Positions 1-64,000 of a DNA stretch of 64,000 nt are shown one piece after another. The notes beneath the pieces are model-generated. The model saw nothing but the letters and a program-made list of their open reading frames with translations, was not told the origin of the DNA and made no database searches. Source of the DNA: a virus; IMG/VR virus record IMGVR_UViG_3300032116_000148, positions 4,861 to 68,860 of that record; one strand, 5' to 3'. Within the stretch, counting starts at the first letter, position 1; every line of letters starts with the position of its first letter. The position numbers and the translations under genes are program-made.

Positions 1-530
1 ACTTCTCTCTTTTCTCTCTTGACTATCTCCAACATTTGGTTGATGACAGAGAAACCGAAGATCTTGTCGACTATGCCTTTCTTGTCTCCAGGCGACATCG
101 TCAAAAAAGATTTAAAGTCGTTTACTGAGAGTATGATCAGATTCTTAAATACGTTAGCGCTGATACCGAAGAGCTCTTCTTCTAAGTACTCCTGGACGTT
201 GCTTTTTCCAGCCTGATCAAAATCAGTTCCATCGATCTTGACTTTGAAAACAGATGGTGCCAATCCACGCTCTATCTCTATCTTCTTCCCTTTAGCTTCG
301 AGATAGATTTTTCCCCAGAGCTCTTTGTTGATTCTATTCGGTAGATCAGAATTAGTGAATCCATCGACTTTGCCGTAGCAGAGAAACTTGATGATGTTGG
401 CGATGGTGCTTTTTCCATTTCCGTTATTTCCCGTGATCAGATGGAGACAGCCTTCTGACTCCATATCAATGTACTGTACTTTGTTACCGTACGACGCAAA
501 GTTGCGAAATTCTATTCTGTTTATTTTCAT
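1..530 (-). CDS. gp46: SbcC/Rad50-like recombination ATPase (T4 gp46-like), N-terminal part; runs off window start
   Basis: Not in ORF track; hand translation from ATG at 530: MKINRIEFRNFASYGN...LITGNNGNGKSTIANIIKFLCYGK (Walker A); ATGA overlap with the gp47 stop. Confidence 0.9.
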   Translation of the reverse strand, partial: MKINRIEFRNFASYGNKVQYIDMESEGCLHLITGNNGNGKSTIANIIKFLCYGKVDGFTNSDLPNRINKELWGKIYLEAKGKKIEIERGLAPSVFKVKIDGTDFDQAGKSNVQEYLEEELFGISANVFKNLIILSVNDFKSFLTMSPGDKKGIVDKIFGFSVINQMLEIVKREKRE

Positions 531-1597
531 TCTTGGTTGACCTTTTGGTAGAGATTTTCTACCGTGGACAATAATCTTTCTTTGAGAGTGTCGTCATAAC
601 TGCTAGATGCGATGTATCTTTTAGAGATGTTGATCACATCGTAATCGTTAATCTCATCAGCTAAAGCTTGCGATTCTGCTTCTTCGCTCTCGTAAACTTC
701 TGTCTGAATGCTTCTAGCTGAGCCTTCGAGAAGATTCAGAAGCAGGCTGACATTGTAATTTGAAAAAGTCGCTCTATCGACTTTTATGTCGACAAAATTG
801 TTTTCAAATTCTTTCCTGAGTTCATCGATGGTCTTTTCATATAGAGACTCGATGGAATACTTTAGAAACTTCGGAGATCGAGTATTTTCATAGAATTCCT
901 CGATTCCGGTATCAGGCTCTAAAGTCCAAATCCCTTTCGGATTGTTTCTATCAGATCGAGTCATCTGAAAGATGTTACCTACGAAAGTCACGTTCTTATT
1001 CCGTTGAGAATAGTGAATGTGACCTGAATACATTCCTTTGTAACCGTTGTAGATCTCGACTGAATTGCCTCCTTCGTGGATCACGTAAGGGTTAGGATTG
1101 ACTCTGAGACCTCTAACTTCTGAATGACAAAAAACCCAGTCTATGTTTTTGTGAGCTGCTAGAGTTTCTTTTTCATGTTCTTTATCTCTACGCCAAGGCA
1201 TTAAAAGACATCTGCTCTTTTTGAACTCGTGTACTTGAGGTTCTTTGTAAACATGAACGTTTTTGATGTGACGAAGAATATCTACCGAGCTAATGTCGTT
1301 GGTGTTCTTTCTGTAGATGTCGTGGTTTCCGACTATGATGTAGACTGGAAGTCGTTGAGCGATTCTTTCAAAGAGATCTATCGCATAGCTAGCAACCATG
1401 AGATTCATTGTCTGCCGATTGTCAAAAACATCTCCTAGACAATAGAAGACGTCTCCTTCTTTGACATTTTCATCCAGCCAAGTGAGAAAAAAGTTCTCAA
1501 AATAGTCTTTGGCTATCTCAAACCATTCTAAGTTATTTGACCTGAGACCGAAGTGCCAGTCTGAAGAAAAAATTATTCGGGTTGCGTTTATTCTCAT
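527..1597 (-). CDS. gp47: SbcD/Mre11-like recombination nuclease (T4 gp47-like)
   Basis: Metallophosphoesterase motifs SDWHFG, LGDVFD, VGNHD, FCH, SGHIH; adjacent to gp46. Confidence 0.92.
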   Translation of the reverse strand: MRINATRIIFSSDWHFGLRSNNLEWFEIAKDYFENFFLTWLDENVKEGDVFYCLGDVFDNRQTMNLMVASYAIDLFERIAQRLPVYIIVGNHDIYRKNTNDISSVDILRHIKNVHVYKEPQVHEFKKSRCLLMPWRRDKEHEKETLAAHKNIDWVFCHSEVRGLRVNPNPYVIHEGGNSVEIYNGYKGMYSGHIHYSQRNKNVTFVGNIFQMTRSDRNNPKGIWTLEPDTGIEEFYENTRSPKFLKYSIESLYEKTIDELRKEFENNFVDIKVDRATFSNYNVSLLLNLLEGSARSIQTEVYESEEAESQALADEINDYDVINISKRYIASSSYDDTLKERLLSTVENLYQKVNQE

Positions 1598-3165
1598 TTG
1601 AATGTTGTAAACTGACCATTAATGAAATTGATGTGTTGAGCCTTCCCGTCGCCGTGAATGATCACGTGAGATTGCAACCATGAGCTAGGGCCTAGATTGT
1701 AATTGACTCTGAGCTTAGTTGAAGTTCCTACTGATAGGGCTCCGTCTTTTCTACCAGGCGAATGATAGTGTCCTACTACCATCTTCACATTTAACTTTCT
1801 AAATTGTAATAGAGAGCCGCGAGAACCGTTAGAACCGATGTCTCCGTGCTGTCCGAGTTCCCAGCCATTGACCACGAAACTGTCATTACGCCCTAGAGTT
1901 CTCATGTTCGGAAACTTCTTGTTGATCAAATGAGGAATGATACCGTTAGGAGCCTCACCTCTGAGAAGAAGATAACTGTACTCCATGTACTCTATCGAAT
2001 TCTTCATCGTGTTGGCTTTTCTCCAATCGGTATTTTTTAACCAGCGATCTAAGAAATCGTCGTGGTTACTTCTAACCACTGTCACGTTGTAGTCTTTGAA
2101 AGCCTCGAGGCCGGTTAACATTGCTTCTATTTCAGCCTTTAGACAATTTGTCCCGTCCATTTCTTTTTTGAACTGTGCAAAAGGATCGTTCATCTCGTGA
2201 TGGTTAATAGACATGCCGTCAAAAACATCGTGGAGAACTACGTGATTAGGTTTGATCTTTTTCATCATCTGCAGAGTTCTCTTGATCACCTCTTCGTCGT
2301 GGTGACCATAGTGGAGGTCTCCTAGAATTAGTGCAGAAATTTCTGATATCTCGTGAATGACTGAAGAGCTATTATTGAGATCATATTGCACTTTGTAATA
2401 CAAGTCGTGGAAGTTACCATCGACATCGGCGGTGACTTGGCGTGCAAAAAAGACATCCTCGTCTTTTATTTCTACGATCACAAACCCTAAAGTATGGTGG
2501 AACTCTCCTTTCTTGCCAGATTTAGAATCTGTATAGTTCTTCTCGGTGCAAGCACCAGTCGTCATCATCATTTTAGGCATGCAGTCCTGAAGAACAGGTA
2601 TCATTTCTAGCTGAACTTTCGGAGAGCCGAAAATGCATGAATTGATTCCGCTCATTCCCTGCAGTCCAGTCATTGGATCCACTGCAGTAGGTTGGATCTT
2701 TACGTCAGACATGATCCACATGTGTTTATGGATCTCGTGACGATTAGCGTCTAAGTACTGCTCTATTCTCTCCGACCAGGTCTCGTAATTTTTGTCGGTA
2801 AAAATGGATGTCGGATTTTTATATCTGCCTGCGATAACGTGTATGCTTGCATTGATCTTTTGTGAGTAAGCCTCGATGTTAGAAATGAAAGCTTCATGAA
2901 CCGGCGTATCGTTCTGCGCCCAGGTGATGATGAAGCGTTTTTTCTTCTTGTCGAAGACTCTTTTCCTAGCTTCAATTAGTTGAGGAGATTCTTGATCAGG
3001 CTTCTCTTTGATGCCTAATTTAGAAAGCCAAATTTGTACTGTACGTTCAGACTTACCGATGAATGAGCTTAGCTCTGCCATTCTTTCATCGTAAGTTTTG
3101 TCTCTGTCCCAATAGACTTGAGCCATGTGCTGAACGTCATGTTCTTGTAGTTCTTCGAATTTCAT
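1594..3165 (-). CDS. T5 A1-like metallophosphoesterase/nuclease with N-terminal HTH
   Basis: RFIITWAQNDTPVH block; GDLHYG, HDVFDG, SNHDD, QHGD, GHYHSP motifs; HTH-like N-terminus (IGKSERTVQIWL). Confidence 0.65.
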   Translation of the reverse strand: MKFEELQEHDVQHMAQVYWDRDKTYDERMAELSSFIGKSERTVQIWLSKLGIKEKPDQESPQLIEARKRVFDKKKKRFIITWAQNDTPVHEAFISNIEAYSQKINASIHVIAGRYKNPTSIFTDKNYETWSERIEQYLDANRHEIHKHMWIMSDVKIQPTAVDPMTGLQGMSGINSCIFGSPKVQLEMIPVLQDCMPKMMMTTGACTEKNYTDSKSGKKGEFHHTLGFVIVEIKDEDVFFARQVTADVDGNFHDLYYKVQYDLNNSSSVIHEISEISALILGDLHYGHHDEEVIKRTLQMMKKIKPNHVVLHDVFDGMSINHHEMNDPFAQFKKEMDGTNCLKAEIEAMLTGLEAFKDYNVTVVRSNHDDFLDRWLKNTDWRKANTMKNSIEYMEYSYLLLRGEAPNGIIPHLINKKFPNMRTLGRNDSFVVNGWELGQHGDIGSNGSRGSLLQFRKLNVKMVVGHYHSPGRKDGALSVGTSTKLRVNYNLGPSSWLQSHVIIHGDGKAQHINFINGQFTTFK

Positions 3166-3168
3166 CCC

Positions 3169-3735
3169 TTAAAATAATTTTCTGATCTTTTTCTTCTCCA
3201 AGATGTTAGTAGCCTTGTCAAGTTCGTTGATCAGTTCATTTTTGTACTTATTGGATAGAGAAGAATAGAACTTGGCTGGAGCAATGTCAAAATAATCTGT
3301 CAGATGAGAGAAAATGTCTATTCTTCTGATGTTGATCAGGTTGGATGAAATGTATCCAAAGACTTCGTTCATCTCTAGCTTGTTCAATTTACGGTGTTTC
3401 AAATTTTCATCGATCAAGTTATGAACTGAAAACTTGGAACTCTCTATCAAACCGTGTATTTGTTGGAAGAGCAATCTTTCGTGGAGCTTCTCTTCAGGAT
3501 TTTCATAAGAATGAAAGCTGCTGTCGACTGTGAATGATACTCTTGTGTAAGAATCAGGCTCAACATCACCGTAAGTGTTGTCGAAAATCTTATCGACTTT
3601 GACTTTCAAAGGAGGTAGAGGCTGACCTTCGCTGTCGACTTCTCCTACCTCTTCGTGGCTCGTATCCTCTTCGAGGTGTTCGGTGTTCTCGATATCGAGC
3701 TCGTCGTCTCTAAATGTGTCCCCTTTTTCTATCAT
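3169..3735 (-). CDS. Hypothetical protein with acidic N-terminus; C-terminus weakly resembles T4 gp33 late co-activator
   Basis: 188-aa ORF coupled to the helicase (ATGA overlap); IDIFSHLTDYFDIAPAKFYSSLSNKYKNELINE and hydrophobic C-end RKLF. Confidence 0.5.
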   Translation of the reverse strand: MIEKGDTFRDDELDIENTEHLEEDTSHEEVGEVDSEGQPLPPLKVKVDKIFDNTYGDVEPDSYTRVSFTVDSSFHSYENPEEKLHERLLFQQIHGLIESSKFSVHNLIDENLKHRKLNKLEMNEVFGYISSNLINIRRIDIFSHLTDYFDIAPAKFYSSLSNKYKNELINELDKATNILEKKKIRKLF

Positions 3736-5033
3736 GATTGATTAGTAATTATGTCTGAAGTCTCTGAGAGCTTCATGTAGTTATAGTCTATAGTGAACCT
3801 GCATTTAGTTCCCTTGCCCTCACCGTCTCTAATCTTCAAGACTTTTAACCAGTATTCTCTGGCTGCATGCATCATTTGATCTTGTATGATAGCATACATC
3901 ATATCTGCAGTGTGGGCCAAACCGGCAGATTCAGCGATATTTTGCATGGTGACTTCTGTTGCGTCCCATGCGCCTCTAGTTAATTGAGTTGCCGTTATGA
4001 TCAACCAATCATTTCTAACAGCCATTGCTCTAAGATCTTCTGCTATCTGCTTTATCTTCAAGTATGTATTTTCGCTGTTAGGATTTCTATAGTTAGCAAG
4101 AATGTTGATGTAATCGATGACAATGGCTTTTAATTTGAACCCTTGCTTCTCTTCAAGACTCTTGAGAAAGTTTTCAATTTCCAGAACAGTGGCTTGGCTC
4201 GTTGGAAATTCTTTAACGAATAATTTTCCAGGTGGCATGAGACCGTTAGAAATTCTATCTAATCTTCTTTTTAGAAAATCTCTATCTGCACTTTTTTGTT
4301 GGTACTCTGACATCTGAATTCCTAGAAGATTAGCTCCTATTCTTTTCATCACTTTAACTGCAGCCATTTCAGCAGTAACATAAACAGTGTTATATCCCAT
4401 CCTCACAAAATTTGCTGCATCATTGGCCATCCAAATAGATTTTCCGACGTTTTGTTCTCCGGCATAAACAATGAGAGATTTAGGATCATATCCGCCATTA
4501 GTTAGTCTATCGATGAAAGTAAGACCTGATTGAATCTTCTGACCTTCTAGTTGAAGGTGATCTTCAGGTGAGAAAAAGTCTAAGCCGAATTTTTCATCAA
4601 AAGAAAGAGAACCTTGGTTAAGAAGACCGATTGCGTGGTTGACAACATTTTCTACATTGTCAGGTGATACTTCTTGAAGCTTTACATATTCAACGACAGA
4701 TATCAATTTTCTATCGAAATACTGCCACTTGACCCAGGCCTCAGTAGTTCTTTTTAACCACTCTTCATCATATTCTTTAATGTCAGTTTGAAAGATTGCT
4801 TCTACAATGTCATCATCTAATTTTCTCTTAGTTTTGATGTCTTTGATCAAAATCTTTAACTGCTCTTTAGAAGGAGTCTCTGAGAATTTTGTGAGAAACT
4901 GTTTAGAAACTTTCGCCAAAAGATCAATATCAGGATTCTTGAAAAATCCTTCGTAGACTTTGTCTAAGAGAATTGGGTTTCTCAGAAAATACAAGAAAAA
5001 AATCTTTTCAAAATCTACACCGTAACGATCCAT
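3732..5033 (-). CDS. gp41: DnaB-like replicative helicase (T4 gp41-like)
   Basis: Walker A AGEQNVGKS, YVTAEM, Walker B IVIDYINI, TATQLTR, IAESAG, LKIRDG. Confidence 0.93.
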   Translation of the reverse strand: MDRYGVDFEKIFFLYFLRNPILLDKVYEGFFKNPDIDLLAKVSKQFLTKFSETPSKEQLKILIKDIKTKRKLDDDIVEAIFQTDIKEYDEEWLKRTTEAWVKWQYFDRKLISVVEYVKLQEVSPDNVENVVNHAIGLLNQGSLSFDEKFGLDFFSPEDHLQLEGQKIQSGLTFIDRLTNGGYDPKSLIVYAGEQNVGKSIWMANDAANFVRMGYNTVYVTAEMAAVKVMKRIGANLLGIQMSEYQQKSADRDFLKRRLDRISNGLMPPGKLFVKEFPTSQATVLEIENFLKSLEEKQGFKLKAIVIDYINILANYRNPNSENTYLKIKQIAEDLRAMAVRNDWLIITATQLTRGAWDATEVTMQNIAESAGLAHTADMMYAIIQDQMMHAAREYWLKVLKIRDGEGKGTKCRFTIDYNYMKLSETSDIITNQS

Positions 5034-5043
5034 TTTATTTTTT

Positions 5044-5068
5044 TTATAGTCGAAGATGACAAAGTTTC
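5044..5068 (-). promoter_or_regulatory. GAAAC-class promoter (helicase)
   Basis: GAAAC-N14-CTATAA. Confidence 0.65.
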
Positions 5069-5071
5069 CGG

Positions 5072-5359
5072 TTATACGTAAGGATTGTTGTCAACCTTAA
5101 CGATCATCTTTTCTTCAGAAACTTTACCTATTTTAATGTAGCCTTGAGATGAGAGAGAAGTTAGAAGAGTCCTGATTCTTTCTCTATCCTCTCCTAATTG
5201 AGAGGCTAGTTGGACATCAGTGAAAGAAGGATCTTTTCGGCTACCTACTTCTTTGATGATATGAAAAAGTAGATCATGCTCATCAGGATAGCCAGGCAAA
5301 TCTTTGGCTATCCCGAGAACGTGTTTTATTTTGACTTTGTTCCAATTTATGTTACTCAT
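5072..5359 (-). CDS. Small winged-helix DNA-binding protein
   Basis: FTDVQLASQLGEDRERIRTLLTSLSSQGYIKI is a wHTH pattern; overlaps the uvsX end. Confidence 0.6.
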   Translation of the reverse strand: MSNINWNKVKIKHVLGIAKDLPGYPDEHDLLFHIIKEVGSRKDPSFTDVQLASQLGEDRERIRTLLTSLSSQGYIKIGKVSEEKMIVKVDNNPYV

Positions 5360-6572
5360 TTTCTTTTGTAAGTTCTTCAGCTATCTCGTCAGAATCTTCA
5401 AAAGTCTCAGGATCATCATCAAACTCTTCATCAACTCCGTAACTGAAGGTTGGTTTGATTATTTTTTCATCTAAGAGATCTAAGACTTCTTTCGTGATAA
5501 CCTCAGGTTTGAAAAGCATGTTCAAATCTACTGTATCGTTCAAGTGTTTGACGCAAAGCTTACGAGCAGTTTCAGAAGGCTGGAAGTAAACAGTGACCTC
5601 ATCACCTTTTTCGTTCTTGTATGTGTGTTTACGACAAGGTTCTTTATCCTTTTCAGACATCTTCATGAAATCTTTTTCGTTGATCAGTCTGCCTCTCTGA
5701 ATACCGCAATTGTCCCAGCTGATAAATTCCTGAAGACCGACGTAGGGGTTCATTCCTTTGTTGAAGTCTATCCAAAACTTGACAGGCGTTGGTTTTGCGA
5801 ATCTGTTCTTGTTAGGCTTTGCAGTAACTATGATTCCTGTAGAATTACCGTCTGCTAATTTTGCTTTGTTCAAGAAAAGAATAATAGATGCTGCGTATTC
5901 AGGTCCCGTTCCTCCACCTGCAACTTGCTTGCTAAAAAGATCTTGAGTCTGATAGACGTGGTTAGTAAAGAGAAAAGGAATCTTGCAAATACCCATTTGC
6001 GTCATCAAAATTCTGAAAGTAGATTTCAAGAGTCTTGCTCTTGTCATATCTGATTTATCTGAGCCGGATGCTGCATCATCGATTTCTTTTTGAGTTGCGA
6101 GGTTACCTGCAGAATCCAGGATCACCATGATGCGAGGAAGCTCTGATCCTTTCTTCTTAGCTTCTAACATTGCTTTGGTCAAGTTAGTGACGCTAGATCT
6201 AAATTCCTGGACAGTGTTACAGGGTTCGTAACGAAGCTTAGCAGGATCGATACCGAATTTATCTGTAAGGCTTCTATCTACAGCGTTCTCAGAATCGTAG
6301 TAGATGATAGAGTAGCCTAGTTTTTGAGCTTCTCTAACTGCATTTAAGATCAGATAAGTCTTTCCGGTGCCTGAAGGTCCTGCGATGGCTACTGATCTGT
6401 TATTGGGGAATCCGCCCCAAACTGAACCGGTAAGAGCTGCATTAAGAGCATAGTTACCGGTGCTGATATGATGATCAACCGTACTTACTTCGCTCTTGTC
6501 TAAAGTATCTCCGAATGTAGATATTTTAGAAAGCTCTTTGTTCAGGTCTTCGAATGTGAAAGTCTTAGACAT
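5352..6572 (-). CDS. uvsX: RecA-family recombinase UvsX
   Basis: ISTGNYALN, AGPSGTGKT, YYDSE, ILDSAGNL, DMTRA, FTNHVY, GGG.GPEYAAS. Confidence 0.93.
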   Translation of the reverse strand: MSKTFTFEDLNKELSKISTFGDTLDKSEVSTVDHHISTGNYALNAALTGSVWGGFPNNRSVAIAGPSGTGKTYLILNAVREAQKLGYSIIYYDSENAVDRSLTDKFGIDPAKLRYEPCNTVQEFRSSVTNLTKAMLEAKKKGSELPRIMVILDSAGNLATQKEIDDAASGSDKSDMTRARLLKSTFRILMTQMGICKIPFLFTNHVYQTQDLFSKQVAGGGTGPEYAASIILFLNKAKLADGNSTGIIVTAKPNKNRFAKPTPVKFWIDFNKGMNPYVGLQEFISWDNCGIQRGRLINEKDFMKMSEKDKEPCRKHTYKNEKGDEVTVYFQPSETARKLCVKHLNDTVDLNMLFKPEVITKEVLDLLDEKIIKPTFSYGVDEEFDDDPETFEDSDEIAEELTKENE

Positions 6573-6589
6573 AGTTTTTTATTTGATTA

Positions 6590-6617
6590 TTGTAGTGAAA
6601 AGAAAGCTTTTGTTTCA
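6590..6617 (-). promoter_or_regulatory. GAAAC-class promoter (uvsX)
   Basis: TGAAAC-N16-CTACAA. Confidence 0.6.
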
Positions 6618-6619
6618 TT

Positions 6620-7768
6620 CTAAAAAACAGAAGCAGAATAAACAAGATTCCGATCTAATTTACCTAGACCCATTGCATCAATGACTCGATTGATAGGATC
6701 GACAATGCATCTTTCGAATTGCAGATCATGATCTACGCTAGGAGCAAATTCCACGGGAAAATCTCCTGGAGGAAAAGCAAAGACGTTACAAGTCTTGTCT
6801 TTACTGATGTAGTATTTGATCTTTTCACCGTCCGTCAAAGTCTTATAACGATTCTTGTATTTGCTGTTATTCAAGAGATAGTTGTAGTAACCTGCAGCTC
6901 TGATATGGATGGGACACCCTGAAGCAATCTCAAAATGATCATAATCTGAAAGAACGTATTTTCGATAGTTGTTAATCCTAACGTTGAAAGTAATATGTTC
7001 AGTATTAGCCAACTTGAATTCTCTTTTCAATTTCTTAAGTAGATTGACAAGATCACTGAGCTCGACTTTTTCCACAGAAAATATGAATTTGAGAACTTCT
7101 TTCAGCTTATTTCTAGCAAAGAGAGGAGTACTTGATTGAATGATCTCAAACCCTTTAGCGCTGATTTTTGTAAGAGGCTCATAATGCAGATTAGGATCTT
7201 TCCAAACGATGTTCTGCATGTATTTTTTCTTGGCCAACCAGATGGCATTCTTAGCGATGGATTCCATCTCAAAATCAAGAAAATTATCTGCGTTGAGATC
7301 CTTTGCATATTTTTCAAGAACTTTAACATTGAAGCTGGAGAGACGGTATTCGTACAACTTAAGTACGAATTCTTTTTCATCTCCTTTCCACGTACAGTTT
7401 TCTAAAACTTCCTGAAAGCTCAAATAACATGAATCAGTATCAATGTAAATGACCATAGGCTTTTTGATCTGACCCGTGATTTCAATTCCCATTTTTTCAT
7501 GCACCTCTTTGTCTTTGGTCCAGTACTCCTGAAAGTACTTATTGATCATCTTTTCAGTATAGAGGATCGCATCCTGACCTTGCAAAGTGATGGTTTCAGC
7601 AATATCAACATTGAAAAAATAGAACCACTCGTTACCGAATGCTCCGTAGATAGAGTTCAGCATGAGCTTTACGGCCTGTTCAAAGTTATAGTATTTCTGA
7701 GCTTCGAACTCTACCTGAGCCAATCTTTCTTGTAATTCTTCTAGCTTTTCTCTTTTACTCATTGTCAT
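6620..7768 (-). CDS. gp43B: Family B DNA polymerase, C-terminal subunit of a split gp43 (fingers/palm/thumb)
   Basis: Motif B KLMLNSIYG, ITLQGQ, motif C YIDTDS, AKKKY, KGFEIIQSSTP; no exonuclease or motif A. Confidence 0.92.
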   Translation of the reverse strand: MTMSKREKLEELQERLAQVEFEAQKYYNFEQAVKLMLNSIYGAFGNEWFYFFNVDIAETITLQGQDAILYTEKMINKYFQEYWTKDKEVHEKMGIEITGQIKKPMVIYIDTDSCYLSFQEVLENCTWKGDEKEFVLKLYEYRLSSFNVKVLEKYAKDLNADNFLDFEMESIAKNAIWLAKKKYMQNIVWKDPNLHYEPLTKISAKGFEIIQSSTPLFARNKLKEVLKFIFSVEKVELSDLVNLLKKLKREFKLANTEHITFNVRINNYRKYVLSDYDHFEIASGCPIHIRAAGYYNYLLNNSKYKNRYKTLTDGEKIKYYISKDKTCNVFAFPPGDFPVEFAPSVDHDLQFERCIVDPINRVIDAMGLGKLDRNLVYSASVF

Positions 7769-8513
7769 CTACGATGGCGAGAGCTACGGTAAGAATTGTG
7801 TTAGTGTCTAGAGATTTAAAAATGGCTTTGTTCTCGCAAACAACCACTTTATAGTTCTCTTTGTCTAAGATCGGAATGTATTTTTTATACATGCTGACTT
7901 CTGTCATCTCTTCATTGTGAATTTCGACCTGGTGAGTGAGGACTGCATCATATCTGTCACCGGATACATGTACTCCTTTTTCAGATACTTTGAATTTGAA
8001 GAGTTCTCTATCATCTTCGAGTTTGAAGAGAGACTTCATCTTATCCACATGGACTGTAAGAAGTTCAAAGCTGAAAACTTTACCGGTTGCTCCGAATGCT
8101 CTTTTGATTTCGTCATCGGTCATTTCCATGAAGTTCAAGCTTGGGTCTGCACAGTAAAGATTGATCTTCAGATTTTCATCTTCTACAGTAAAGTCTGTAG
8201 CTACTAGATCATCTCCGATTTTCTGGTAAGATACTTTTGCTGAAATTTCTTCACCGAAGAAAGATAGAGCATCAATTACTTTGTTGCCGTTGAAGAACGA
8301 GATCTTGATAGGAGCTGCTGGTGCTTCTTCAAGCTCGAACATTTCTGCGGTCTTTACTGTGGTGAACTTGACGGCGTCTTTCTGTGGAAGATAGACGGAA
8401 GAGGTTACTTGATCTGCAGCCAATTTCATGAAGATGAATTTATCGATCGATAAAAGCTTCTTCACAAAGGTCTGAAATTCGACCCCGTTAATTTTTTTGA
8501 TTTTGAGTTCCAT
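7755..8513 (-). CDS. Probable sliding clamp (T4 gp45-like)
   Basis: 252 aa with a two-domain alpha/beta pattern, LYCADPS linker; overlaps the polymerase start by 14 bp. Confidence 0.65.
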   Translation of the reverse strand: MELKIKKINGVEFQTFVKKLLSIDKFIFMKLAADQVTSSVYLPQKDAVKFTTVKTAEMFELEEAPAAPIKISFFNGNKVIDALSFFGEEISAKVSYQKIGDDLVATDFTVEDENLKINLYCADPSLNFMEMTDDEIKRAFGATGKVFSFELLTVHVDKMKSLFKLEDDRELFKFKVSEKGVHVSGDRYDAVLTHQVEIHNEEMTEVSMYKKYIPILDKENYKVVVCENKAIFKSLDTNTILTVALAIVDDNE

Positions 8514-8540
8514 TTTTTGAAATAGTTTGAATTAGTATTT

Positions 8541-8566
8541 TTATTGAAAAAATGACCAGAGTTTCA
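8541..8566 (-). promoter_or_regulatory. GAAAC-class promoter (clamp and polymerase C-subunit)
   Basis: TGAAAC-N14-CAATAA. Confidence 0.65.
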
Positions 8567-8574
8567 CGTTTAGC

Positions 8575-8603
8575 AAAAAAAAGCCCAAACTTACGTTCGG
8601 GCC
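8575..8603 (-). terminator. Intrinsic terminator after Hc1
   Basis: GCCCGAAC-GUAA-GUUUGGGC followed by U8. Confidence 0.85.
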
Positions 8604-8625
8604 TTTAACACTCGTATGAACAAAA

Positions 8626-8820
8626 TTATTTCTTATCAGCGGCGTCTGTTTCCTTCTTAGAATTCTGGACTTCTAGTCTCATTTCTTGAGCAAGACCTTT
8701 TAACTCTTGCATCGCTTTTCTGATTCTAGTTCCAGCAGCCTTGTTGCCTTTGACGAAGAATTTATCCACGTCATCTTCAGTTGCTTTAATGAGCTCCTGA
8801 ATCTTTTGAAATGTACTCAT
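8626..8820 (-). CDS. Histone H1-like (Hc1 family) nucleoid protein
   Basis: KGNKAAGTRIRKAMQELK signature. Confidence 0.8.
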   Translation of the reverse strand: MSTFQKIQELIKATEDDVDKFFVKGNKAAGTRIRKAMQELKGLAQEMRLEVQNSKKETDAADKK

Positions 8821-8854
8821 ATTGATTTTTTTTGTTAGACAAATTTAGATATTT

Positions 8855-8880
8855 CTATTGAAACCAGAAAAAAAGTTTCA
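8855..8880 (-). promoter_or_regulatory. GAAAC-class promoter (Hc1)
   Basis: TGAAAC-N14-CAATAG. Confidence 0.65.
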
Positions 8881-8888
8881 ACATTTTT

Positions 8889-11309
8889 TTATCCGCTACA
8901 CATTTCGCATGCCTCAGGGTTATCGAGGGAGCAAGCCAAAGCTTCAGCCATGTCCGTCGTAACTTCAACTTTATCAGCTGGATGTGCGGTCGAAGTAGAA
9001 GCTTTCTTCAAAGCCTCCATATCTATTCCTAGTCCAGCCAAAGCTTCTATTGCAGCCTTAGTTCTGAGATAGTACATGCCCGTCTTTAGACCTCTCTTCC
9101 AAGCGTGGAAGTGAGCTGATGTCAATTTAGCAGGGTTACAATTCTCAATGAAGAGATTCAAGCTCTGACTCTGGCAAATGAAAGCTCCACGGTCAGCCGA
9201 CATATCAATTATGTCCTTCTGTTTCATTTCCCAAACTGTGCGGTAAATTTCTCTGAGGTCTTCGGGAATGTCTGTGATGTTCTGTACAGATCCCTTGTGA
9301 GCAATGAGTCTCAACCTCATCTCTTCTCCCCACATTCCTCTATCGATAAGATCTTCTACGAGATACTTATTGACCACTGTGTATTCTCCTGCGAGAGTTC
9401 TTCTCTTGTAAAGATTGGAAGTGAAAGCTTCAAAAGCTTCATTATTTCCTAAGATCTGCGCAGTAGATGCAGTAGGCATTGGAGCCAAGAGAAGAGAGTT
9501 TCTAACACCATGTTTCATGATCTCTTTCTTTAAGCCATCCCAATCCCAACGAACAGTAGGAGTTACTCCCCACATATCAAATTGGAAAATTCCTTGAGAA
9601 ATAGGGCTTCCTTCGTAAGATTCATATTTCCCTTCCTTCTTCGCCAAATCTTTAGAAGCAGTGAGAGAAGCAAAGTAAATAGTCTCAAATATCTCTCTGT
9701 TCATCTTTTTGGCTTCCTCAGAAGTGAAAGGCAATCCTAAAAGGGCGAACATATCAGCCAGACCTTGGATACCGATTCCGATAGGACGGTGTCTCATGTT
9801 AGAATTTCTAGCTTCAGGTATCGGATAGTAATTGACATCGATAACTCTGTTCAAGTTTTTAGTAATCTGATATGTTACTTCATAGAGTCGTTGGAAGTTA
9901 AAGCTCCTCTTAGACTTGTCTTGTTTTCTAGTCGTAGGATAGTCAATGTATTTCGGAAGAGCAATTGAAGCAAGGTTACATACAGCTGTCTCATCCGCGC
10001 TGGTGTATTCCATGATCTCTGTGCAGAGATTGCTGCCGTGAAGAACTCCTAGATTTTTCTGGTTGTTCTTTTTATTAGCAGAGTCTTTGTAGAGCATGTA
10101 AGGAGTTCCAGTCTCAATCTGAGATTCCAAAATCTTTTGCCATATCTCACGAGCCTTAACGGTTTTTCTGCCACGACCTTCTTGTTCGTATTGCGTGTAG
10201 AGAGCTTCAAACTCTTCACCGTATTTCTCGTGGAGATTAGGTGCCTCACTAGGACTGAAAAGAGTCCAGTCTTGGTCAGTTTCTACGCGTTGCATAAAGA
10301 GATCTGGAATCCAAAGAGCTAAGAAAAGATCTCTGGCTCTCATTTCTTCTTTACCGTGATTCTTTCTAAGATCTAGAAAATCCATCACGTCAGCGTGCCA
10401 AGGTTCTAAATAAACGGCTATTGAGCCTTTTCTCTTTCCTCCTCCTTGATCTACATATCGAGCAGTCTCGTTGAAGACTTTAAGCATCGGTATGAGGCCG
10501 TTAGAAGTTCCGTTAGTCCCTTTAATGTAAGATCCTTTAGCTCTGACATTATGAATGTGAATACCTATCCCTCCTGCATTCTTAGAAATCATAGCGCTAT
10601 CAGCAAGAGTTTTATAGATTCCTTCTAGAGAATCATCTTTCATCATGAGAAGGAAGCATGAAGACAACTGAGGTCTCTTGGTTCCAGCGTTGAATAGGGT
10701 AGGTGTTGCATGAGTGAAGAGACCTTGTGAGAGAAGCTCATAAGTCTCTAAAGCTTCTTTCAAACTGTTGTACCAAACTCCGCATGCCACTCTCATCAAC
10801 ATGTGCTGAGGCCTTTCCGCAGGAAGACCGTTGGTCTTCAAGAGGTAGCTTTTCTCTAAAGTCTTGAAACCGAAATAATCATAGTTAAAATCTCGGTTAT
10901 AATCGATCGCTTCTTCTATCGCGTTCTTGTTCTTCTCAATGAATTTGAAGACTTCATCGCTGATCATTCCGGCATTTTCTCCCGTTTTAGGATCGACATA
11001 TTCATAGAGATCTTTGATAGTCTCGTAAAAAGACTTCTTCGTGCTCTTATGAAGAGAAGTGACGGCGATTCTAGAAGCGAGTATCGAATAATCTGGATGG
11101 AGAGATGTCATGCTAGCAGCAGTTTCTGCTGCCAAGTTGTCCAACTCTATAGTGGTCACTCCATCGTGAACTCCTTGAATGACTTTCTTCGCGACTTCTA
11201 AAGCGTCCACATAGTCTGAGTTCAACCCATACGTCTGTTTTCTGATTCTGATAGTGATTTTATCGTATTTCACGAGCTCTCGGCTCCCGTCTCTCTTAAT
11301 TACCTGCAT
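8889..11309 (-). CDS. nrdA: Class Ia ribonucleotide reductase alpha subunit with ATP cone
   Basis: VIKRDG ATP cone, [34 protein letters not shown]-terminal CEMCSG. Confidence 0.97.
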
Positions 11310-11323
11310 TGTCTTTTTATTTT

Positions 11324-12292
11324 TTAGAAATCTGTGTCAAATGAGAATGTCTCGTTCTCTGACGCCTTGTTAAGAATTCCAGCCTTTTGATACTCTCCTA
11401 CTCTCTTTTCGAAGAAATTAGTTTTTCCTTCGAGAGCGATGTTCTCCATGAAATCGAAAGGGTTCTTAGATCCGTACTCTTTCTCATAACCTAGTGAGAC
11501 GAGAAGTCTGTCAGTAACGAATTCTAAGTACTGCTTCATGAGGTCAGAATTCATTCCAATAAGTCTGACTGGAAGAGCTTCAGTGATGAATTCTTTTTCG
11601 ATGGTAAGAGCTGAGTCTAAGATCTCAAGCACTCTTTCTCTAGACAATTTGTTATCGATGTGGTTGCGATAGAGAAGACATGCAAAATCTGTGTGCATTC
11701 CTTCGTCTCTAGAAATAAGTTCATTAGAGAAAGAAAGACCTGGCATCAACCCTCTTTTCTTTAACCAGAAGATGGAACAAAAACTGCCTGAGAAGAAAAT
11801 ACCTTCGACTGCTGCGAAAGCGATGAGTCTCTCGACAAAATGGGGACTGTTAATCCAACGAAGAGCCCATTCCGCCTTTTTGCTTACAGCTGGCACGTTT
11901 TCAAGGGCATTGAACAGAAAGTCCTTTTCTGCTGAATCAGTGATGTAAGTATCGATGAGAAGCGAATACACTTCAGAGTGTATGTTCTCGATCATGATCT
12001 GAAAGCCATAAAAACAGCGAGCTTCTGCGTATTGTACTTCTGAAAGAAAATTGACTCCTAGATTTTCATTAACGATACCGTCAGATGCAGCAAAGAATGC
12101 AAGGACGTGTTTAATGAAATGCTGCTCGTCTGCATTTAACTTTTCTCTCCAATCAGTAAGATCTTGAGCTAGATCAATCTCTTCAGCGGTCCAGAAAGCA
12201 GCTTGGTGTGTCTTGTACATTTGCCAGATATCGTGGTGCTTTATTGGGAAAAGCACGAAACGATTAGGTTCTTCAATCAGAATTTTCTCCAT
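11324..12292 (-). CDS. nrdB: Class Ia ribonucleotide reductase beta subunit
   Basis: [54 protein letters not shown]. Confidence 0.97.
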
Positions 12293-12322
12293 TTTATAGT
12301 CGATTTATTGTTTTTACGTGAT

Positions 12323-12350
12323 AAAAAAATCCTCCATCTTTCGAAGAGGA
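12323..12350 (-). terminator. Terminator-like hairpin upstream of nrdB
   Basis: UCCUC...GAGGA followed by U7. Confidence 0.6.
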
Positions 12351-12396
12351 CGGAACTAGTCTTTGATACGTGTTGTCACATATCTGCTTAGTTGTT

Positions 12397-12404
12397 CTAT
12401 ATAT
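12397..12404 (-). promoter_or_regulatory. Late-type promoter motif
   Basis: ATATATAG(AACAA). Confidence 0.55.
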
Positions 12405-12433
12405 TTTTGGGATGCCCCTCGCGGAAGTAGAAA

Positions 12434-13846
12434 TCATAGCTCGTTTTTTATGTTCTTAATTTCTTCTCTTAATTTTTCAGCTTCGACTTGATACTTCTTA
12501 GATTCTCCTTTGTAGACCTTTCGATTTGTGTAGAGCTCTGTCAAGATGTTCTTGAGAATAGAATCATCCTTCTTATAGATGGCACCTGTTACCGATACGA
12601 TCTTATCAGGAGATTTTTCTTTCAGAGCTTCGACAGGATCGATCTTCTTGATGAAAGATTCAGGGCTGATATTGATCTGCCTCATGATCGATGGATATAG
12701 AGAAGCAAAGTCAAAGCAGGCAACTGCTCTGTGCATTCCTACGACAGGAGCTTTTACATAGGCTCCAGTATATTGTGTGTCTTTTCTTGAATCTTCAACG
12801 AAGTTTCTGGCCATTACTTTATTCTGAGCTAAGAATTTTCGGCAGAGCATCGATTCAGTAATTGCGACCGGTGAAGCTGCTTTGTAAATTCCAATCCTAC
12901 ACATAGTAGCAATAGTCAATGCAATATCCATCGTTCTCAATTTCTGATGGATGAGATATACGAGACAGGTATCTACCACGTTGTAATAGACGTATTTTGT
13001 ATATTCTTTTTCGTACAAATCTTGGATGGTACCGCTATACTTGATTTTTTTCAATCCAACTACTGCTTCGGCTGTAGAATCGAGAGTAAAGTTTTCTTTG
13101 ATAAAATCTGAACGATCCCATTTTCGATAGAGTTCCAAGTAGTCCATCATTCCTACGTGAAGAGGGAGATTTTCCTTTCCCCAGAGTTCTCCGACTGGGC
13201 TTGATATTGCTGGATCTATTGCTAGCTTGGAAGCTCGATTGACAAGATATTTCCAGTCAAAGTTAATGAAGTTCCAACCTGTGATCATTGGAAACTTTGA
13301 AACGAAAGATTTGAAGAATGTATAGAGAAGATCGTATTCTGAATCAAATTTCTTATAGACAAAACTAAATCTCGTATTTGTGTCTTTGAAATAGTCATCG
13401 ACATCATTTTGAATCTTCTGTTGTTGATCTTGGGGAAGATCTCCAGTAGCCAAAACAATCGCTTGTGCGTTTGGTGTAACTATTGCTATGGTAGTGACCG
13501 GTGTATCTGCTCTATCGGCTTCAGGGAAGCCGTCCTTGACTTCAACCTCGATATCTACAAAATAGGTCTTTGGTAAGTTGTAACCAAATATCTCTTCAGT
13601 TTCCTCAAAGGATAGCTCATCGATGAATTGGATGAGAGAGTATTTGTCTAGTGATTTTGAAGCCGTTCTTTTGACTGGTCGGCCGTCCCAGTTTCTGAAT
13701 TTATCTGATTTGTTCTTGTCTCTTTCTTCACAGACTTCCCAGTTGGCGACTTGGCTTACTTTATACTGTTTGTAGTTAGTGTTGCCTTCTTTGTCGTAAT
13801 ATGAAATTGTAAGGTTCGTCCCTCTCTGTTGTACATCAAGCAGCAT
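12434..13846 (-). CDS. gp43A: Family B DNA polymerase, N-terminal subunit of a split gp43 (3'-5' exonuclease + motif A)
   Basis: ExoI DIEVE, ExoII GWNFINFD, ExoIII YNVVD, YTGAYV, motif A DFASLYPSIM; ends in the fingers helix ELYTNRKVYK plus a coiled coil. Confidence 0.92.
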   Translation of the reverse strand: MLLDVQQRGTNLTISYYDKEGNTNYKQYKVSQVANWEVCEERDKNKSDKFRNWDGRPVKRTASKSLDKYSLIQFIDELSFEETEEIFGYNLPKTYFVDIEVEVKDGFPEADRADTPVTTIAIVTPNAQAIVLATGDLPQDQQQKIQNDVDDYFKDTNTRFSFVYKKFDSEYDLLYTFFKSFVSKFPMITGWNFINFDWKYLVNRASKLAIDPAISSPVGELWGKENLPLHVGMMDYLELYRKWDRSDFIKENFTLDSTAEAVVGLKKIKYSGTIQDLYEKEYTKYVYYNVVDTCLVYLIHQKLRTMDIALTIATMCRIGIYKAASPVAITESMLCRKFLAQNKVMARNFVEDSRKDTQYTGAYVKAPVVGMHRAVACFDFASLYPSIMRQINISPESFIKKIDPVEALKEKSPDKIVSVTGAIYKKDDSILKNILTELYTNRKVYKGESKKYQVEAEKLREEIKNIKNEL

Positions 13847-13855
13847 ATCTTTATT

Positions 13856-13880
13856 TTATCTCTCATCTCTAAATAGTTTC
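13856..13880 (-). promoter_or_regulatory. GAAAC-class promoter (polymerase N-subunit)
   Basis: GAAAC-N14-AGATAA. Confidence 0.55.
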
Positions 13881-13883
13881 TCA

Positions 13884-14351
13884 TCAGTAGCCTCTTTTTT
13901 GGCGATCGATGTTCTCTTTGTTCTTGCTCATATACATGTTGTACATTTCTTGGGGTGTCATTCCTACTGATACGGCCATGTTCATGAAAAAATGCAAGAT
14001 GTCTATAATCTCGAACTTACATTCTAATTGATCATTCTCTGAAAGATCTGAGAACTTAATGTCTGAATAAGTTGAGTAAGCCTTCTTCCACCTTTTCCAG
14101 ATAGCGCTTCCGTTACCGTCTTTAATGCCACCGAGAGCGTCTGTAGCTTCGTGAATCTCATCAAGGAGAGCGTGGTTGTTCATGTGCCAGAATCCCATAA
14201 GATCTCTAAGAGTCATGTTCTCAAAATCCCACCCGTAAATCTCTTTCTGAGTGTACGCCTGAGTGTTGAGGATGTCTCCGAGTGTGTCCTTAGAGGAACT
14301 GTGCAAATTTTCGATCTCTAATTGAGAACAGCTGTTGTCAATGTTTGCCAT
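13884..14351 (-). CDS. All-alpha dimeric dUTPase / T4 gp56-like dCTP-dUTP pyrophosphatase
   Basis: DEIHE, WKRWK, FEIIDILHF, KNKENIDRQKRGY. Confidence 0.85.
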   Translation of the reverse strand: MANIDNSCSQLEIENLHSSSKDTLGDILNTQAYTQKEIYGWDFENMTLRDLMGFWHMNNHALLDEIHEATDALGGIKDGNGSAIWKRWKKAYSTYSDIKFSDLSENDQLECKFEIIDILHFFMNMAVSVGMTPQEMYNMYMSKNKENIDRQKRGY

Positions 14352-14370
14352 ATTTCTTTCTTTTGCTTAG

Positions 14371-14399
14371 ATTATAGTGCACGAAAGAAAAGTGTTTCA
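14371..14399 (-). promoter_or_regulatory. GAAAC-class promoter (dUTPase)
   Basis: TGAAAC-N16-CTATAAT. Confidence 0.65.
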
Positions 14400-14402
14400 A
14401 AG

Positions 14403-14431
14403 AAAAAGAGGACTTTTTAAGGTCCTCTTTT
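14403..14431. terminator. Intrinsic terminator, possibly bidirectional
   Basis: AAAAGAGGAC-loop-GTCCTCTTTT. Confidence 0.8.
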
Positions 14432-14519
14432 GTATTCACAATTCCAACACGTCTCAGGGATCTCTCCGTCCTAGCGCGAAAACCTTGCTGGTATCTCGAC
14501 AAGCAGGTGGTGATTGAAA

Positions 14520-15290
14520 TCAACGCCAACCCTCAAGAGACTTTCGAAAAGAGATGAATTCCTCAACTGCATCTATCACGCTTTTCGATCTGCTAGATTT
14601 TGCTAGATCAAGTAATTGTTCATGATCGAGCATTTCGAATTTCGAGCGTGAGGTACGAGGCGATAATTTATCAAGAGAAAAGTGAGTTTGCCCGAAGGGG
14701 TCTTTATCTAAAGGATACGCAATTGCATTTTTCATAGCGAAGTTTAAAGCTTGTTTAGCGTCTTTCTCATTCAAAAACCTACCAGGCATTGCATATTCTC
14801 TGTAATCTGAATTAGGATAATTCTCGTAAAGCGCTAATCGAAGCGAAGGTGCCTTAGAATTTGTACCTGCGAATTTGAAGTCAGCTTCAACAGAAAAATG
14901 TTTTATGAATGGCGCAAGTATGTTTTCTGCTTCGGCTAAAATGTCTGCAGGAACTGGAGAAGGTGTGTTGGCGATTCTCTTTTGTAAGTCTCTATAGTAA
15001 TTTTCATCAACTCTTGCGCTATCAAGCCCTTCTTGAATTGAATCTGCATTAATCGTAAGCTCTTCTACATTAAACGCATCGTCAATCGGCCCCCTAGAAT
15101 AAAGTCTACTATTTCCTGTATTATATTCAAACGTTAATTTCTTCAAGAGATCAATATATTTTTGGGCAGCATTTTTGTTATCGAAGAGAAAATTGCCAGC
15201 CTCATATACTTTCATTGTTCCCTTATTCTCAATTATACGTTCAGAAGAGAGAGAAACGATGAAGTCTTCGTAAAGTTTTACGTATTTCAT
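14520..15290 (-). CDS. Putative internal head protein with capsid-targeting-like N-terminus
   Basis: Starts MKYVKLYEDF; TATAAATA upstream at 15313-15320. Confidence 0.55.
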   Translation of the reverse strand: MKYVKLYEDFIVSLSSERIIENKGTMKVYEAGNFLFDNKNAAQKYIDLLKKLTFEYNTGNSRLYSRGPIDDAFNVEELTINADSIQEGLDSARVDENYYRDLQKRIANTPSPVPADILAEAENILAPFIKHFSVEADFKFAGTNSKAPSLRLALYENYPNSDYREYAMPGRFLNEKDAKQALNFAMKNAIAYPLDKDPFGQTHFSLDKLSPRTSRSKFEMLDHEQLLDLAKSSRSKSVIDAVEEFISFRKSLEGWR

Positions 15291-15312
15291 ATTTTTTGTT
15301 TTGTTAGCATGT

Positions 15313-15320
15313 TATTTATA
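15313..15320 (-). promoter_or_regulatory. T4-type late promoter
   Basis: Exact TATAAATA overlapping the upstream stop codon. Confidence 0.55.
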
Positions 15321-16197
15321 CGAGTTTCTTGAGATCTTTGTTAGCATCATCGATAGTCTTCGATTCTTTCTTGAAGACTCCGAGAAGCTTGTTGATCGCT
15401 CCCTTGATGGCATTCTTGATCTTGTCAAAGATTGAAGCTTCTGCTACAACCACTTTATCGATGGAGAAGCTGTGCTTTACCTGAGTGACTTTTTTGCTTG
15501 CTTCGAGAGCCTCTTCAAGAACTCTACGAGTTGCCGCATTTACTTTACCGAGAGCGTTTTCAAAAGCAGTCTTGTAGGATGCATCTTTTCTCTCTCCACC
15601 GAAGCGGGAGACCTTGATCACGAACCCTTCAGTCTCAGCCAACTTATCGCCGACTTCTTTCATTCCATCAAGCATCGGCTTGACTTCTCCTTCGAACTGC
15701 TTGAATGCGAGCTTCTTTTCTTCAAGCTCGGCTTCCATTCTCTTAATCTCATTCTGGAGATCGTAGAATTCAGCGATGCTTGCTTTAACTCCTGGATCAT
15801 CGATGAAAGCTTCAAAGACGAATTCTTCAAACATCTTTACTATTTTCATATCTTTCTTTGTTTTTAATCTTTTGCGAGAAGCCGGTACGTCTCCGGATCC
15901 TGTTCTTTGAGTAGGAAATGACGTGAGATCTCCTGGATCTCCTGAAAAAGAGACAGCTCCCATTCCATTGACATTAGATGGAGTAGCCATCGACTCGTCC
16001 TTCTTCTTTACTTTGTTAGGCAAGCCTTTGTGTTTTGTGGCTGCAAAATCTTTCAGCTGCTTCTGGGTCATTCCCTGAGAGAGATCTTCTATCTCGTCTC
16101 TGTACTGGGGATTGATATCAGATGGATCAAGATCACCCTTTTTAAGAGCATAAGCTTGAGCCATGAGCCGTTGTTGTGCTATTGAACGTGCTGGCAT
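15316..16197 (-). CDS. Modular putative internal head protein: DUF3008-like N-terminus, internal capsid-targeting motif, coiled coil
   Basis: MPARSIAQQR...MTQKQLKDFAATKHKGLP resembles DUF3008; internal MKIVKMFEEFVFEA. Confidence 0.55.
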   Translation of the reverse strand: MPARSIAQQRLMAQAYALKKGDLDPSDINPQYRDEIEDLSQGMTQKQLKDFAATKHKGLPNKVKKKDESMATPSNVNGMGAVSFSGDPGDLTSFPTQRTGSGDVPASRKRLKTKKDMKIVKMFEEFVFEAFIDDPGVKASIAEFYDLQNEIKRMEAELEEKKLAFKQFEGEVKPMLDGMKEVGDKLAETEGFVIKVSRFGGERKDASYKTAFENALGKVNAATRRVLEEALEASKKVTQVKHSFSIDKVVVAEASIFDKIKNAIKGAINKLLGVFKKESKTIDDANKDLKKLV

Positions 16198-16209
16198 CTT
16201 TGCTTTTTG

Positions 16210-17349
16210 TTATCTTTTAACTTGAATTTCATCATCTAAAATGATGCTGTAATCTTCGACAAAAGCTTCAATGTCTTCTTTAGATCCTACGATAGAAAAA
16301 CCTGATGAAGTTCTATCTTCAACATCTAAATTATAGTCTTTTTTAATTTCTTTATCAGATCCTCCCGGTTTTCTTCTATCGTCTATGTATGCAATATATT
16401 TTTCATCGTTCTTTTCACGAAGAGGACCAGAACCGCCTGCGCCTAGTGCAAGTTCAGTGTTCTTCTTTAACCATGCTAGAGCTTTGCCAGCTGAATACTT
16501 GAGCATCTTCTTGAAAGTAGTGGCCACGTCTTCAATGTTCCCACCTGGCTTAGCCTGGTAGCCGTAGACTTTACCGTTGATGCTCACATAGAAAAAGTCT
16601 TTAGTGAGATCGAGTGGATCGACGATGAGGTTTTCTTCTAAGCCGAATTCTTCGTAAATTTCAAGAACTTCGGATTCGTTGAGGGCGCTCATGATCACAT
16701 GGCCGCTCTTAGTCAAAGAATAGTATTTTATACCGTCCTCTTCTTCAACTTTGAAAAAGTGAGAGTTACGGCTGATCCACTTCGTAGGAGCTCCAGCCTT
16801 AGAGACTGCATCCATGAAATCCTGTTCTGCGACTCTGCCGTTTCTTAAGATTTCGAGAACCTTATTACGAACTGGAGCGTTAGCATAAACGTGGTTGAGG
16901 GCGATGCGGCCTTCGTGGAGATTTTCATTTTCTCCGTCTTGAGCCATGTGGGCAGCTTCATCGTATAGAGAAGTTGGTAGATCATATCCAGCTTTCTTGG
17001 CAGCCGCATGAGCTTTATTATAATCGTTCGGTAATGCGCCGCCGAAAAAATCTAACACCGAGAAGGCGTCTGGAAATTTCTTGGCTTCATTGATGAACTG
17101 TTCGAAGAGTTTTAAGTGCTTCATTATGCTATGTGTTTTTAGATTCATTGGTGAATTGCTCTCGCCTACGAAGAAGTCTGCTTCTTTACCGTTGAGAGTC
17201 TTCCCGTCTTCCCAGGTGAGACCGATCATGTGGCCGTTAGCTGCTTTGATCATGTAATCGCCTTTCGCCTTGACTACTTGGTAACCTTTGTTGCTCCAGT
17301 AGACCTTTTTGCCAGCGTCTACAGCTGCTTTTATTTCCTGAGCGTTCAT
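16210..17349 (-). CDS. Modular putative internal head polyprotein
   Basis: Internal MKHLKLFEQFINEA; segments punctuated by VGE, INE, LHE, LNE, LEE, LRE. Confidence 0.55.
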   Translation of the reverse strand: MNAQEIKAAVDAGKKVYWSNKGYQVVKAKGDYMIKAANGHMIGLTWEDGKTLNGKEADFFVGESNSPMNLKTHSIMKHLKLFEQFINEAKKFPDAFSVLDFFGGALPNDYNKAHAAAKKAGYDLPTSLYDEAAHMAQDGENENLHEGRIALNHVYANAPVRNKVLEILRNGRVAEQDFMDAVSKAGAPTKWISRNSHFFKVEEEDGIKYYSLTKSGHVIMSALNESEVLEIYEEFGLEENLIVDPLDLTKDFFYVSINGKVYGYQAKPGGNIEDVATTFKKMLKYSAGKALAWLKKNTELALGAGGSGPLREKNDEKYIAYIDDRRKPGGSDKEIKKDYNLDVEDRTSSGFSIVGSKEDIEAFVEDYSIILDDEIQVKR

Positions 17350-18635
17350 TTAAGCTCTATTTTTATTTCTTCTGATATGAGAGACTTATCGACTTCTTCG
17401 ATGAAAATGCCTTCCATGACACGCTTATCGTTCAGATAGTCTCCGAAAGTCTTAAACCCTGAAGCTTCTTTTTGATGAGTGATCTCCTTGATCTTATTTA
17501 TCAACTTGTTAAGGTCTTGGATGACCAGCGGTGTGAGAACATCGTTAGATCTCTCGGGGTCTCTCTTCTTCCTAAGACAGTTGAGGAAGATCTGGAAAAT
17601 CTTTTCGTTGTTACCAGATTTTTCGATGATCTCTCGAGTCTTTTCGTTTGGAATCATCTCTACGTTCAGAGAATGTTCAGCATTCTTGGCAAAATCCCGA
17701 GTCTCGAAATTCAAACCTTGTAGGTCTGATTCTCTCTTCTCCATGTAATCGTTGTAGATGGAGCAGACGAGAGTGAGATACTTTTCGTCTGGAAATTCTC
17801 CTAGAGCCATTTCAGACTTGATGCCGTGAGTCTCTAAAAACTCTAACAAGTCTAAGAGGAGTATCGATACTGAATCGGTGGATCTACGTTTGCTCGCCTC
17901 TTTTTTGTAGAGAGACTTCATGTAGGGGTCGACTATCTTGGCAGTGACTATTGATTCTCCACCAGGCTTTACGAACTTGAAGATGAGAGAATCGAAGACT
18001 GTCTCATCATCACCGGCCAGAAGAGGACGATATGTGTAATAGCCTTTGGGATCTAATATGCTGAAGAGGTATCTGAAAAAAGAATCGGTACCGATTATTT
18101 CCTCCAGCTCGTCTTTAGGAACCGCTAGAAATTCAAGGATCTTTTTCTTTCTTTCATCGTCTAATTTTCCAGCGAAGAGCGGAGGATTCTCAGAGACTCC
18201 TAAGCGATGAGCCCAGTCAGAGAGTACTCGTGGATCTTCCACTGTCTTTAGAGTTCTCGTATTTTGAGGATTCTTGATCATGATCCTGCTGAGGATCAAA
18301 CCTGATGGAGGAACTTTGCCATAGATGGAAGTCTCACCAGGAAAATAGTCGAAGCCGAAGAGCCAGTCTTCAGGCATTTTGAGCTTCACGTCCATCGGAA
18401 GATCTTCGAAGTGTTTGATGCCTTTCTCGTAAAAGAGGGCAAGAGTACGATCGATGAGATTGATCTTTTCTTCACCTTTCTTAAAATAACACAGAGAAGA
18501 ACCTTCTCTCATGACATAGAAGTCTGAGGCGTTGATCTTCTCAGAGACTATCACATAAGAATCGAAGAGGTCCTGTAGAAAAGTCTGGCCTCTTTCTCGG
18601 TAAAGCTTGTCGAGCTCTGGTATGTTCCCTATCAT
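17346..18635 (-). CDS. Divergent RNA ligase 2-like nucleotidyltransferase fold protein
   Basis: Motif-I-like VSEKINAS, III-like FGFDYF, PPLFAGKL, IV-like DSLIFK, V-like AKIVD in the correct order. Confidence 0.5.
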   Translation of the reverse strand: MIGNIPELDKLYRERGQTFLQDLFDSYVIVSEKINASDFYVMREGSSLCYFKKGEEKINLIDRTLALFYEKGIKHFEDLPMDVKLKMPEDWLFGFDYFPGETSIYGKVPPSGLILSRIMIKNPQNTRTLKTVEDPRVLSDWAHRLGVSENPPLFAGKLDDERKKKILEFLAVPKDELEEIIGTDSFFRYLFSILDPKGYYTYRPLLAGDDETVFDSLIFKFVKPGGESIVTAKIVDPYMKSLYKKEASKRRSTDSVSILLLDLLEFLETHGIKSEMALGEFPDEKYLTLVCSIYNDYMEKRESDLQGLNFETRDFAKNAEHSLNVEMIPNEKTREIIEKSGNNEKIFQIFLNCLRKKRDPERSNDVLTPLVIQDLNKLINKIKEITHQKEASGFKTFGDYLNDKRVMEGIFIEEVDKSLISEEIKIELK

Positions 18636-18640
18636 ATCTT

Positions 18641-19027
18641 TTATTTATTCAAGCTCCTCAGATAGCCGATGAGTTCTTTGTCAGTAGGCTGGATCTCGTA
18701 ATTGTTCTTCTGAAAGATCTCCCAAGAGTCTTGAGCGTATTGGCCGATGCCGTGGAGCTCTATGGGTTCTTTCCAATCTTTCTCTGTCCATTCTCGACTG
18801 AATTTAATAAGAGTACGAGCTCTCCTGTTATAGAGCCCTAGAGGTTTTATTACTCTAGCGATCTCTTCTGGATCGGCTGAAGCCATTTCTATGGGATCAG
18901 GCCAGAAAGAAAAGAGATCTTCTCTTACGCTGTCGACCTGGGTTCTCGTCGTCTGGTTCAAAAGGATACATCCTACTAGCATTTTCCACGGATCGTGCAG
19001 ATATATCTCCTGAAGCATCATAGACAA
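18641..19027 (-). CDS. MBD4-like HhH-GPD DNA glycosylase (true start probably ATG at 19021 or 19018)
   Basis: LQE..HDPWKMLVGCILLNQT, KPLGLYNRRA, PIELHGIGQYAQDS, catalytic PTD. Confidence 0.88.
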   Translation of the reverse strand: MSMMLQEIYLHDPWKMLVGCILLNQTTRTQVDSVREDLFSFWPDPIEMASADPEEIARVIKPLGLYNRRARTLIKFSREWTEKDWKEPIELHGIGQYAQDSWEIFQKNNYEIQPTDKELIGYLRSLNK

Positions 19028-19060
19028 ATCTAGTAAAAAAGATCCACTTTAGAAACTGTT

Positions 19061-19771
19061 TTAGCTGAACCAGCCAGTGAATGAAAGCCTTTTAGCGTAA
19101 GAAGGTGCATTCACATGAGAGACGAAGTGATCAGTGCCCGCAGATGTTGAGAGATCGAAAAGTATCAGAGAATTGTATCGAGGAGAGATGACTTTTTCTA
19201 CACCGTTAGGATCTCCCTGCTTTAGAAAATGAAGCATTCCTCCCCATTCCGGACGCCAGCCTCGAGAAATGTTATAGACAAAGCCCATCTGGCCGTTAGG
19301 ACCATCGCTGTGAGTCGAAAGGAAGTCTCCGATGCTATACCAAGAAGCGAAAAGCTCGTTGCTGCTGGAGACTGGAATGTCAGTGATCTGAGTAATGAAT
19401 TGGTGGACTTCCGAAGTAGCTAAGTAGCTCCTAAGCTCACACTCTACACAGTTACAGCCTTCAACGTGATCGTTGAGAGTTCTTCGAAAAATGTAAGAGA
19501 ATTGAGAATTTGCAAAAGCCTTACGAGCTGCAGATTCTTTCTCAGCAATGAGATCAGCGTTGTCTTCGGAATAGTAGCAGTTATGCATTTTATTCTCTCC
19601 GTCAGGAGAGGGTCGAGTGCTCACTGACCACCACCATTGGGGCATTCCCTCGTTGAAGTGGTTGAAGATTCTATCAGCTTGTTCAGGTACGAGAAAATTA
19701 TCGATGATGACAGAACCGTCTCTTAGAAATTCGTATTTGAGTTTTCTCTTGTTAAGATCCTTGTTTAGCAT
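19061..19771 (-). CDS. 2OG-Fe(II) oxygenase, prolyl-hydroxylase/OGFOD1-like
   Basis: HSD...H triad (LSTHSD, DHFVSHV), WRPEWGGMLHF, PRYNSLILFD, RLSFTGWF. Confidence 0.88.
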   Translation of the reverse strand: MLNKDLNKRKLKYEFLRDGSVIIDNFLVPEQADRIFNHFNEGMPQWWWSVSTRPSPDGENKMHNCYYSEDNADLIAEKESAARKAFANSQFSYIFRRTLNDHVEGCNCVECELRSYLATSEVHQFITQITDIPVSSSNELFASWYSIGDFLSTHSDGPNGQMGFVYNISRGWRPEWGGMLHFLKQGDPNGVEKVISPRYNSLILFDLSTSAGTDHFVSHVNAPSYAKRLSFTGWFS

Positions 19772-19773
19772 AT

Positions 19774-19804
19774 AAAAAAGGGAGAAGCTTTAGCCCCTCC
19801 CTTT
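19774..19804 (-). terminator. Intrinsic terminator abutting the 2OG oxygenase start
   Basis: GGGAGGGGC-UAAA-GCUUCUCCC then U6; the G-U pairs form only on the minus strand. Confidence 0.8.
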
Positions 19805-19831
19805 ATAGATTTATGTAAATTAAAAGTTTCA
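19803..19831 (-). promoter_or_regulatory. GAAAC-class promoter (2OG oxygenase)
   Basis: TGAAAC-N17-CTATAA. Confidence 0.6.
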
Positions 19832-19834
19832 ACT

Positions 19835-20497
19835 CTATCGATCGAGAGTATTACTTGAATTGAGAAAATTCATTAGAATAAAATCTCTATCAAGAATAGG
19901 CGGAACAACAGCAGTTTTTAAAAATCCTGGATCAATTCGACCCTCAATCATGCCTGCCCAACTCGATGCTGTGCGCCATCTCTGTTCATTTCTCTTTCTC
20001 GGCGCAAGATAATAGTAGGTAGGTTTGATCCACGCCATGAAAAGTTTCACAGGATCTTTTTGATCAAAATCCATGAATGCTTCAGAATATGATGGAAAAA
20101 ACTCTCCTTTAGGATCTACCTCAAATTCTACTGTAAATTTTGCATCATCCGGAAATTTTACTGCTTTGAGAACTTTTTCAAATTCTTGGTAAGCTTTTTT
20201 AGAATCAGCATTAAAGGCTTTTACTGCATTTTCAAGATCTTTTTCGATCTTTTTCTTGTCGATTGAAAGGGTCGGATCAACTATCAAAGCTTTTCGAAGA
20301 GAAGTTATGTTACGGAACTTTTCGATGATCTCTAATCTCCGATTCCTAAGACTTGTTAAATCTATGCGAAAATTAGGCACTTCTACACCCGCTGCCTCCA
20401 AATCATAAGAGCCAAAACGATCTCCGGTAGGATTTACTTTCATAGCCTCATTAATTCTAAGGTCTATGAACTGTTCGAATAATTTTACGTGCTTCAC
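19835..20497 (-). CDS. Putative internal head protein with capsid-targeting-like N-terminus
   Basis: GTG start, MKHVKLFEQFIDLRINEA. Confidence 0.55.
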   Translation of the reverse strand: MKHVKLFEQFIDLRINEAMKVNPTGDRFGSYDLEAAGVEVPNFRIDLTSLRNRRLEIIEKFRNITSLRKALIVDPTLSIDKKKIEKDLENAVKAFNADSKKAYQEFEKVLKAVKFPDDAKFTVEFEVDPKGEFFPSYSEAFMDFDQKDPVKLFMAWIKPTYYYLAPRKRNEQRWRTASSWAGMIEGRIDPGFLKTAVVPPILDRDFILMNFLNSSNTLDR

Positions 20498-20517
20498 TGT
20501 TCTGATTTTATTTTAGT

Positions 20518-21405
20518 TTAGTATGAGCGAGGTAGCCCTAATTCATCTGTCATTTCTTGCCATCTAAATTCGTCTATAACTTCCTTTGCTTTCATACCAT
20601 TCATTTCTCCCCATTCTGATATGTAATCAAAAAGTGCTTCAGGGGTAAATTCATCTTCGTCAAATTTACGATTGTCTTGGTAATCGTCGATGATTTCTCT
20701 AGACATGTCTTCTGCAAAATCTTTTAATTTCTTAATGTCAGATGAAGAATAATATCCCTCATTAACGTTGCCTTCATTAACAGACATCTTCTTCACAAAA
20801 GAATCGAAGTCCATAACCGCTTTCTCAGGCTTACCGTCTTCTACTTTCTTTTTCTCAATTTCCTTAGCAGTGTCCTCATCCGGTACAAGTTCTGCAGCTT
20901 TACCAGCTTCTGGATCTTCTTTAGCATCTGCAGCAGGAGTTACTTCTTCCGGTTGTTTTTCTACGTCACCTTCAGCTTTTTCAGGTTCGCCTTGTTTTAC
21001 TTTTTCTTTCTCGATGTCTTCGGCTTCGTCTTCTTCGATTTCTTCAGCGCCTTTTTCTTTTTCTTTGCTTTCGTTAGAAGCGACATCGTCGATGATTTCC
21101 TCTTCTTCTTTCTCCTCTTCGGCTTCGCCTTCCTCTTCTTTTACTGGAGCATCTCCGCCTTCTTTGTCAACGAGCTCTTCGCCTTTAGCAGTCTGGCCTT
21201 CGCCTTTCTTATAGAAGTCTCCGATCTCATTGAAGAACTCTTTCTTCTTATCGTCATCGAGTTCACCTGGAGAACTCACTCCGTATTTTTTAAGGAGTGA
21301 CATAAAAACTTCGCCGTATTCTTTTTGAAGATCAGCTTCTTTGATCGCTTGTGTAGACTCAGCTTTCTTAGTTTGAAAGTCTGTAAATTTTTGAATTGGT
21401 TGCAT
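20518..21405 (-). CDS. Acidic prohead core / internal head protein
   Basis: MQPIQKFTDF start, LKKYGVSSPGELDDDKKKEFFNEI block, long E/K-rich region, second motif MDFDSFVKKMSVNEG; late motif upstream. Confidence 0.55.
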   Translation of the reverse strand: MQPIQKFTDFQTKKAESTQAIKEADLQKEYGEVFMSLLKKYGVSSPGELDDDKKKEFFNEIGDFYKKGEGQTAKGEELVDKEGGDAPVKEEEGEAEEEKEEEEIIDDVASNESKEKEKGAEEIEEDEAEDIEKEKVKQGEPEKAEGDVEKQPEEVTPAADAKEDPEAGKAAELVPDEDTAKEIEKKKVEDGKPEKAVMDFDSFVKKMSVNEGNVNEGYYSSSDIKKLKDFAEDMSREIIDDYQDNRKFDEDEFTPEALFDYISEWGEMNGMKAKEVIDEFRWQEMTDELGLPRSY

Positions 21406-21436
21406 GTCTGTTTTTTTAATTTTTGGACAATTTGTT

Positions 21437-21444
21437 CTATATAT
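21437..21444 (-). promoter_or_regulatory. Late-type promoter motif
   Basis: ATATATAG(AACAA) ahead of the acidic core protein. Confidence 0.65.
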
Positions 21445-21446
21445 CT

Positions 21447-22955
21447 TTAGAATTTTACGTTCTTAATCGTATACGGGAACTTCTGTTCTAGATAGATGTC
21501 TCTACGGGCCTCACCGTGGCGATAAAGGTAATTCTTATAGACCCTGCTGTCTGCGGTGTATCTCATGTCATCTACGAAATCCACGATGTTTAGCATGTTC
21601 TTGCTCTCATGTTTTCTAAGACCACGACCGATTGATTGTCTGATGATGACTTCAGACTTAAAGCTCTCCGTGAGGAAGATATTGTGGATCCTCTTGACCG
21701 AAATACCGGTCGAAAAGGTACCGTAACTAGCCACGAGGATCACGTTGTCTTTGTTCTCCATCTTTTTCTTATAGACTTCTCGATAGTCTTTATCAGTGCC
21801 TCCATCGACATAATAGACTTCCTTTCCAGGAATCTGCCGCAGAGAGTTGTAAAGAGCCTCTCCCTGTTCAATTCTGTAGAAGAGGACCAAGCTATTATGA
21901 TTGGTCTTGGCTATGACATCGAGAATGAACTTTCTCCTCTTCTCGGAAGATATTACGAAGTTCTGTTCTAGATTGAAGAGGTTCTTTCGATCTTCGGGGG
22001 TTCGAGATAGAAAATAGAAGCTCTCTTTCTGCTCCTCTGAAGCATAATCCATTTCAATGATCATCACTTTACAAGGAGAGACGTGGCCCTGTTCTTGAAG
22101 GAAAGAAGCGCTGACGTTGGTGATCAGAGGTCCGGTGCAGGCCATGAGAGTAAGTCTATCAATAGTCCCTTTCTTGGGAATAGTTCCTGACAAACCGAAC
22201 CTGTAATCGCAGTGCCAACACTGATCGAGGATAGTCCTGATGGAAAGAGACTTGGCTTTATGAGTCTCATCGACCATCACCACATCAAATTCAGCAAAAT
22301 AATCTGCGGGCTTCTTCACCAGCGATTGGTAAGTCCCGACCACGATGTTAGAGCTCTTCTTGATCTTGGCTCCTGCGTAGATCTGCTGGACCTTCAGAGG
22401 AATTCTATCTTTGAGGTTGTATTCATCGAAATCTTCTGTGGCCTGGATGACCAGAGAGACGTTAGGTACGATAAAAAGGATCCGCTTCTTTTTGAGGACT
22501 TCTAGCAGATAGGCCACGACCATAAAACTGATCAGGGTCTTACCTGCTGATGTGGCTAATTCAGCCAAGCATCTACGATATTTTAAGATTCTGAAAGCTG
22601 CTTGGATCTGATAGTCTCTCGGTTGGAACTTAGGGTGCTTGGCGAAGAAATCGGTAGCCCATTTGGTGAAATCTTCTTCTTTGATCTCCTCGTCGAAGAT
22701 CTTCTTCACACCTTGCACCTTGATCTCGAAATTGTATTCTTGACCGATCTCCATGACTTCTTTCCAGAGTCCTGATGGGATCTTATTTCCCTTAATGTAA
22801 GAAATGTAGCCGTCCCAGAGACGTTTTTTGACCAGCGGGTGGAACCTCCAGCCCTCAATTCTTTTGGTCAGAGAGAGACGCATCTGCTCATATTCGAGTT
22901 CAGTGCATTCATCAATGATTAGAAATTTTTTATCTTCTGATAGTCTAATCTCCAT
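21447..22955 (-). CDS. uvsW: SF2 DNA helicase UvsW
   Basis: W DGYI block, PRDYQ, ATSAGKT, VDETH, GLSGT, ASYGTFSTGISV, RQSIGRGLR. Confidence 0.95.
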   Translation of the reverse strand: MEIRLSEDKKFLIIDECTELEYEQMRLSLTKRIEGWRFHPLVKKRLWDGYISYIKGNKIPSGLWKEVMEIGQEYNFEIKVQGVKKIFDEEIKEEDFTKWATDFFAKHPKFQPRDYQIQAAFRILKYRRCLAELATSAGKTLISFMVVAYLLEVLKKKRILFIVPNVSLVIQATEDFDEYNLKDRIPLKVQQIYAGAKIKKSSNIVVGTYQSLVKKPADYFAEFDVVMVDETHKAKSLSIRTILDQCWHCDYRFGLSGTIPKKGTIDRLTLMACTGPLITNVSASFLQEQGHVSPCKVMIIEMDYASEEQKESFYFLSRTPEDRKNLFNLEQNFVISSEKRRKFILDVIAKTNHNSLVLFYRIEQGEALYNSLRQIPGKEVYYVDGGTDKDYREVYKKKMENKDNVILVASYGTFSTGISVKRIHNIFLTESFKSEVIIRQSIGRGLRKHESKNMLNIVDFVDDMRYTADSRVYKNYLYRHGEARRDIYLEQKFPYTIKNVKF

Positions 22956-22968
22956 TGTTCTTTATTTT

Positions 22969-23412
22969 TTAGAAATCGTCCTCTGCGAGTTTTATTCTAT
23001 TTCTAATTGCAAAGGCCGAGTTGTCTAGAGTTCTGATACATTCTCGATAGAAATCGAGGTGTGACTCTAACAGGGATATTTGACGTTGGATAGCTGATAG
23101 ATCAGATTTTACGAACCTGTCTTTCTCTCCTCCGTTCAACTTCAAATTTCCGGTTGTGCTATATTCGATGTACTTTTCTTTGTACTTGTTTTCGTAGATT
23201 GATTTCTTCTTATAGATGAGAGCTTGGATCTCAGTGATGTGATCGACCAACATGTGTCTGTAGGAGAGCATGTTGACTTGAGAATCTACCAGCTGATCCA
23301 TCTGCTTTAGACCTTGGATCATCTCCAAGATCCTCTTGCTCCATTTTTCTCTGTCGCTAATTAGCTTGTCATCAAGCTCTTGTATTTTGTCTTCTATTAC
23401 TTTTTCGCTCAT
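22969..23412 (-). CDS. uvsY: Probable recombination mediator UvsY
   Basis: 147-aa helical protein next to uvsW; FVKSD, LDNSAFAIRNRI resembles the UvsY C-terminus. Confidence 0.7.
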   Translation of the reverse strand: MSEKVIEDKIQELDDKLISDREKWSKRILEMIQGLKQMDQLVDSQVNMLSYRHMLVDHITEIQALIYKKKSIYENKYKEKYIEYSTTGNLKLNGGEKDRFVKSDLSAIQRQISLLESHLDFYRECIRTLDNSAFAIRNRIKLAEDDF

Positions 23413-23648
23413 CAGAAGATGTTATCGTTGTCTTTTTCTTTACGGTGAATTCTCACCACTTTCTTTTTTACTTTCTTCTTTTCTATCGGAGGAAGAGAGA
23501 AGCCTTTGCCTCCATAAGTAGAAGCAGCGGCAAATCTGAGAAGCATCTTATACTTCTTCTTGCTCTTTTCATCGTCTTCAAAAAATTTATCGAGTTCTTC
23601 CATCACTTCTCTTTCTTTATACATAGATGATGTCTCTAGGGTTATCAC
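23412..23648 (-). CDS. Small hypothetical protein (acidic N-terminus, basic C-terminus)
   Basis: Fills the primase-uvsY gap; real start may be the internal MEELDKFF. Confidence 0.55.
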   Translation of the reverse strand: MITLETSSMYKEREVMEELDKFFEDDEKSKKKYKMLLRFAAASTYGGKGFSLPPIEKKKVKKKVVRIHRKEKDNDNIF

Positions 23649-24678
23649 TAAAATATAAGTTTATAGTGTTCAAAGCCTGTTTGTTTTCTTCTCGGTAGCA
23701 GACCTTGACCAAGTCGTTGAGATCTTTGATCCTATGACGAGTCAACCTGTTATCTGATATGTATTTCTGCCAGAGAAAGCCTTTCTTGCCCATCTTCATC
23801 TTTTCAATGATCTTTCTTTTACCTTCTCTATCATTATCAAAGAAGTATCTTACTGAATCTAGCTCATCAAAATCTTCGACGTTCTTTCTGACTCCTGTGA
23901 GGCCGATTGAGTTCTTCATGAACATTGCATCTATGGGCCCTTCAAAGACGGTAAAGTCTCTTGCAAAATCGAGATGGAGGATACCAAACAACATTGAGAT
24001 CTTGTTCAGAGCATCCATTTTTTCAGGAGGAATCTCTAGAGTCTTGTTCAGCCTCTTATACATCCTCTCCAGATTGTAGCTGAGATATTTAGCATCGCCA
24101 TCACCGAGGTTCCTTACTTGGTAGCCGATGACTCTATCACCGGAAGTATCAGGATTAAAGACGTAGAGGAGGTTCTTTCTCGGATCAAAGCCGAATCGAT
24201 CGAGGTTGCCGGTAAGAAGTCGGCTTCTGAGATATGCGTATGCTCTGCGAGTTCTATCATTAATGGGATAGACGTTCAGAGATCGATATAGTTCATCTCG
24301 AGGTATTGATAAGTTATCAATCTCTAGAAAGAGGTCAAACTTGATCATGTTGGAGACCTCGTATTTCTTCTTCTCTCTTACGAGTTTTACGAGCTCAATC
24401 CTCTGTTCTCCTTCGAAGCCTTCCTCAAAGTCTCTAAGAAAAGAATCTACGTCTCTGTGTTTTCCACAGTTAAAACAGTGAAAAGAGAGGCTCTCCCAAT
24501 AGAGATTGCCCCTCTTTTTTCTTTCATCATCGACTGAATCTCCGCAATATGGACATGCGAAGTTCAGTCTTTGATGCATCTGTTTCAAGCGAGACCTGTC
24601 GGAAAGTCTGTGAGTTCTGAGAAGAATCGCTTGGACTCTATCGGCAATCTCTGACTTTAAGTTGTCAGTTAATTGCAT
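23617..24678 (-). CDS. gp61: DNA primase (T4 gp61-like)
   Basis: Zn ribbon NFACPYCGDS...FHCFNCG; TOPRIM VFEGPIDAMF and FFDNDREG. Confidence 0.92.
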   Translation of the reverse strand: MQLTDNLKSEIADRVQAILLRTHRLSDRSRLKQMHQRLNFACPYCGDSVDDERKKRGNLYWESLSFHCFNCGKHRDVDSFLRDFEEGFEGEQRIELVKLVREKKKYEVSNMIKFDLFLEIDNLSIPRDELYRSLNVYPINDRTRRAYAYLRSRLLTGNLDRFGFDPRKNLLYVFNPDTSGDRVIGYQVRNLGDGDAKYLSYNLERMYKRLNKTLEIPPEKMDALNKISMLFGILHLDFARDFTVFEGPIDAMFMKNSIGLTGVRKNVEDFDELDSVRYFFDNDREGKRKIIEKMKMGKKGFLWQKYISDNRLTRHRIKDLNDLVKVCYREENKQALNTINLYFSDNPRDIIYV

Positions 24679-24681
24679 TGA

Positions 24682-25611
24682 TTAGAGATCTAAACCTTTT
24701 AAGAAATCATTGAGATCATCACCGTCATCCGAGCTCGTTTCTTCTTCGACCTGCTTTGGTTTAGCTGGTTCTTTTTTAGGAGCTGGCTCATTATCGAAGT
24801 TGAAATCATCGAGAGAAGAGTAACTCTCTTCTTTCTTGGAGACCACCTTACCGATGGCCGATCCAGGAGAGCGATAGTTGTCTAAGATTCTTTCGATAGA
24901 TGAACGAGTTGAGTCATCCCAAGGTTTGAAATCGAAAGAATCTAATTCAGGAACTTCTTTAAGATATTCCATGATCTTCTTTCTATCATCTCCGGTGTTA
25001 CCCATTGCACTGCCATCGATGGTGAGTGCTGTTCTTTTACCTTGGAATTTAGAAGCAGTGAAGCTATTGTAGCCTGCGCTCTTTGTAACTTTCAATTCAA
25101 AGTTTTTACCTTCGAAGAGATCGAATACTTGGCAAGGCTCATCAAATTGTGGATTGAGTTCCTCATCGATCTTTTGTTTGATCTGGTAGCCGTACTTAAA
25201 TACTTTTACAGATCCTTCCATGTCTGGGTTCTGAGGATCTTTAATGATCTGAACCAGAGAATAGTAGATCTCTCTTCTCTTCAATTTTTCAGCCATTTTC
25301 TTATCCACTGCAGATTCACTATTTCTCAATTTGAAAAATAGATCTTGTACTGGACATTTTTCGCCGATTGTCGAAGGAGAATCATAGTAAGCACCTTTGC
25401 CTTCGCCGTCTTCCAGCCAATAGACAAATTTACGAACAATTGATTTTTGAGGGTTTTTAGGATTCGGTACGAATCTAATCAAGGATGTGTAGACGCCGTC
25501 TTTGCCTTGATCTGCGGTGGGTTTGTAAAGATCTGAGCCTTTACTTTCTGTCCTCTGATAGCTATCGATATCATCGACGCTGAGGTTGAAGATGTCAAAT
25601 TCCTTTGCCAT
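24682..25611 (-). CDS. gp32: Single-stranded DNA-binding protein (T4 gp32-like)
   Basis: IRFVP, STIGEKCPV, IIKDPQNP.EG.VKVFKYG, FDLFEGKNF; acidic tail LNDFLKGLDL. Confidence 0.9.
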   Translation of the reverse strand: MAKEFDIFNLSVDDIDSYQRTESKGSDLYKPTADQGKDGVYTSLIRFVPNPKNPQKSIVRKFVYWLEDGEGKGAYYDSPSTIGEKCPVQDLFFKLRNSESAVDKKMAEKLKRREIYYSLVQIIKDPQNPDMEGSVKVFKYGYQIKQKIDEELNPQFDEPCQVFDLFEGKNFELKVTKSAGYNSFTASKFQGKRTALTIDGSAMGNTGDDRKKIMEYLKEVPELDSFDFKPWDDSTRSSIERILDNYRSPGSAIGKVVSKKEESYSSLDDFNFDNEPAPKKEPAKPKQVEEETSSDDGDDLNDFLKGLDL

Positions 25612-25725
25612 TTTAATTGCCTTTTGTTTAAGTTATTGATTACGTAAGCCGCCAAAATGCCGTTCTCTGATTTAGATTGGATTTCCCGGGTTGCCGCTCT
25701 TTGCCAGTTGATTGCCATTTTAATT
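25605..25725 (-). repeat. 14-nt direct repeat duplicating the ssb start context
   Basis: AATTAAAATGGCAA at 25712-25725 and 25605-25618. Confidence 0.85.
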
Positions 25726-25736
25726 ACTTACTTAAT

Positions 25737-25766
25737 CTATATATTGAGAATCTGAGTCAAGTTTCA
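25737..25766 (-). promoter_or_regulatory. Composite GAAAC-class and late-type promoter (ssb)
   Basis: TGAAAC-N14-CAATATATAG. Confidence 0.65.
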
Positions 25767-25819
25767 ACTTTTCTGATTTTTTTATCATGAAAAAAAAGTT
25801 TGATAAACGTGATCGTTTT

Positions 25820-25847
25820 TGAAACAAAGCTGCGCAGCACTATATAA
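25820..25847 (+). promoter_or_regulatory. Plus-strand GAAAC-class promoter-like motif
   Basis: TGAAAC-N14-CTATATAA facing the 3' end of the resolvase gene. Confidence 0.45.
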
Positions 25848-25878
25848 AGGGTACTGGAGCCGTTGGTGAAAAAGACTC

Positions 25879-26511
25879 TTAGAGCGCAGAGCTGCTAAGA
25901 AGTCTAGAGATCCAGTAAGCATCTACAAGATCGTCTATCGGCTTCGGTATCTCTCCCTGAGCAAGATCTCGCCTCTCAGCACACCACTTCCAAAATTCAG
26001 AACCCGCTAGCAGCGGATCCTCCGAACGGTTCTCGACGAAAGCTGAGAACATTCCCTGCTTGTTCAAGTTCCCTTTCCCTGCTCGAGTCTTTACCTGTGA
26101 GGGCGTGTAGACAGTGACACTGTGACCCTCTAACCAAAGTCTGTTTCTGAGAACTGAGTTGAATGCGATGAGATCGATGAAAGAGTTCCCTTTAGATCCG
26201 TAGCTGTAGCCTTCAAGCCCGACCGGAGCTCCTTCTGGAATCTGAGACTCAATGAGGACTGCGAGAGAGTGGCCATCTTCAATCTTCTGAGCCTGATCGA
26301 TAGAATAGTTATCGTGCTTCTTCCTCCGCTTGAATTTATGGACTGAGACTCCTGAGAGAGCTGAGATCTCGTGGTGAACTAGGAAGTCTCTAGGGTTTCC
26401 CTTCTTGAAGTTCTTGCCCTCTTCATTGTAGAAAGCTACAAATTGTAAAGAGTCCGACTCTCTGAGACAGATAGCCGGACTGTTAATTGAAAAATCTATG
26501 CCTATGTGCAA
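25879..26511 (-). CDS. RuvC-like Holliday junction resolvase
   Basis: IGIDFSINSP, LEGYSYGS, TPSQVK...GKGN..K, PIDDLVDAY. Confidence 0.8.
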   Translation of the reverse strand: MHIGIDFSINSPAICLRESDSLQFVAFYNEEGKNFKKGNPRDFLVHHEISALSGVSVHKFKRRKKHDNYSIDQAQKIEDGHSLAVLIESQIPEGAPVGLEGYSYGSKGNSFIDLIAFNSVLRNRLWLEGHSVTVYTPSQVKTRAGKGNLNKQGMFSAFVENRSEDPLLAGSEFWKWCAERRDLAQGEIPKPIDDLVDAYWISRLLSSSAL

Positions 26512-26532
26512 AATATAGAGTGTTAAAGGTGA

Positions 26533-27660
26533 TTAAGATTCTTGTGCAATCATTGCGTGTGTAATGTTAACTGAGATCCATCCTGCTTTATTGAAGAATT
26601 CTTTTGCGATCTTTTTGACCTTTTCAGCTTCTCCCATTGATATTGGATCTTCTCCTCTATCGTTCCAGTCTTTTACGGCTTCTTTGAAAGTGGCCTCAAA
26701 ATCTTTTGACTTGATAGCAAATTCAGGATCGCTCTGTCCAGAAGTATCTGTGTTATAATCTGTCCAGTATTTGACGTCGATAGCTTCGTTCTGCTGGAAC
26801 GGGTGTTTTTCTATTTTTTGGAGATCTGCAACCACTCCGCTGTTGTCTTTGAGGATTTTGGCTATGATGTCAGCAATCTCCTCGTAGGTATCTCCGCCAA
26901 TAGCGTCAGATTTTTTGTATGCTGGGTTTGTCGGCTTTCCTATTTCCAGAGTTACGCCTACAGATTTCTGAACAATGTGTAGTCCGATGTATGGATTAAG
27001 ATCGGCCGAGAGCATGACATCATGCTCAGGGTTGAACTGAAGTCCGATTTTGTTCTTCATCAGAGATGAATTGAGGGCTGGAAGCAGCATCTTCATGTCA
27101 AAGCCTCTGAACGTATCCTTTTTTTGCCAAAATTTGCGAAGATTGAATTTTTGCGATAATTCAGCCAAGTTTGCTAAAGTTGAAAAAGGTGTTTTCTTGA
27201 TAAAGTCGTAAGCTTCATTCATAGAAGCTGAAGCGAGAAGTGAAGCAATTGCTTCTACGAGATCTTCAGTTTTTTTCTTTACCGGGATGACTTCCATGTC
27301 AACAAGCTTGTTCAGGACTTTGTGAGCAAGAATTCTTCCGCCTTTGATAGAAACTACGCCTTCGTTGAGTTCAGCTTCGTTAAATGCATAATAGCCAATA
27401 CCCGACGGAGAAATTATTTTTCCATCTTTGAATGCTTTTTCAACTTTATTTTTTAGCTCTTGCGCTTCTTTCTGTGATCCGGTTGTTAAATAACTCATAA
27501 CAAGCTCATCTCCGATAAAATAACCGATCTCTAAATTATAGGTAAGATGATTCTTATTATTGATTTTAATATCCTTTAACTTCAATGGCTCTGGAGCTCC
27601 ACTGGATGCTTCATTAGATTTCGATGAAGTAAAGTCTTCGAATAATTGAATGTGTTTCAT
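26533..27660 (-). CDS. Modular putative internal head polyprotein
   Basis: MKHIQLFEDF start; junctions SNEA, FNEA-ELNEG, MNEA, QNEA. Confidence 0.55.
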   Translation of the reverse strand: MKHIQLFEDFTSSKSNEASSGAPEPLKLKDIKINNKNHLTYNLEIGYFIGDELVMSYLTTGSQKEAQELKNKVEKAFKDGKIISPSGIGYYAFNEAELNEGVVSIKGGRILAHKVLNKLVDMEVIPVKKKTEDLVEAIASLLASASMNEAYDFIKKTPFSTLANLAELSQKFNLRKFWQKKDTFRGFDMKMLLPALNSSLMKNKIGLQFNPEHDVMLSADLNPYIGLHIVQKSVGVTLEIGKPTNPAYKKSDAIGGDTYEEIADIIAKILKDNSGVVADLQKIEKHPFQQNEAIDVKYWTDYNTDTSGQSDPEFAIKSKDFEATFKEAVKDWNDRGEDPISMGEAEKVKKIAKEFFNKAGWISVNITHAMIAQES

Positions 27661-27661
27661 T

Positions 27662-28327
27662 TTATTTCTTCTTTGTTGCTCCTACTGGAATTGGTGTGCC
27701 TACTGGATAAGGAGATCCCTCCTTAGCGGCAGTTACTGATGTTTCTCCGTTCTTTACCGGAATTGCAATGCGTAAAGGTACTGCATCTTCATTTAGAGGA
27801 CCGTATACTTTAGCAAGAACAATGCCTGTCGAAGTTGTATCAAAAATGACACCTGGCATCGCAAACATGTTGCTTTCGCTCGTTTCAGGTTTGCTCATGT
27901 CAATGATGAAAGATCGATTTACTGGGTGCATCATTTCCCATTCTTTAGATTCAGGATTGAATTGAGGAATGAGAGTAGTTGAATCATAGTACCAGAAGAA
28001 AGACCAGACTGTCTTGTCTGTTCCATCAGGAGTCTGGAAGTTGTCTTCCACGTTGAAATCTCCCCATGTTCCACCACTGCCGTTCATTGCTAAGTTTGCA
28101 ATAGAAGGGCCGTCAAGAACAGGACAGATGGCGCAGCCTTCTTGGAATTCTTTCCCTTGTACGATGATTGTTTTACCAGTCGGTACTGCTGCAGATGCTC
28201 CACAAAATGCAAATTTGCCTTCGTGAATTCTGAGTACGCTTTTTTCAGGAGCTTGTACCGTTGTAGATTCAGTGTTGCAGCTGGCCAGTAATAGAGCAGC
28301 TGCTAATGTAAATAGTATTTGCTTCAT
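27662..28327 (-). CDS. Predicted lipoprotein of unknown function
   Basis: Signal peptide with lipobox LLAS-C; further Cys in FAFCG and GCAICP. Confidence 0.75.
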   Translation of the reverse strand: MKQILFTLAAALLLASCNTESTTVQAPEKSVLRIHEGKFAFCGASAAVPTGKTIIVQGKEFQEGCAICPVLDGPSIANLAMNGSGGTWGDFNVEDNFQTPDGTDKTVWSFFWYYDSTTLIPQFNPESKEWEMMHPVNRSFIIDMSKPETSESNMFAMPGVIFDTTSTGIVLAKVYGPLNEDAVPLRIAIPVKNGETSVTAAKEGSPYPVGTPIPVGATKKK

Positions 28328-28336
28328 ATATGTGAT

Positions 28337-28549
28337 TTAGAATGTGCTGTCCATGATGATTTTCTGCACATCATCAATTAAGATATTTCTGACAAAAGGA
28401 TTCAGATACTTCTTTTTGACGAGATCATCTACGATGACCATAGCGAGTACTTTTGCGCCAGACGGTTTGTCGCGACCTGCAATTTGAACAGAAGCTTCAT
28501 CTAATTTAGGCTCATTAGAGAAGTCCTCGAGTGTTAAAATGTTTTTCAT
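28337..28549 (-). CDS. Small putative internal head protein
   Basis: MKNILTLEDFSNEPKLDEA start. Confidence 0.5.
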   Translation of the reverse strand: MKNILTLEDFSNEPKLDEASVQIAGRDKPSGAKVLAMVIVDDLVKKKYLNPFVRNILIDDVQKIIMDSTF

Positions 28550-28553
28550 AAAA

Positions 28554-28895
28554 TTAAATTCTTTTTCCTAAGTGAAATCCAATGGCTGCTCCGACTAATC
28601 GGCTGGTAAAGAGATCGAATAAAAGACCCTTTTCAACTCCTAATGCGTTCGCCACAATTTTGCCGACTCCCTGCCCTAGAGCAAATCCAGTTAGTCCACC
28701 GAGAATAGAACCGATGAAACCCTCGTTAGTGAGCTCTCGTTCTAATTGTTCTAAAGTATAACCTTCATCTTGGGCCTTCTTAATGAAAGCAGCTACTGCC
28801 TCGTCTATCGCGTTCTGATCGACAGATTCGTTCATCACAGCTTCCAAATCTTGAAAGTCTTCTTTTTCTCCAATGAATTCTTTGAATGTCTGCAT
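28554..28895 (-). CDS. Putative internal head protein with C-terminal glycine-zipper hydrophobic segment
   Basis: MQTFKEFIGE is close to the T4 CTS MKTYQEFIAE; NE then GFIGSILGGLTGFALGQGVG. Confidence 0.6.
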   Translation of the reverse strand: MQTFKEFIGEKEDFQDLEAVMNESVDQNAIDEAVAAFIKKAQDEGYTLEQLERELTNEGFIGSILGGLTGFALGQGVGKIVANALGVEKGLLFDLFTSRLVGAAIGFHLGKRI

Positions 28896-28900
28896 AATGT

Positions 28901-28908
28901 CTATATAT
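28901..28908 (-). promoter_or_regulatory. Late-type promoter motif
   Basis: ATATATAG, 5 nt before the ATG at 28895. Confidence 0.6.
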
Positions 28909-29463
28909 TTACTGAAATTCTAGGTTGACTCTGAGATTGTTGTAGACGAAAGTGACCTCAAATGTCTTGAACTCTGGTGAGTTAGTTGAGAAGTTCAGGT
29001 TGAGATCAGGTATGCTCTGAAAGAGGACCCTGTCAAGGAAGATGGTGACGAGTATGTTGCCTTCACCGTCTATCATCTGAAGCCTGAATCCGTCTGGCAG
29101 ATAAGGTCTCTTTTCTTTGAAGTCATAATAGTATTGGAAGATCTCGTACATCATCCAGTAATTGAAGTGTCCGTCAAAAAGCTGCATACCGACTGTGAGC
29201 TCTTTGGCGAAGAGTTCAGTAACCGGTAAAGAACTTCTGTATTGTCTCTTAGTTCCTGGAAAATCGACCTGTTCAACCGGATCAAAAGAAAAGCTGGGAA
29301 TAGTCACAGACTGAACTGAATAGTTCAGGAGCTCTATCGGTTCGCTGATGATGTTTCCAGGAATGCGGTTCATGTATCGAGAGTACTTGGCCGCGATCTC
29401 CGCTGGAACGAAAGACTTCGGAAAATTGAATCTGAATTGATTGCTCTTAGCTGTCTGTAACAT
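28909..29463 (-). CDS. Tail tube-fold protein (tube/terminator-like)
   Basis: NQFRFNF, VQSVTIPSFS, ELTVGM, IPDLNLNFS, FKTFEVTFVY follow the gp19/gp3 tube-fold pattern. Confidence 0.65.
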   Translation of the reverse strand: MLQTAKSNQFRFNFPKSFVPAEIAAKYSRYMNRIPGNIISEPIELLNYSVQSVTIPSFSFDPVEQVDFPGTKRQYRSSLPVTELFAKELTVGMQLFDGHFNYWMMYEIFQYYYDFKEKRPYLPDGFRLQMIDGEGNILVTIFLDRVLFQSIPDLNLNFSTNSPEFKTFEVTFVYNNLRVNLEFQ

Positions 29464-30191
29464 TATGCTTCAATTATTCTTCTAACAAATCCTCTTCGTC
29501 TTCTAGCCGCAGCCTCAGATGCTGGAACTCCTTCCACCGGAGTCGGAACTACTACATTCGCCTTTTTCTCCATTTCCATGACGTCTTTTGGTGCACTTTC
29601 GCCTGGAGGAATGAGACCTTCTTTCGTTAATCCGCTAGTCTTCAAAGATGAGAGCTTAGCTAAATTAGCGTTCAGAGTCGTTTCAAGAGAGACTTTCTCG
29701 GCTTCTTTTGAATTCACTGCAGATGCGAGAGACTCGATCTCGGCCAAAAGAGAAGCTCTTTCAGTTTCTAGAGATGCTATTTTAGAAGTGTTAGCCTGTA
29801 CCGTTTGATTGATGCCTATTGATAGAGCATTGTAATCGTTCTCTGCGCTCTTTTCAAATAGATCCCAAGTTCCAGTAAAGATGACAGTTTCGTCAGATGT
29901 TCCGTCAGGATAATCTCTGATCACTGAGATCAAAAAATTCTTCGTCTTTATCTTTCTAGCCTGTTGAGCATCGTAAGAAAGAACTATGAAATTGACTTCT
30001 CCTTGTTGAGCACTAGTCTGTCCGAAAAGCGGAGAAGACTTTACTCTCACTGCGTAAGTATCAGAATCTTTGAAAGTGAGGTATGCTTCTCTGTACACTG
30101 ACAGATCAGTAGCAACTCTCACTCCATTGAGCTGAGACTCTATGGTAAAGAGAAAGAAATTATCAAAAGGGCTCAATAATATGTCTATCAT
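29463..30191 (-). CDS. Putative virion protein, beta domain plus coiled coil; paralog of the next gene
   Basis: Shares FD..F..DL....YLTF.D...G...F...ETV...G.W with 30193..31536. Confidence 0.5.
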   Translation of the reverse strand: MIDILLSPFDNFFLFTIESQLNGVRVATDLSVYREAYLTFKDSDTYAVRVKSSPLFGQTSAQQGEVNFIVLSYDAQQARKIKTKNFLISVIRDYPDGTSDETVIFTGTWDLFEKSAENDYNALSIGINQTVQANTSKIASLETERASLLAEIESLASAVNSKEAEKVSLETTLNANLAKLSSLKTSGLTKEGLIPPGESAPKDVMEMEKKANVVVPTPVEGVPASEAAARRRRGFVRRIIEA

Positions 30192-30192
30192 C

Positions 30193-31536
30193 TTAAAGCT
30201 CTACTTCTCCGATTAGATCGGTTATTTTTGTTTGTGGATCTACGTCTCTAGCGTAGACCACATATTTGTAATAGTAATTGTCGCCTCCGCCTAGGTAATA
30301 AGCTGTTGCACTTTGGTTGGACGAAGAGTATTCGACAGGTGGTTCTTTCACCGGATCAGTTCCGATCATGATCTTAAACTGTTCCTTGGCATCAAATTGA
30401 TCCAATCTCTTATCAACGAGAACCATTAGATTTGCCTTTCCTGGTGCAGGCCGGCCGCCTTCACTGTCTTTGATAGTGAACCAAGAATCATCTATGTAGC
30501 TAGCAGACTTCGTCGTTCCAAAAGCCAGCTTTGCAGTTTTTGCATCAGCGTAGATCCAAGCAAACTTTCTTACCGTTACTTTCTCTTTAGTATCCTCAAG
30601 CTCCAGAGTGTAGTTGACTTGATATTTCTTCTTAGCAGCTGCAGCTGCTAGACCTGCGATAGGATTAAGAACAAAGGCAATTGCTCCGATAGGATTTTTA
30701 AAGAATGATCCGACTTTCTTGAAGAAAGGGACTTTCTGTTTAGACTCAACGATCTTGGCTTTTCTCCTCTTCATCTTCTTAGCCTGCTGTTCTTCTTGAG
30801 CCTTCTGCTGTTCTGCCGCGGCTTCAGCTGTAGCCTCAGCCTCGACGGCTTGAGCTTCTTTCTCCTTCTCGATCTTAGACTCAATCTGAGTAATCTCTTC
30901 GCTGGCTAAGCCTATTTGATTTTTTAGATCTGCTATGATGACGTCTAACTGAACAGATCTTGCTGTTAGATTAGCTTTTCTCTTTTTGAGTTCGTCCACT
31001 TCTTTTTGCAACAGATCCACCTGCGTTTGAGAAGATTCTGCACTAGCTCTGAGTATCTGAAGCCTCTGAGAATATGTTACTCTTTCAGGTTCATTAGATT
31101 TCTGCCAAACTCCAGCATATAAAACCGTTTCGTTCACCACTGCTGCTCCGACAGAGACTGCAGTAGATACGAAGAAGTATCTGTTAGTGAGTTGAAATAT
31201 GGCCGAGCTCTGATCTTTGGTGATCTTAAAAACTGCTTGACCGACAGCTTTATTGATATTAGCTACGTCTTGCAAAGAAGGAACTTTCACCTGTCTTTGA
31301 TCGTCAATGAAAGTGAGATAGACTTGGCCGGCTCCTGTGAGATCAGTTTCTTCTAGAGAATTATCAGGAAGCCTTTGTGAAAAATCGAACATTACATAGC
31401 TGTCGAAATCAGGTATCACCAGAGTTCCGTCTCCAGGTAAAAATTCCGAAGTGTTAGGCGTCGTCGGTTGGACCAAGAAAGTGTAAGCCTTGTTGGTAGT
31501 TACTGTTAAACTGTCTGTCCTAATTGTGTTAGCCAC
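30193..31536 (-). CDS. Putative virion protein, beta domain plus long coiled coil and hydrophobic segment
   Basis: Paralogous domain, heptad-rich middle, NPIGAIAFVLNPIAGLAAAAA. Confidence 0.5.
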   Translation of the reverse strand: MANTIRTDSLTVTTNKAYTFLVQPTTPNTSEFLPGDGTLVIPDFDSYVMFDFSQRLPDNSLEETDLTGAGQVYLTFIDDQRQVKVPSLQDVANINKAVGQAVFKITKDQSSAIFQLTNRYFFVSTAVSVGAAVVNETVLYAGVWQKSNEPERVTYSQRLQILRASAESSQTQVDLLQKEVDELKKRKANLTARSVQLDVIIADLKNQIGLASEEITQIESKIEKEKEAQAVEAEATAEAAAEQQKAQEEQQAKKMKRRKAKIVESKQKVPFFKKVGSFFKNPIGAIAFVLNPIAGLAAAAAKKKYQVNYTLELEDTKEKVTVRKFAWIYADAKTAKLAFGTTKSASYIDDSWFTIKDSEGGRPAPGKANLMVLVDKRLDQFDAKEQFKIMIGTDPVKEPPVEYSSSNQSATAYYLGGGDNYYYKYVVYARDVDPQTKITDLIGEVEL

Positions 31537-32905
31537 CTATGTTCTCATTTACTGTTAGTGTCACCGGTGAGATTCTAGCGAGGACCGTCGATCTGTCTCT
31601 ATAGACAGTGTTGATCACCACTTGCGTCTGAACCGGAGAATTGGCCACCTGGCCGGTCGTATTTTGTTGGACGTTGACAGTGTCACCTCCGATTATTATC
31701 TGAGTCTTACTGTCATCCACTACTTTATTGTATACTTTAACGACTTCAGGAACTTTTCCGAGATAGATCTTAGATAGTTTTCTACCATAGACTCCTACGT
31801 CCCTAGAAGTTATTGTTGCGTTTCTGATGATCTGTTCTTGAGAATCTCTGTTTACTATTCTCAAGATATAATCGATAGTGAAACTGACTGCCACTGATGA
31901 GTTCATCACTACAGGTCTGTAGATCGTAGGCAGATCATAGTCGTCTGTCTGCGTGATCATCTGTGAAGCAGTGGTTACGAATCTCGTTCCTATCTGCTCT
32001 TTCAAATCTATCTGGTGGATCGCGATCCAATTTCCATTAGGTTGAGCATTAAGGCTTGCCATGAAATTTGCGAAGATCTGACCATTATATTCTCCGTAGA
32101 GTTCAAAATAATCTCCTGATGAAGATTGTTCTATCACTGCTACTAAGAGATTAAAAGGATCTGTCTGAGGCAGAGCCACAGTATTTAGAGTTCTAGTGTC
32201 ATAGACAGGGAAGCCTTGCTCTTTGACAGTTTTGTAGATACCAAATGCTGTTATATTGATCGTTGAAGTCTTGATGAAGCCTTTTCCTTGAGTCAATCTG
32301 TAGCCTAGCCCATTGGTGTTGCTAGGTGCTGCGTAAAATCCGTCTATCAGATATTTGAGAGCAGGTATCTTGATCTCGATGTAAGTAGAATAGAGTCTTT
32401 CGCCAATCATGAAAGGGCGAGGATTTAATGTCGGAGTATCGCTCTTGAGATAAACTCTAGACATGAGAAAAGAATTTACAGAATCTCTTCTCTGATATCC
32501 TATCTGAAAGATCAATCCGTCGTAATTGTCAAAATTGAACCCTGCCGCAAAATGGACTTTGATGGAGTCGTAGATTACGCTTACTTGCGGAACGAATGTC
32601 TGTAGAACTTGGCTGTTTGGAGTGAGCTCAGGATCTATGTCATTGTAAGAAATGCTTCTAGACGTTGTCAGTGAAGCAAACGTTGAATAGTTAGCATCAA
32701 TAGGAACAGCTGAAACACTTCTGGTGTTTTCAGTCACAGCCGAATAAGTAGGTGGATTGAACAGAAAAGTGTTGTCAGTGTAACCGTCTGACATGATCTC
32801 TATCGGAAGAGTCCCTGTGGAATAAGTTAGCGGATCTGCTGGATCTGCATAGACATATTCAACCAGAGCGCCATCGTAGATCGGTATGAATCTTGAGCTT
32901 GTCAT
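31529..32905 (-). CDS. Putative virion structural protein
   Basis: 458-aa beta-rich ORF in the tail region. Confidence 0.5.
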   Translation of the reverse strand: MTSSRFIPIYDGALVEYVYADPADPLTYSTGTLPIEIMSDGYTDNTFLFNPPTYSAVTENTRSVSAVPIDANYSTFASLTTSRSISYNDIDPELTPNSQVLQTFVPQVSVIYDSIKVHFAAGFNFDNYDGLIFQIGYQRRDSVNSFLMSRVYLKSDTPTLNPRPFMIGERLYSTYIEIKIPALKYLIDGFYAAPSNTNGLGYRLTQGKGFIKTSTINITAFGIYKTVKEQGFPVYDTRTLNTVALPQTDPFNLLVAVIEQSSSGDYFELYGEYNGQIFANFMASLNAQPNGNWIAIHQIDLKEQIGTRFVTTASQMITQTDDYDLPTIYRPVVMNSSVAVSFTIDYILRIVNRDSQEQIIRNATITSRDVGVYGRKLSKIYLGKVPEVVKVYNKVVDDSKTQIIIGGDTVNVQQNTTGQVANSPVQTQVVINTVYRDRSTVLARISPVTLTVNENIGG

Positions 32906-32908
32906 GTT

Positions 32909-33328
32909 TTATCTTGAGATAAGAAGAAATCCAAGACCGAGCATAGCTCCGCCTGAAATGATCTTCGTGAATTTATTTTTGACTTTCTCTTTCCTTAAAG
33001 CTTTTTCCAAAGATTTAGAATAGTCTTCTTGGATTTTGAACTTCTCTCTTTCAGCATCAATGATCATCAGATAGTTGCTTTCCTTCTGTTTCATCGTGGT
33101 GATGATGCTGTCTTTTAAAGAGACTTTGAGTTCTGTCTCTTTCAATTGGACCTCGGTCAGTTCTAAAGTCTTAATAGCTTCATCGCCTCTCAACAAATCT
33201 TTGACGATCAGTTTGACTACAGGAATCGGAAAACACTTAACGGGGGTTTTCGTAGTATCCGTAGCGGACTGTGAAAAAGCTGTCAAGCTGATAATCATTA
33301 TAGCTATTAACAGAACTAATTTTTTCAT
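32909..33328 (-). CDS. Putative outer spanin-like partner (SPI signal, coiled coil, C-terminal hydrophobic anchor)
   Basis: Overlaps the upstream TM/coiled-coil gene by 92 bp; signal LTAFS-Q; C-end IISGGAMLGLGFLLISR. Confidence 0.5.
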   Translation of the reverse strand: MKKLVLLIAIMIISLTAFSQSATDTTKTPVKCFPIPVVKLIVKDLLRGDEAIKTLELTEVQLKETELKVSLKDSIITTMKQKESNYLMIIDAEREKFKIQEDYSKSLEKALRKEKVKNKFTKIISGGAMLGLGFLLISR

Positions 33329-33638
33329 GGTAGATCTCTTTAATTGTTGTCTTTTGAGATTTTATCTCGGTGATACGGGTATCGACTTGATTTATCTCTT
33401 CTCCGTATTCTTCTATTTTTACATCCAGCTCTTTTTGATTTTCTTCAATTGCTTCAATGTGAACATTCAAAGAGTCAATGGCTTGTTTAGATTCTGCGCT
33501 CATTTCGACTTTAGGCGTCAAAACAAAGACTATCCAATAGAGGACGAAAAGCCCGAGAGCTGCGTAACCTAAAAATTTGTAATTCTTCTTAACGAAGTCT
33601 AAGACTGCGCTAGAAGCTTGTTTTACTTTTTGTGTCAT
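33237..33638 (-). CDS. Putative inner spanin (Rz-like)
   Basis: Single N-terminal TM helix FLGYAALGLFVLYWIVFVL followed by a coiled coil. Confidence 0.6.
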   Translation of the reverse strand: MTQKVKQASSAVLDFVKKNYKFLGYAALGLFVLYWIVFVLTPKVEMSAESKQAIDSLNVHIEAIEENQKELDVKIEEYGEEINQVDTRITEIKSQKTTIKEIYHEKISSVNSYNDYQLDSFFTVRYGYYENPR

Positions 33639-33880
33639 ACTACTTCTTCTTTTAGGACTTCAAGAAGATAATCTGCATTGATCTTCTCTGTTCCGTAAAT
33701 GAGTCTTAGAGTGTTGATGAAAGCTTTTTCATCTTCTCTAGTCATCATCATTTCATTCTGTAAAAAATCTATCTCTTTTTTGATGTCTTCGATTCTCTTT
33801 TGTGCTGAATCGATTTTAACATAAAGGGAATTGTAAGCATATACAAAATCCCTCGCTTTTTTCTTTTCTTCTGATGTCAT
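33635..33880 (-). CDS. Small coiled-coil hypothetical protein
   Basis: 81-aa ORF, ATGA-coupled to the spanin-like gene. Confidence 0.6.
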   Translation of the reverse strand: MTSEEKKKARDFVYAYNSLYVKIDSAQKRIEDIKKEIDFLQNEMMMTREDEKAFINTLRLIYGTEKINADYLLEVLKEEVV

Positions 33881-33891
33881 GTAATTTTTAT

Positions 33892-36543
33892 TTAGACTGA
33901 TACGTTATATGAAAATGAGTTTGCAAAGTTTAGTTCTACCGCAAATTGGCCTGATCCCAAACTATAAGCTGAAGGCGGGAAGTAAGGGTTTCCTATCGGA
34001 GCAGATCCATAAGTATCCCATTCGAAAGTTGTTGTTGCATTGATAACTGCAACCAACCCTAATGCTACATCTTCGGCAGTATCTCCAGGTGCGGCCGGAT
34101 AAGAAACAGTGTAACTATAAACCGACATACTGTAGACAGCTCCTGCTGGAACATAAGTTCCAATTTCAAAAGTTTGAATTCTGTAAACACCTGAATATGG
34201 GATATTGCTTGTTTGAGTAAACGTTGGAAGAGCATTCAACCTGCCTTCCCAAATATATTGATCACCTGTTGACCAAGGTGAAGGTGCGTACCATGTCACG
34301 GTGTTACCTGATCCCGCTGTAGAGACGAAGCTCGTACTGATAGGACCGACGCTGGTAACTCCACTGCTCGTTATTGCCCAAGTTAATCCTTGGAAATAGG
34401 TAGAAGTACCAAAAGTGTTATTGGTTAGCGTTGCTCTGTAGTAAGCTGCAGTGTTCAATCCAGTGCTCGTTGAAACGCTGGTTCCGGCTAGAGATCTAGT
34501 CAAGTTAGAAACAGGAGTCCATGTCATCAAATCAGAGCTGGATTCCACTATCAAACTGTTAGGGCTAGCTGGAGCTTGTAGCTGAGAAAGAACGCTAAAG
34601 CCGGTTCCGTTTCCTGTTCCGCTGGTTCCTCCCGTGCCGCCTGTTCCGCTGGTTCCTCCAGTTGCAGCCGAGCAAGGATTACCCGCCGGTGCAGAAGTGA
34701 CCAGGTAAGAAGCGCTAAAATTGAGGACGCCGTCCGTAGATCCTTGATAATCTATGAAGCTTAATCTTCTCATGCTCTTATAGAAAGATCCAGGGTTGTT
34801 GGCATCGTTGACGTAGAAAGCCATAGCTACTCCGCTAGTACTAGCACAGTAAAAAGAAGCCTTGACAGTTCCAGCGATAGGAACTGTAGAACAACTGCCC
34901 GATATATTGTGAGCACCTGCTGAATAGAAAGGCATTCCGTATTCTGTACCTACTGCTGAAGAAGCCACTGATGAATTTTCAATGTCAGGGCTATGAGGAA
35001 ATCCTGTGACAATGAGGCCTGCCTGGTAGTAATCCGGAGATCCAGGACAAGGAACTGATCCAGGTATCGTGATATTGAAGACTGCGTCAACAGTAATCAT
35101 ATTGCCGACCCTCGTATATTTTGCTTTCTTTATTGAATAGAAGCTCGTACCGCTAGTTCCGAATGTTCCACTGATAGAACCTGCGTTGAAAACTTGCAGA
35201 TTAGGTGTCCAAGAACCTTCTTCGTAATAGTCTAGAGAATAAGGGTCGTTGGAAGGAACACCCGTTGATGGGAATGCCAGAGCCTGTGTTAATCTACCAG
35301 AAGTAGAAAGTCCGAACACCTCGGCTGAAGCATTGGTCTTGATAGAAATCAATTGCTGAGAAGCAGTTGCTCCTCTGACATCCAAACCGATGTTGTTAGT
35401 ACCTGGCGTATTGATTGCGAAACTACGTCCAGAAGTTGTGACTATTGATCTGCCTGAGAAGATAGAAATGTCTGAACTTGTTCCCGCATTTTTTATGTAA
35501 ATAGATGCGTCTCCGGCCAAAGGTACTGCAGTAGGATCTGAGTTACCGAGAACGATGATTGCATCTCCCAGAGAACCACTAGTTCCTTTTTTCAACGTTA
35601 AGGCAGCTCCTGCGTATCCTGAAAGAGTTGATTGTTTTGCCCAAAGAGTGATATTACCTACGCTGTTATCAGCTCCGAAGATTCCTGAGCTGTAGTTAGT
35701 GATAGGATTGTAAGTCTCTATGAGAATGTTACGGCCTGCTCCTAAATATGCTCTTGAATCGAGAGAGTTTACGTTTATGCCGTTAGGATATGAACTAAAG
35801 ATCGAAGAATTGTTGACCCTTTTCTGAGAAATCATCTCTATCCCATCAGCTACGTCCAAAGTAATGTAACTCATATCAGCCACCACGTTAGTGTTGAACG
35901 TCGATGAGCCGTCGCCCTGTACTCTGGAGAGAATAATGTTTTTGCCTACTCCAAGATCTTTTGGAGCATGCACGAAAAGAGAACCGTTGTCAGTGTTAAC
36001 ATCATCGGCATAAATGTCAGAAATGTAGTCAACTGGTGTCCCTCCGATTCCTTGATCGTCAGCAGCTCCGAAAGGAGCTCCTCCGATTAAAACCGCCTGT
36101 TCGTTGCTAAGATCAGAAGTAGCAGTCGCTAAATCAGAACTAGGCCTCAAATATCTAAATTTGTAGAGAGGTAGAGAAGTACTGATGCTAGTAGAAGAGC
36201 CGTCAATTTGATCCCAGATAGTACCTGTTCCAGTTAAGTCTATGCCGGTCGCCACCCAAGTGCTGCCGTTGTATTCATAAACCAAACCCGAACTCTCCAA
36301 AAAGAGATCACCTGTAATTAATCCTGTGGATGGAAAGCTACCGCCTTCAAACCATTTAGTCCCTCTGACACCCTGAGGACCGATGACGCCTTGAGGGCCC
36401 GTAGGTCCAAAGGGGCCTTGCGGTCCTTGCGGGCCAGCCGGACCTCCTCCGTTCTGTAACAGCTGGTCAAAGTTGTAATTGACCTTGTCTGCCATCTGGG
36501 AGATGGTATCCGATGCGATGATTTCGTATATTGTGATAGCCAT
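33892..36543 (-). CDS. Tail fiber protein with collagen-like repeat
   Basis: GPAGPQGPQGPFGPTGPQGVIGPQGVRG; LDYYEEGSWTP and YTRVGNMITV fiber motifs; G/S/T-rich. Confidence 0.85.
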   Translation of the reverse strand: MAITIYEIIASDTISQMADKVNYNFDQLLQNGGGPAGPQGPQGPFGPTGPQGVIGPQGVRGTKWFEGGSFPSTGLITGDLFLESSGLVYEYNGSTWVATGIDLTGTGTIWDQIDGSSTSISTSLPLYKFRYLRPSSDLATATSDLSNEQAVLIGGAPFGAADDQGIGGTPVDYISDIYADDVNTDNGSLFVHAPKDLGVGKNIILSRVQGDGSSTFNTNVVADMSYITLDVADGIEMISQKRVNNSSIFSSYPNGINVNSLDSRAYLGAGRNILIETYNPITNYSSGIFGADNSVGNITLWAKQSTLSGYAGAALTLKKGTSGSLGDAIIVLGNSDPTAVPLAGDASIYIKNAGTSSDISIFSGRSIVTTSGRSFAINTPGTNNIGLDVRGATASQQLISIKTNASAEVFGLSTSGRLTQALAFPSTGVPSNDPYSLDYYEEGSWTPNLQVFNAGSISGTFGTSGTSFYSIKKAKYTRVGNMITVDAVFNITIPGSVPCPGSPDYYQAGLIVTGFPHSPDIENSSVASSAVGTEYGMPFYSAGAHNISGSCSTVPIAGTVKASFYCASTSGVAMAFYVNDANNPGSFYKSMRRLSFIDYQGSTDGVLNFSASYLVTSAPAGNPCSAATGGTSGTGGTGGTSGTGNGTGFSVLSQLQAPASPNSLIVESSSDLMTWTPVSNLTRSLAGTSVSTSTGLNTAAYYRATLTNNTFGTSTYFQGLTWAITSSGVTSVGPISTSFVSTAGSGNTVTWYAPSPWSTGDQYIWEGRLNALPTFTQTSNIPYSGVYRIQTFEIGTYVPAGAVYSMSVYSYTVSYPAAPGDTAEDVALGLVAVINATTTFEWDTYGSAPIGNPYFPPSAYSLGSGQFAVELNFANSFSYNVSV
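34613..34659. repeat. 20-bp direct repeat x2 (27-bp period) encoding a GGTSGTG linker in the tail fiber
   Basis: cctgttccgctggttcctcc at 34613-34632 and 34640-34659. Confidence 0.9.
36361..36450 (-). repeat. Collagen-like G-X-Y repeat
   Basis: About 9-10 GXY triplets near the fiber N-terminus. Confidence 0.9.
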
Positions 36544-36551
36544 CTATCTAG

Positions 36552-39500
36552 TTATTTCTTTGTTAGGTTAATGCTGACTCCTACCGATATCGAGTATCCT
36601 AGCTTCTTTCTATATATTGTCTCGAAATTAAGGCTGTCTGCTCTCTGATTTTGAATCCCGAAGTTCTTATTGATACTCAGGCCACCGTTGCTCTTTACGG
36701 AATTGTTGAGAGACATCCACGTAAAATCGTCAGTACCTCCAGCAGTTTCTTTCGTGTACAAATTAACAAAGTTGATTTTGTACAGAGGCAATACATTCTT
36801 TAAGATGTAAGAATCTATGAATTGGCTTAGATCAGTATGAGAGAAGCTCGTAAATTTCGGATTGACATAAGTGACAAAAGCATCGTAAACGTTCTGTCTA
36901 AAATATCTTATGAATCTTTCTTGCAGAGCTAAGAAGATGATCAAGGAATTCTCAGGACCGTAGCTGGAAGTGAATTCTCCAGGTTCAAAGGTGTCTAAGA
37001 TGACGGTCTGAGGAACTTTAAGATATTTAGAACCGAAGAAACTCTTCTTTTCCAAAGATGAGAAAGTCCCTGGTATGAGTACCTTTTCAGTCTTAGTCAG
37101 ATATGTGCTAAAATATCCAGGGTCCCATGCAGAAGCAAATGCATAGAATCTATCTCTCTTGTCAATAGCAATCTCACCGATCAATGGATACAAGCTTCTG
37201 AAAGAAGTATCAGATGAAAGTTCCAGTATTGCTCCAGGGTTCGTAGCATTGACCTTGTGGAAGAAATAATTTCTGATCTGACCAAAATTTACATAGCTGA
37301 GGTCAAACTGGGTGTTTTTGTATCTACACAGATTGAAAACGCTAGTCTTGTACGTGGTGACTCCGATGTTTTCAGTTATTTCTTGTATGTAAGGATCTTT
37401 GAATTTAAAGAGATCGACAAATTTAATGTTATAGTTACCAGACTGTCTATAGATCGGTAAGACTCCCGGCGTTTTAGCTACAGCCAGTTCATAACCGACC
37501 ACGTCTTCTAAGTTGAAGACTGTAGGCTTGTTAGGATCTGGAACATATCTCAGATACGAAGCTTTCATATCTAAACTTCCGGCTGATAATTGCAGGAGAA
37601 ACTCATCGTAGGAAAGTTGTCCCGTTTCACTTACTGTCTCGTAGATCACGTTAGGGTCACCTAAATTGATAGCATTATAAATGTTCGCAAAACTAGCTGC
37701 GTTCATTCTATTGACTAGAGCTTCGTAACCACCACCTACTACACCGTAAAAGCCGTTCTTAAAGTCTTGAAGATTGGCTCCACCGATCGGAAGGTTGATA
37801 TCGACACCGTTCTTTTTAACAGATAGAGCTAATAAGTTTCCGTTACTGAGAACTTGAGTAATTCCTGATATTTGATAAACGTCAGGAGCAACGTTAAAAG
37901 TTATATCTTTGAACGTACCTGCGCTGCCTTCTGTAATCTGTGTTAAGAATTGTGTGCCCACGCCTTTGATATTGTAGACAGATCCTATTGTTCCGGTGCT
38001 GGTCAGAGGATTGATCCAGCCTGTCATCAAGGTGGTAGAATAAGTCGCAGGGTTGTAAGCAGTGACAGGAGACGGATAGAAGCCTGAAACAGCTGAAGCT
38101 ATGTTAGGGTTATATGTCGTCAAGTTCGACCCGCTCACTGTAAATGTGCCTGATTGAATAATGCTCTGCAGATTATAGAGAAGAGTTCTATCAATGACGG
38201 TAGGATCTTGTCCTGGTTGTATCGAAGCATAATCCACTTTCAAGAAGATCATCATCGTGATAGTCTTCCACTTTTTATTTCTAACGACCTTAATCTGAAA
38301 GTTAGGTTTGTCAGATCTGGTAGTAGGAATGAGCATTGCTGCAAACTTGTAATCGTTGAATTCTCCGTTTCTGGTCGTCTGAATAGAGTCTGCATTGTAG
38401 TTAAGATCTACGCTGCTTTCTACTCTCTGCTTAGCTATGACTTTAATTCCTCTAAAGAAAGCCTCTGAGAAATTTTGTGCATTTCCACCTTTGAGTCTAG
38501 CATATCTGATCTGCTTATCGAAATAAGCATAAGTCGGAGTAGGTGCAGTAAATGAGACTAGGTTATCAACTATAAAAAAGTTTGAGAAGTTATCGGTAGT
38601 GACGTTTTGAAAGTAGCCTAGAGTGCTTCCCGTATTATCGTCTGGCGTAAAGTTAAAATAACTCCATGACCCTAATAGAGCAGATTCTCCGAAATAAGAA
38701 GGGACCTGACCCAAATAATACCATTCATGAGAAAATGATAGAGCATCTTGCTTGTTAGAATAAGGTGAGGGCGAGAAGTTGTAGACTCCAAAAGCTTCTG
38801 AGAAGTTAAGTCTATAAGGTTTGTTTCTCACGTCTTTTCCATATTCATCATAGACCCATTTGCAGACAGTAGGTACCGTTCTCGAGAAAGTCGATAGATT
38901 TTTGTTGAAATTTTCAAAAAGTCTATCGTATTCTGAAAGAATGATAGTCTCTTCTTGATCACTGTTAGCAGTGTTTTCCAACACCGGCTGCAGCTTAGAG
39001 AATCCACCGTTCAGATAGAAATTCACGATGTTAGGGTAAGAACCTTGGTTAACAGGAAGCAAGAGAATTTGATTCGAGCTATTGACCAGTTTTACTCTCT
39101 GATTGTATTCATTGTACTCTTCTGCTAATTCACCTTCCTCGCTATACTGAGAGCTGTAAAAATCAAAATCGAAATCTCTGACAGGAAATATCGAAAGTCG
39201 GCCGAAGGGAACGTCATATAGATCATAGATCGATACACCGCCTGATCGGCTAGCTTTGATTCCATCTTCATCGAAGAAAGCTGAAACGTAAGTCTTGACG
39301 TTTTTAAACTCGACAGGGTTGCTGTTCCTATCAAAAACGGGTTCTTCTAAATAAAGCCCATATCCTAGACATTCAGCTTTCGCTCCGCTGTTTAGATCTG
39401 TATACTTTCCAGTTATCGTAGAACTCAAACTGATCGGAATTCGTATCCTCGATTTTTCATAATCGCTTCCGCCTGTAAAATAGAATTTTGAGGTTATTCC

Positions 39501-41162
39501 GCCTGTGCTAGTCGTGACAGATCTCGGAAAAACAGTGAATTCTGGAATTTCTCCTAGCGTAGAATCTAATTCGAAATTTAATCTGTTGAATCTAGAACCT
39601 GCAAATCTGGAATAAAAGACTACGGTGCCACCTTGAACTGCCGCATTAAAAAAGCGCTGCCCTTGCCCGTAGAAATTTAGAGCTGAAGCTATGGCTTTAG
39701 CAATATCAGCAGGCTGTCCCTGTCCATTAAAGAAGTATTGAAAACTCTTGCCTACAGAGTTAGGTCCTAAATTAGAATTGACGAGAGTTGCGTTACTCTC
39801 AATAGTAAGAGTAAAACCGCTTCCGTCATAAAAATTGATGGTATAGCCGATAGGAATTTCTCCTAAAATCTCCCAACTTACCGAAGACTTCGCCTTGCCT
39901 GGTAAGATAAGAGAATCGAAGAAGCCTTCTGAAGGAGTGTACCCAGAGAAAGCTGCTACGTCGACTTTAGTGTCAGAAAGTCTTATTGAATTAGGATTCC
40001 ACTGTGATCCTTTTTTCAATGAATGAACCTCGCTGTTCTTGTTTTTTACCACGAAGAATGAGCTGATGTTATTTACATTCGAAGGAGTAGGGATACCTGT
40101 CGTAGTATTTACGCTTTCAGGTTGAAAATAAAGAACTACTCCGTTAGGATTGTCCATTGAAAAATAAGCTCTTTTCTCTAAAGCATCTTTTTCGGGAAGA
40201 GCAGGCGTTTGAGTCTTCTCTGAAGCAGCATTTATGTAAAACGATTCTCCATCTAATTTGAAGGTACCTTCTTGCACAAAATTTGCATACAGACCGAAAT
40301 ATCTGTTTATTGAAAAGTCTTCTGCGGTAGAATCAGAGAATAAAAACTCAAAATTGAGTAGATTTGCGACCATTACGCCGTTTCTTTCAAATCCACTGCT
40401 AACAAAGTACTCTTCTTCAATGATAGACTTGTCTCTACCAAAAAACTGCTTATATAGAATTTCTCCTTTTTCGACAAACCTACCGTCTGAATAAGAAATT
40501 CCACGGTATTGAGTCATCTGATCCGGCTGCAAACTGACAAAGAGAGGAGACTCCGGAAATGTCTGCTGAGATCTGTAGTTTCTAACGTACTTGCCTACAT
40601 CACTGGAATCAGTGAGATCAAACGATTTTATCAGAGTACATGAATTGAAAACATTTTGAACGAAGTCCGTAGCCGTAGTAGCTGAGTCTAATCCAGCTAA
40701 AGGGTTGGTTTGACCTGCTAAATTAAAAGCAACTGGATCATCGATTCTGAAGACTAAAAAATAGTCTGGAATTTGCTCTTCTAACCAAAGAGGAGCTAAG
40801 ATGCCTAAGTCTTCGGTATATGCTTCTGATGAGATTGCTTGAGTCCCCGAAGCATAGAACATTTCATATTGCAGATCATATGTCGGTAGAACCGCAGTGT
40901 CGTCACTCTGCTGATTGAGACCAAACGCTACTTCTTTCGGAGTTTTTCGAGTCGCGTAAAAACTAGCGACGTCTTTGTCGTAAGATGATTTGGGATCTAC
41001 TGGGATCGCCTTGTAAATAGAGTTAGAAAGTACTGAATTCGCGTCAAAGGACTCCAAGAAAATCTTGCCCGAGCTGTTCACTACTAGCTTTACGTTAGTA
41101 GTCAATTTCGGATTAGTTCTAATCAGCTGAAAAGAAGCCTTGTCTAAGATAGCTCCAGCCAT
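36552..41162 (-). CDS. Large virion structural protein (baseplate/tail associated)
   Basis: 1536 aa, beta-rich, in the baseplate cluster, own late motif upstream. Confidence 0.6.
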   Translation of the reverse strand: MAGAILDKASFQLIRTNPKLTTNVKLVVNSSGKIFLESFDANSVLSNSIYKAIPVDPKSSYDKDVASFYATRKTPKEVAFGLNQQSDDTAVLPTYDLQYEMFYASGTQAISSEAYTEDLGILAPLWLEEQIPDYFLVFRIDDPVAFNLAGQTNPLAGLDSATTATDFVQNVFNSCTLIKSFDLTDSSDVGKYVRNYRSQQTFPESPLFVSLQPDQMTQYRGISYSDGRFVEKGEILYKQFFGRDKSIIEEEYFVSSGFERNGVMVANLLNFEFLFSDSTAEDFSINRYFGLYANFVQEGTFKLDGESFYINAASEKTQTPALPEKDALEKRAYFSMDNPNGVVLYFQPESVNTTTGIPTPSNVNNISSFFVVKNKNSEVHSLKKGSQWNPNSIRLSDTKVDVAAFSGYTPSEGFFDSLILPGKAKSSVSWEILGEIPIGYTINFYDGSGFTLTIESNATLVNSNLGPNSVGKSFQYFFNGQGQPADIAKAIASALNFYGQGQRFFNAAVQGGTVVFYSRFAGSRFNRLNFELDSTLGEIPEFTVFPRSVTTSTGGITSKFYFTGGSDYEKSRIRIPISLSSTITGKYTDLNSGAKAECLGYGLYLEEPVFDRNSNPVEFKNVKTYVSAFFDEDGIKASRSGGVSIYDLYDVPFGRLSIFPVRDFDFDFYSSQYSEEGELAEEYNEYNQRVKLVNSSNQILLLPVNQGSYPNIVNFYLNGGFSKLQPVLENTANSDQEETIILSEYDRLFENFNKNLSTFSRTVPTVCKWVYDEYGKDVRNKPYRLNFSEAFGVYNFSPSPYSNKQDALSFSHEWYYLGQVPSYFGESALLGSWSYFNFTPDDNTGSTLGYFQNVTTDNFSNFFIVDNLVSFTAPTPTYAYFDKQIRYARLKGGNAQNFSEAFFRGIKVIAKQRVESSVDLNYNADSIQTTRNGEFNDYKFAAMLIPTTRSDKPNFQIKVVRNKKWKTITMMIFLKVDYASIQPGQDPTVIDRTLLYNLQSIIQSGTFTVSGSNLTTYNPNIASAVSGFYPSPVTAYNPATYSTTLMTGWINPLTSTGTIGSVYNIKGVGTQFLTQITEGSAGTFKDITFNVAPDVYQISGITQVLSNGNLLALSVKKNGVDINLPIGGANLQDFKNGFYGVVGGGYEALVNRMNAASFANIYNAINLGDPNVIYETVSETGQLSYDEFLLQLSAGSLDMKASYLRYVPDPNKPTVFNLEDVVGYELAVAKTPGVLPIYRQSGNYNIKFVDLFKFKDPYIQEITENIGVTTYKTSVFNLCRYKNTQFDLSYVNFGQIRNYFFHKVNATNPGAILELSSDTSFRSLYPLIGEIAIDKRDRFYAFASAWDPGYFSTYLTKTEKVLIPGTFSSLEKKSFFGSKYLKVPQTVILDTFEPGEFTSSYGPENSLIIFLALQERFIRYFRQNVYDAFVTYVNPKFTSFSHTDLSQFIDSYILKNVLPLYKINFVNLYTKETAGGTDDFTWMSLNNSVKSNGGLSINKNFGIQNQRADSLNFETIYRKKLGYSISVGVSINLTKK

Positions 41163-41183
41163 GCACGCCTTTTATTTCTTGAT

Positions 41184-41191
41184 CTATATAT
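41184..41191 (-). promoter_or_regulatory. Late-type promoter motif
   Basis: ATATATAG ahead of the 1536-aa structural gene. Confidence 0.65.
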
Positions 41192-41215
41192 TTCCCGTGC
41201 AGGGCAATGATCTTC

Positions 41216-44200
41216 TTATTGGAAATTCTGCGCAAATTGATCACGAACCGTGAAATCACCTTCTACGCCGTAGACTCCTCTGCCGAGTCCACCGCCACCA
41301 CCACCACCTCCTACGCTAGGAGCGATAGTTCTGATAGTGTTCTGCAGATCATAAAGAGCACCGGTTACGTCCACTCTAGGGATGAGATCTAGATTAAGGT
41401 TGTCTGGTGAGTATTTAGCCGAGATTTCAATATCGAAAGAAAAGACGTCTCCACCTTTAACATAGATGTCAACACCCATTGCTTTGGTATATTTAAGATT
41501 TGTAGTTCTTCCTGTAGGATCTCCGCCAATGTTTCCTATCCCTGTCGTTCCAGATCCGAAATAGTCAGTCATTCTGTATTGGAAACTGACCGGTATTTTA
41601 ATAGAAGCTGTGGTACCCGCAGTGATAACTTTAACAGATGTCTGAGACTTGCCGTTCACTACTATCGAATCATGTTTGTCAGTCGATAAGAACATGTAAG
41701 CTCCGCAGCTTCTCTTTCCAAGAAAATACTGATCATTGCTATCGAAGGCCATTTTAAGCCCTCTCTGATAATTGAAAGGAGCTAAGCCTGCTCCAGTATA
41801 AGAAGTACCACCACCACTTACGATTCCCAAAGAGCTATCAGTCAATGATGGGCTAGGAGTAATGTTAAAAGTTCCAGCAGTTCCCATTGCATTCATCTTT
41901 TCGTAAAGATATATTGACTGCTGCTTGCCTCTAGAATCACTGTCTATCAAAGGAATGAATTTTGAGTGTCTGAATAGAGGCATTGCCACTTTTCTACCTA
42001 GAGTAGTTGAGCTAGGTTGAACTGCTGTACATGCAGAAAATACGTCGATTGGCGTAGAATTGGCTCTAAGATCAGTTGAACTAGGGATTGTAGCACCGAG
42101 TCCTGATCCTGTACCGGTGTCATAAGTAGAAGTCTCATAGTAAGACTTGAGAGAATCTATACCTGCTGCGATGACCGGATGATTTACGTGTACTTCTAAT
42201 ACATCACCAGTTGCTGCTCCGCTGCCTGCATAACCACTGTCAGTTGTCGGCTTGAATGTAGAGCTTCCAGCATCCCAATAGAAGCCTCCGCCCCAGATGA
42301 ACTGGGAAGAGTTTCCAGTAGTAGTGGCAGTGCTTCTAGTATAGAAGTTTTCTGCTCCATCCAATTTATCGATTCTCGTTCCAGTAGGGTCAGTATAAGA
42401 GTAGAAATCTTGTTCTGCCGCTATATCCTTGTATCTAGCGTAAAGGAACTGTCCTTTCACCTGACATGATTGGAAAGGAGAAAGAGAATCGACGTTTCCG
42501 TATTTGTTGTTGGCAGGAACGTCAGGGTTAGTTAAGAGAAGAGGGACGATATCGTATCTTCTCACCGTATTATAATCGCTATCAGATGAATTATAAGTAT
42601 TGTAGTTGTCTAAGTAACTGTAAATTGAAGCAGGTATGTTGGCAGATATGCCGTTTGTCGGATTTTCTGATTCAACTACCTGTCTGTCGCTGCTTCCCCA
42701 TACTCTAGAAACAAGTTCAAGAGGAGTTTGAGTAGCATTTTTAATGTTGATGAAGAACGTCTTAGTCACAATGGCTCCCTTCTTAACGGTAAGTCCATTA
42801 ACAGCATCTGTGTAGTAGCCTGCAAAAAGAGAATTCTTCTGGTTTCTAGCTATCGGCGTTTCTACTCCATTCTCATCCAAGAAAGTAAGCTGAATTTCAG
42901 CTTTAACTCCTGTTATCTGCTGTTGTAGCTGAATGATGATATTCTGTAGTTCGTTGATCTTTGTAAAGAGATCGATAGGCTGCTGAGTGCTACTAGCCAC
43001 AAAACCTGAAGCGATGACGGATGCATCATGAGCAAAATATCTTTCGCCTGAATAGAAAGAACTGGCCAAGTGAGTGTCTATCCCTTTTGCATTGATAGCC
43101 TCCTGTAATGTTACAGCAGCTACAGCATCTTGGTTCTGTTTGATGATGTCACTTAACGCATTGTTAGTGTTTATGTCCTCAGGAAAAGGAATAATCACGC
43201 TGTTAGAATAAGGAGAAGAAGCTGGATTGGATGGCCATCCTGCTTCAGAGATAGATTTAATTCTGATCTCTACTTGTTCACCTTTTTGAACCGGTATGTC
43301 TACCTGATTTATGTTGATGCTGTCAGCGTCTTGAGTAATGACTGGATCCCACTCATACTGCTCTGTGGCAGCGTTATAAGTCCTAGGCCTGATAGAGCTA
43401 TAGACTTGGTTCCAGTTAGAATATGCTCCAGTCGTAGAGACTCCGTTATCCACGAAATCGAAAGTTTTGACAGGATTTGCTGCACCGTTCGTTGACAGAT
43501 ATCTGTATTCTAATAAGAATTGTACGACTTGTTGCGTTCCAGTTTCTGCAGAGACTCTAGGTTCAGGAATAGGGAAGAATCCTCTAATTCTGTATTTAGG
43601 GTCTGCTGAAATCAAACCAGTGTCTCTGACTCTTGCATCAATTTCTTTGACTAGAGAGTTATAGAGATCGGCTTTAGTGCTTCTCTGTTGAACTAATCCT
43701 AACAAGTTGTTTCTATCAGCATCTCTTTCTACGTTATTCTGATAGTTTTTTGTAGCAATTTCTGCTCTTTTCTGAGTAATAGCATTGTCAAGTTCTTTTA
43801 ACTCAGAACTGAGACTAGTCTTTTGCTTGCTCAAATCTTCAATGTTCTTAACGATAGTTTGATCAGTAACCTGTTGGTTAATCTGTACTACCTGGAAATC
43901 AGTTTCGACTAGAGAAGGTGCGTTAGGTTGTAAACCTTGTGCACTTGTAGGAAACTTGTCTATCGATAAAGACATGATGTAACGACCGAAATCAATGACA
44001 GCATTCTTGTAATATGTAGACAGAGGAATTACGGTTCCGTCGCCCTGTGTGAAAAGAAGATCGTTAGTATAAAATGCAGTGCCTGGAGACCAGTTCACTG
44101 AAGGTATTCTAGAATTTGGATCTACGGGTTTGATGAAGACCATCATATACTCGTTGAATCCTACGTTGAGATCAACTGAAATTGTATCATCTGTCGTAGA

Positions 44201-45133
44201 ATAGATCTTGAGAACGTTGGCTCCTATCGCTATTCCTTTGTTACCTTCAACAAGTTCCAAAGTAACGGCATTCGTGGATGTGTCAATGCTCTTGATCACG
44301 TATCTCGTATCAATCGGAGAACTGTTAACCACCAAACTATCACCTACCTTTAGCGTCAAAGAACCTGTAACGGTTAATGAAGCATCGCTGTAAGTCAGCT
44401 TGTTCAATATGAAAAGCTTAGTAGTCTGAGAGCTCTGAACGCTGTTTACGACTTGAGTCACGTTAGACGTGGTAATATCAACTACATCAAAATCTCCATA
44501 GTACTTGTTGATATTCGGAGGGAGATTGACCACGCTCTCGTCAGTAACATAAACGATTTGTTGATCATCTAATGCGGTGAGAGTAGTTGAATAATCTAAA
44601 GTGGTCGAACCCTTCAAATTTTCGTTGAAATAGTTCAACTTCTGAGGAGTATCTAAAGTCATGAAGACTCTTTCAACTACAGCTTCTTCAGTCTGATTAG
44701 GAACCTGCCCTGTCAGATCAAATGAGATGTAAAGTAGAGGAGTCAAAAAGTCATCAAAGAAATAGTTGTCTTTGACTTTGAACTGATTTACGCTAGGAAT
44801 GCTTGTCAAATCTGGAGCTTCAGAAAGGAGACTCGAAAGAATGATCTTTCTAAAAGTTCCATCGCTGAGAAGCAAACTACTGTTACCTCCTACGTTGAAG
44901 TTAGTCAGAGTCTTTATGTTCTGATCCAACCTGTCAATCTCACTCTTCAGATAACCGAAGCTAGGGACTTGGATTTTTTTAGTATTTCCAAGCCCGTCAG
45001 TGAGATCCACTGAGACTGTCTGCGATGAGCTAGTGATTGCCTCGGTTATCTTCTCGTAAGCTGTTACGTTGTTATTGTACAGCCTCAAGAGTTGAGGTAG
45101 GATCGTTGATATTGAATTTTGACTGTTCGACAT
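41216..45133 (-). CDS. Large virion structural protein with central coiled coil and FN3-like segment
   Basis: 1305 aa; heptads around aa 430-500; VEIRIKSISEAGWPSNP; C-terminal poly-Gly. Confidence 0.6.
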   Translation of the reverse strand: MSNSQNSISTILPQLLRLYNNNVTAYEKITEAITSSSQTVSVDLTDGLGNTKKIQVPSFGYLKSEIDRLDQNIKTLTNFNVGGNSSLLLSDGTFRKIILSSLLSEAPDLTSIPSVNQFKVKDNYFFDDFLTPLLYISFDLTGQVPNQTEEAVVERVFMTLDTPQKLNYFNENLKGSTTLDYSTTLTALDDQQIVYVTDESVVNLPPNINKYYGDFDVVDITTSNVTQVVNSVQSSQTTKLFILNKLTYSDASLTVTGSLTLKVGDSLVVNSSPIDTRYVIKSIDTSTNAVTLELVEGNKGIAIGANVLKIYSTTDDTISVDLNVGFNEYMMVFIKPVDPNSRIPSVNWSPGTAFYTNDLLFTQGDGTVIPLSTYYKNAVIDFGRYIMSLSIDKFPTSAQGLQPNAPSLVETDFQVVQINQQVTDQTIVKNIEDLSKQKTSLSSELKELDNAITQKRAEIATKNYQNNVERDADRNNLLGLVQQRSTKADLYNSLVKEIDARVRDTGLISADPKYRIRGFFPIPEPRVSAETGTQQVVQFLLEYRYLSTNGAANPVKTFDFVDNGVSTTGAYSNWNQVYSSIRPRTYNAATEQYEWDPVITQDADSININQVDIPVQKGEQVEIRIKSISEAGWPSNPASSPYSNSVIIPFPEDINTNNALSDIIKQNQDAVAAVTLQEAINAKGIDTHLASSFYSGERYFAHDASVIASGFVASSTQQPIDLFTKINELQNIIIQLQQQITGVKAEIQLTFLDENGVETPIARNQKNSLFAGYYTDAVNGLTVKKGAIVTKTFFINIKNATQTPLELVSRVWGSSDRQVVESENPTNGISANIPASIYSYLDNYNTYNSSDSDYNTVRRYDIVPLLLTNPDVPANNKYGNVDSLSPFQSCQVKGQFLYARYKDIAAEQDFYSYTDPTGTRIDKLDGAENFYTRSTATTTGNSSQFIWGGGFYWDAGSSTFKPTTDSGYAGSGAATGDVLEVHVNHPVIAAGIDSLKSYYETSTYDTGTGSGLGATIPSSTDLRANSTPIDVFSACTAVQPSSTTLGRKVAMPLFRHSKFIPLIDSDSRGKQQSIYLYEKMNAMGTAGTFNITPSPSLTDSSLGIVSGGGTSYTGAGLAPFNYQRGLKMAFDSNDQYFLGKRSCGAYMFLSTDKHDSIVVNGKSQTSVKVITAGTTASIKIPVSFQYRMTDYFGSGTTGIGNIGGDPTGRTTNLKYTKAMGVDIYVKGGDVFSFDIEISAKYSPDNLNLDLIPRVDVTGALYDLQNTIRTIAPSVGGGGGGGGLGRGVYGVEGDFTVRDQFAQNFQ

Positions 45134-45144
45134 TTATTCTCGTA

Positions 45145-47244
45145 TTATCGTAGTATATCTATTGCGAAAACATAGAGGTCAGCGTCCAAGCAGGTTACCT
45201 CAAAAATAGGTCTGCTCGATGATAAGTCAGAAGCGAAGATGTTACCCACCGTCACTCCGTAATTTCCAAAGCCTTTTCTGTTTACTGAATCTGTGAATAT
45301 CTGAATGTTCCTTCCTGCCATATCTACTATGTTAGGAAATACCACTCTAGAAACTTGCCCTTTTAAGAAAGGAGCGCTGCTATCATCGATGAAGATCTTT
45401 AAGTCTCCGCCGGCTGAGCCTGTCGTGTAAACTCTACACATGTTAGTGTAAGGTTCTAAAAGATAGACTACACCGGGAGAAGATATTGAAATATCCAAAG
45501 GTGTTGCAGCTGTGATCAATGCGCCATTGAGGTCTGACGGAGCATCTATTGCATAAGTCTGGACCTTATTTGCGATTTTGATCTTATTAGGAACTGATTT
45601 ATCAAGAACTATTCCGGGACCTTGATATAAGACATCCGTGTTATACTGGAGATTCACGCTAATGCTGCCGTTGACCAGCGCATTTAACTCCTTATTGATC
45701 TTATTAATCATGTCTAACAATGCCGTAGACGAACTGTAATTCATTCGTGCGTTCTGCAAGTTAGTCTCCAGAGTCTGGATCTTTCCGTTAATGTCTTGAA
45801 CATTAGGAATCGTGGCTGCTCTGTTCTCCAAAGCCTGAACTCTAGTGTTCAGCTCTGTATATTTCAGCTGTTGAGATTCGAAGAATCTAACTGATTGTTG
45901 GAGCTCAGCCACAGCTTCTACGAATTGGCCAGTCGAGAAGTTGCTATATTCGTTGACTATTGAATTCACACCTACCGTAACCGAAGAAGCATCTATTCTA
46001 AGATTCAGCTTGAAACCGTAAGAGTTACCGTTCTCACCAGTTAGAGAGTTCGGTTTGAATTTCTGAAGTCTCTGAATGTAACCGCCTTCTGTAGTTGGAG
46101 TGATGTTATCTAAAAGAAGAATTCCGTAAAGATTAGTCGATTTGTTCAGCGGGTTGCTGACATCGTAGAGATCGTAATAGACTAAGACTGCATTGAATTC
46201 AAAGTTACCTGCCTGATCAGATCCGTTGAACTGCATGATAGTGTCCAAATTAGGATCTGCGACGATTGAAGCATAATCGTTAGCTTCAAAGTCTACACCG
46301 ATTCCGTCTAAGTTAGTTCTTCTGTAAGCAACTCCGTTGAAACCGACTGGATTGTTATAGTCTGCCGGATATTTCTGGATGTCAGAATTGGTAGCATCAG
46401 TGAAAGAACTTGGCTGAGTAAAATAAGCATTGACCACAGTCTGTGGGTACGGATCATTCATCCAATCTGCGTCGGGATCAGTCCAATCGACTTGATCATC
46501 AACGTCATAGTATGCTCTGATGTCCAATCCTTCTGGATGGATTGTATCTATGCTTCTACCTAAAATGTATTCGCTATTTCCCTGAGCTATCATGTCAGGT
46601 TGGTAGTTAGCATCTGAAGTTGTTTGGAAAAGAACAGTAGGAGTGTTACCAACCTGAGTCGGTACGTAAATGTAAACTTCTGTGTAGCTATCTCCTCCTT
46701 TTTCTACGTTATTGATGACGTCTATGTCACCGATAAATTTAACCACTCTCTGATACTGGACCGCTCCGGTGCCAGCTGAGTCTTCTTCCACAAATCTAGG
46801 ATTGAGAACTGTAGGGCTGACTTCGGCTGTAGTTGCATTTCTGAATCGGATAGCTCCTGTTTCCTTCAGCCATTTGAAAAATAGTCTTTCTGCGACTCCT
46901 TGCTTCAAAGAAGTGTCGTATTCTACGTCGTTAAGTATCAAGCTCTCGAAATTAAGAGCATAATTCTGGAGGCTTTGAGCAAAGTCTACGTTAGGGTCTC
47001 CTGTCAATCCACCGTTAACTATGCATCCATCAATTGTGTTGAACTGCATGTAGTTATTGTAGTCCCCAAAATCTGAGAACGGGAGAGAATTAAAATCAGG
47101 AAGATCCAGAAGAACATATTTAGAAAACACGAATCTCAGATTCGTGTTGTTAATAGTCTTCGAAAGGTCTTTCGCAGCAGAAGAGAACGTATAAAACGTT
47201 CCTCCTTGCACCTGTGGCGTCCTTATGAGTGGGGCTACTGCCAT
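45145..47244 (-). CDS. Virion structural protein (baseplate wedge-like)
   Basis: GGTFYTFSSAAKDL, FEFNAVLVYYD, NLYGIL; baseplate cluster. Confidence 0.6.
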   Translation of the reverse strand: MAVAPLIRTPQVQGGTFYTFSSAAKDLSKTINNTNLRFVFSKYVLLDLPDFNSLPFSDFGDYNNYMQFNTIDGCIVNGGLTGDPNVDFAQSLQNYALNFESLILNDVEYDTSLKQGVAERLFFKWLKETGAIRFRNATTAEVSPTVLNPRFVEEDSAGTGAVQYQRVVKFIGDIDVINNVEKGGDSYTEVYIYVPTQVGNTPTVLFQTTSDANYQPDMIAQGNSEYILGRSIDTIHPEGLDIRAYYDVDDQVDWTDPDADWMNDPYPQTVVNAYFTQPSSFTDATNSDIQKYPADYNNPVGFNGVAYRRTNLDGIGVDFEANDYASIVADPNLDTIMQFNGSDQAGNFEFNAVLVYYDLYDVSNPLNKSTNLYGILLLDNITPTTEGGYIQRLQKFKPNSLTGENGNSYGFKLNLRIDASSVTVGVNSIVNEYSNFSTGQFVEAVAELQQSVRFFESQQLKYTELNTRVQALENRAATIPNVQDINGKIQTLETNLQNARMNYSSSTALLDMINKINKELNALVNGSISVNLQYNTDVLYQGPGIVLDKSVPNKIKIANKVQTYAIDAPSDLNGALITAATPLDISISSPGVVYLLEPYTNMCRVYTTGSAGGDLKIFIDDSSAPFLKGQVSRVVFPNIVDMAGRNIQIFTDSVNRKGFGNYGVTVGNIFASDLSSSRPIFEVTCLDADLYVFAIDILR

Positions 47245-47262
47245 CTATTCTTTAGTTTATTG

Positions 47263-47910
47263 TTAGCTAGCTAGTGTGTATCCTAATCCACCGATCAAAT
47301 ACCAAACTGGATTATTTGATGCATCAGGAACACAAAGGAAGTGAGCAGTTTGACCGATTCCATCGAGAACTACCTTAGTCCAAGTTCCGGTGAGAACAAG
47401 CACTGTGCTTACGTCTGCGATGATGTCTACAGCTCCTGAAGTAGAATCATAGTAACAGAAGATGATCTCCTGTCCTATTTCTCCTTCAAATACTGTGACA
47501 GTTACCGGAGTTGAGCCGTTGTTAGAGACTCTTTCGATCGTGTAAGTCGGTACAGCTGATGATGAGCCGATGCTCTTCGTGTAAGATGGAGCTGTGGTGA
47601 CTTCGTTGATCAAAGTAGAATCGACATTATCTCTGTAGAGATTACCTTGAAGATTCATGTTACCTTGAACTACAGGGTTGGCCGTGATGTTAAAGGCCGA
47701 GGTAGTCACCTGCAGTCTCGGGGAACTCAGACCGACAGTTAGAGTGTTAGTCGTGAGGCTCGTGAGATTCGTTAACGTGCCAGAAGAAGTGTTTAGATAG
47801 ACCAAGACATCGTTTACAGCGTCCGCTAAGACGTTGAAGTTATCGTTGATCACTAACCTGGAACCTGCTAGTGAATCCGTTCCGAGGATTTCCGTTACTG
47901 AGATTGACAT
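47263..47910 (-). CDS. Short fiber/baseplate-attached protein
   Basis: N-terminal EILGTDSL..SR..IN.NF motif shared with the 33892..36543 fiber. Confidence 0.6.
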   Translation of the reverse strand: MSISVTEILGTDSLAGSRLVINDNFNVLADAVNDVLVYLNTSSGTLTNLTSLTTNTLTVGLSSPRLQVTTSAFNITANPVVQGNMNLQGNLYRDNVDSTLINEVTTAPSYTKSIGSSSAVPTYTIERVSNNGSTPVTVTVFEGEIGQEIIFCYYDSTSGAVDIIADVSTVLVLTGTWTKVVLDGIGQTAHFLCVPDASNNPVWYLIGGLGYTLAS

Positions 47911-47922
47911 TTTTACTCGTTT

Positions 47923-50796
47923 TTAGTTTATTATGAGAAAATTCTTCACTGCTTCGTATTTGTTACCGTTCGTATCTTTCAGGTTGAGTCCTATTGAATA
48001 CTCTCCTGGCATATCGAAAAGGTAAGCTAAATACCTCGCTGTAATATATTTATCATCGCCGAATTCTGAATTCGTGTTGTTACTGATTGACCAATTTGCT
48101 GTCATCGGGTCCTTTCCTCTAATGGCTGATAGATCGAAAGAAAATACCACGTGAGTGGAACGAGGTAGAGTGATCTGGTTATCTATCACTCTTGCAGAAT
48201 TCCAATTTATCGAATAGTTTTTAGAAGTAGAAGTTCTTCCTATAGCTAATTCAGCAGTATTGCCGTACACGTCTGAAAAATCTCCAAAAGCTCCAAAATA
48301 TCTAGAGACGCATTGAATGTACAAGATGTTATTGTAGTCGTCTTTGTCTCTGATAGGATTGTATGAGTACTTTGAGAATGTAGGATTTGTTGTACCGTTT
48401 AGCCACTGAGAGAGTTCTAAAAGACCACCGCCCAATTGAGGAATGCTTATGTTATGCGTACCTTCAGAATCTACCAAAGTCAAAACAGTATACGGAGAAG
48501 TTGGATTGTAGTAGATGATATTGAAAAACGCAGGCGTATCTCCAGCAACAACCGTCCCTTCCCACCAGTTATGCGCATTGTCCATCCATCTGGAGTTTTC
48601 TAAATTATCCCAGAAGAAAGGACCTACAAAGCTGTATTCGTCATTATCTCTGAATGTCGAGATATGAAAATTGGCAAAAGGGCTGTATTGGTTGTTCAAA
48701 GCATAATTTCCACGGTTGAACATTTCCCAACTGACTTCGAATTTTTCGAAAGGGTCGTTAGGGTGAAAAGGGAGATCCCAATAAGCTGCATATTCTGCTA
48801 TCATAGGAGACTGTGCAGCTGGTTTTCCAGGGACTCTAAGTCTCTGAGGAACTTCTATCTTAGTGTTCCAAGTGTAGTAAGGTTCTCTGATAGCGTAAGT
48901 CCCCAAAATCTCCAAGTTTCTGGCTTTAACGATGACGTAATCTTCCTGTCTGCTCGTCGAAATGTTATTGTAATAATCGTAAAGTCTCATCTCTACGTCA
49001 TAAGCTCCGATATAAGGTAAGAAAAGAGCTATTTGATCATAGTCTTTTATATTGCCTCTGAGAGAATAGAAGAAAGCTGGAGATTCATTAGTCTTAGGTT
49101 TGCTGACTATCCATTCTATCTCAGCTATGTTTCTGTATTCAATGTAGTTCCAACTGAATACCTGTGAACCGCTGCCAAAGGTGTCTAACTCATTCCAATA
49201 AGAATTCGAGTTATCCCATGTGGTGTCTTCAAAACTTGTGTTAATTAGAACTAACGGAGCTCCGACTGGAATGCCGGTATTATCTGGAAGCTGTTGAACT
49301 GTATTTAGATTAGGTGCATATCTGCTAAAATATGCTAGTAGCACGTTAGCCAGATCTCCGACGGTGAACTGTTTTCCGTCAGTAGGTCCGCCGAGCGGTC
49401 CGTTAGGGTTAGGGTATTTGTTAGTGAGATGCTCAACACCACCGATGCTTTGAGGGCTGAAACCGATATTGTAGCCACCTACTGTGAAAGGTTCTCCTCT
49501 AGGACCTACGAAGATATTCTGCGGTATGTCATAAGGTGTGTACTTTGCAAAATCTAAGTCGTCTATAGTCCTCAAATCTTGGAGAAAAATAGTCTTACCT
49601 GGACTCGTCTCGAATGACACACTGTAGCCGGTTATGACTGTATCAGTTCTGTTAGAACTAGGCTGAACTGTTATTAAGCTTTTCCCAAAAAAGTCGGCTT
49701 CTCCGACTATGTCGATGATCTTAGCATTTAAGGGTAGAAAATCTTTTTGAAGCTTTTGCTTTAGACCGTACAGTTTGATCAAGACTTCCTCTAAAGAATA
49801 TGAAAAGGATTCTCTAGTGACAGGTAGATCGTACTCATCGTACTCGTCAGCGACGACTTCATTGATTCTATAGAATAAACCGAACTTGCCCGTCTTTCTT
49901 AAATTTCGGCTAGGAACGTTCACGTTCATGTCATTGAAGCGAGCGCTAGGTTTCAATAGTTCTATGGGAAGAGTCTGCACATATTTGCCAAAGTAAGCAG
50001 AATACGGGTCGACATCTCTCCAATACTCTTTCATGTAGATGTCATCATATCCGAAATACTTGATGGCCGTCAAAAGAGCTCTATAAGAACCGGTGTACGG
50101 GAAGATGTTGCTCCCTTCTAAGAGAGCTTCTTTCTTCTTCTCGTTCAAAAGTATTTGATTGTACAGAGGTTCTTTAACGTCGCTGTCTCTAAAAATCTGA
50201 TAATCGCTATTATTGATAGCATAACCTAGATTTGAAGTCATGACGCTTAAACGAGGATCTTCACCTACGACTTCACCGTAGATCATCACCTCAGCGATCA
50301 AATTGCCGCTAGGTCTATCGATGAGAGAGAATGTTCTCTTATAGATGTTCTCGTTCGGAGATGAGAGAGCCACGTTAATCTGTAGAACGCCATTAGTGAC
50401 TACAGAAGTGTGTAAGTTACCTTCGGTATCATAGTATTGATAAGGATCCCAGTCAGGTTTTACTGAAAGTTCGTCAGCCTTTTCTAAGAAAGGTGCTAAA
50501 GATTCAGAATCATAAGTGAAGAAAAAGATCTCACTAGGCAGATCATAATTCCAAACTGCAACCCAACCAGGTTCTCCAGTTGAAGAAGGCGCCTCAAGTT
50601 CATGAGGAAAAGCATATCTGACGACTCCTCTAGAATCATACATCTTCTGAACGACGAAGATCTGAGCAATCTCAAAAAGATCAGTTGATACTCTCGGAAG
50701 GTATATCGAACCATACCAGGCCTGAGCGGTCTCGTCGTAGGCAAAGTTTAAGTTGTTGCCCTGCTTATCGAAAAACAGTAGGTCTTGGTACCTCAT
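47923..50796 (-). CDS. Baseplate wedge protein (gp7-like) with PKD/Ig-like segments
   Basis: IFPYTGSYRALLTAIKYFGY wedge-type block; GAYDVEMRLYD and PGEYSIGLNLKD PKD-like ends; follows gp6. Confidence 0.6.
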   Translation of the reverse strand: MRYQDLLFFDKQGNNLNFAYDETAQAWYGSIYLPRVSTDLFEIAQIFVVQKMYDSRGVVRYAFPHELEAPSSTGEPGWVAVWNYDLPSEIFFFTYDSESLAPFLEKADELSVKPDWDPYQYYDTEGNLHTSVVTNGVLQINVALSSPNENIYKRTFSLIDRPSGNLIAEVMIYGEVVGEDPRLSVMTSNLGYAINNSDYQIFRDSDVKEPLYNQILLNEKKKEALLEGSNIFPYTGSYRALLTAIKYFGYDDIYMKEYWRDVDPYSAYFGKYVQTLPIELLKPSARFNDMNVNVPSRNLRKTGKFGLFYRINEVVADEYDEYDLPVTRESFSYSLEEVLIKLYGLKQKLQKDFLPLNAKIIDIVGEADFFGKSLITVQPSSNRTDTVITGYSVSFETSPGKTIFLQDLRTIDDLDFAKYTPYDIPQNIFVGPRGEPFTVGGYNIGFSPQSIGGVEHLTNKYPNPNGPLGGPTDGKQFTVGDLANVLLAYFSRYAPNLNTVQQLPDNTGIPVGAPLVLINTSFEDTTWDNSNSYWNELDTFGSGSQVFSWNYIEYRNIAEIEWIVSKPKTNESPAFFYSLRGNIKDYDQIALFLPYIGAYDVEMRLYDYYNNISTSRQEDYVIVKARNLEILGTYAIREPYYTWNTKIEVPQRLRVPGKPAAQSPMIAEYAAYWDLPFHPNDPFEKFEVSWEMFNRGNYALNNQYSPFANFHISTFRDNDEYSFVGPFFWDNLENSRWMDNAHNWWEGTVVAGDTPAFFNIIYYNPTSPYTVLTLVDSEGTHNISIPQLGGGLLELSQWLNGTTNPTFSKYSYNPIRDKDDYNNILYIQCVSRYFGAFGDFSDVYGNTAELAIGRTSTSKNYSINWNSARVIDNQITLPRSTHVVFSFDLSAIRGKDPMTANWSISNNTNSEFGDDKYITARYLAYLFDMPGEYSIGLNLKDTNGNKYEAVKNFLIIN

Positions 50797-50799
50797 CGT

Positions 50800-51096
50800 T
50801 TAGTTTATGTAGCGTGTGTCTTTATCGACGGTAAAATTATAGTAGACTCTGATCTTTTTCACTGTCTCAATGTACTCCACACAGATGTCATTTAGATATT
50901 TCAAGAAGTTTGATACCTTCAAGTTTCTTAAAAGATAAGGAGATACCGAATTAGCTAAAAGCTTTTCTCTGTAATCGTAGCCTTGCCACTTAATGTTATC
51001 TCTAAGAGTGTCTTGTGCTGCATAGAGACTTACACCTCCGTTATTCTCTTCATTTTGAGAAAGAGCGTCGAATTCGCTCAAACTGTCAACTGCCAT
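50800..51096 (-). CDS. Small baseplate-cluster hypothetical protein
   Basis: 98-aa ORF between the gp6-like and gp7-like genes. Confidence 0.6.
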   Translation of the reverse strand: MAVDSLSEFDALSQNEENNGGVSLYAAQDTLRDNIKWQGYDYREKLLANSVSPYLLRNLKVSNFLKYLNDICVEYIETVKKIRVYYNFTVDKDTRYIN

Positions 51097-51108
51097 CTAT
51101 TCAATTTT

Positions 51109-52932
51109 TTATCCGCCTAGAACTGAAGAAGGGTTAGAATCGACCACTGTATTATTGGTAGTCAGTGTTCGGTTTCTTAGCTTCTCAAAATTCTGATTTT
51201 GTATCTGATTGTACAAGTCAGCTTTGATGCTCTCCTTAAAGAAGACGTTCAAAGACGAGAGCTTGTTATCGTCTGGGTATTCTTCGTAATAGTTATTGTT
51301 TCTGTCATACCAGTCTCCTCTGATCGCGACTATTTCATCGTCTACGATTTTAATGTCTCCAAAATCGTCTAATCCAAGACCTGGATCTTCACCTGGCGTC
51401 AAAGTTATTCTCTTTGTAGCAAGAAGAGCCTTTTGTTTCGTCACTGGATCGTAACCTTGGACTTCGACATCGTAATAACCGTTTCTAATAGCTGTCTCAT
51501 TTTGCTCTGAAACGAAGAAGATATTCACCGAGTCTACGCCTGGTACTTGTTCTACGAGAGAAACTAAATCCGATCTAGGCACTCTGTCTCTTCTCTTCAC
51601 GTTTAAGAAGTACTCATTTAATCTAGATCTAATAAGACTTCTAATCTGAGATTTATCTGCATTATCGAAGAATCTAAGAACTACGTTGATAGCGTATTTT
51701 CTAACGTCTATGTCAACTATTCTATTCTCAGCTGTTATTAACATTTGACCGCTGTTGTCTAGAAGTTCATAGACCCTTGTCTTTTCAGTTTCAGTAAGAG
51801 TAAATTCGTCCAAAGGAAGAGTGAAATAATCTAGATCTGACGTCAACTTTGCCTTTATGTCAGGTATTAAAACCAAATAGACTATATTGTCATCATCTAT
51901 ATACTGGTCGTCCTTCGTGTTGTACGCGTTTACAAAAGAAAAGAAACCATATTTCTTCAGAAAATAGATGTAAGCGTCAGGATTCGCTAGGACAAAAGAT
52001 TTACTAGCATGCGGAGCAATGATTCTAGTGAAGTCTGGATTCTCCGGGGCAGAACCGAAATCTGGCGGCAGAGAAACGAAAATTTGGAAAGCATCGTTCA
52101 AATTGACGGTGTTTCCGAATTCATCCGAACCTTCAGTGATGAAAGTAAATGTCGCTCCAGCATTGCCTTGAAGATTACCGATAGGACCGCGAGAAATCAT
52201 GTATTCTACTTCTATCAAACTACCAGCAGGTGGCTTTCTTCCAAAATTACCGTTTCCGAAATAGACGTCTATGCCTCCACTGATTCCAGTTTTGACTAGG
52301 CATCCTCTTTCTTCAGGGCCCATGTCATAGAGAGAATCATATACAGAATACTCGACACCGTTGACTCTTACTCTGGTATAAAAATGATCAGTTGGGTTGT
52401 TGGTGATGATAGAGAAGCTCTGCATAGAAGTACCTAAGCCTGTGAAGCTTTGAGTCTCTATCGAACCTTCTTTGATGGTAAAGTAAAAAGTCTCTTGGCT
52501 TGTTTTGTCAATTCTTTTTTCTGATGAATCCAAAAACATCATGTAGATCAAGCTGTTATCGAGACACTGTAATTCTGTTTTGTCTCTGATGACTATGTAA
52601 TTTCCTTGAATTCCTTGTGCGGCATCAGTCTTGGGTACTAATGCTATTTTACCGATAGCTGATATTGCTCGGGTTGGATTGTGACCCGTAAGTCTTGAGA
52701 GACCGTAGATAGAAGCCACGTTCTTTGCAGTAGCAAAGTTAAGTTCAGATATTGCGCTCTCGATGTAATAGAAGATTAACTCGCCTATGTTCGAAAGAAC
52801 AGTAAGAAGCTGACCATAAGGTGAAGCCGGTGTGAAGGCGTTCTTGGTCTGCCCATAGACTTTCGTCATATAGTTGTAGGCTTGAGTATAGATCCTCAGG
52901 GCCGTGATTGCATTTTTACTTAAGAATCCCAT
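51109..52932 (-). CDS. Baseplate wedge protein (T4 gp6 / baseplate J-like)
   Basis: LNFATAKNVASIYGLSRLTGHNP, VYFGNGNFGRKPPAGS.IEVEY, LVEQVPGVDSV. Confidence 0.85.
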   Translation of the reverse strand: MGFLSKNAITALRIYTQAYNYMTKVYGQTKNAFTPASPYGQLLTVLSNIGELIFYYIESAISELNFATAKNVASIYGLSRLTGHNPTRAISAIGKIALVPKTDAAQGIQGNYIVIRDKTELQCLDNSLIYMMFLDSSEKRIDKTSQETFYFTIKEGSIETQSFTGLGTSMQSFSIITNNPTDHFYTRVRVNGVEYSVYDSLYDMGPEERGCLVKTGISGGIDVYFGNGNFGRKPPAGSLIEVEYMISRGPIGNLQGNAGATFTFITEGSDEFGNTVNLNDAFQIFVSLPPDFGSAPENPDFTRIIAPHASKSFVLANPDAYIYFLKKYGFFSFVNAYNTKDDQYIDDDNIVYLVLIPDIKAKLTSDLDYFTLPLDEFTLTETEKTRVYELLDNSGQMLITAENRIVDIDVRKYAINVVLRFFDNADKSQIRSLIRSRLNEYFLNVKRRDRVPRSDLVSLVEQVPGVDSVNIFFVSEQNETAIRNGYYDVEVQGYDPVTKQKALLATKRITLTPGEDPGLGLDDFGDIKIVDDEIVAIRGDWYDRNNNYYEEYPDDNKLSSLNVFFKESIKADLYNQIQNQNFEKLRNRTLTTNNTVVDSNPSSVLGG

Positions 52933-52946
52933 TCTCTTTTTCTAAT

Positions 52947-53303
52947 TTAGAATACCACAGTCAGCGCTGGAGCTCCGCTTATATTTATGTTGACCTCAGC
53001 CAAATCTCTAGATTCTCCTTCATAAAATGCCACTGACACATCCACCGGATACGTCGTGACTAGAGGAAGAAACAGACCTATTTGAGTTCTAATAGTGCTC
53101 TCGATCGCTATAGTGTTGAAAGTCAGATCAAAAATGTAGTCTTCTAGGTTCAGCCCGAAATCTTGAACTCCCATTACTCTAGACTTCGGAGTAGTCAAAA
53201 GACACTCTAGCTGTTGTAACAGAATACTGATGTCATCGTTCAGCTCCAGAGTTGTATCTGAATAACCGATCGAATCTATAGGCTTACAATAGATGTCTGA
53301 CAT
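52947..53303 (-). CDS. Baseplate gp25-like protein
   Basis: LLTTPKSRVMGVQDFGLNLEDYIFD. Confidence 0.8.
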   Translation of the reverse strand: MSDIYCKPIDSIGYSDTTLELNDDISILLQQLECLLTTPKSRVMGVQDFGLNLEDYIFDLTFNTIAIESTIRTQIGLFLPLVTTYPVDVSVAFYEGESRDLAEVNINISGAPALTVVF

Positions 53304-53319
53304 TCTCTTCTAATTTGTA

Positions 53320-53327
53320 TATTTATA
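53320..53327 (-). promoter_or_regulatory. T4-type late promoter
   Basis: Exact TATAAATA ahead of the gp25-like gene. Confidence 0.65.
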
Positions 53328-53365
53328 TCGTTAGATTATTGTAATACATTCAGATCGTGTGATAG

Positions 53366-53584
53366 CTAGGCTATTCCCTTTTTCTGAATCTCTTTAGCTC
53401 TGTTCCAAAGCTTCTTGATCATAGCAGTGTCGCTGATTTCTCTGCTTTTCATGAAATCCTCAGTCTTTTCAGGTGACTTTGGCAGTTCATTTCCATAGTA
53501 GTCAATCATGTCTACCGCTAAAAGATCTATCTTTTCTTTCTCAGATGCTTCGTTCAAGAAATTGTCAAAAGATTGTAGTTGCAT
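53366..53584 (-). CDS. Small putative internal head protein
   Basis: MQLQSFDNFLNEA start. Confidence 0.5.
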   Translation of the reverse strand: MQLQSFDNFLNEASEKEKIDLLAVDMIDYYGNELPKSPEKTEDFMKSREISDTAMIKKLWNRAKEIQKKGIA

Positions 53585-53594
53585 AGTTTAAATT

Positions 53595-54374
53595 TTAGTC
53601 TGTGAAGAAGTAGTCTGTTCCTTCGTCTTCTTTGATTTCTGTTTCTATTTCTTTCAATTCATCAACGCCTTCAGATTTGATATCGGCATAGTTGATTTGA
53701 ATGTTACCGGGTAGATTGAAAGTGAATGTCCCTAAAATTCTACCTAGCTGCTTTTTCACCTGTGCCACGACGTATCTGATGAAGATCTCGTCGCTGAAGA
53801 GAGCACAATCGCTGATTTTTTCGTAGATGAGGAAAATCACGTTGTTTGTAGGGAGTTCTCCCATGAATCTGAATTTCTTGTTCAGATAATTATAGTTATA
53901 GGAAATCATCCCTTGCAAGTTCATTCTCGCGATGTCGATGAAATAAGCATTGATAACATAGAACATCATCTGTTCTGAACCGATACCTGCACCGTAAACG
54001 TTATTATAGATGAACTTATCAAGAGCAAAATCCGGATCCAATCCTACAAAGCTCATACCTCCGAATCCACCGTCTTCTCCAGCCCAGCCTGATATCTGAT
54101 AAACCGAATTGACTGCCCATACAGAATCAGGCATCGTAATCTCTCCAGTCTTTTTGAAAGTTTCAGTGTTAAATGTGGAAGCCTTGATAGCATAGTACTT
54201 CTCTTGAACAGAGTATTCGTAATGCTTATAAAACCACATTTTAGCGTTGTTAATGATACGTATCACCTCTTCTTTAGGAATAGTGAAAGGTATCTGGCAG
54301 AAAGACGTGATCTCCTGCTGTACCTGAGCAACCAGGCTATCATAACACGCTTTCTGTTCTGCTGTCATTGCCAT
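53595..54374 (-). CDS. Neck/head-tail adaptor (T4 gp13-like)
   Basis: FIRYVVAQVKKQLGRILGTF..NLPGNIQINY...EG..EL. Confidence 0.75.
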   Translation of the reverse strand: MAMTAEQKACYDSLVAQVQQEITSFCQIPFTIPKEEVIRIINNAKMWFYKHYEYSVQEKYYAIKASTFNTETFKKTGEITMPDSVWAVNSVYQISGWAGEDGGFGGMSFVGLDPDFALDKFIYNNVYGAGIGSEQMMFYVINAYFIDIARMNLQGMISYNYNYLNKKFRFMGELPTNNVIFLIYEKISDCALFSDEIFIRYVVAQVKKQLGRILGTFTFNLPGNIQINYADIKSEGVDELKEIETEIKEDEGTDYFFTD

Positions 54375-54377
54375 TCT

Positions 54378-55658
54378 TTACGCTATTTTTTCAAATGAAA
54401 TTATTTCTGTCATGTCTGATATCTTAGCCTGGCGAGTTACCACCTTTCCAGATATCAATCTGCCTCCATCCATTTTTCCAGAAATGATAGAAGAAAATCC
54501 CATCACATCGCAGTCAATCAGAGAGCTGTTACTATTTAGATAACTTTGATCGAAGAAGGAATCTCTCGCTGTGCTCTTATTGAAAAGGTTTGACATGTAG
54601 ATATCAGAGTTTTCAATCATACAGCTGAAGAGGTCACAGTTAGAAATGTTACCGTTGATCTTGCTGTCAAATATATCTATGCCTTCGAAGAGATAAGCAT
54701 TCTCAATGGTGGTATCTTTAATCTGAAGCTTGCCCTGATTGCTGTCATAGTTCAAAAGACCTCTGGTCATTCTAGTCTCAGATAACAGCTTGAAAACTCT
54801 ATCTCTGATATAAGGATAGAGAGTGCCTACTATCTGACGATTAGTCGTTAGATCTGTCAATAGAGTAATCTCAGGAAATTCTTTAACGAAGGCTTCTATA
54901 GAAGAATACGAGTTGATGATCTTCTGATTGCTTTCTAGAATTTCTTCTAGACTTTTCTTCTCTTCTTCAGTCAGTCCCGGATTAGTAATACAGTGTCTTA
55001 GACAGTCTATTGATAGATCGATGACCTGCCAGTTCTTATCGAACTTGCTTTCATAGTCAGTACCGCCCAGATATCTAAATCGAAGAGATCCTGTATCCAA
55101 AGACGTGAAGTCGATACCGTAGTATTTTCTAAGAGGAAACGTGAAGCTGTTACTGCTCAGGCTTGACGGAGTATCAATGTAAAATTTGCTGCTCGGGTAG
55201 ATGTTCTTGATAGACTTTGATCTAGGAAATCTCTTTCTCTCTGGAAATAGCCCGTAAACGGCTGATTCGGGATAGTGTAGTATCATCTTAAGAATGTTCA
55301 ATCTCGACACGTTAGGAGTTCCTAAGATGCCAAAATCTTTGAACATAATGCTGAAATTGAAATCACAATCCCACAGTGTCTTGCCTTTTCTTTGAATCCA
55401 TTCAAAGACTTTTTGAGTCAAGAGACGAGCCTCAGAGTAAGGTAAGAAGCCAGAGCTGAGCCTGTACTTCTTGCTATGCATCTGCTCTAATTTGAGAAAA
55501 TCAAAGTCTGGAAGCACCGGTTCCATCAAAACGTCTGCTTTGAGAACTTTTCTGCTCGTCGCCGAGGCCAACTGCATTCTCACCGACGTCTCTAATTCTT
55601 TAGAATAGAAATCCATTTCTAAAGAGATCATGCTAGTATATCGATCTTGTACGAACAT
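54378..55658 (-). CDS. Degenerate amidoligase-like protein with C-terminal beta-helix
   Basis: SLEMDFYS, LPYSEAR, KYYGIDF, RFRYLGGTDYE; hexapeptide-like repeats at the C-terminus. Confidence 0.55.
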   Translation of the reverse strand: MFVQDRYTSMISLEMDFYSKELETSVRMQLASATSRKVLKADVLMEPVLPDFDFLKLEQMHSKKYRLSSGFLPYSEARLLTQKVFEWIQRKGKTLWDCDFNFSIMFKDFGILGTPNVSRLNILKMILHYPESAVYGLFPERKRFPRSKSIKNIYPSSKFYIDTPSSLSSNSFTFPLRKYYGIDFTSLDTGSLRFRYLGGTDYESKFDKNWQVIDLSIDCLRHCITNPGLTEEEKKSLEEILESNQKIINSYSSIEAFVKEFPEITLLTDLTTNRQIVGTLYPYIRDRVFKLLSETRMTRGLLNYDSNQGKLQIKDTTIENAYLFEGIDIFDSKINGNISNCDLFSCMIENSDIYMSNLFNKSTARDSFFDQSYLNSNSSLIDCDVMGFSSIISGKMDGGRLISGKVVTRQAKISDMTEIISFEKIA

Positions 55659-55675
55659 TGCACATTTTGGTTGTT

Positions 55676-55683
55676 CTATTTAT
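55676..55683 (-). promoter_or_regulatory. Late-type promoter motif
   Basis: ATAAATAG(AACAA) directly after a terminator. Confidence 0.6.
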
Positions 55684-55685
55684 CC

Positions 55686-55719
55686 AAAAGAAAAAGGGAG
55701 AAGATCGAACCTTCTCCCT
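55686..55719 (-). terminator. Intrinsic terminator after the S1 gene
   Basis: AGGGAGAAGG-UUCGA-UCUUCUCCCU followed by a U tract. Confidence 0.85.
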
Positions 55720-55750
55720 CTTGTCTTTCAAGGACATTTTGTCCTATCGA

Positions 55751-56860
55751 TTAAGCTTTTCGAAGAACTATCTTCCTAGAAGCCTGTTCGATTTTACTAA
55801 TGATAACTTCTACGTCCTCACCTTCTTTGAAGTCAGAGTCTTTAGGGAGTTGAGAAGAATGCATCAATCCAGAAATACCTTTTTCGATCTCTACAAAGAC
55901 GCCATAGTTAGTGATTTTGACAACCTGTCCTATGACGAGCTGCTCTGGAGAAAATCTGTTCTGGATGTCATCCCATGGAGAGACTTCTTTTTCTTTCTCA
56001 GTCAAAAGTATTTTGCTGTCTGAGATGATCTGTTTAATTCTGAATTCTACAGATCGACCTGGTTTGATCAAACCAGCTTTGAAGTCTTCTTCGCTCTTCT
56101 CTATTTCAACTACTGGAATTAGACCGGTTAAACAATCTTCAAATTCTACGAAGATACCAGCACCGCTGGTTCCTGTCACGAAACCTGTTCTCCAAGAATC
56201 TATCGTCTCTGTTACTTTTTCGATCTTAGAAGGGATCATCGTCTTCAGATAGTCTCGGTGAGAAACTACAGGGATGTCTCTTTCTTTCGAATAGTTGACA
56301 GGCACTACGATGATCTCTTTACCTAAGAGACTTGCGAAGTCTACAAGCTTGTTCATTCCGGCTAAAGAACCAGGCATGAAACATTTGATCACATCAATCT
56401 CTACGAAGTAACCTCCGTGGATGAGTTCGGTGACTTTGGCTCTGTAACCTACTTTTTGACCGATAGAATCTACGATCTCTTGCATCTTACGCTTGTTGAT
56501 AGCATCAGTGAAGCTCGCTTCGTAGTTACCGTTATGGCCGAATTTTAATTTAACTGGAATGTGATCGCCTACTCTGAGATCTTCTAAACCTCTCTCTTTT
56601 CTCATGTTCATGTAAGCGTCTTGCTTACCGTCCAAGCTGAGAATCACATGATCAGGTCTCATCGAGATGACCTCGAGCGTTCTGATTTCGTTTTCTTGTG
56701 GTGGTTCTTTGATCTCTAATCCCTCATAGAATCTGAGGAGTTCAAGCACGTTAGAATCCTGGGAAAGGATTTTTGTTCCTCTTGGAAGATCGACCTCTAC
56801 TGTTACTGTGCTGAAGGGATCTTGGTCGTCTTGTCGGAACGTTACTTTTTGTTTGGGCAT
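55751..56860 (-). CDS. rpsA: Ribosomal protein S1-like protein (about four S1 domains)
   Basis: HGGYFVEI..CFMPGS, VVSHR, AGIFVEF...TGLIP, GQVVKITNYGVFVEIEKGISGLMHSSQL. Confidence 0.85.
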   Translation of the reverse strand: MPKQKVTFRQDDQDPFSTVTVEVDLPRGTKILSQDSNVLELLRFYEGLEIKEPPQENEIRTLEVISMRPDHVILSLDGKQDAYMNMRKERGLEDLRVGDHIPVKLKFGHNGNYEASFTDAINKRKMQEIVDSIGQKVGYRAKVTELIHGGYFVEIDVIKCFMPGSLAGMNKLVDFASLLGKEIIVVPVNYSKERDIPVVSHRDYLKTMIPSKIEKVTETIDSWRTGFVTGTSGAGIFVEFEDCLTGLIPVVEIEKSEEDFKAGLIKPGRSVEFRIKQIISDSKILLTEKEKEVSPWDDIQNRFSPEQLVIGQVVKITNYGVFVEIEKGISGLMHSSQLPKDSDFKEGEDVEVIISKIEQASRKIVLRKA

Positions 56861-56934
56861 TAATTTTTGAGATTAAAAGGTGAATGAAATAATGAATGTG
56901 TCTAAATAATATATCTAAGTCAGAAATGTTAGCG

Positions 56935-57993
56935 TCAGAATTTTAATAGAGATTTGATCACGGTAGGCAAAAAAGTTATTGCAAATGTTAGACTGCATGC
57001 AATCAGACCAAAAATCGGAGCTACCGCTTGAAAAACTTTAGAAGCAAATTTCTTCAAATCTATTTTTTTGAGAGAAAAAACGAGATTCAAAAAGTTTTTT
57101 ATGTCTGCTTTGACTTTTGCCGCTGACTCTTTTACCTTAGAAAACTTTTTAGCCAGAGCGATGAGAATAGGCTCTAGAGCTTTTTTCAAAAGATCTAAAA
57201 AAAGCTTAACTGGATTTTTTATCAAATTGCTTAAGAGCTCAAGCAGCTTTTTCACAGGATTCTTCAGAGCATCGATAGCAAGTTTGAAAGTACTTAAAAT
57301 GAAATCTATTCCAGTTTGAACGAAACTGAGCAGCAACGTTATCTGTTTTATCACCCATTCAGGGCCCTTCGCGATTTCCTTGATGATCTCAGCTACATAA
57401 GCTTTGGCGTCTTGTAGTTCTTTCTCAGCTGCAGCTATTGCTTCATTTCCGCTTTGCTTAGCTTTTGCTACTTTAGCCGTCGCTTCTGACAATATCTCTT
57501 GAGCTCTTGTTTGTGATTCTGATCCGTCGCCTTTGACTAATTTTTTGAGAGCTTTCTTTCTTTCAGCATCTTTAATGTCGTCAATTTTACCCGATAGATT
57601 TATTTTTAGAGGACCTATCGGTAAGGTGAGAGGAAGTGCGAATTTTTTAAGCGGCTCTACGATTTTTTCAACTACAAATTGGATTATGTTAGAAACTGCT
57701 TTCTGTATCTCTTGAATGAGCTCATTGATCTTTTTCACGATCTCGGCCAACTTCGGAGGATCTGTAAGAGCAGCTTTTACTCTTTTGGCCAGATCTACGA
57801 GTTTAGCATAAGGTGACAACGCAGTAGCGTAAATTTTATCAAAGAATTCTACGATGGTAAAGATAAGATTCTCTAATCCGGGCTCGTTCTTTCTCTTAGG
57901 ATCGATTTTTACTTTCAACCCTTTATCGTTGAGACACTTTTCAAACTGCTTGATTGCAGTGTCTATTCCTTTCGTATCTAGAAATTCTGCCAT
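56935..57993 (-). CDS. Lys-rich amphipathic helical protein downstream of the spike gene
   Basis: Repeated NPVK/DPPK helix starts, hydrophobic C-terminus. Confidence 0.55.
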   Translation of the reverse strand: MAEFLDTKGIDTAIKQFEKCLNDKGLKVKIDPKRKNEPGLENLIFTIVEFFDKIYATALSPYAKLVDLAKRVKAALTDPPKLAEIVKKINELIQEIQKAVSNIIQFVVEKIVEPLKKFALPLTLPIGPLKINLSGKIDDIKDAERKKALKKLVKGDGSESQTRAQEILSEATAKVAKAKQSGNEAIAAAEKELQDAKAYVAEIIKEIAKGPEWVIKQITLLLSFVQTGIDFILSTFKLAIDALKNPVKKLLELLSNLIKNPVKLFLDLLKKALEPILIALAKKFSKVKESAAKVKADIKNFLNLVFSLKKIDLKKFASKVFQAVAPIFGLIACSLTFAITFLPTVIKSLLKF

Positions 57994-58787
57994 TATTCAG
58001 TTTTAGACACCTTGCTCAGCTCCAATCCTGAAAGAGGAATGATCGGTGGCCCTGTCGGAGCTCCGAGGTTACCGAGGTGGGTGTGATTATTAAATAGTTT
58101 CTGAAAAGTATTGCCCTTAATTACAGCTTCAGCAGCATTAGGTCCTAGCTCGACATTAGGTGAGCTTAGATGAGCTTTTTGAGAAGCCTTTACTGTGGCG
58201 TTCTTACATTCTATATTGACGTCTGTTCTCACTTTGATTGTCAGATTACCGTCTTTTGTCAAAATGATGACGTCGCCTCCTGCATTTTTTACCTCTATCG
58301 ATTCATCAGGTTTGATGTTGATCGTGTTTTTCTTGTAGTCGAGCATCAATCCTTTGCTCTCAGTAAAGAACACTTTGACAGCCCCTTCTGTAACAGTATC
58401 GTAGATTAAAGAATGAGCATTGGTGTAGCTGTCTTTTATTTCTGCTGTGAGTTCTTCTGAGAGGTGAGCCAATGCACTGTATTCTGGGTAGTATGGGTTA
58501 CCGTTGTCGAAAGAGACGTTCACGACAGATCCAGTCTTAGGCACTGAAAAAGATCCTGAACCGCTTGAACTTCCGCCGGAAAAATAACCTCTAGGAAAAG
58601 CCCATGGAATTGAATCATCAGGGATTACGTATCTGCTAGCCGGATCATAAGGATTTTCTCTCGTGTCAAACTTACCAAAGACTCTAACGCGTACTCTGCC
58701 TAGAAGAAGAGGATCAGAATTATCTACCACTTCTCCCAGCCAAGATGTACCGACTAGGTTATCACTTATGCTATCTAAGTTTATCAT
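57993..58787 (-). CDS. Baseplate hub spike (gp5/gpV-like OB fold plus beta-helix), no lysozyme domain
   Basis: GEVVDNSDPLLLGRVRVRVFG, IPWA, VPKTGSVV.V.F.NG.PYYP, tip motif NHTH. Confidence 0.88.
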   Translation of the reverse strand: MINLDSISDNLVGTSWLGEVVDNSDPLLLGRVRVRVFGKFDTRENPYDPASRYVIPDDSIPWAFPRGYFSGGSSSGSGSFSVPKTGSVVNVSFDNGNPYYPEYSALAHLSEELTAEIKDSYTNAHSLIYDTVTEGAVKVFFTESKGLMLDYKKNTINIKPDESIEVKNAGGDVIILTKDGNLTIKVRTDVNIECKNATVKASQKAHLSSPNVELGPNAAEAVIKGNTFQKLFNNHTHLGNLGAPTGPPIIPLSGLELSKVSKTE

Positions 58788-60514
58788 TCAAATAAATTTT
58801 CAGCCGTTAATACAGGGCCAGGAGGGCCTCCTGATCCAAGAACGTTAGTCCTAGTCAAAGTAGGCGTAGGTATTCCATCGTTGTTAGTTGGTCTATATGC
58901 AGGTGGCATTATTCTCTCTGTAGAAAGACTCTGAGCAGGAGCTCCAGTACCCAAAGGATTAGTCCTAACTGCTGGCTGCAAAGGATCTCCCAGGCCTACA
59001 GGGTTTGATGACACCAACGGACCCGGTTGGTCTCCAGACTCTAAAGCTCTAAACGAAGTAAAGTTTGGATTTTGAACTCCAGTCCCTATCAGATTCTCTT
59101 GATTCAGTGGAGGCTGATTCACTCCATCAAAATTAGTAGGTTGAAAAGCTTCACTAGGCAATGTATCGCTGCTTAGAGGATCTAATTTTTCTTGAAGAAC
59201 ATCGTTAGGTCTAGTGAATGCACTAAATACGGTGACGTCTGGCGGTAACTGAGAATTAACAGGTCTTCTTTGACCTGCAAAAACGTCGTTAGCTCCGAGG
59301 CCTCTTCCGAGTCTAGTGGTTAAATTGTTAGCGGCATTAGTCAAGAGAGATTCTCCGAATCTTACAACACCGTCAGCGCTTAGAAGAGTACTTACAGTGT
59401 TTAAAACGCCTAGAGGGTTCTTGATGCCCATTTGTTTAGCCTTATTGATCAAGGCGTCGCCGACTCTAGATTTTACAGCTCCGGCGAGACTAGCCAGTAC
59501 TCTTCTGCTAGCAGCTTGAAGAGCAGATTCTTGTCTACCTAAACGGGTGTTATCACCACGTGATAAACTATCACCGCTGAGGTCACCCTCAAGAGTCGAA
59601 TATCTGTTTACTTCACTTACTTTTTCGTATTTGAATCCTATTTTAGACTGTGCAGCTGTTTTTTCTCCAGCATTATTGAAAGCAGTAAAGACTGATGAAG
59701 CTGTTTCTGGAGTAAATTCGCAGAAATCTAAATTGAAAACTACTTGAGAGCAGTTATCATTGACCCAGAGAGACACCGGATCATCTTGTTCTCCACTAGC
59801 TATTAAATTCAAGGTTGCTGCGTTGAAGAGACCTGATGCAGTGCTAGGAGAAACGAAATTAGTCTGTCCAAAGTTAGAACTCGTATCTGACTGTTGTGAT
59901 CTAATGATGTCAGTCAGAGTCTTGAATCTTCTAATCTCTTGGACTATTATCGTACATTTGAATTTTCTGAGGTTAGCTGGAACTATCTCACGTCTACCGT
60001 TAGTATCGAAGACTATCTTTCTGTAGAGATCCATGATAGCTGTCATTCTCATGTCTAGAGATTCTAGACAAGCGATTCCTATCTTAGCATCGTCTCCACC
60101 CATATAAGGATCTTTGAGATCTGTAGCTATGTTCCAACATCTGTCCAGGCCTTCTATCGATTGAAAGACGTAAGGCTTATTGTTTTGTAGATACTGAAGA
60201 CTGTTAACGAATATCTTTAGGAGCTCTGCTCTCTGTGGGGAGACTTCAGAAAGATATTTGTAAGCATAATCGCCTTCTATTGCATTGTCGTCAGAGACGA
60301 AAAGAAGAGGAGAATTTACAAAGTCGAAAAAGATGCTGAAACCTAGATAGGTTGGATCATCTAAAACTTTATTGACAACGCTGCCGCCGTTAGGTTGCCC
60401 AGATCCAGAAAAAACAGGCGCTTTGTTATCGACAAAACCCTTTACCACTCTGTCAGCAAAGCCAGAGGTTGGGTTCCTTCTGTTAGGATCTAGTATCTGT
60501 CCAGGTAGTGGCAT
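58784..60514 (-). CDS. Tube-initiator/baseplate tube-fold protein with Pro-rich repeat tail
   Basis: LDDPTYLGF, FQSIEGL, CLESLDMRM..DLYR, VPANLRKF; ~15-aa repeats at the C-terminus. Confidence 0.55.
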   Translation of the reverse strand: MPLPGQILDPNRRNPTSGFADRVVKGFVDNKAPVFSGSGQPNGGSVVNKVLDDPTYLGFSIFFDFVNSPLLFVSDDNAIEGDYAYKYLSEVSPQRAELLKIFVNSLQYLQNNKPYVFQSIEGLDRCWNIATDLKDPYMGGDDAKIGIACLESLDMRMTAIMDLYRKIVFDTNGRREIVPANLRKFKCTIIVQEIRRFKTLTDIIRSQQSDTSSNFGQTNFVSPSTASGLFNAATLNLIASGEQDDPVSLWVNDNCSQVVFNLDFCEFTPETASSVFTAFNNAGEKTAAQSKIGFKYEKVSEVNRYSTLEGDLSGDSLSRGDNTRLGRQESALQAASRRVLASLAGAVKSRVGDALINKAKQMGIKNPLGVLNTVSTLLSADGVVRFGESLLTNAANNLTTRLGRGLGANDVFAGQRRPVNSQLPPDVTVFSAFTRPNDVLQEKLDPLSSDTLPSEAFQPTNFDGVNQPPLNQENLIGTGVQNPNFTSFRALESGDQPGPLVSSNPVGLGDPLQPAVRTNPLGTGAPAQSLSTERIMPPAYRPTNNDGIPTPTLTRTNVLGSGGPPGPVLTAENLFE

Positions 60515-60526
60515 GTCTTCTATTTT

Positions 60527-62116
60527 TTAAGGAGCCGGAGAGTAATCTCTTCGACTGAGAGTAACTCTAGTCTTGATTCCTTGGTCTTTTCTGAGGTCGT
60601 ATTCATATTTGATGCCCGTTACCACATAGACTCCAGTATATGTATCGCTCAGAACAGCTGATGAATTTCCGTCCTGCGGATTCTGAAAGCTGTCAATTAT
60701 CTTTTTGAGCTCTGTGCTTTGAGCTAGTTGCCCTGCTAAACCCGGGTTCATCACTTTATTTAAGACTTCATTGTTCAAAGTCGCTGATGCCGCAGGAGTT
60801 CCATAGCTAAAAATAGTGACGAAAATTCTGTCATACATCGTGATTGTTTGATCTAACTGGTCCAACACTATCTCTATTCCAAATTTATCAATTTCTTTCA
60901 AGTTTTGAGAGTTAAAGACGTTAGAATAGAAAAAATTCTTGTGCATATTTCCACACTGCTTTCCGAGATACTTCATTTTGAAATTAAGTACCTTGTCAAT
61001 AGGTGTGCTAGCGTCTCCTTTTTCATATTCTCTAACGAAGCTTTCAGGGTTCGTCTTATCAGGAACATATCTCCCTTTCAAAAGAACTGTAGCATCATTT
61101 CCAGTGTTAGAAAGAGCTTCAGCATATTCGCTGATGAATTTCCTTTCTATCATGTCATAGTACTGATTGAATTTTCGGTACCCTGTTGCGTTAGTAATTT
61201 GATTTGCTCTGTTGAAAGGTGAATACTCTCTAACATATTTTCCGCTTCCTTGGAAGCCTTCATAGTTGCCGTAGATTTGAGGATAATTGACTCCTTCGTT
61301 TCCAGTCTTAGGAAATCCAGTTGGGTTTGCCGAGAAGTCCACCGCACCGTAATTTTTAGCAACTGAAACCGTTCCATCGTGATTGAAAAGACGATTCAGT
61401 TCCACGAAATTCATGTTGTAAAATTGATCGACAAATACAGTGAAGAAAGATTCTTCATCGAGATAAGCACTCTTAGAAATAGATTCAATGAAATCTATCG
61501 GATAGTCTGTAGGATTGATCCAAACCATGTCATCGCTGGTAGATTCGACGTTAGAAGCAAAGCCTAGTCCATAGCTGTTAGAAATCTTTAACATAGCATT
61601 GAAGCTAGTGTCTTTCAAAGAAGTGCAAGTATCCCTATAGAGGCTAGGGATTCTCATGTTCCCTGATACTTTATATGTCGTGGTGTCTGCGCCGATTTCC
61701 TGAAAGGAAGTGACGTTAAAGTCAATTCTGACCGGCTTGTAAAACTTGTCGTCACCGGGTCCTCTGAGAAAGAGAGAAACGACTGTGCTATCGCCTAATA
61801 CTCTGGAGCCCTTGTATTTTTGATCATTGTCATTAAAAGTAAAAGAGAGGCTAGGTAAAAAAGAACCACCTACAGTTAATTTCATCAAACTCACGCTTCC
61901 TACGTCTAAGACGTCTCCGTCTATAGCTATAAGAGGTGTTCCAGCTCCCATGAATTTAGAGGGCTCGATAGGCATTGCAGGCGCTCCCTGACCGGGAGTT
62001 CCTGTCTTAGTTTCCAGGTTAGGTATCGCTAGAGGATCTAAGACTATTTTCTTTGGATCGACTCTAGTGATCTGGACAATTTTCGCTTGATCTATCGGAA
62101 AAGGTTTTCCTGGCAT
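60527..62116 (-). CDS. Baseplate hub protein (gp27-like)
   Basis: LGFASN...DDMVWINP, FVDQFYNMNF, YTGVYVVTGIKY...TRVTLSRR. Confidence 0.7.
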   Translation of the reverse strand: MPGKPFPIDQAKIVQITRVDPKKIVLDPLAIPNLETKTGTPGQGAPAMPIEPSKFMGAGTPLIAIDGDVLDVGSVSLMKLTVGGSFLPSLSFTFNDNDQKYKGSRVLGDSTVVSLFLRGPGDDKFYKPVRIDFNVTSFQEIGADTTTYKVSGNMRIPSLYRDTCTSLKDTSFNAMLKISNSYGLGFASNVESTSDDMVWINPTDYPIDFIESISKSAYLDEESFFTVFVDQFYNMNFVELNRLFNHDGTVSVAKNYGAVDFSANPTGFPKTGNEGVNYPQIYGNYEGFQGSGKYVREYSPFNRANQITNATGYRKFNQYYDMIERKFISEYAEALSNTGNDATVLLKGRYVPDKTNPESFVREYEKGDASTPIDKVLNFKMKYLGKQCGNMHKNFFYSNVFNSQNLKEIDKFGIEIVLDQLDQTITMYDRIFVTIFSYGTPAASATLNNEVLNKVMNPGLAGQLAQSTELKKIIDSFQNPQDGNSSAVLSDTYTGVYVVTGIKYEYDLRKDQGIKTRVTLSRRDYSPAP

Positions 62117-62118
62117 AT

Positions 62119-62664
62119 TTAAGAATTAACTAATCTGGTTGGTAGGTTGGTGCCCATCGCTAAATAACCTGAAGAGAGCTCAGTCTTCACATTTTCTCCC
62201 GGCTGAAGCTGATTAGGCGGTAAAGGAGTCGTAACTCCTGTTGGCTGTTTAGATGCTATCTCAGAAAGTCTAGCCAATCTGCTAGGATCTATCGTAGACT
62301 GATCTTGATTGTTGCCAGTAGAAGATGCAGTACCCGTAATCTCTAGAGGTTTGTACACTGTAGGATACGAATAATATGCAGACTCGTTATCTCGAGGTGA
62401 TATCGGTACGAAAAGAATTTCTCCCTGTCCGACTGAAAAGGGGTTGAAAATTCCATTGACTTTAAGCACTGAATCCAAATATGTAGGATCATCTAAAAAG
62501 TCTAATGCCAATAAGTCGGGTCTCGAGTTATATCTCTCACTCAGATACGTGATCGTACCTGGATCATTATCTTTGAAATCAAAAGAAGCTTGAGATAGAT
62601 CAAAGTAGATATTACCCTGAGCGTCAACTGCTTCATTCTTATATTGCAGACTCTTAATTTCCAT
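62119..62664 (-). CDS. Baseplate wedge gp53-like (LysM-type) protein
   Basis: RPDLLA......D.VLKVNGIFNPFSVGQGEILFVP. Confidence 0.8.
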   Translation of the reverse strand: MEIKSLQYKNEAVDAQGNIYFDLSQASFDFKDNDPGTITYLSERYNSRPDLLALDFLDDPTYLDSVLKVNGIFNPFSVGQGEILFVPISPRDNESAYYSYPTVYKPLEITGTASSTGNNQDQSTIDPSRLARLSEIASKQPTGVTTPLPPNQLQPGENVKTELSSGYLAMGTNLPTRLVNS

Positions 62665-64000
62665 TAGCTACTTACATTTAATCTTACGTTATCCAACGCC
62701 TGTAAAGCAGCCTCATTCGACTGTTGAACTGAAGGTTGGTATCTAGCGTAAGCGTTTATGGCTTTACTCTTGCCATTGTTGAGATTCTGTTGTATGTTGA
62801 CTGATGCTTTCAAAAGCTGTTGAGAAGCAGCATTCTGAAGAACTTGTAGATCTTGTGCAGATCCTGCGCCACTAGCGAAATTCTTTAGAGCTTGAGCAGA
62901 AGTGTTTCCGGCATTTCCACCTCTCTGAGGAGAATTGCCTTGAGAGGTCTGCTTATTAGAAGGAGCTCCCGATGAAGCTGTGCTCGTAGGTGTACTTTTC
63001 TGAGGGTCATATGATTTTCCTGTAGCATAAAGTCGACCGGTTCCACCGTTGAACATAGATTCAAAGTCGTCTTTGTCTCTAGGTTTTCCGTGGAAGAGCG
63101 TGACTTCAAGTTTTAATCCTGATGGAAAGTCATCTTTTCCAAGAGGTCCTACGAAAGACAATGTCGAAGTTTCCAAATGAAGGTTACCAATCATCGCAAT
63201 AGGATAGATCGGATTGCCTAAAGTTAAGTGCCATTCACCGTGTGGAGCACCACTGACCAAAGCAGGCAGAGCCAAAGGAGCAGGACCAGTACCGAATGCA
63301 CTGGTTGCTAAGTCTCCCAGGAAGTTACCCATGAACTGGTTCAATATCTTAGCTGCTCCGTTCAAAAACGTTTTAGCCCAGTCTCCGTTAGCTGGAGATA
63401 TTTTTCCATCTTTGACAGAAATACCGAAATCATTAGAAAGTTTCTTCTGGAGGGTCCCTTTTACGCTGTTAAAGAAACCCATATAATCACCTTTTTGAAG
63501 TTTGCTGTAGTCACCGAAAGGCTCCGCGTTATAGCCGCTGGATCCATAGAAGCGATGAGCTCCACCCCAGAAATTAGCTCTATTGTAAGTGAGTACCAAG
63601 AGGTTGGCCATGATGTCCATCATAGCTACTCTAGGATTGATCATGTTGAAAGATCTCAGTTCATATTCGAAGACTATGGTCATCTTCTGTTCGAAATTCA
63701 AACCTCTGTCTTGGATCGTATTTTTATTGATCACGTTGACCGGACCTATGACGTAGTTTTTCATAGTAGTTCCAACGTAATCTATGCTATTAGCTCCAGT
63801 TTCTCGTGAAATTCTGGCTGCTAATTTTCCTTGTGGTGAGTTTCCTACTAAAGCGTCAGCTAAGAATTGGAATTTTCCCATTTTTTGATAGAGAGGAGTG
63901 CTCTCCGCCGAGGTTGTTCTCCCTGCGACGCTCTGATCATAAATATCAGCAGTCTGAGTCTTCCAGGTAAGTCCGTATGTGATCTTTAGAATTTCTTCAA
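62664..64000 (-). CDS. Tube-cap/initiator (gp48-like) protein; starts beyond window end
   Basis: Frame stays open from 63881 to the window end (EEILKITYGLTW...); FEYELRSF, WHLTLGNP..PIAMIGNL. Confidence 0.6.
   Translation of the reverse strand, partial: EEILKITYGLTWKTQTADIYDQSVAGRTTSAESTPLYQKMGKFQFLADALVGNSPQGKLAARISRETGANSIDYVGTTMKNYVIGPVNVINKNTIQDRGLNFEQKMTIVFEYELRSFNMINPRVAMMDIMANLLVLTYNRANFWGGAHRFYGSSGYNAEPFGDYSKLQKGDYMGFFNSVKGTLQKKLSNDFGISVKDGKISPANGDWAKTFLNGAAKILNQFMGNFLGDLATSAFGTGPAPLALPALVSGAPHGEWHLTLGNPIYPIAMIGNLHLETSTLSFVGPLGKDDFPSGLKLEVTLFHGKPRDKDDFESMFNGGTGRLYATGKSYDPQKSTPTSTASSGAPSNKQTSQGNSPQRGGNAGNTSAQALKNFASGAGSAQDLQVLQNAASQQLLKASVNIQQNLNNGKSKAINAYARYQPSVQQSNEAALQALDNVRLNVSS

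Follow-up and report, generated by a model that had tools for sequence, protein, structure and literature searches.

What does a single open reading frame (ORF) encode when it strings several small domains together and carries, in its interior, a peptide that resembles a phage capsid targeting sequence? The question is raised by a 379-residue ORF in a 64,000-nucleotide stretch of viral DNA (IMG/VR record IMGVR_UViG_3300032116_000148, positions 4,861 to 68,860), referred to below as the window. A first-pass annotation of the sequence had read this ORF as a mix-and-match polyprotein of about five mini-domains, joined at protease-like sites around one targeting tag and showing a GC shift at a junction.

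Layout of the open reading frame

We divided the ORF into the segments below, with coordinates of the window, (-) for the minus strand and, within motifs, a hyphen for the bond that follows Glu.

16210-17349, (-): whole ORF, 379 aa, arranged A - linker - tag - B - C - D - E
17158-17349, (-): block A, aa 1-64, small domain of helix and beta-strands (pLDDT ~87; phrog_35422, E 2e-6)
17125-17157, (-): linker, aa 65-75, rich in A, with frame 0 the only one free of stops (pLDDT <50)
17086-17124, (-): tag, aa 76-88, MKHLKLFEQFINE followed by Ala, internal and similar to the T4 capsid targeting sequence (CTS) at the IPII and IPIII N-termini
16912-17085, (-): block B, aa 89-146, helical, ending ...ENLHE-G (pLDDT 53-73)
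16675-16911, (-): block C, aa 147-225, winged-helix-like, ending ...LNE-S (pLDDT 79-94)
16414-16674, (-): block D, aa 226-312, alpha/beta, closed by a Gly-rich linker and ...PLRE-K (pLDDT 63-83)
16210-16413, (-): block E, aa 313-379 plus stop, acidic, low in GC (pLDDT <50)

The ATG of the ORF shares an ATGA with the stop of the upstream gene, and the source's own gene call (P0001) is 304 aa long and opens at Met76, not at 17349. The home contig (G000), 68.9 kb long and ~25% complete according to CheckV, is that of a distant T4-like jumbo phage, from a group with T4-like replication genes and a Gp23-type capsid protein. It is collinear with relatives of 234-256 kb, and 39 of its 60 ORFs match those of G001 and G003 in the same order.

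All the sites listed in the first-pass annotation were present (VGE-S at residues 61-64, INE-A at 86-89, LHE-G at 144-147, LNE-S at 223-226, LEE-N at 237-240 and LRE-K at 310-313, with YYSLTKSG at 209-216), and its hand counts of GC proved exact (37/120 at 16261-16380 versus 56/120 at 16501-16620). Its estimate of about five mini-domains agrees with the five modules (A to E) plus tag that we found, but six or seven units cannot be counted: LEE-N is no boundary, as it sits within the helix that opens block D and is conserved there, LEIYEEFGLEEN. There is indeed a GC shift, and it falls exactly at the D/E boundary. GC3 ranges from 0.38 to 0.59 in blocks A to D and drops to 0.179 in block E (16213-16413, GC 0.299), and values of 0.18 or lower are found in only 0.17% of 3565 windows of 67 codons along the contig. 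This break fits a recently imported module, the probable source being a lower-GC relative. GC of the linker plus tag is 0.306.

Structure prediction with AlphaFold2, run on the 379-aa protein with a 41-row alignment as a check for independent domains, gave a mean pLDDT of 61.5 and a pTM of 0.34. Segments predicted with confident or fair scores (residues 1-63, 97-138, 157-225 and 241-302) alternate with segments of pLDDT <50 (64-96, 139-156, 226-240 and 303-379), and the junction sites fall in the latter. Low confidence thus coincides with the junctions, and the pLDDT profile and pTM present one feature of a polyprotein, namely several independently folding units with flexible linkers in between. 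A Pfam scan of the whole ORF returned 0 families and no protease domain, and the only PHROGs matches were phrog_35422 and phrog_37263, two families of unknown function that fall on block A. A tblastn search against 50,697 phage records gave a single match, covering block A only, from Xanthomonas phage Xoo-sp13 (a hypothetical protein of 113 aa).

The tag and its carriers in related phages

T4 IPII and IPIII start with MKTYQEFIAE-A, and the tag, MKHLKLFEQFINE-A, resembles this capsid targeting sequence: counting from Glu, it keeps an aromatic residue, a second aromatic, Ile/Val/Leu and Glu at the matching T4 positions. In T4, residues 4 and 7 of the CTS matter for targeting and residues 8 and 10 for processing, which Asp in place of the P1 Glu prevents (PMC9026906). 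Agreement of the tag with the CTS at the four positions important in T4 is supported by the comparison of sequences. Aromatic residues of the targeting kind and an Ile/Leu-x-Glu end, the features of a CTS-type propeptide, are both present.

The tag pattern was found 3 times in G000, 22 times in G001, 10 times in G002 and 12 times in G003, always on the coding strand, and it opens 10-22 genes per relative; the reversed pattern, which served as a control, was found 0 times in every genome searched. Among 39 instances from G000, G001 and G003, 37 lie at most 18 codons after an in-frame stop, and the Phe codons TTC and TTT are split 18/16 and 17/17. Such synonymous variation rules out a purely nucleotide-level signal, and to judge by these counts the tag is selected at the protein level and placed at gene starts. 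A DNA pattern restricted to tag residues 1-10 had at least 142 instances in at least 134 IMG/VR stretches. Among the matches listed, Glu occupied tag position 13 in 128/142 and I/V/L/M position 11 in 129/142, and an in-frame stop lay no more than 20 codons upstream in 129/139. The tag appears to be clade-specific, since LR756500.1 (462 kb), nearest by DNA polymerase in the phage collection (53.7% identity), has 0 tag patterns. Literature searches with coverage outside subscription journals found the tag strings in no paper.

Several further genes of the window carry the tag or a similar sequence:

14520-15290, (-): tag-first gene, MKYVKLYEDF...
15316-16197, (-): DUF3008 domain (PF11450, E 5.3e-8), Lys-rich linker, internal tag (Met117, from 15849) and coiled-coil cargo
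19835-20497, (-): tag-first gene with a GTG start, KHVKLFEQF...
26533-27660, (-): tag-first gene, MKHIQLFEDF...
28554-28895, (-): small gene starting MQTFKEFIGE-K, the window's closest match to the T4 CTS MKTYQEFIAE-A

The last of these is conserved in G001 and G003 at 42-46% identity. The DUF3008-tag fusion is kept in 25 full-length homologues (66-92% identity), 15 of which have lost the first tag Met; the tag of P0204 is without any Met, and Met-less internal tags also occur in P0031, P0045, P0030 and P0042. The gene at 19835-20497 contains the contig's lowest GC3 window, 0.149. Tag genes stand among replication genes, and their upstream regions show no excess of the T4 late-promoter motif TATAAATA (2/47 versus 17/617). 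G001 and G003 together have 41 tag-first proteins, of which two are Acb1-like (PF23474, 31.3 and 28.3 bits with a cut-off of 27), one is AAA_33/Zeta-toxin-like, one GNAT and one ATP-grasp-like. In other phages some of this cargo (Acb1 and a kinase, for instance) works in the cytoplasm, and its packaging is not a given.

A gp21-type (S77) prohead protease (PF03420) scored above the cut-off in G001, G002 and G003 (3/5 records searched) and was not found in the home contig or G004, both of which are fragments. At ~25% completeness the home contig yielded neither a protease nor a capsid gene; it stops just short of the place of the G001/G003 head module. In the relatives, the tag is borne by the small head-module protein encoded between portal and protease, where T4 has its genes 67 and 68, and the protease ORF runs on into an acidic coiled coil rich in IAE/VAE/LAE sites, like T4 gp22. 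In one relative (ORF in L018) the S77 protease domain takes up about residues 1-190. Alignment of the relatives' capsid proteins with T4 gp23 placed no hydrophobic-x-E clearly at the gp23 cleavage position.

Module shuffling and the motif at the junctions

Having retrieved two sets of homologues (42 from one search and the best 150 of 771 from another), we searched block by block and found each module alone or otherwise combined, which bears out the mix-and-match proposal. The arrangement A-tag-B-C-D-E was repeated in 0/178 other retrieved proteins from these sets, and no full-length collinear homologue folding as one domain appeared among the matches listed. P0025, a candidate collinear homologue by its gapped HSP, aligns only over the tag, C and D with compositional statistics on. 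Gapped BLAST HSPs overcount blocks B and E, crediting 'BCDE' to P0025, P0026 and P0062, and block assignment therefore rests on anchor motifs instead.

Block A was found in 101/179 proteins of the same two sets (42 homologues and best 150 of 771), mostly of 63-180 aa and with the block at residue 1; by this evidence it would normally be an untagged stand-alone phage protein. Its match in BFVD is likewise a stand-alone protein, of 67 aa (E 2.6e-5, TMt 0.82). We also considered block A as a Tad2-like/DUF2829 domain and rejected this, as PF11195 was matched by 0/30 block-A proteins at E up to 1; the structural likeness to DUF2829 is weak, with Atlas TM scores of 0.54-0.57 (under the bar) and a DUF2829 protein at rank 36 in BFVD (E 0.047). 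The block B anchor motif is present in 8 sequences among the matches listed, preceded by the tag or by another module. For block C, the top Foldseek PDB matches were all winged helix-turn-helix proteins of ArsR/PadR/MarR type with a probability of ~1.0 and a best E of only 7.5e-3, so that none reached 1e-3, and no Pfam match was found; the block stands alone in P0047 (100 aa) and directly behind the tag in P0014, P0017, P0022 and P0023. Block D has stand-alone forms of 90-147 aa (P0046, P0049 and P0113) and, in the DUF5824 protein P0028, follows a context other than C. Stand-alone forms of block E are 64-83 aa long (P0057 and P0056), and in P0032, P0036, P0037 and P0040 it directly follows an N-terminal tag.

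The linker looks like a former intergenic spacer. In a comparison of sequencing runs that used assemblies, X10 and X15 included, a contig of X10 (record 16, a different study) spans 17022-17366 with 0 differences, and the in-frame join between block A and tag is confirmed because this independent assembly has the identical junction. Variant joints in run X15 (16497>16786 and 17124>17425) are hints only, each resting on one contig with 85% likeness and short sides. The RNA runs listed contained less than a tenth of the sequence words sampled. The internal Met76, at 17124, is directly preceded by AAAAACACATAGCATA, and its start context ranks only at the 92nd percentile among 381 internal ATGs. 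Both products may be made, a start at 17349 yielding an A-fused form and a start at Met76 the classical tag-first form. In the ORF read from 17349 the propeptide is not at the N-terminus of the primary product, the tag starting at residue 76, and only if Met76 serves as a start would the tag be N-terminal. The idea of one targeting tag thus holds for the presence of the tag, but not for its place: it is internal, behind a widespread untagged small domain, and some relatives' tags are Met-less.

In 25/25 block C anchor sequences among the matches listed, [LIVM]-x-E-[GA] stands immediately upstream, in at least 10 non-homologous upstream contexts and with a variable P2 residue (N, H, Q, S, V or D). 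A hydrophobic-x-Glu motif likewise precedes blocks B, D, E and J. These comparisons support a junction motif conserved whichever module stands upstream, and a second feature of a polyprotein, a conserved candidate cleavage motif at the junctions, is therewith present. Within the ORF protein itself, [LI]xE occurs 7 times versus a mean of 4.2 in 5000 shuffles (P=0.10), [LIVMF]xE 13 times versus 8.2 (5000 shuffles, P=0.04) and the strict [LIVMF][NHDGASTR]E[GASKN] 5 times versus 1.5 (5000 shuffles, P=0.014). The excess of sites within this single protein is weakly above chance, and the weight of the junction case comes from the comparison with other sequences, not from in-protein counts. Since the tag ends in three residues much like this motif, the latter could also be a fossil of tag recombination instead of a selected cleavage site.

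Possible capsid loading, alternative readings and known systems

Given how closely the tag resembles the T4 head-loading signal, the ORF product is probably head cargo that is cut by a protease and injected. On balance we lean towards a modular cargo polyprotein that would be targeted to the capsid by its tag, diced by the head protease and ejected into the host. This reading starts from the anatomy of the ORF, the shuffling of its modules, the conservation of the motif and the protease of collinear relatives, and from these we infer that the protein is targeted to the capsid, cleaved and ejected and that the internal start is used. By analogy, the 13-residue tag would be the lineage's counterpart of the T4 CTS, and the linker ends, hydrophobic-x-Glu followed by a small or polar residue, would match the cleavage motif of a T4-type gp21/S77 prohead protease. 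The tag would dock the protein on the scaffolding core during prohead assembly; the prohead protease would cut at the tag end and at the inter-module sites, and the freed small proteins would remain in the head and leave with the DNA into the next host. Arrays of separate genes in the relatives, each with tag plus one module, may represent the starting state, from which recombination and deletion, acting where tag and junctions are conserved in sequence, would join, exchange and add modules. Untagged genes could in this way be fused in frame ahead of a tagged gene, as block A here and DUF3008 in the next gene. The T4 CTS is reported as functional at the N-terminus (PMC9026906), and our literature searches gave no experimental precedent for a CTS that follows a folded domain. 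On capsid targeting, polyproteins and the prohead protease together, the literature outside subscription journals yielded only work on T4 and SPN3US.

A protein loaded into the capsid need not be diced. Its CTS-like propeptide could be removed while the modules stay linked, the junction motifs being leftovers of recombination, an alternative that we consider unlikely but worth weighing. The junction motif, most often [ILV]NE, does equal the tag end, clear fossil tags separate modules in P0002, where a truncated one follows block B, and in P0030/P0042, T4 IPIII is not known to be cut anywhere but at its CTS, and the site count in the ORF protein is near chance. Yet a hydrophobic P3 and Glu at P1 persist in all 25 block C junctions among the matches listed while P2 and the upstream sequence drift, junction contexts unlike tags (...PLQE, ...YVVE and ...ALHE) keep the motif as well, and the sites lie in segments modelled with pLDDT <50, where a motif-recognising protease could presumably reach them. 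Slightly less likely still, in our view, is that the tag is an amphipathic N-terminal helix with another role (partner binding, membrane, or control of translation or stability) and the ORF a cytoplasmic mosaic protein. About 7-10% of the relatives' genes are tagged, among them enzymes that are cytoplasmic elsewhere; the location among replication genes and the lack of late-promoter enrichment point the same way, as do the conserved internal Met-less tags, which imply that an N-terminal position is not required. Against this, tag and T4 CTS correspond at position after position, with an invariant Glu three residues past the last aromatic, it is borne by a head-module protein between portal and S77 protease, and the same motif recurs at module junctions; the synonymous codon variation argues against a purely nucleotide-level signal.

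It is very improbable that two genes are being read as one, block A having lost its stop through faulty assembly or through a mutation that is very recent and non-functional, and the product starting at Met76. The source's gene caller does open there, in a start context at the 92nd percentile of internal ATGs, the 36-base spacer is rich in A and its other two frames contain stops, as between genes, block A normally stands alone and ends near ...FF[IV]GE, and the contig of one lake-water relative diverges exactly at 17124. This explanation is opposed by the identical in-frame junction of X10, by P0002, P0003, P0004 and P0006, in which block A continues in frame through an extra ~100-aa module to the tag, by P0031 and P0045, where it is joined to a Met-less tag, and by the adjacent gene, whose fusion of the same kind is conserved down to 66% identity.

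The favored cargo polyprotein shares with T4 IPI/IPII/IPIII and Alt, which are cleaved by gp21, a short motif of N-terminal type with two aromatics and Ile-x-Glu followed by a small residue, a hypervariable cargo behind a conserved tag and a gp21/S77 protease in the lineage. In contrast to the T4 CTS, the tag has 13 residues, not 10, and its own consensus, it is internal in this ORF, behind an untagged domain, and its cargo is a chain of shuffled modules with a candidate cleavage motif at the joints, known from sequence alone. While T4 has only a handful of CTS-tagged genes, 10-22 were found per genome here. The idea of the CTS as a means by which T4-like phages bring varied proteins into the head has already been published (PMC9026906, PMC3012670). 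In the giant phages phiKZ, 201phi2-1 and SPN3US, head and ejection proteins have N-terminal propeptides that are long (111-254 residues), cut at several places and thought to target proteins into the prohead (PMC5694885, PMC10052503). Common to both are jumbo phages with many internal head proteins and several after-Glu sites per substrate, cleaved in theirs and predicted here. The motif given there is S/A-x-E, whereas here it is hydrophobic-x-E, as in T4; their N-terminal part is described as a discarded propeptide, whereas the pieces here are predicted folded domains, which are also found encoded by genes of their own. The phage groups differ too, ours having T4-like replication genes and a Gp23-type capsid.

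The PeSL cassettes in hyperplastic regions of T4-type genomes likewise recombine through short conserved motifs at their flanks, and non-essential small genes are exchanged, deleted or inserted in this way (PMC2839356). What moves there is an entire gene together with its promoter and terminator; in our case the conserved sequences (tag and junction) lie inside the coding sequence, and the products are consequently in-frame fusions. Polyvalent proteins of phages and conjugative elements, reportedly described by Iyer and colleagues in 2017, are said to string together small conflict-related domains, to be delivered with the DNA and to be partly processed by proteases. The ORF is similar to them in placing many small domains in one polypeptide, but they are said to be very large and often to have their own protease, in contrast to 379 aa and no protease domain here. 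Processing here would depend on the head protease and the CTS-like tag.

More tentatively, and with less confidence than in the cargo polyprotein itself, the tag could be the capsid cargo code of a large uncultured T4-like jumbo clade, with 10-25 injected effectors per genome, Acb1-like ones included, multi-effector polyproteins that are diced in this lineage, and tags and junctions doubling as in-frame recombination joints that let any small gene, even an untagged one, enter the capsid by fusion on one or the other side of a tag. If the tag works like the T4 CTS, the injected-protein repertoire of an uncultured jumbo phage group would be readable from sequence, and injected proteins are the first to meet host defences. 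In-frame chaining of effectors with protease sites would, if true, be a route to a larger repertoire that is undescribed for T4, and the compact, naturally diversified grammar of tag plus linker might find practical use in loading foreign proteins into phage heads. The clade was detected in freshwater and other metagenomes.

Modular composition of the ORF

Two neighbouring ORFs carry, inside the protein, a 13-residue tag resembling the capsid targeting sequence (CTS) of phage T4.

16210-17349, minus strand: ORF of 379 aa, its start codon overlapping the preceding gene's stop (ATGA)
15316-16197, minus strand: neighbouring ORF with the same layout (DUF3008, Lys-rich linker, internal tag at Met117, coiled-coil cargo)

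The 379-aa product consists of block A, a linker, the tag and blocks B to E. A first-pass annotation had read it as a mix-and-match polyprotein joined at hydrophobic-x-Glu sites, with a GC shift at one junction. The sites it named were all found in the ORF and its hand GC counts (37/120 and 56/120) were exact on recount; one proposed junction, LEE-N, was abandoned, as it sits within the first helix of block D. The mix-and-match character itself was borne out. Homologues were collected by a word-indexed search (42 proteins) and by exhaustive HMMER search (the best 150 of 771 proteins at E-values up to 0.001), giving 179 proteins inspected for block arrangement. Blocks recur alone or in other combinations, and the A-tag-B-C-D-E arrangement is repeated in none of the 179, the HMMER share being the best 150 of 771. 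Block A (residues 1-64) is present in 101 of 179, mostly as a stand-alone, untagged protein of 63-180 aa in which it begins at residue 1. Block C occurs alone (P0047), right after the tag (P0014, P0017, P0022, P0023) or behind at least six other modules. For block D, stand-alone forms are P0046, P0049 and P0113, and it also lies within a DUF5824 protein (P0028); block E occurs alone (P0057, P0056), right after the tag (P0032, P0036, P0037, P0040) or inside proteins of 600-800 aa. A coarse HSP-based classification of blocks was set aside, as it overcounts B and E; P0025 aligns over the tag, C and D only. Tagged genes of the larger related virus records G001 and G003 mostly encode a single module (90-314 aa) and are arrayed in tandem, as many as 14 together (e.g. 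G003, 193-200 kb). At the syntenic locus, both records also encode multi-module proteins (674 and 913 aa) that bear the tag in a short form.

The junctions follow a common pattern. [LIVM]-x-E-[GA] directly precedes the block C anchor in 25 of 25 sequences, with a variable P2 residue (N, H, Q, S, V, D) and at least 10 unrelated upstream contexts. The motif takes the form INE/S, INE/A or LNE/G before B, [ILMV]NE/[SAG] before D, LRE/K, INE/K, LVE/K or ISE/M before E, and LNE/A, VNE/A, LRE/S or LHE/S before J, a further module. In the AlphaFold2 model (pTM 0.34) the sites fall in segments with pLDDT below 50 (64-96, 139-156, 226-240 and 303 onward), which separate better-modelled units.

As a small phage protein, block A is widespread, and its fold weakly resembles that of Tad2-like proteins, without Pfam support for that identity. 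Block C resembles ArsR/PadR winged-helix domains with weak E-values, and no named relatives were found for B, D and E. Block E has a GC of 0.299 and a GC3 of 0.179, against a GC3 of 0.38-0.59 in blocks A-D; only 0.17% of 3565 contig windows have so low a GC3, and the remaining windows of this extreme fall within a different tagged gene (19835-20443). The GC of relatives is 0.32-0.34, and these values fit a block E acquired recently from a relative of lower GC. That other gene (19835-20497, minus strand) has an apparent GTG start and the lowest GC3 window of the contig (0.149), and is a candidate for another recent import. The gene upstream of the 379-aa ORF (17346-18635, minus strand; 429 aa) has positionally conserved counterparts of 623-626 aa in G001 and G003, which adjoin the multi-module tagged gene; the 429-aa product matched no Pfam or PHROG family.

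Conservation of the tag

The tag (residues 76-88) reads MKHLKLFEQFINE and is followed by Ala; T4 IPII and IPIII begin with MKTYQEFIAE, then Ala. According to PMC9026906, residues 4 and 7 of the T4 CTS serve targeting and residues 8 and 10 serve gp21 processing. Aligned backwards from the Glu, the tag matches these four positions with aromatic, aromatic, Ile and Glu. Tag-type motifs stand at the start of, or within, eight window ORFs; the ORF at 28554-28895 begins MQTFKEFIGE.

The tag DNA pattern has 3 matches in the window's own contig, 22 in G001, 10 in G002 (another larger related record) and 12 in G003, every one on the coding strand; as a control, the reversed pattern has 0 in these four. 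LR756500.1 (462 kb), the nearest record by polymerase (53.7% identity) in the phage collection, has 0 matches to the tag pattern. Synonymous codons vary freely among 39 tag instances (TTC/TTT 18/16 and 17/17), so conservation acts at the protein level. An in-frame stop lies within 18 codons in 37 of the 39, the exceptions being the 379-aa ORF and its neighbour. An IMG/VR scan limited to tag residues 1-10 gave at least 142 instances in at least 134 stretches. Among the matches listed, position 13 is Glu in 128/142 and position 11 hydrophobic in 129/142, most of the 14 without Glu at 13 have hydrophobic-x-Glu a few residues on, and an upstream stop lies within 20 codons in 129/139. One tag-first gene (14520-15290, minus strand) has an exact T4 late-promoter-like TATAAATA about 25 bases upstream; this motif showed no overall enrichment at tag genes.

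Internal position of the tag

The source's gene call, P0001 (304 aa), begins at Met76, that is, at the tag. Block A and the tag are separated by an A-rich spacer of 36 bases in which both other frames contain stops. In a lake-water run, a highly covered relative carries 361 letters in place of 17083-17156, agreeing with P0002, P0003, P0004 and P0006, in which an additional module, about 100 aa long, separates block A from the tag. Tags without Met are joined to block A in P0031 and P0045 and lie between two modules in P0030 and P0042. The DUF3008-tag fusion of the neighbour is kept in 25 homologues (66-92% identity), of which 15 have lost the first Met of the tag and one has no Met in it, and at least 14 other proteins are unfused, tag-first forms. 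Since Met-less tags recur and the neighbouring fusion is conserved, the internal tag is a maintained state in this clade and no accident.

Ranked among 381 internal ATGs, the start context of Met76 stands at the 92nd percentile and that of the neighbour's Met117 at the 99th; among annotated starts, Met76 stands at the 30th. Internal initiation at Met76 is possible from its context; in T4, in-frame internal starts are annotated (21', 26', 49'). Across the contig, sequence upstream of gene starts is A-rich, G-poor and without a Shine-Dalgarno-like signal, which is typical of Bacteroidota phages. At the conserved DUF3008 core (16009-16053), many short contigs from all four runs align over just 40-45 bases with unrelated flanks, and DUF3008 is therefore very common in these metagenomes.

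Genomic setting and possible role as capsid cargo

The contig (68,860 bases, GC 0.406, CheckV completeness estimate 25%) has 59 of 60 called ORFs on the minus strand and carries T4-type replication and baseplate genes (gp46/47-like, UvsX-like, DnaB-like helicase, gp32-like, RNR, baseplate wedge protein). Order is preserved for the 39/60 ORFs matching G001 (234 kb) and G003 (256 kb, with terminal repeats and rated complete). Family-B DNA polymerase is encoded by two genes, N-terminal and C-terminal (window 12434-13846 and 6620-7768, minus strand). The roughly 4.7 kb that separate them hold three more ORFs besides the genes for both ribonucleotide reductase subunits; the polymerase split is also present in G001 and G003.

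We hold it somewhat probable that the 379-aa ORF encodes a capsid-targeted cargo polyprotein, cut by the S77 (gp21-type) prohead protease, with its products ejected. The tag would dock the product onto the scaffold core, the protease would cleave on the C-terminal side of the tag's Glu and of the Glu at every junction, and the freed small products would enter the next host by ejection. Docking, cleavage and ejection we infer from the sequence anatomy and its conservation, which are the part directly seen. An internal multi-domain protein processed at the tag and otherwise uncut is an unlikely alternative; the site count within the protein is weakly above that of shuffled sequences. Slightly less likely again is a tag function unrelated to the capsid; in G001 and G003 the head module starts just past the position where our contig stops and encodes, in order, the portal, a small tagged protein, the S77 protease with an acidic coiled coil fused to it, and a Gp23-type capsid protein, mirroring the T4 order 20, 67, 68, 21, 22, 23. 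That two genes were joined wrongly, or only recently, is very improbable: X10, a contig from an assembly in a different study (as elsewhere in the run evidence, a contig rather than raw reads), carries the identical fusion with 0 differences over 17022-17366, so the joining of block A to the tag is not an assembly error.

In the protease fusion (G003:51569-53383 and G001:139642-141564), the S77 domain is joined to an acidic coiled coil of 400 aa with an abundance of IAE/VAE/LAE sites, and the whole looks like T4 gp21 and gp22 in a single polypeptide.

For the cargo polyprotein reading, the closest known system is the T4 CTS with its variable internal proteins, and PMC3012670 and PMC9026906 already describe the CTS as letting T4-like phages load diverse proteins. 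PMC5694885 and PMC10052503 report long, multiply cleaved propeptides in phiKZ-like phages, whose cleavage motif differs from the one here, and PMC2839356 reports that in T4-type genomes whole genes are shuffled at the conserved motifs that flank them. Our literature search, covering few subscription journals, found no description of the tag, of internal tags, or of chained, shuffled cargo modules with a protease motif at each joint.

In G001 and G003, 36 of 41 tag-first proteins match no Pfam family; the other five are two Acb1-like proteins above the cut-off, one kinase/Zeta-toxin-like, one GNAT and one ATP-grasp-like. Tagged cargo may, judging by these matches, include an anti-CBASS counter-defence enzyme.

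L038:5918-6457 (piece of G001): Acb1-like tag-first protein, 31.3 bits vs Pfam cut-off 27
L029:18665-19201 (piece of G003): Acb1-like tag-first protein, 28.3 bits vs the same cut-off

One tagged gene lies at both ends of the 234-kb G001 record (G001:371-400 and G001:233562-233591), which suggests a terminal repeat missed by its label 'linear'.
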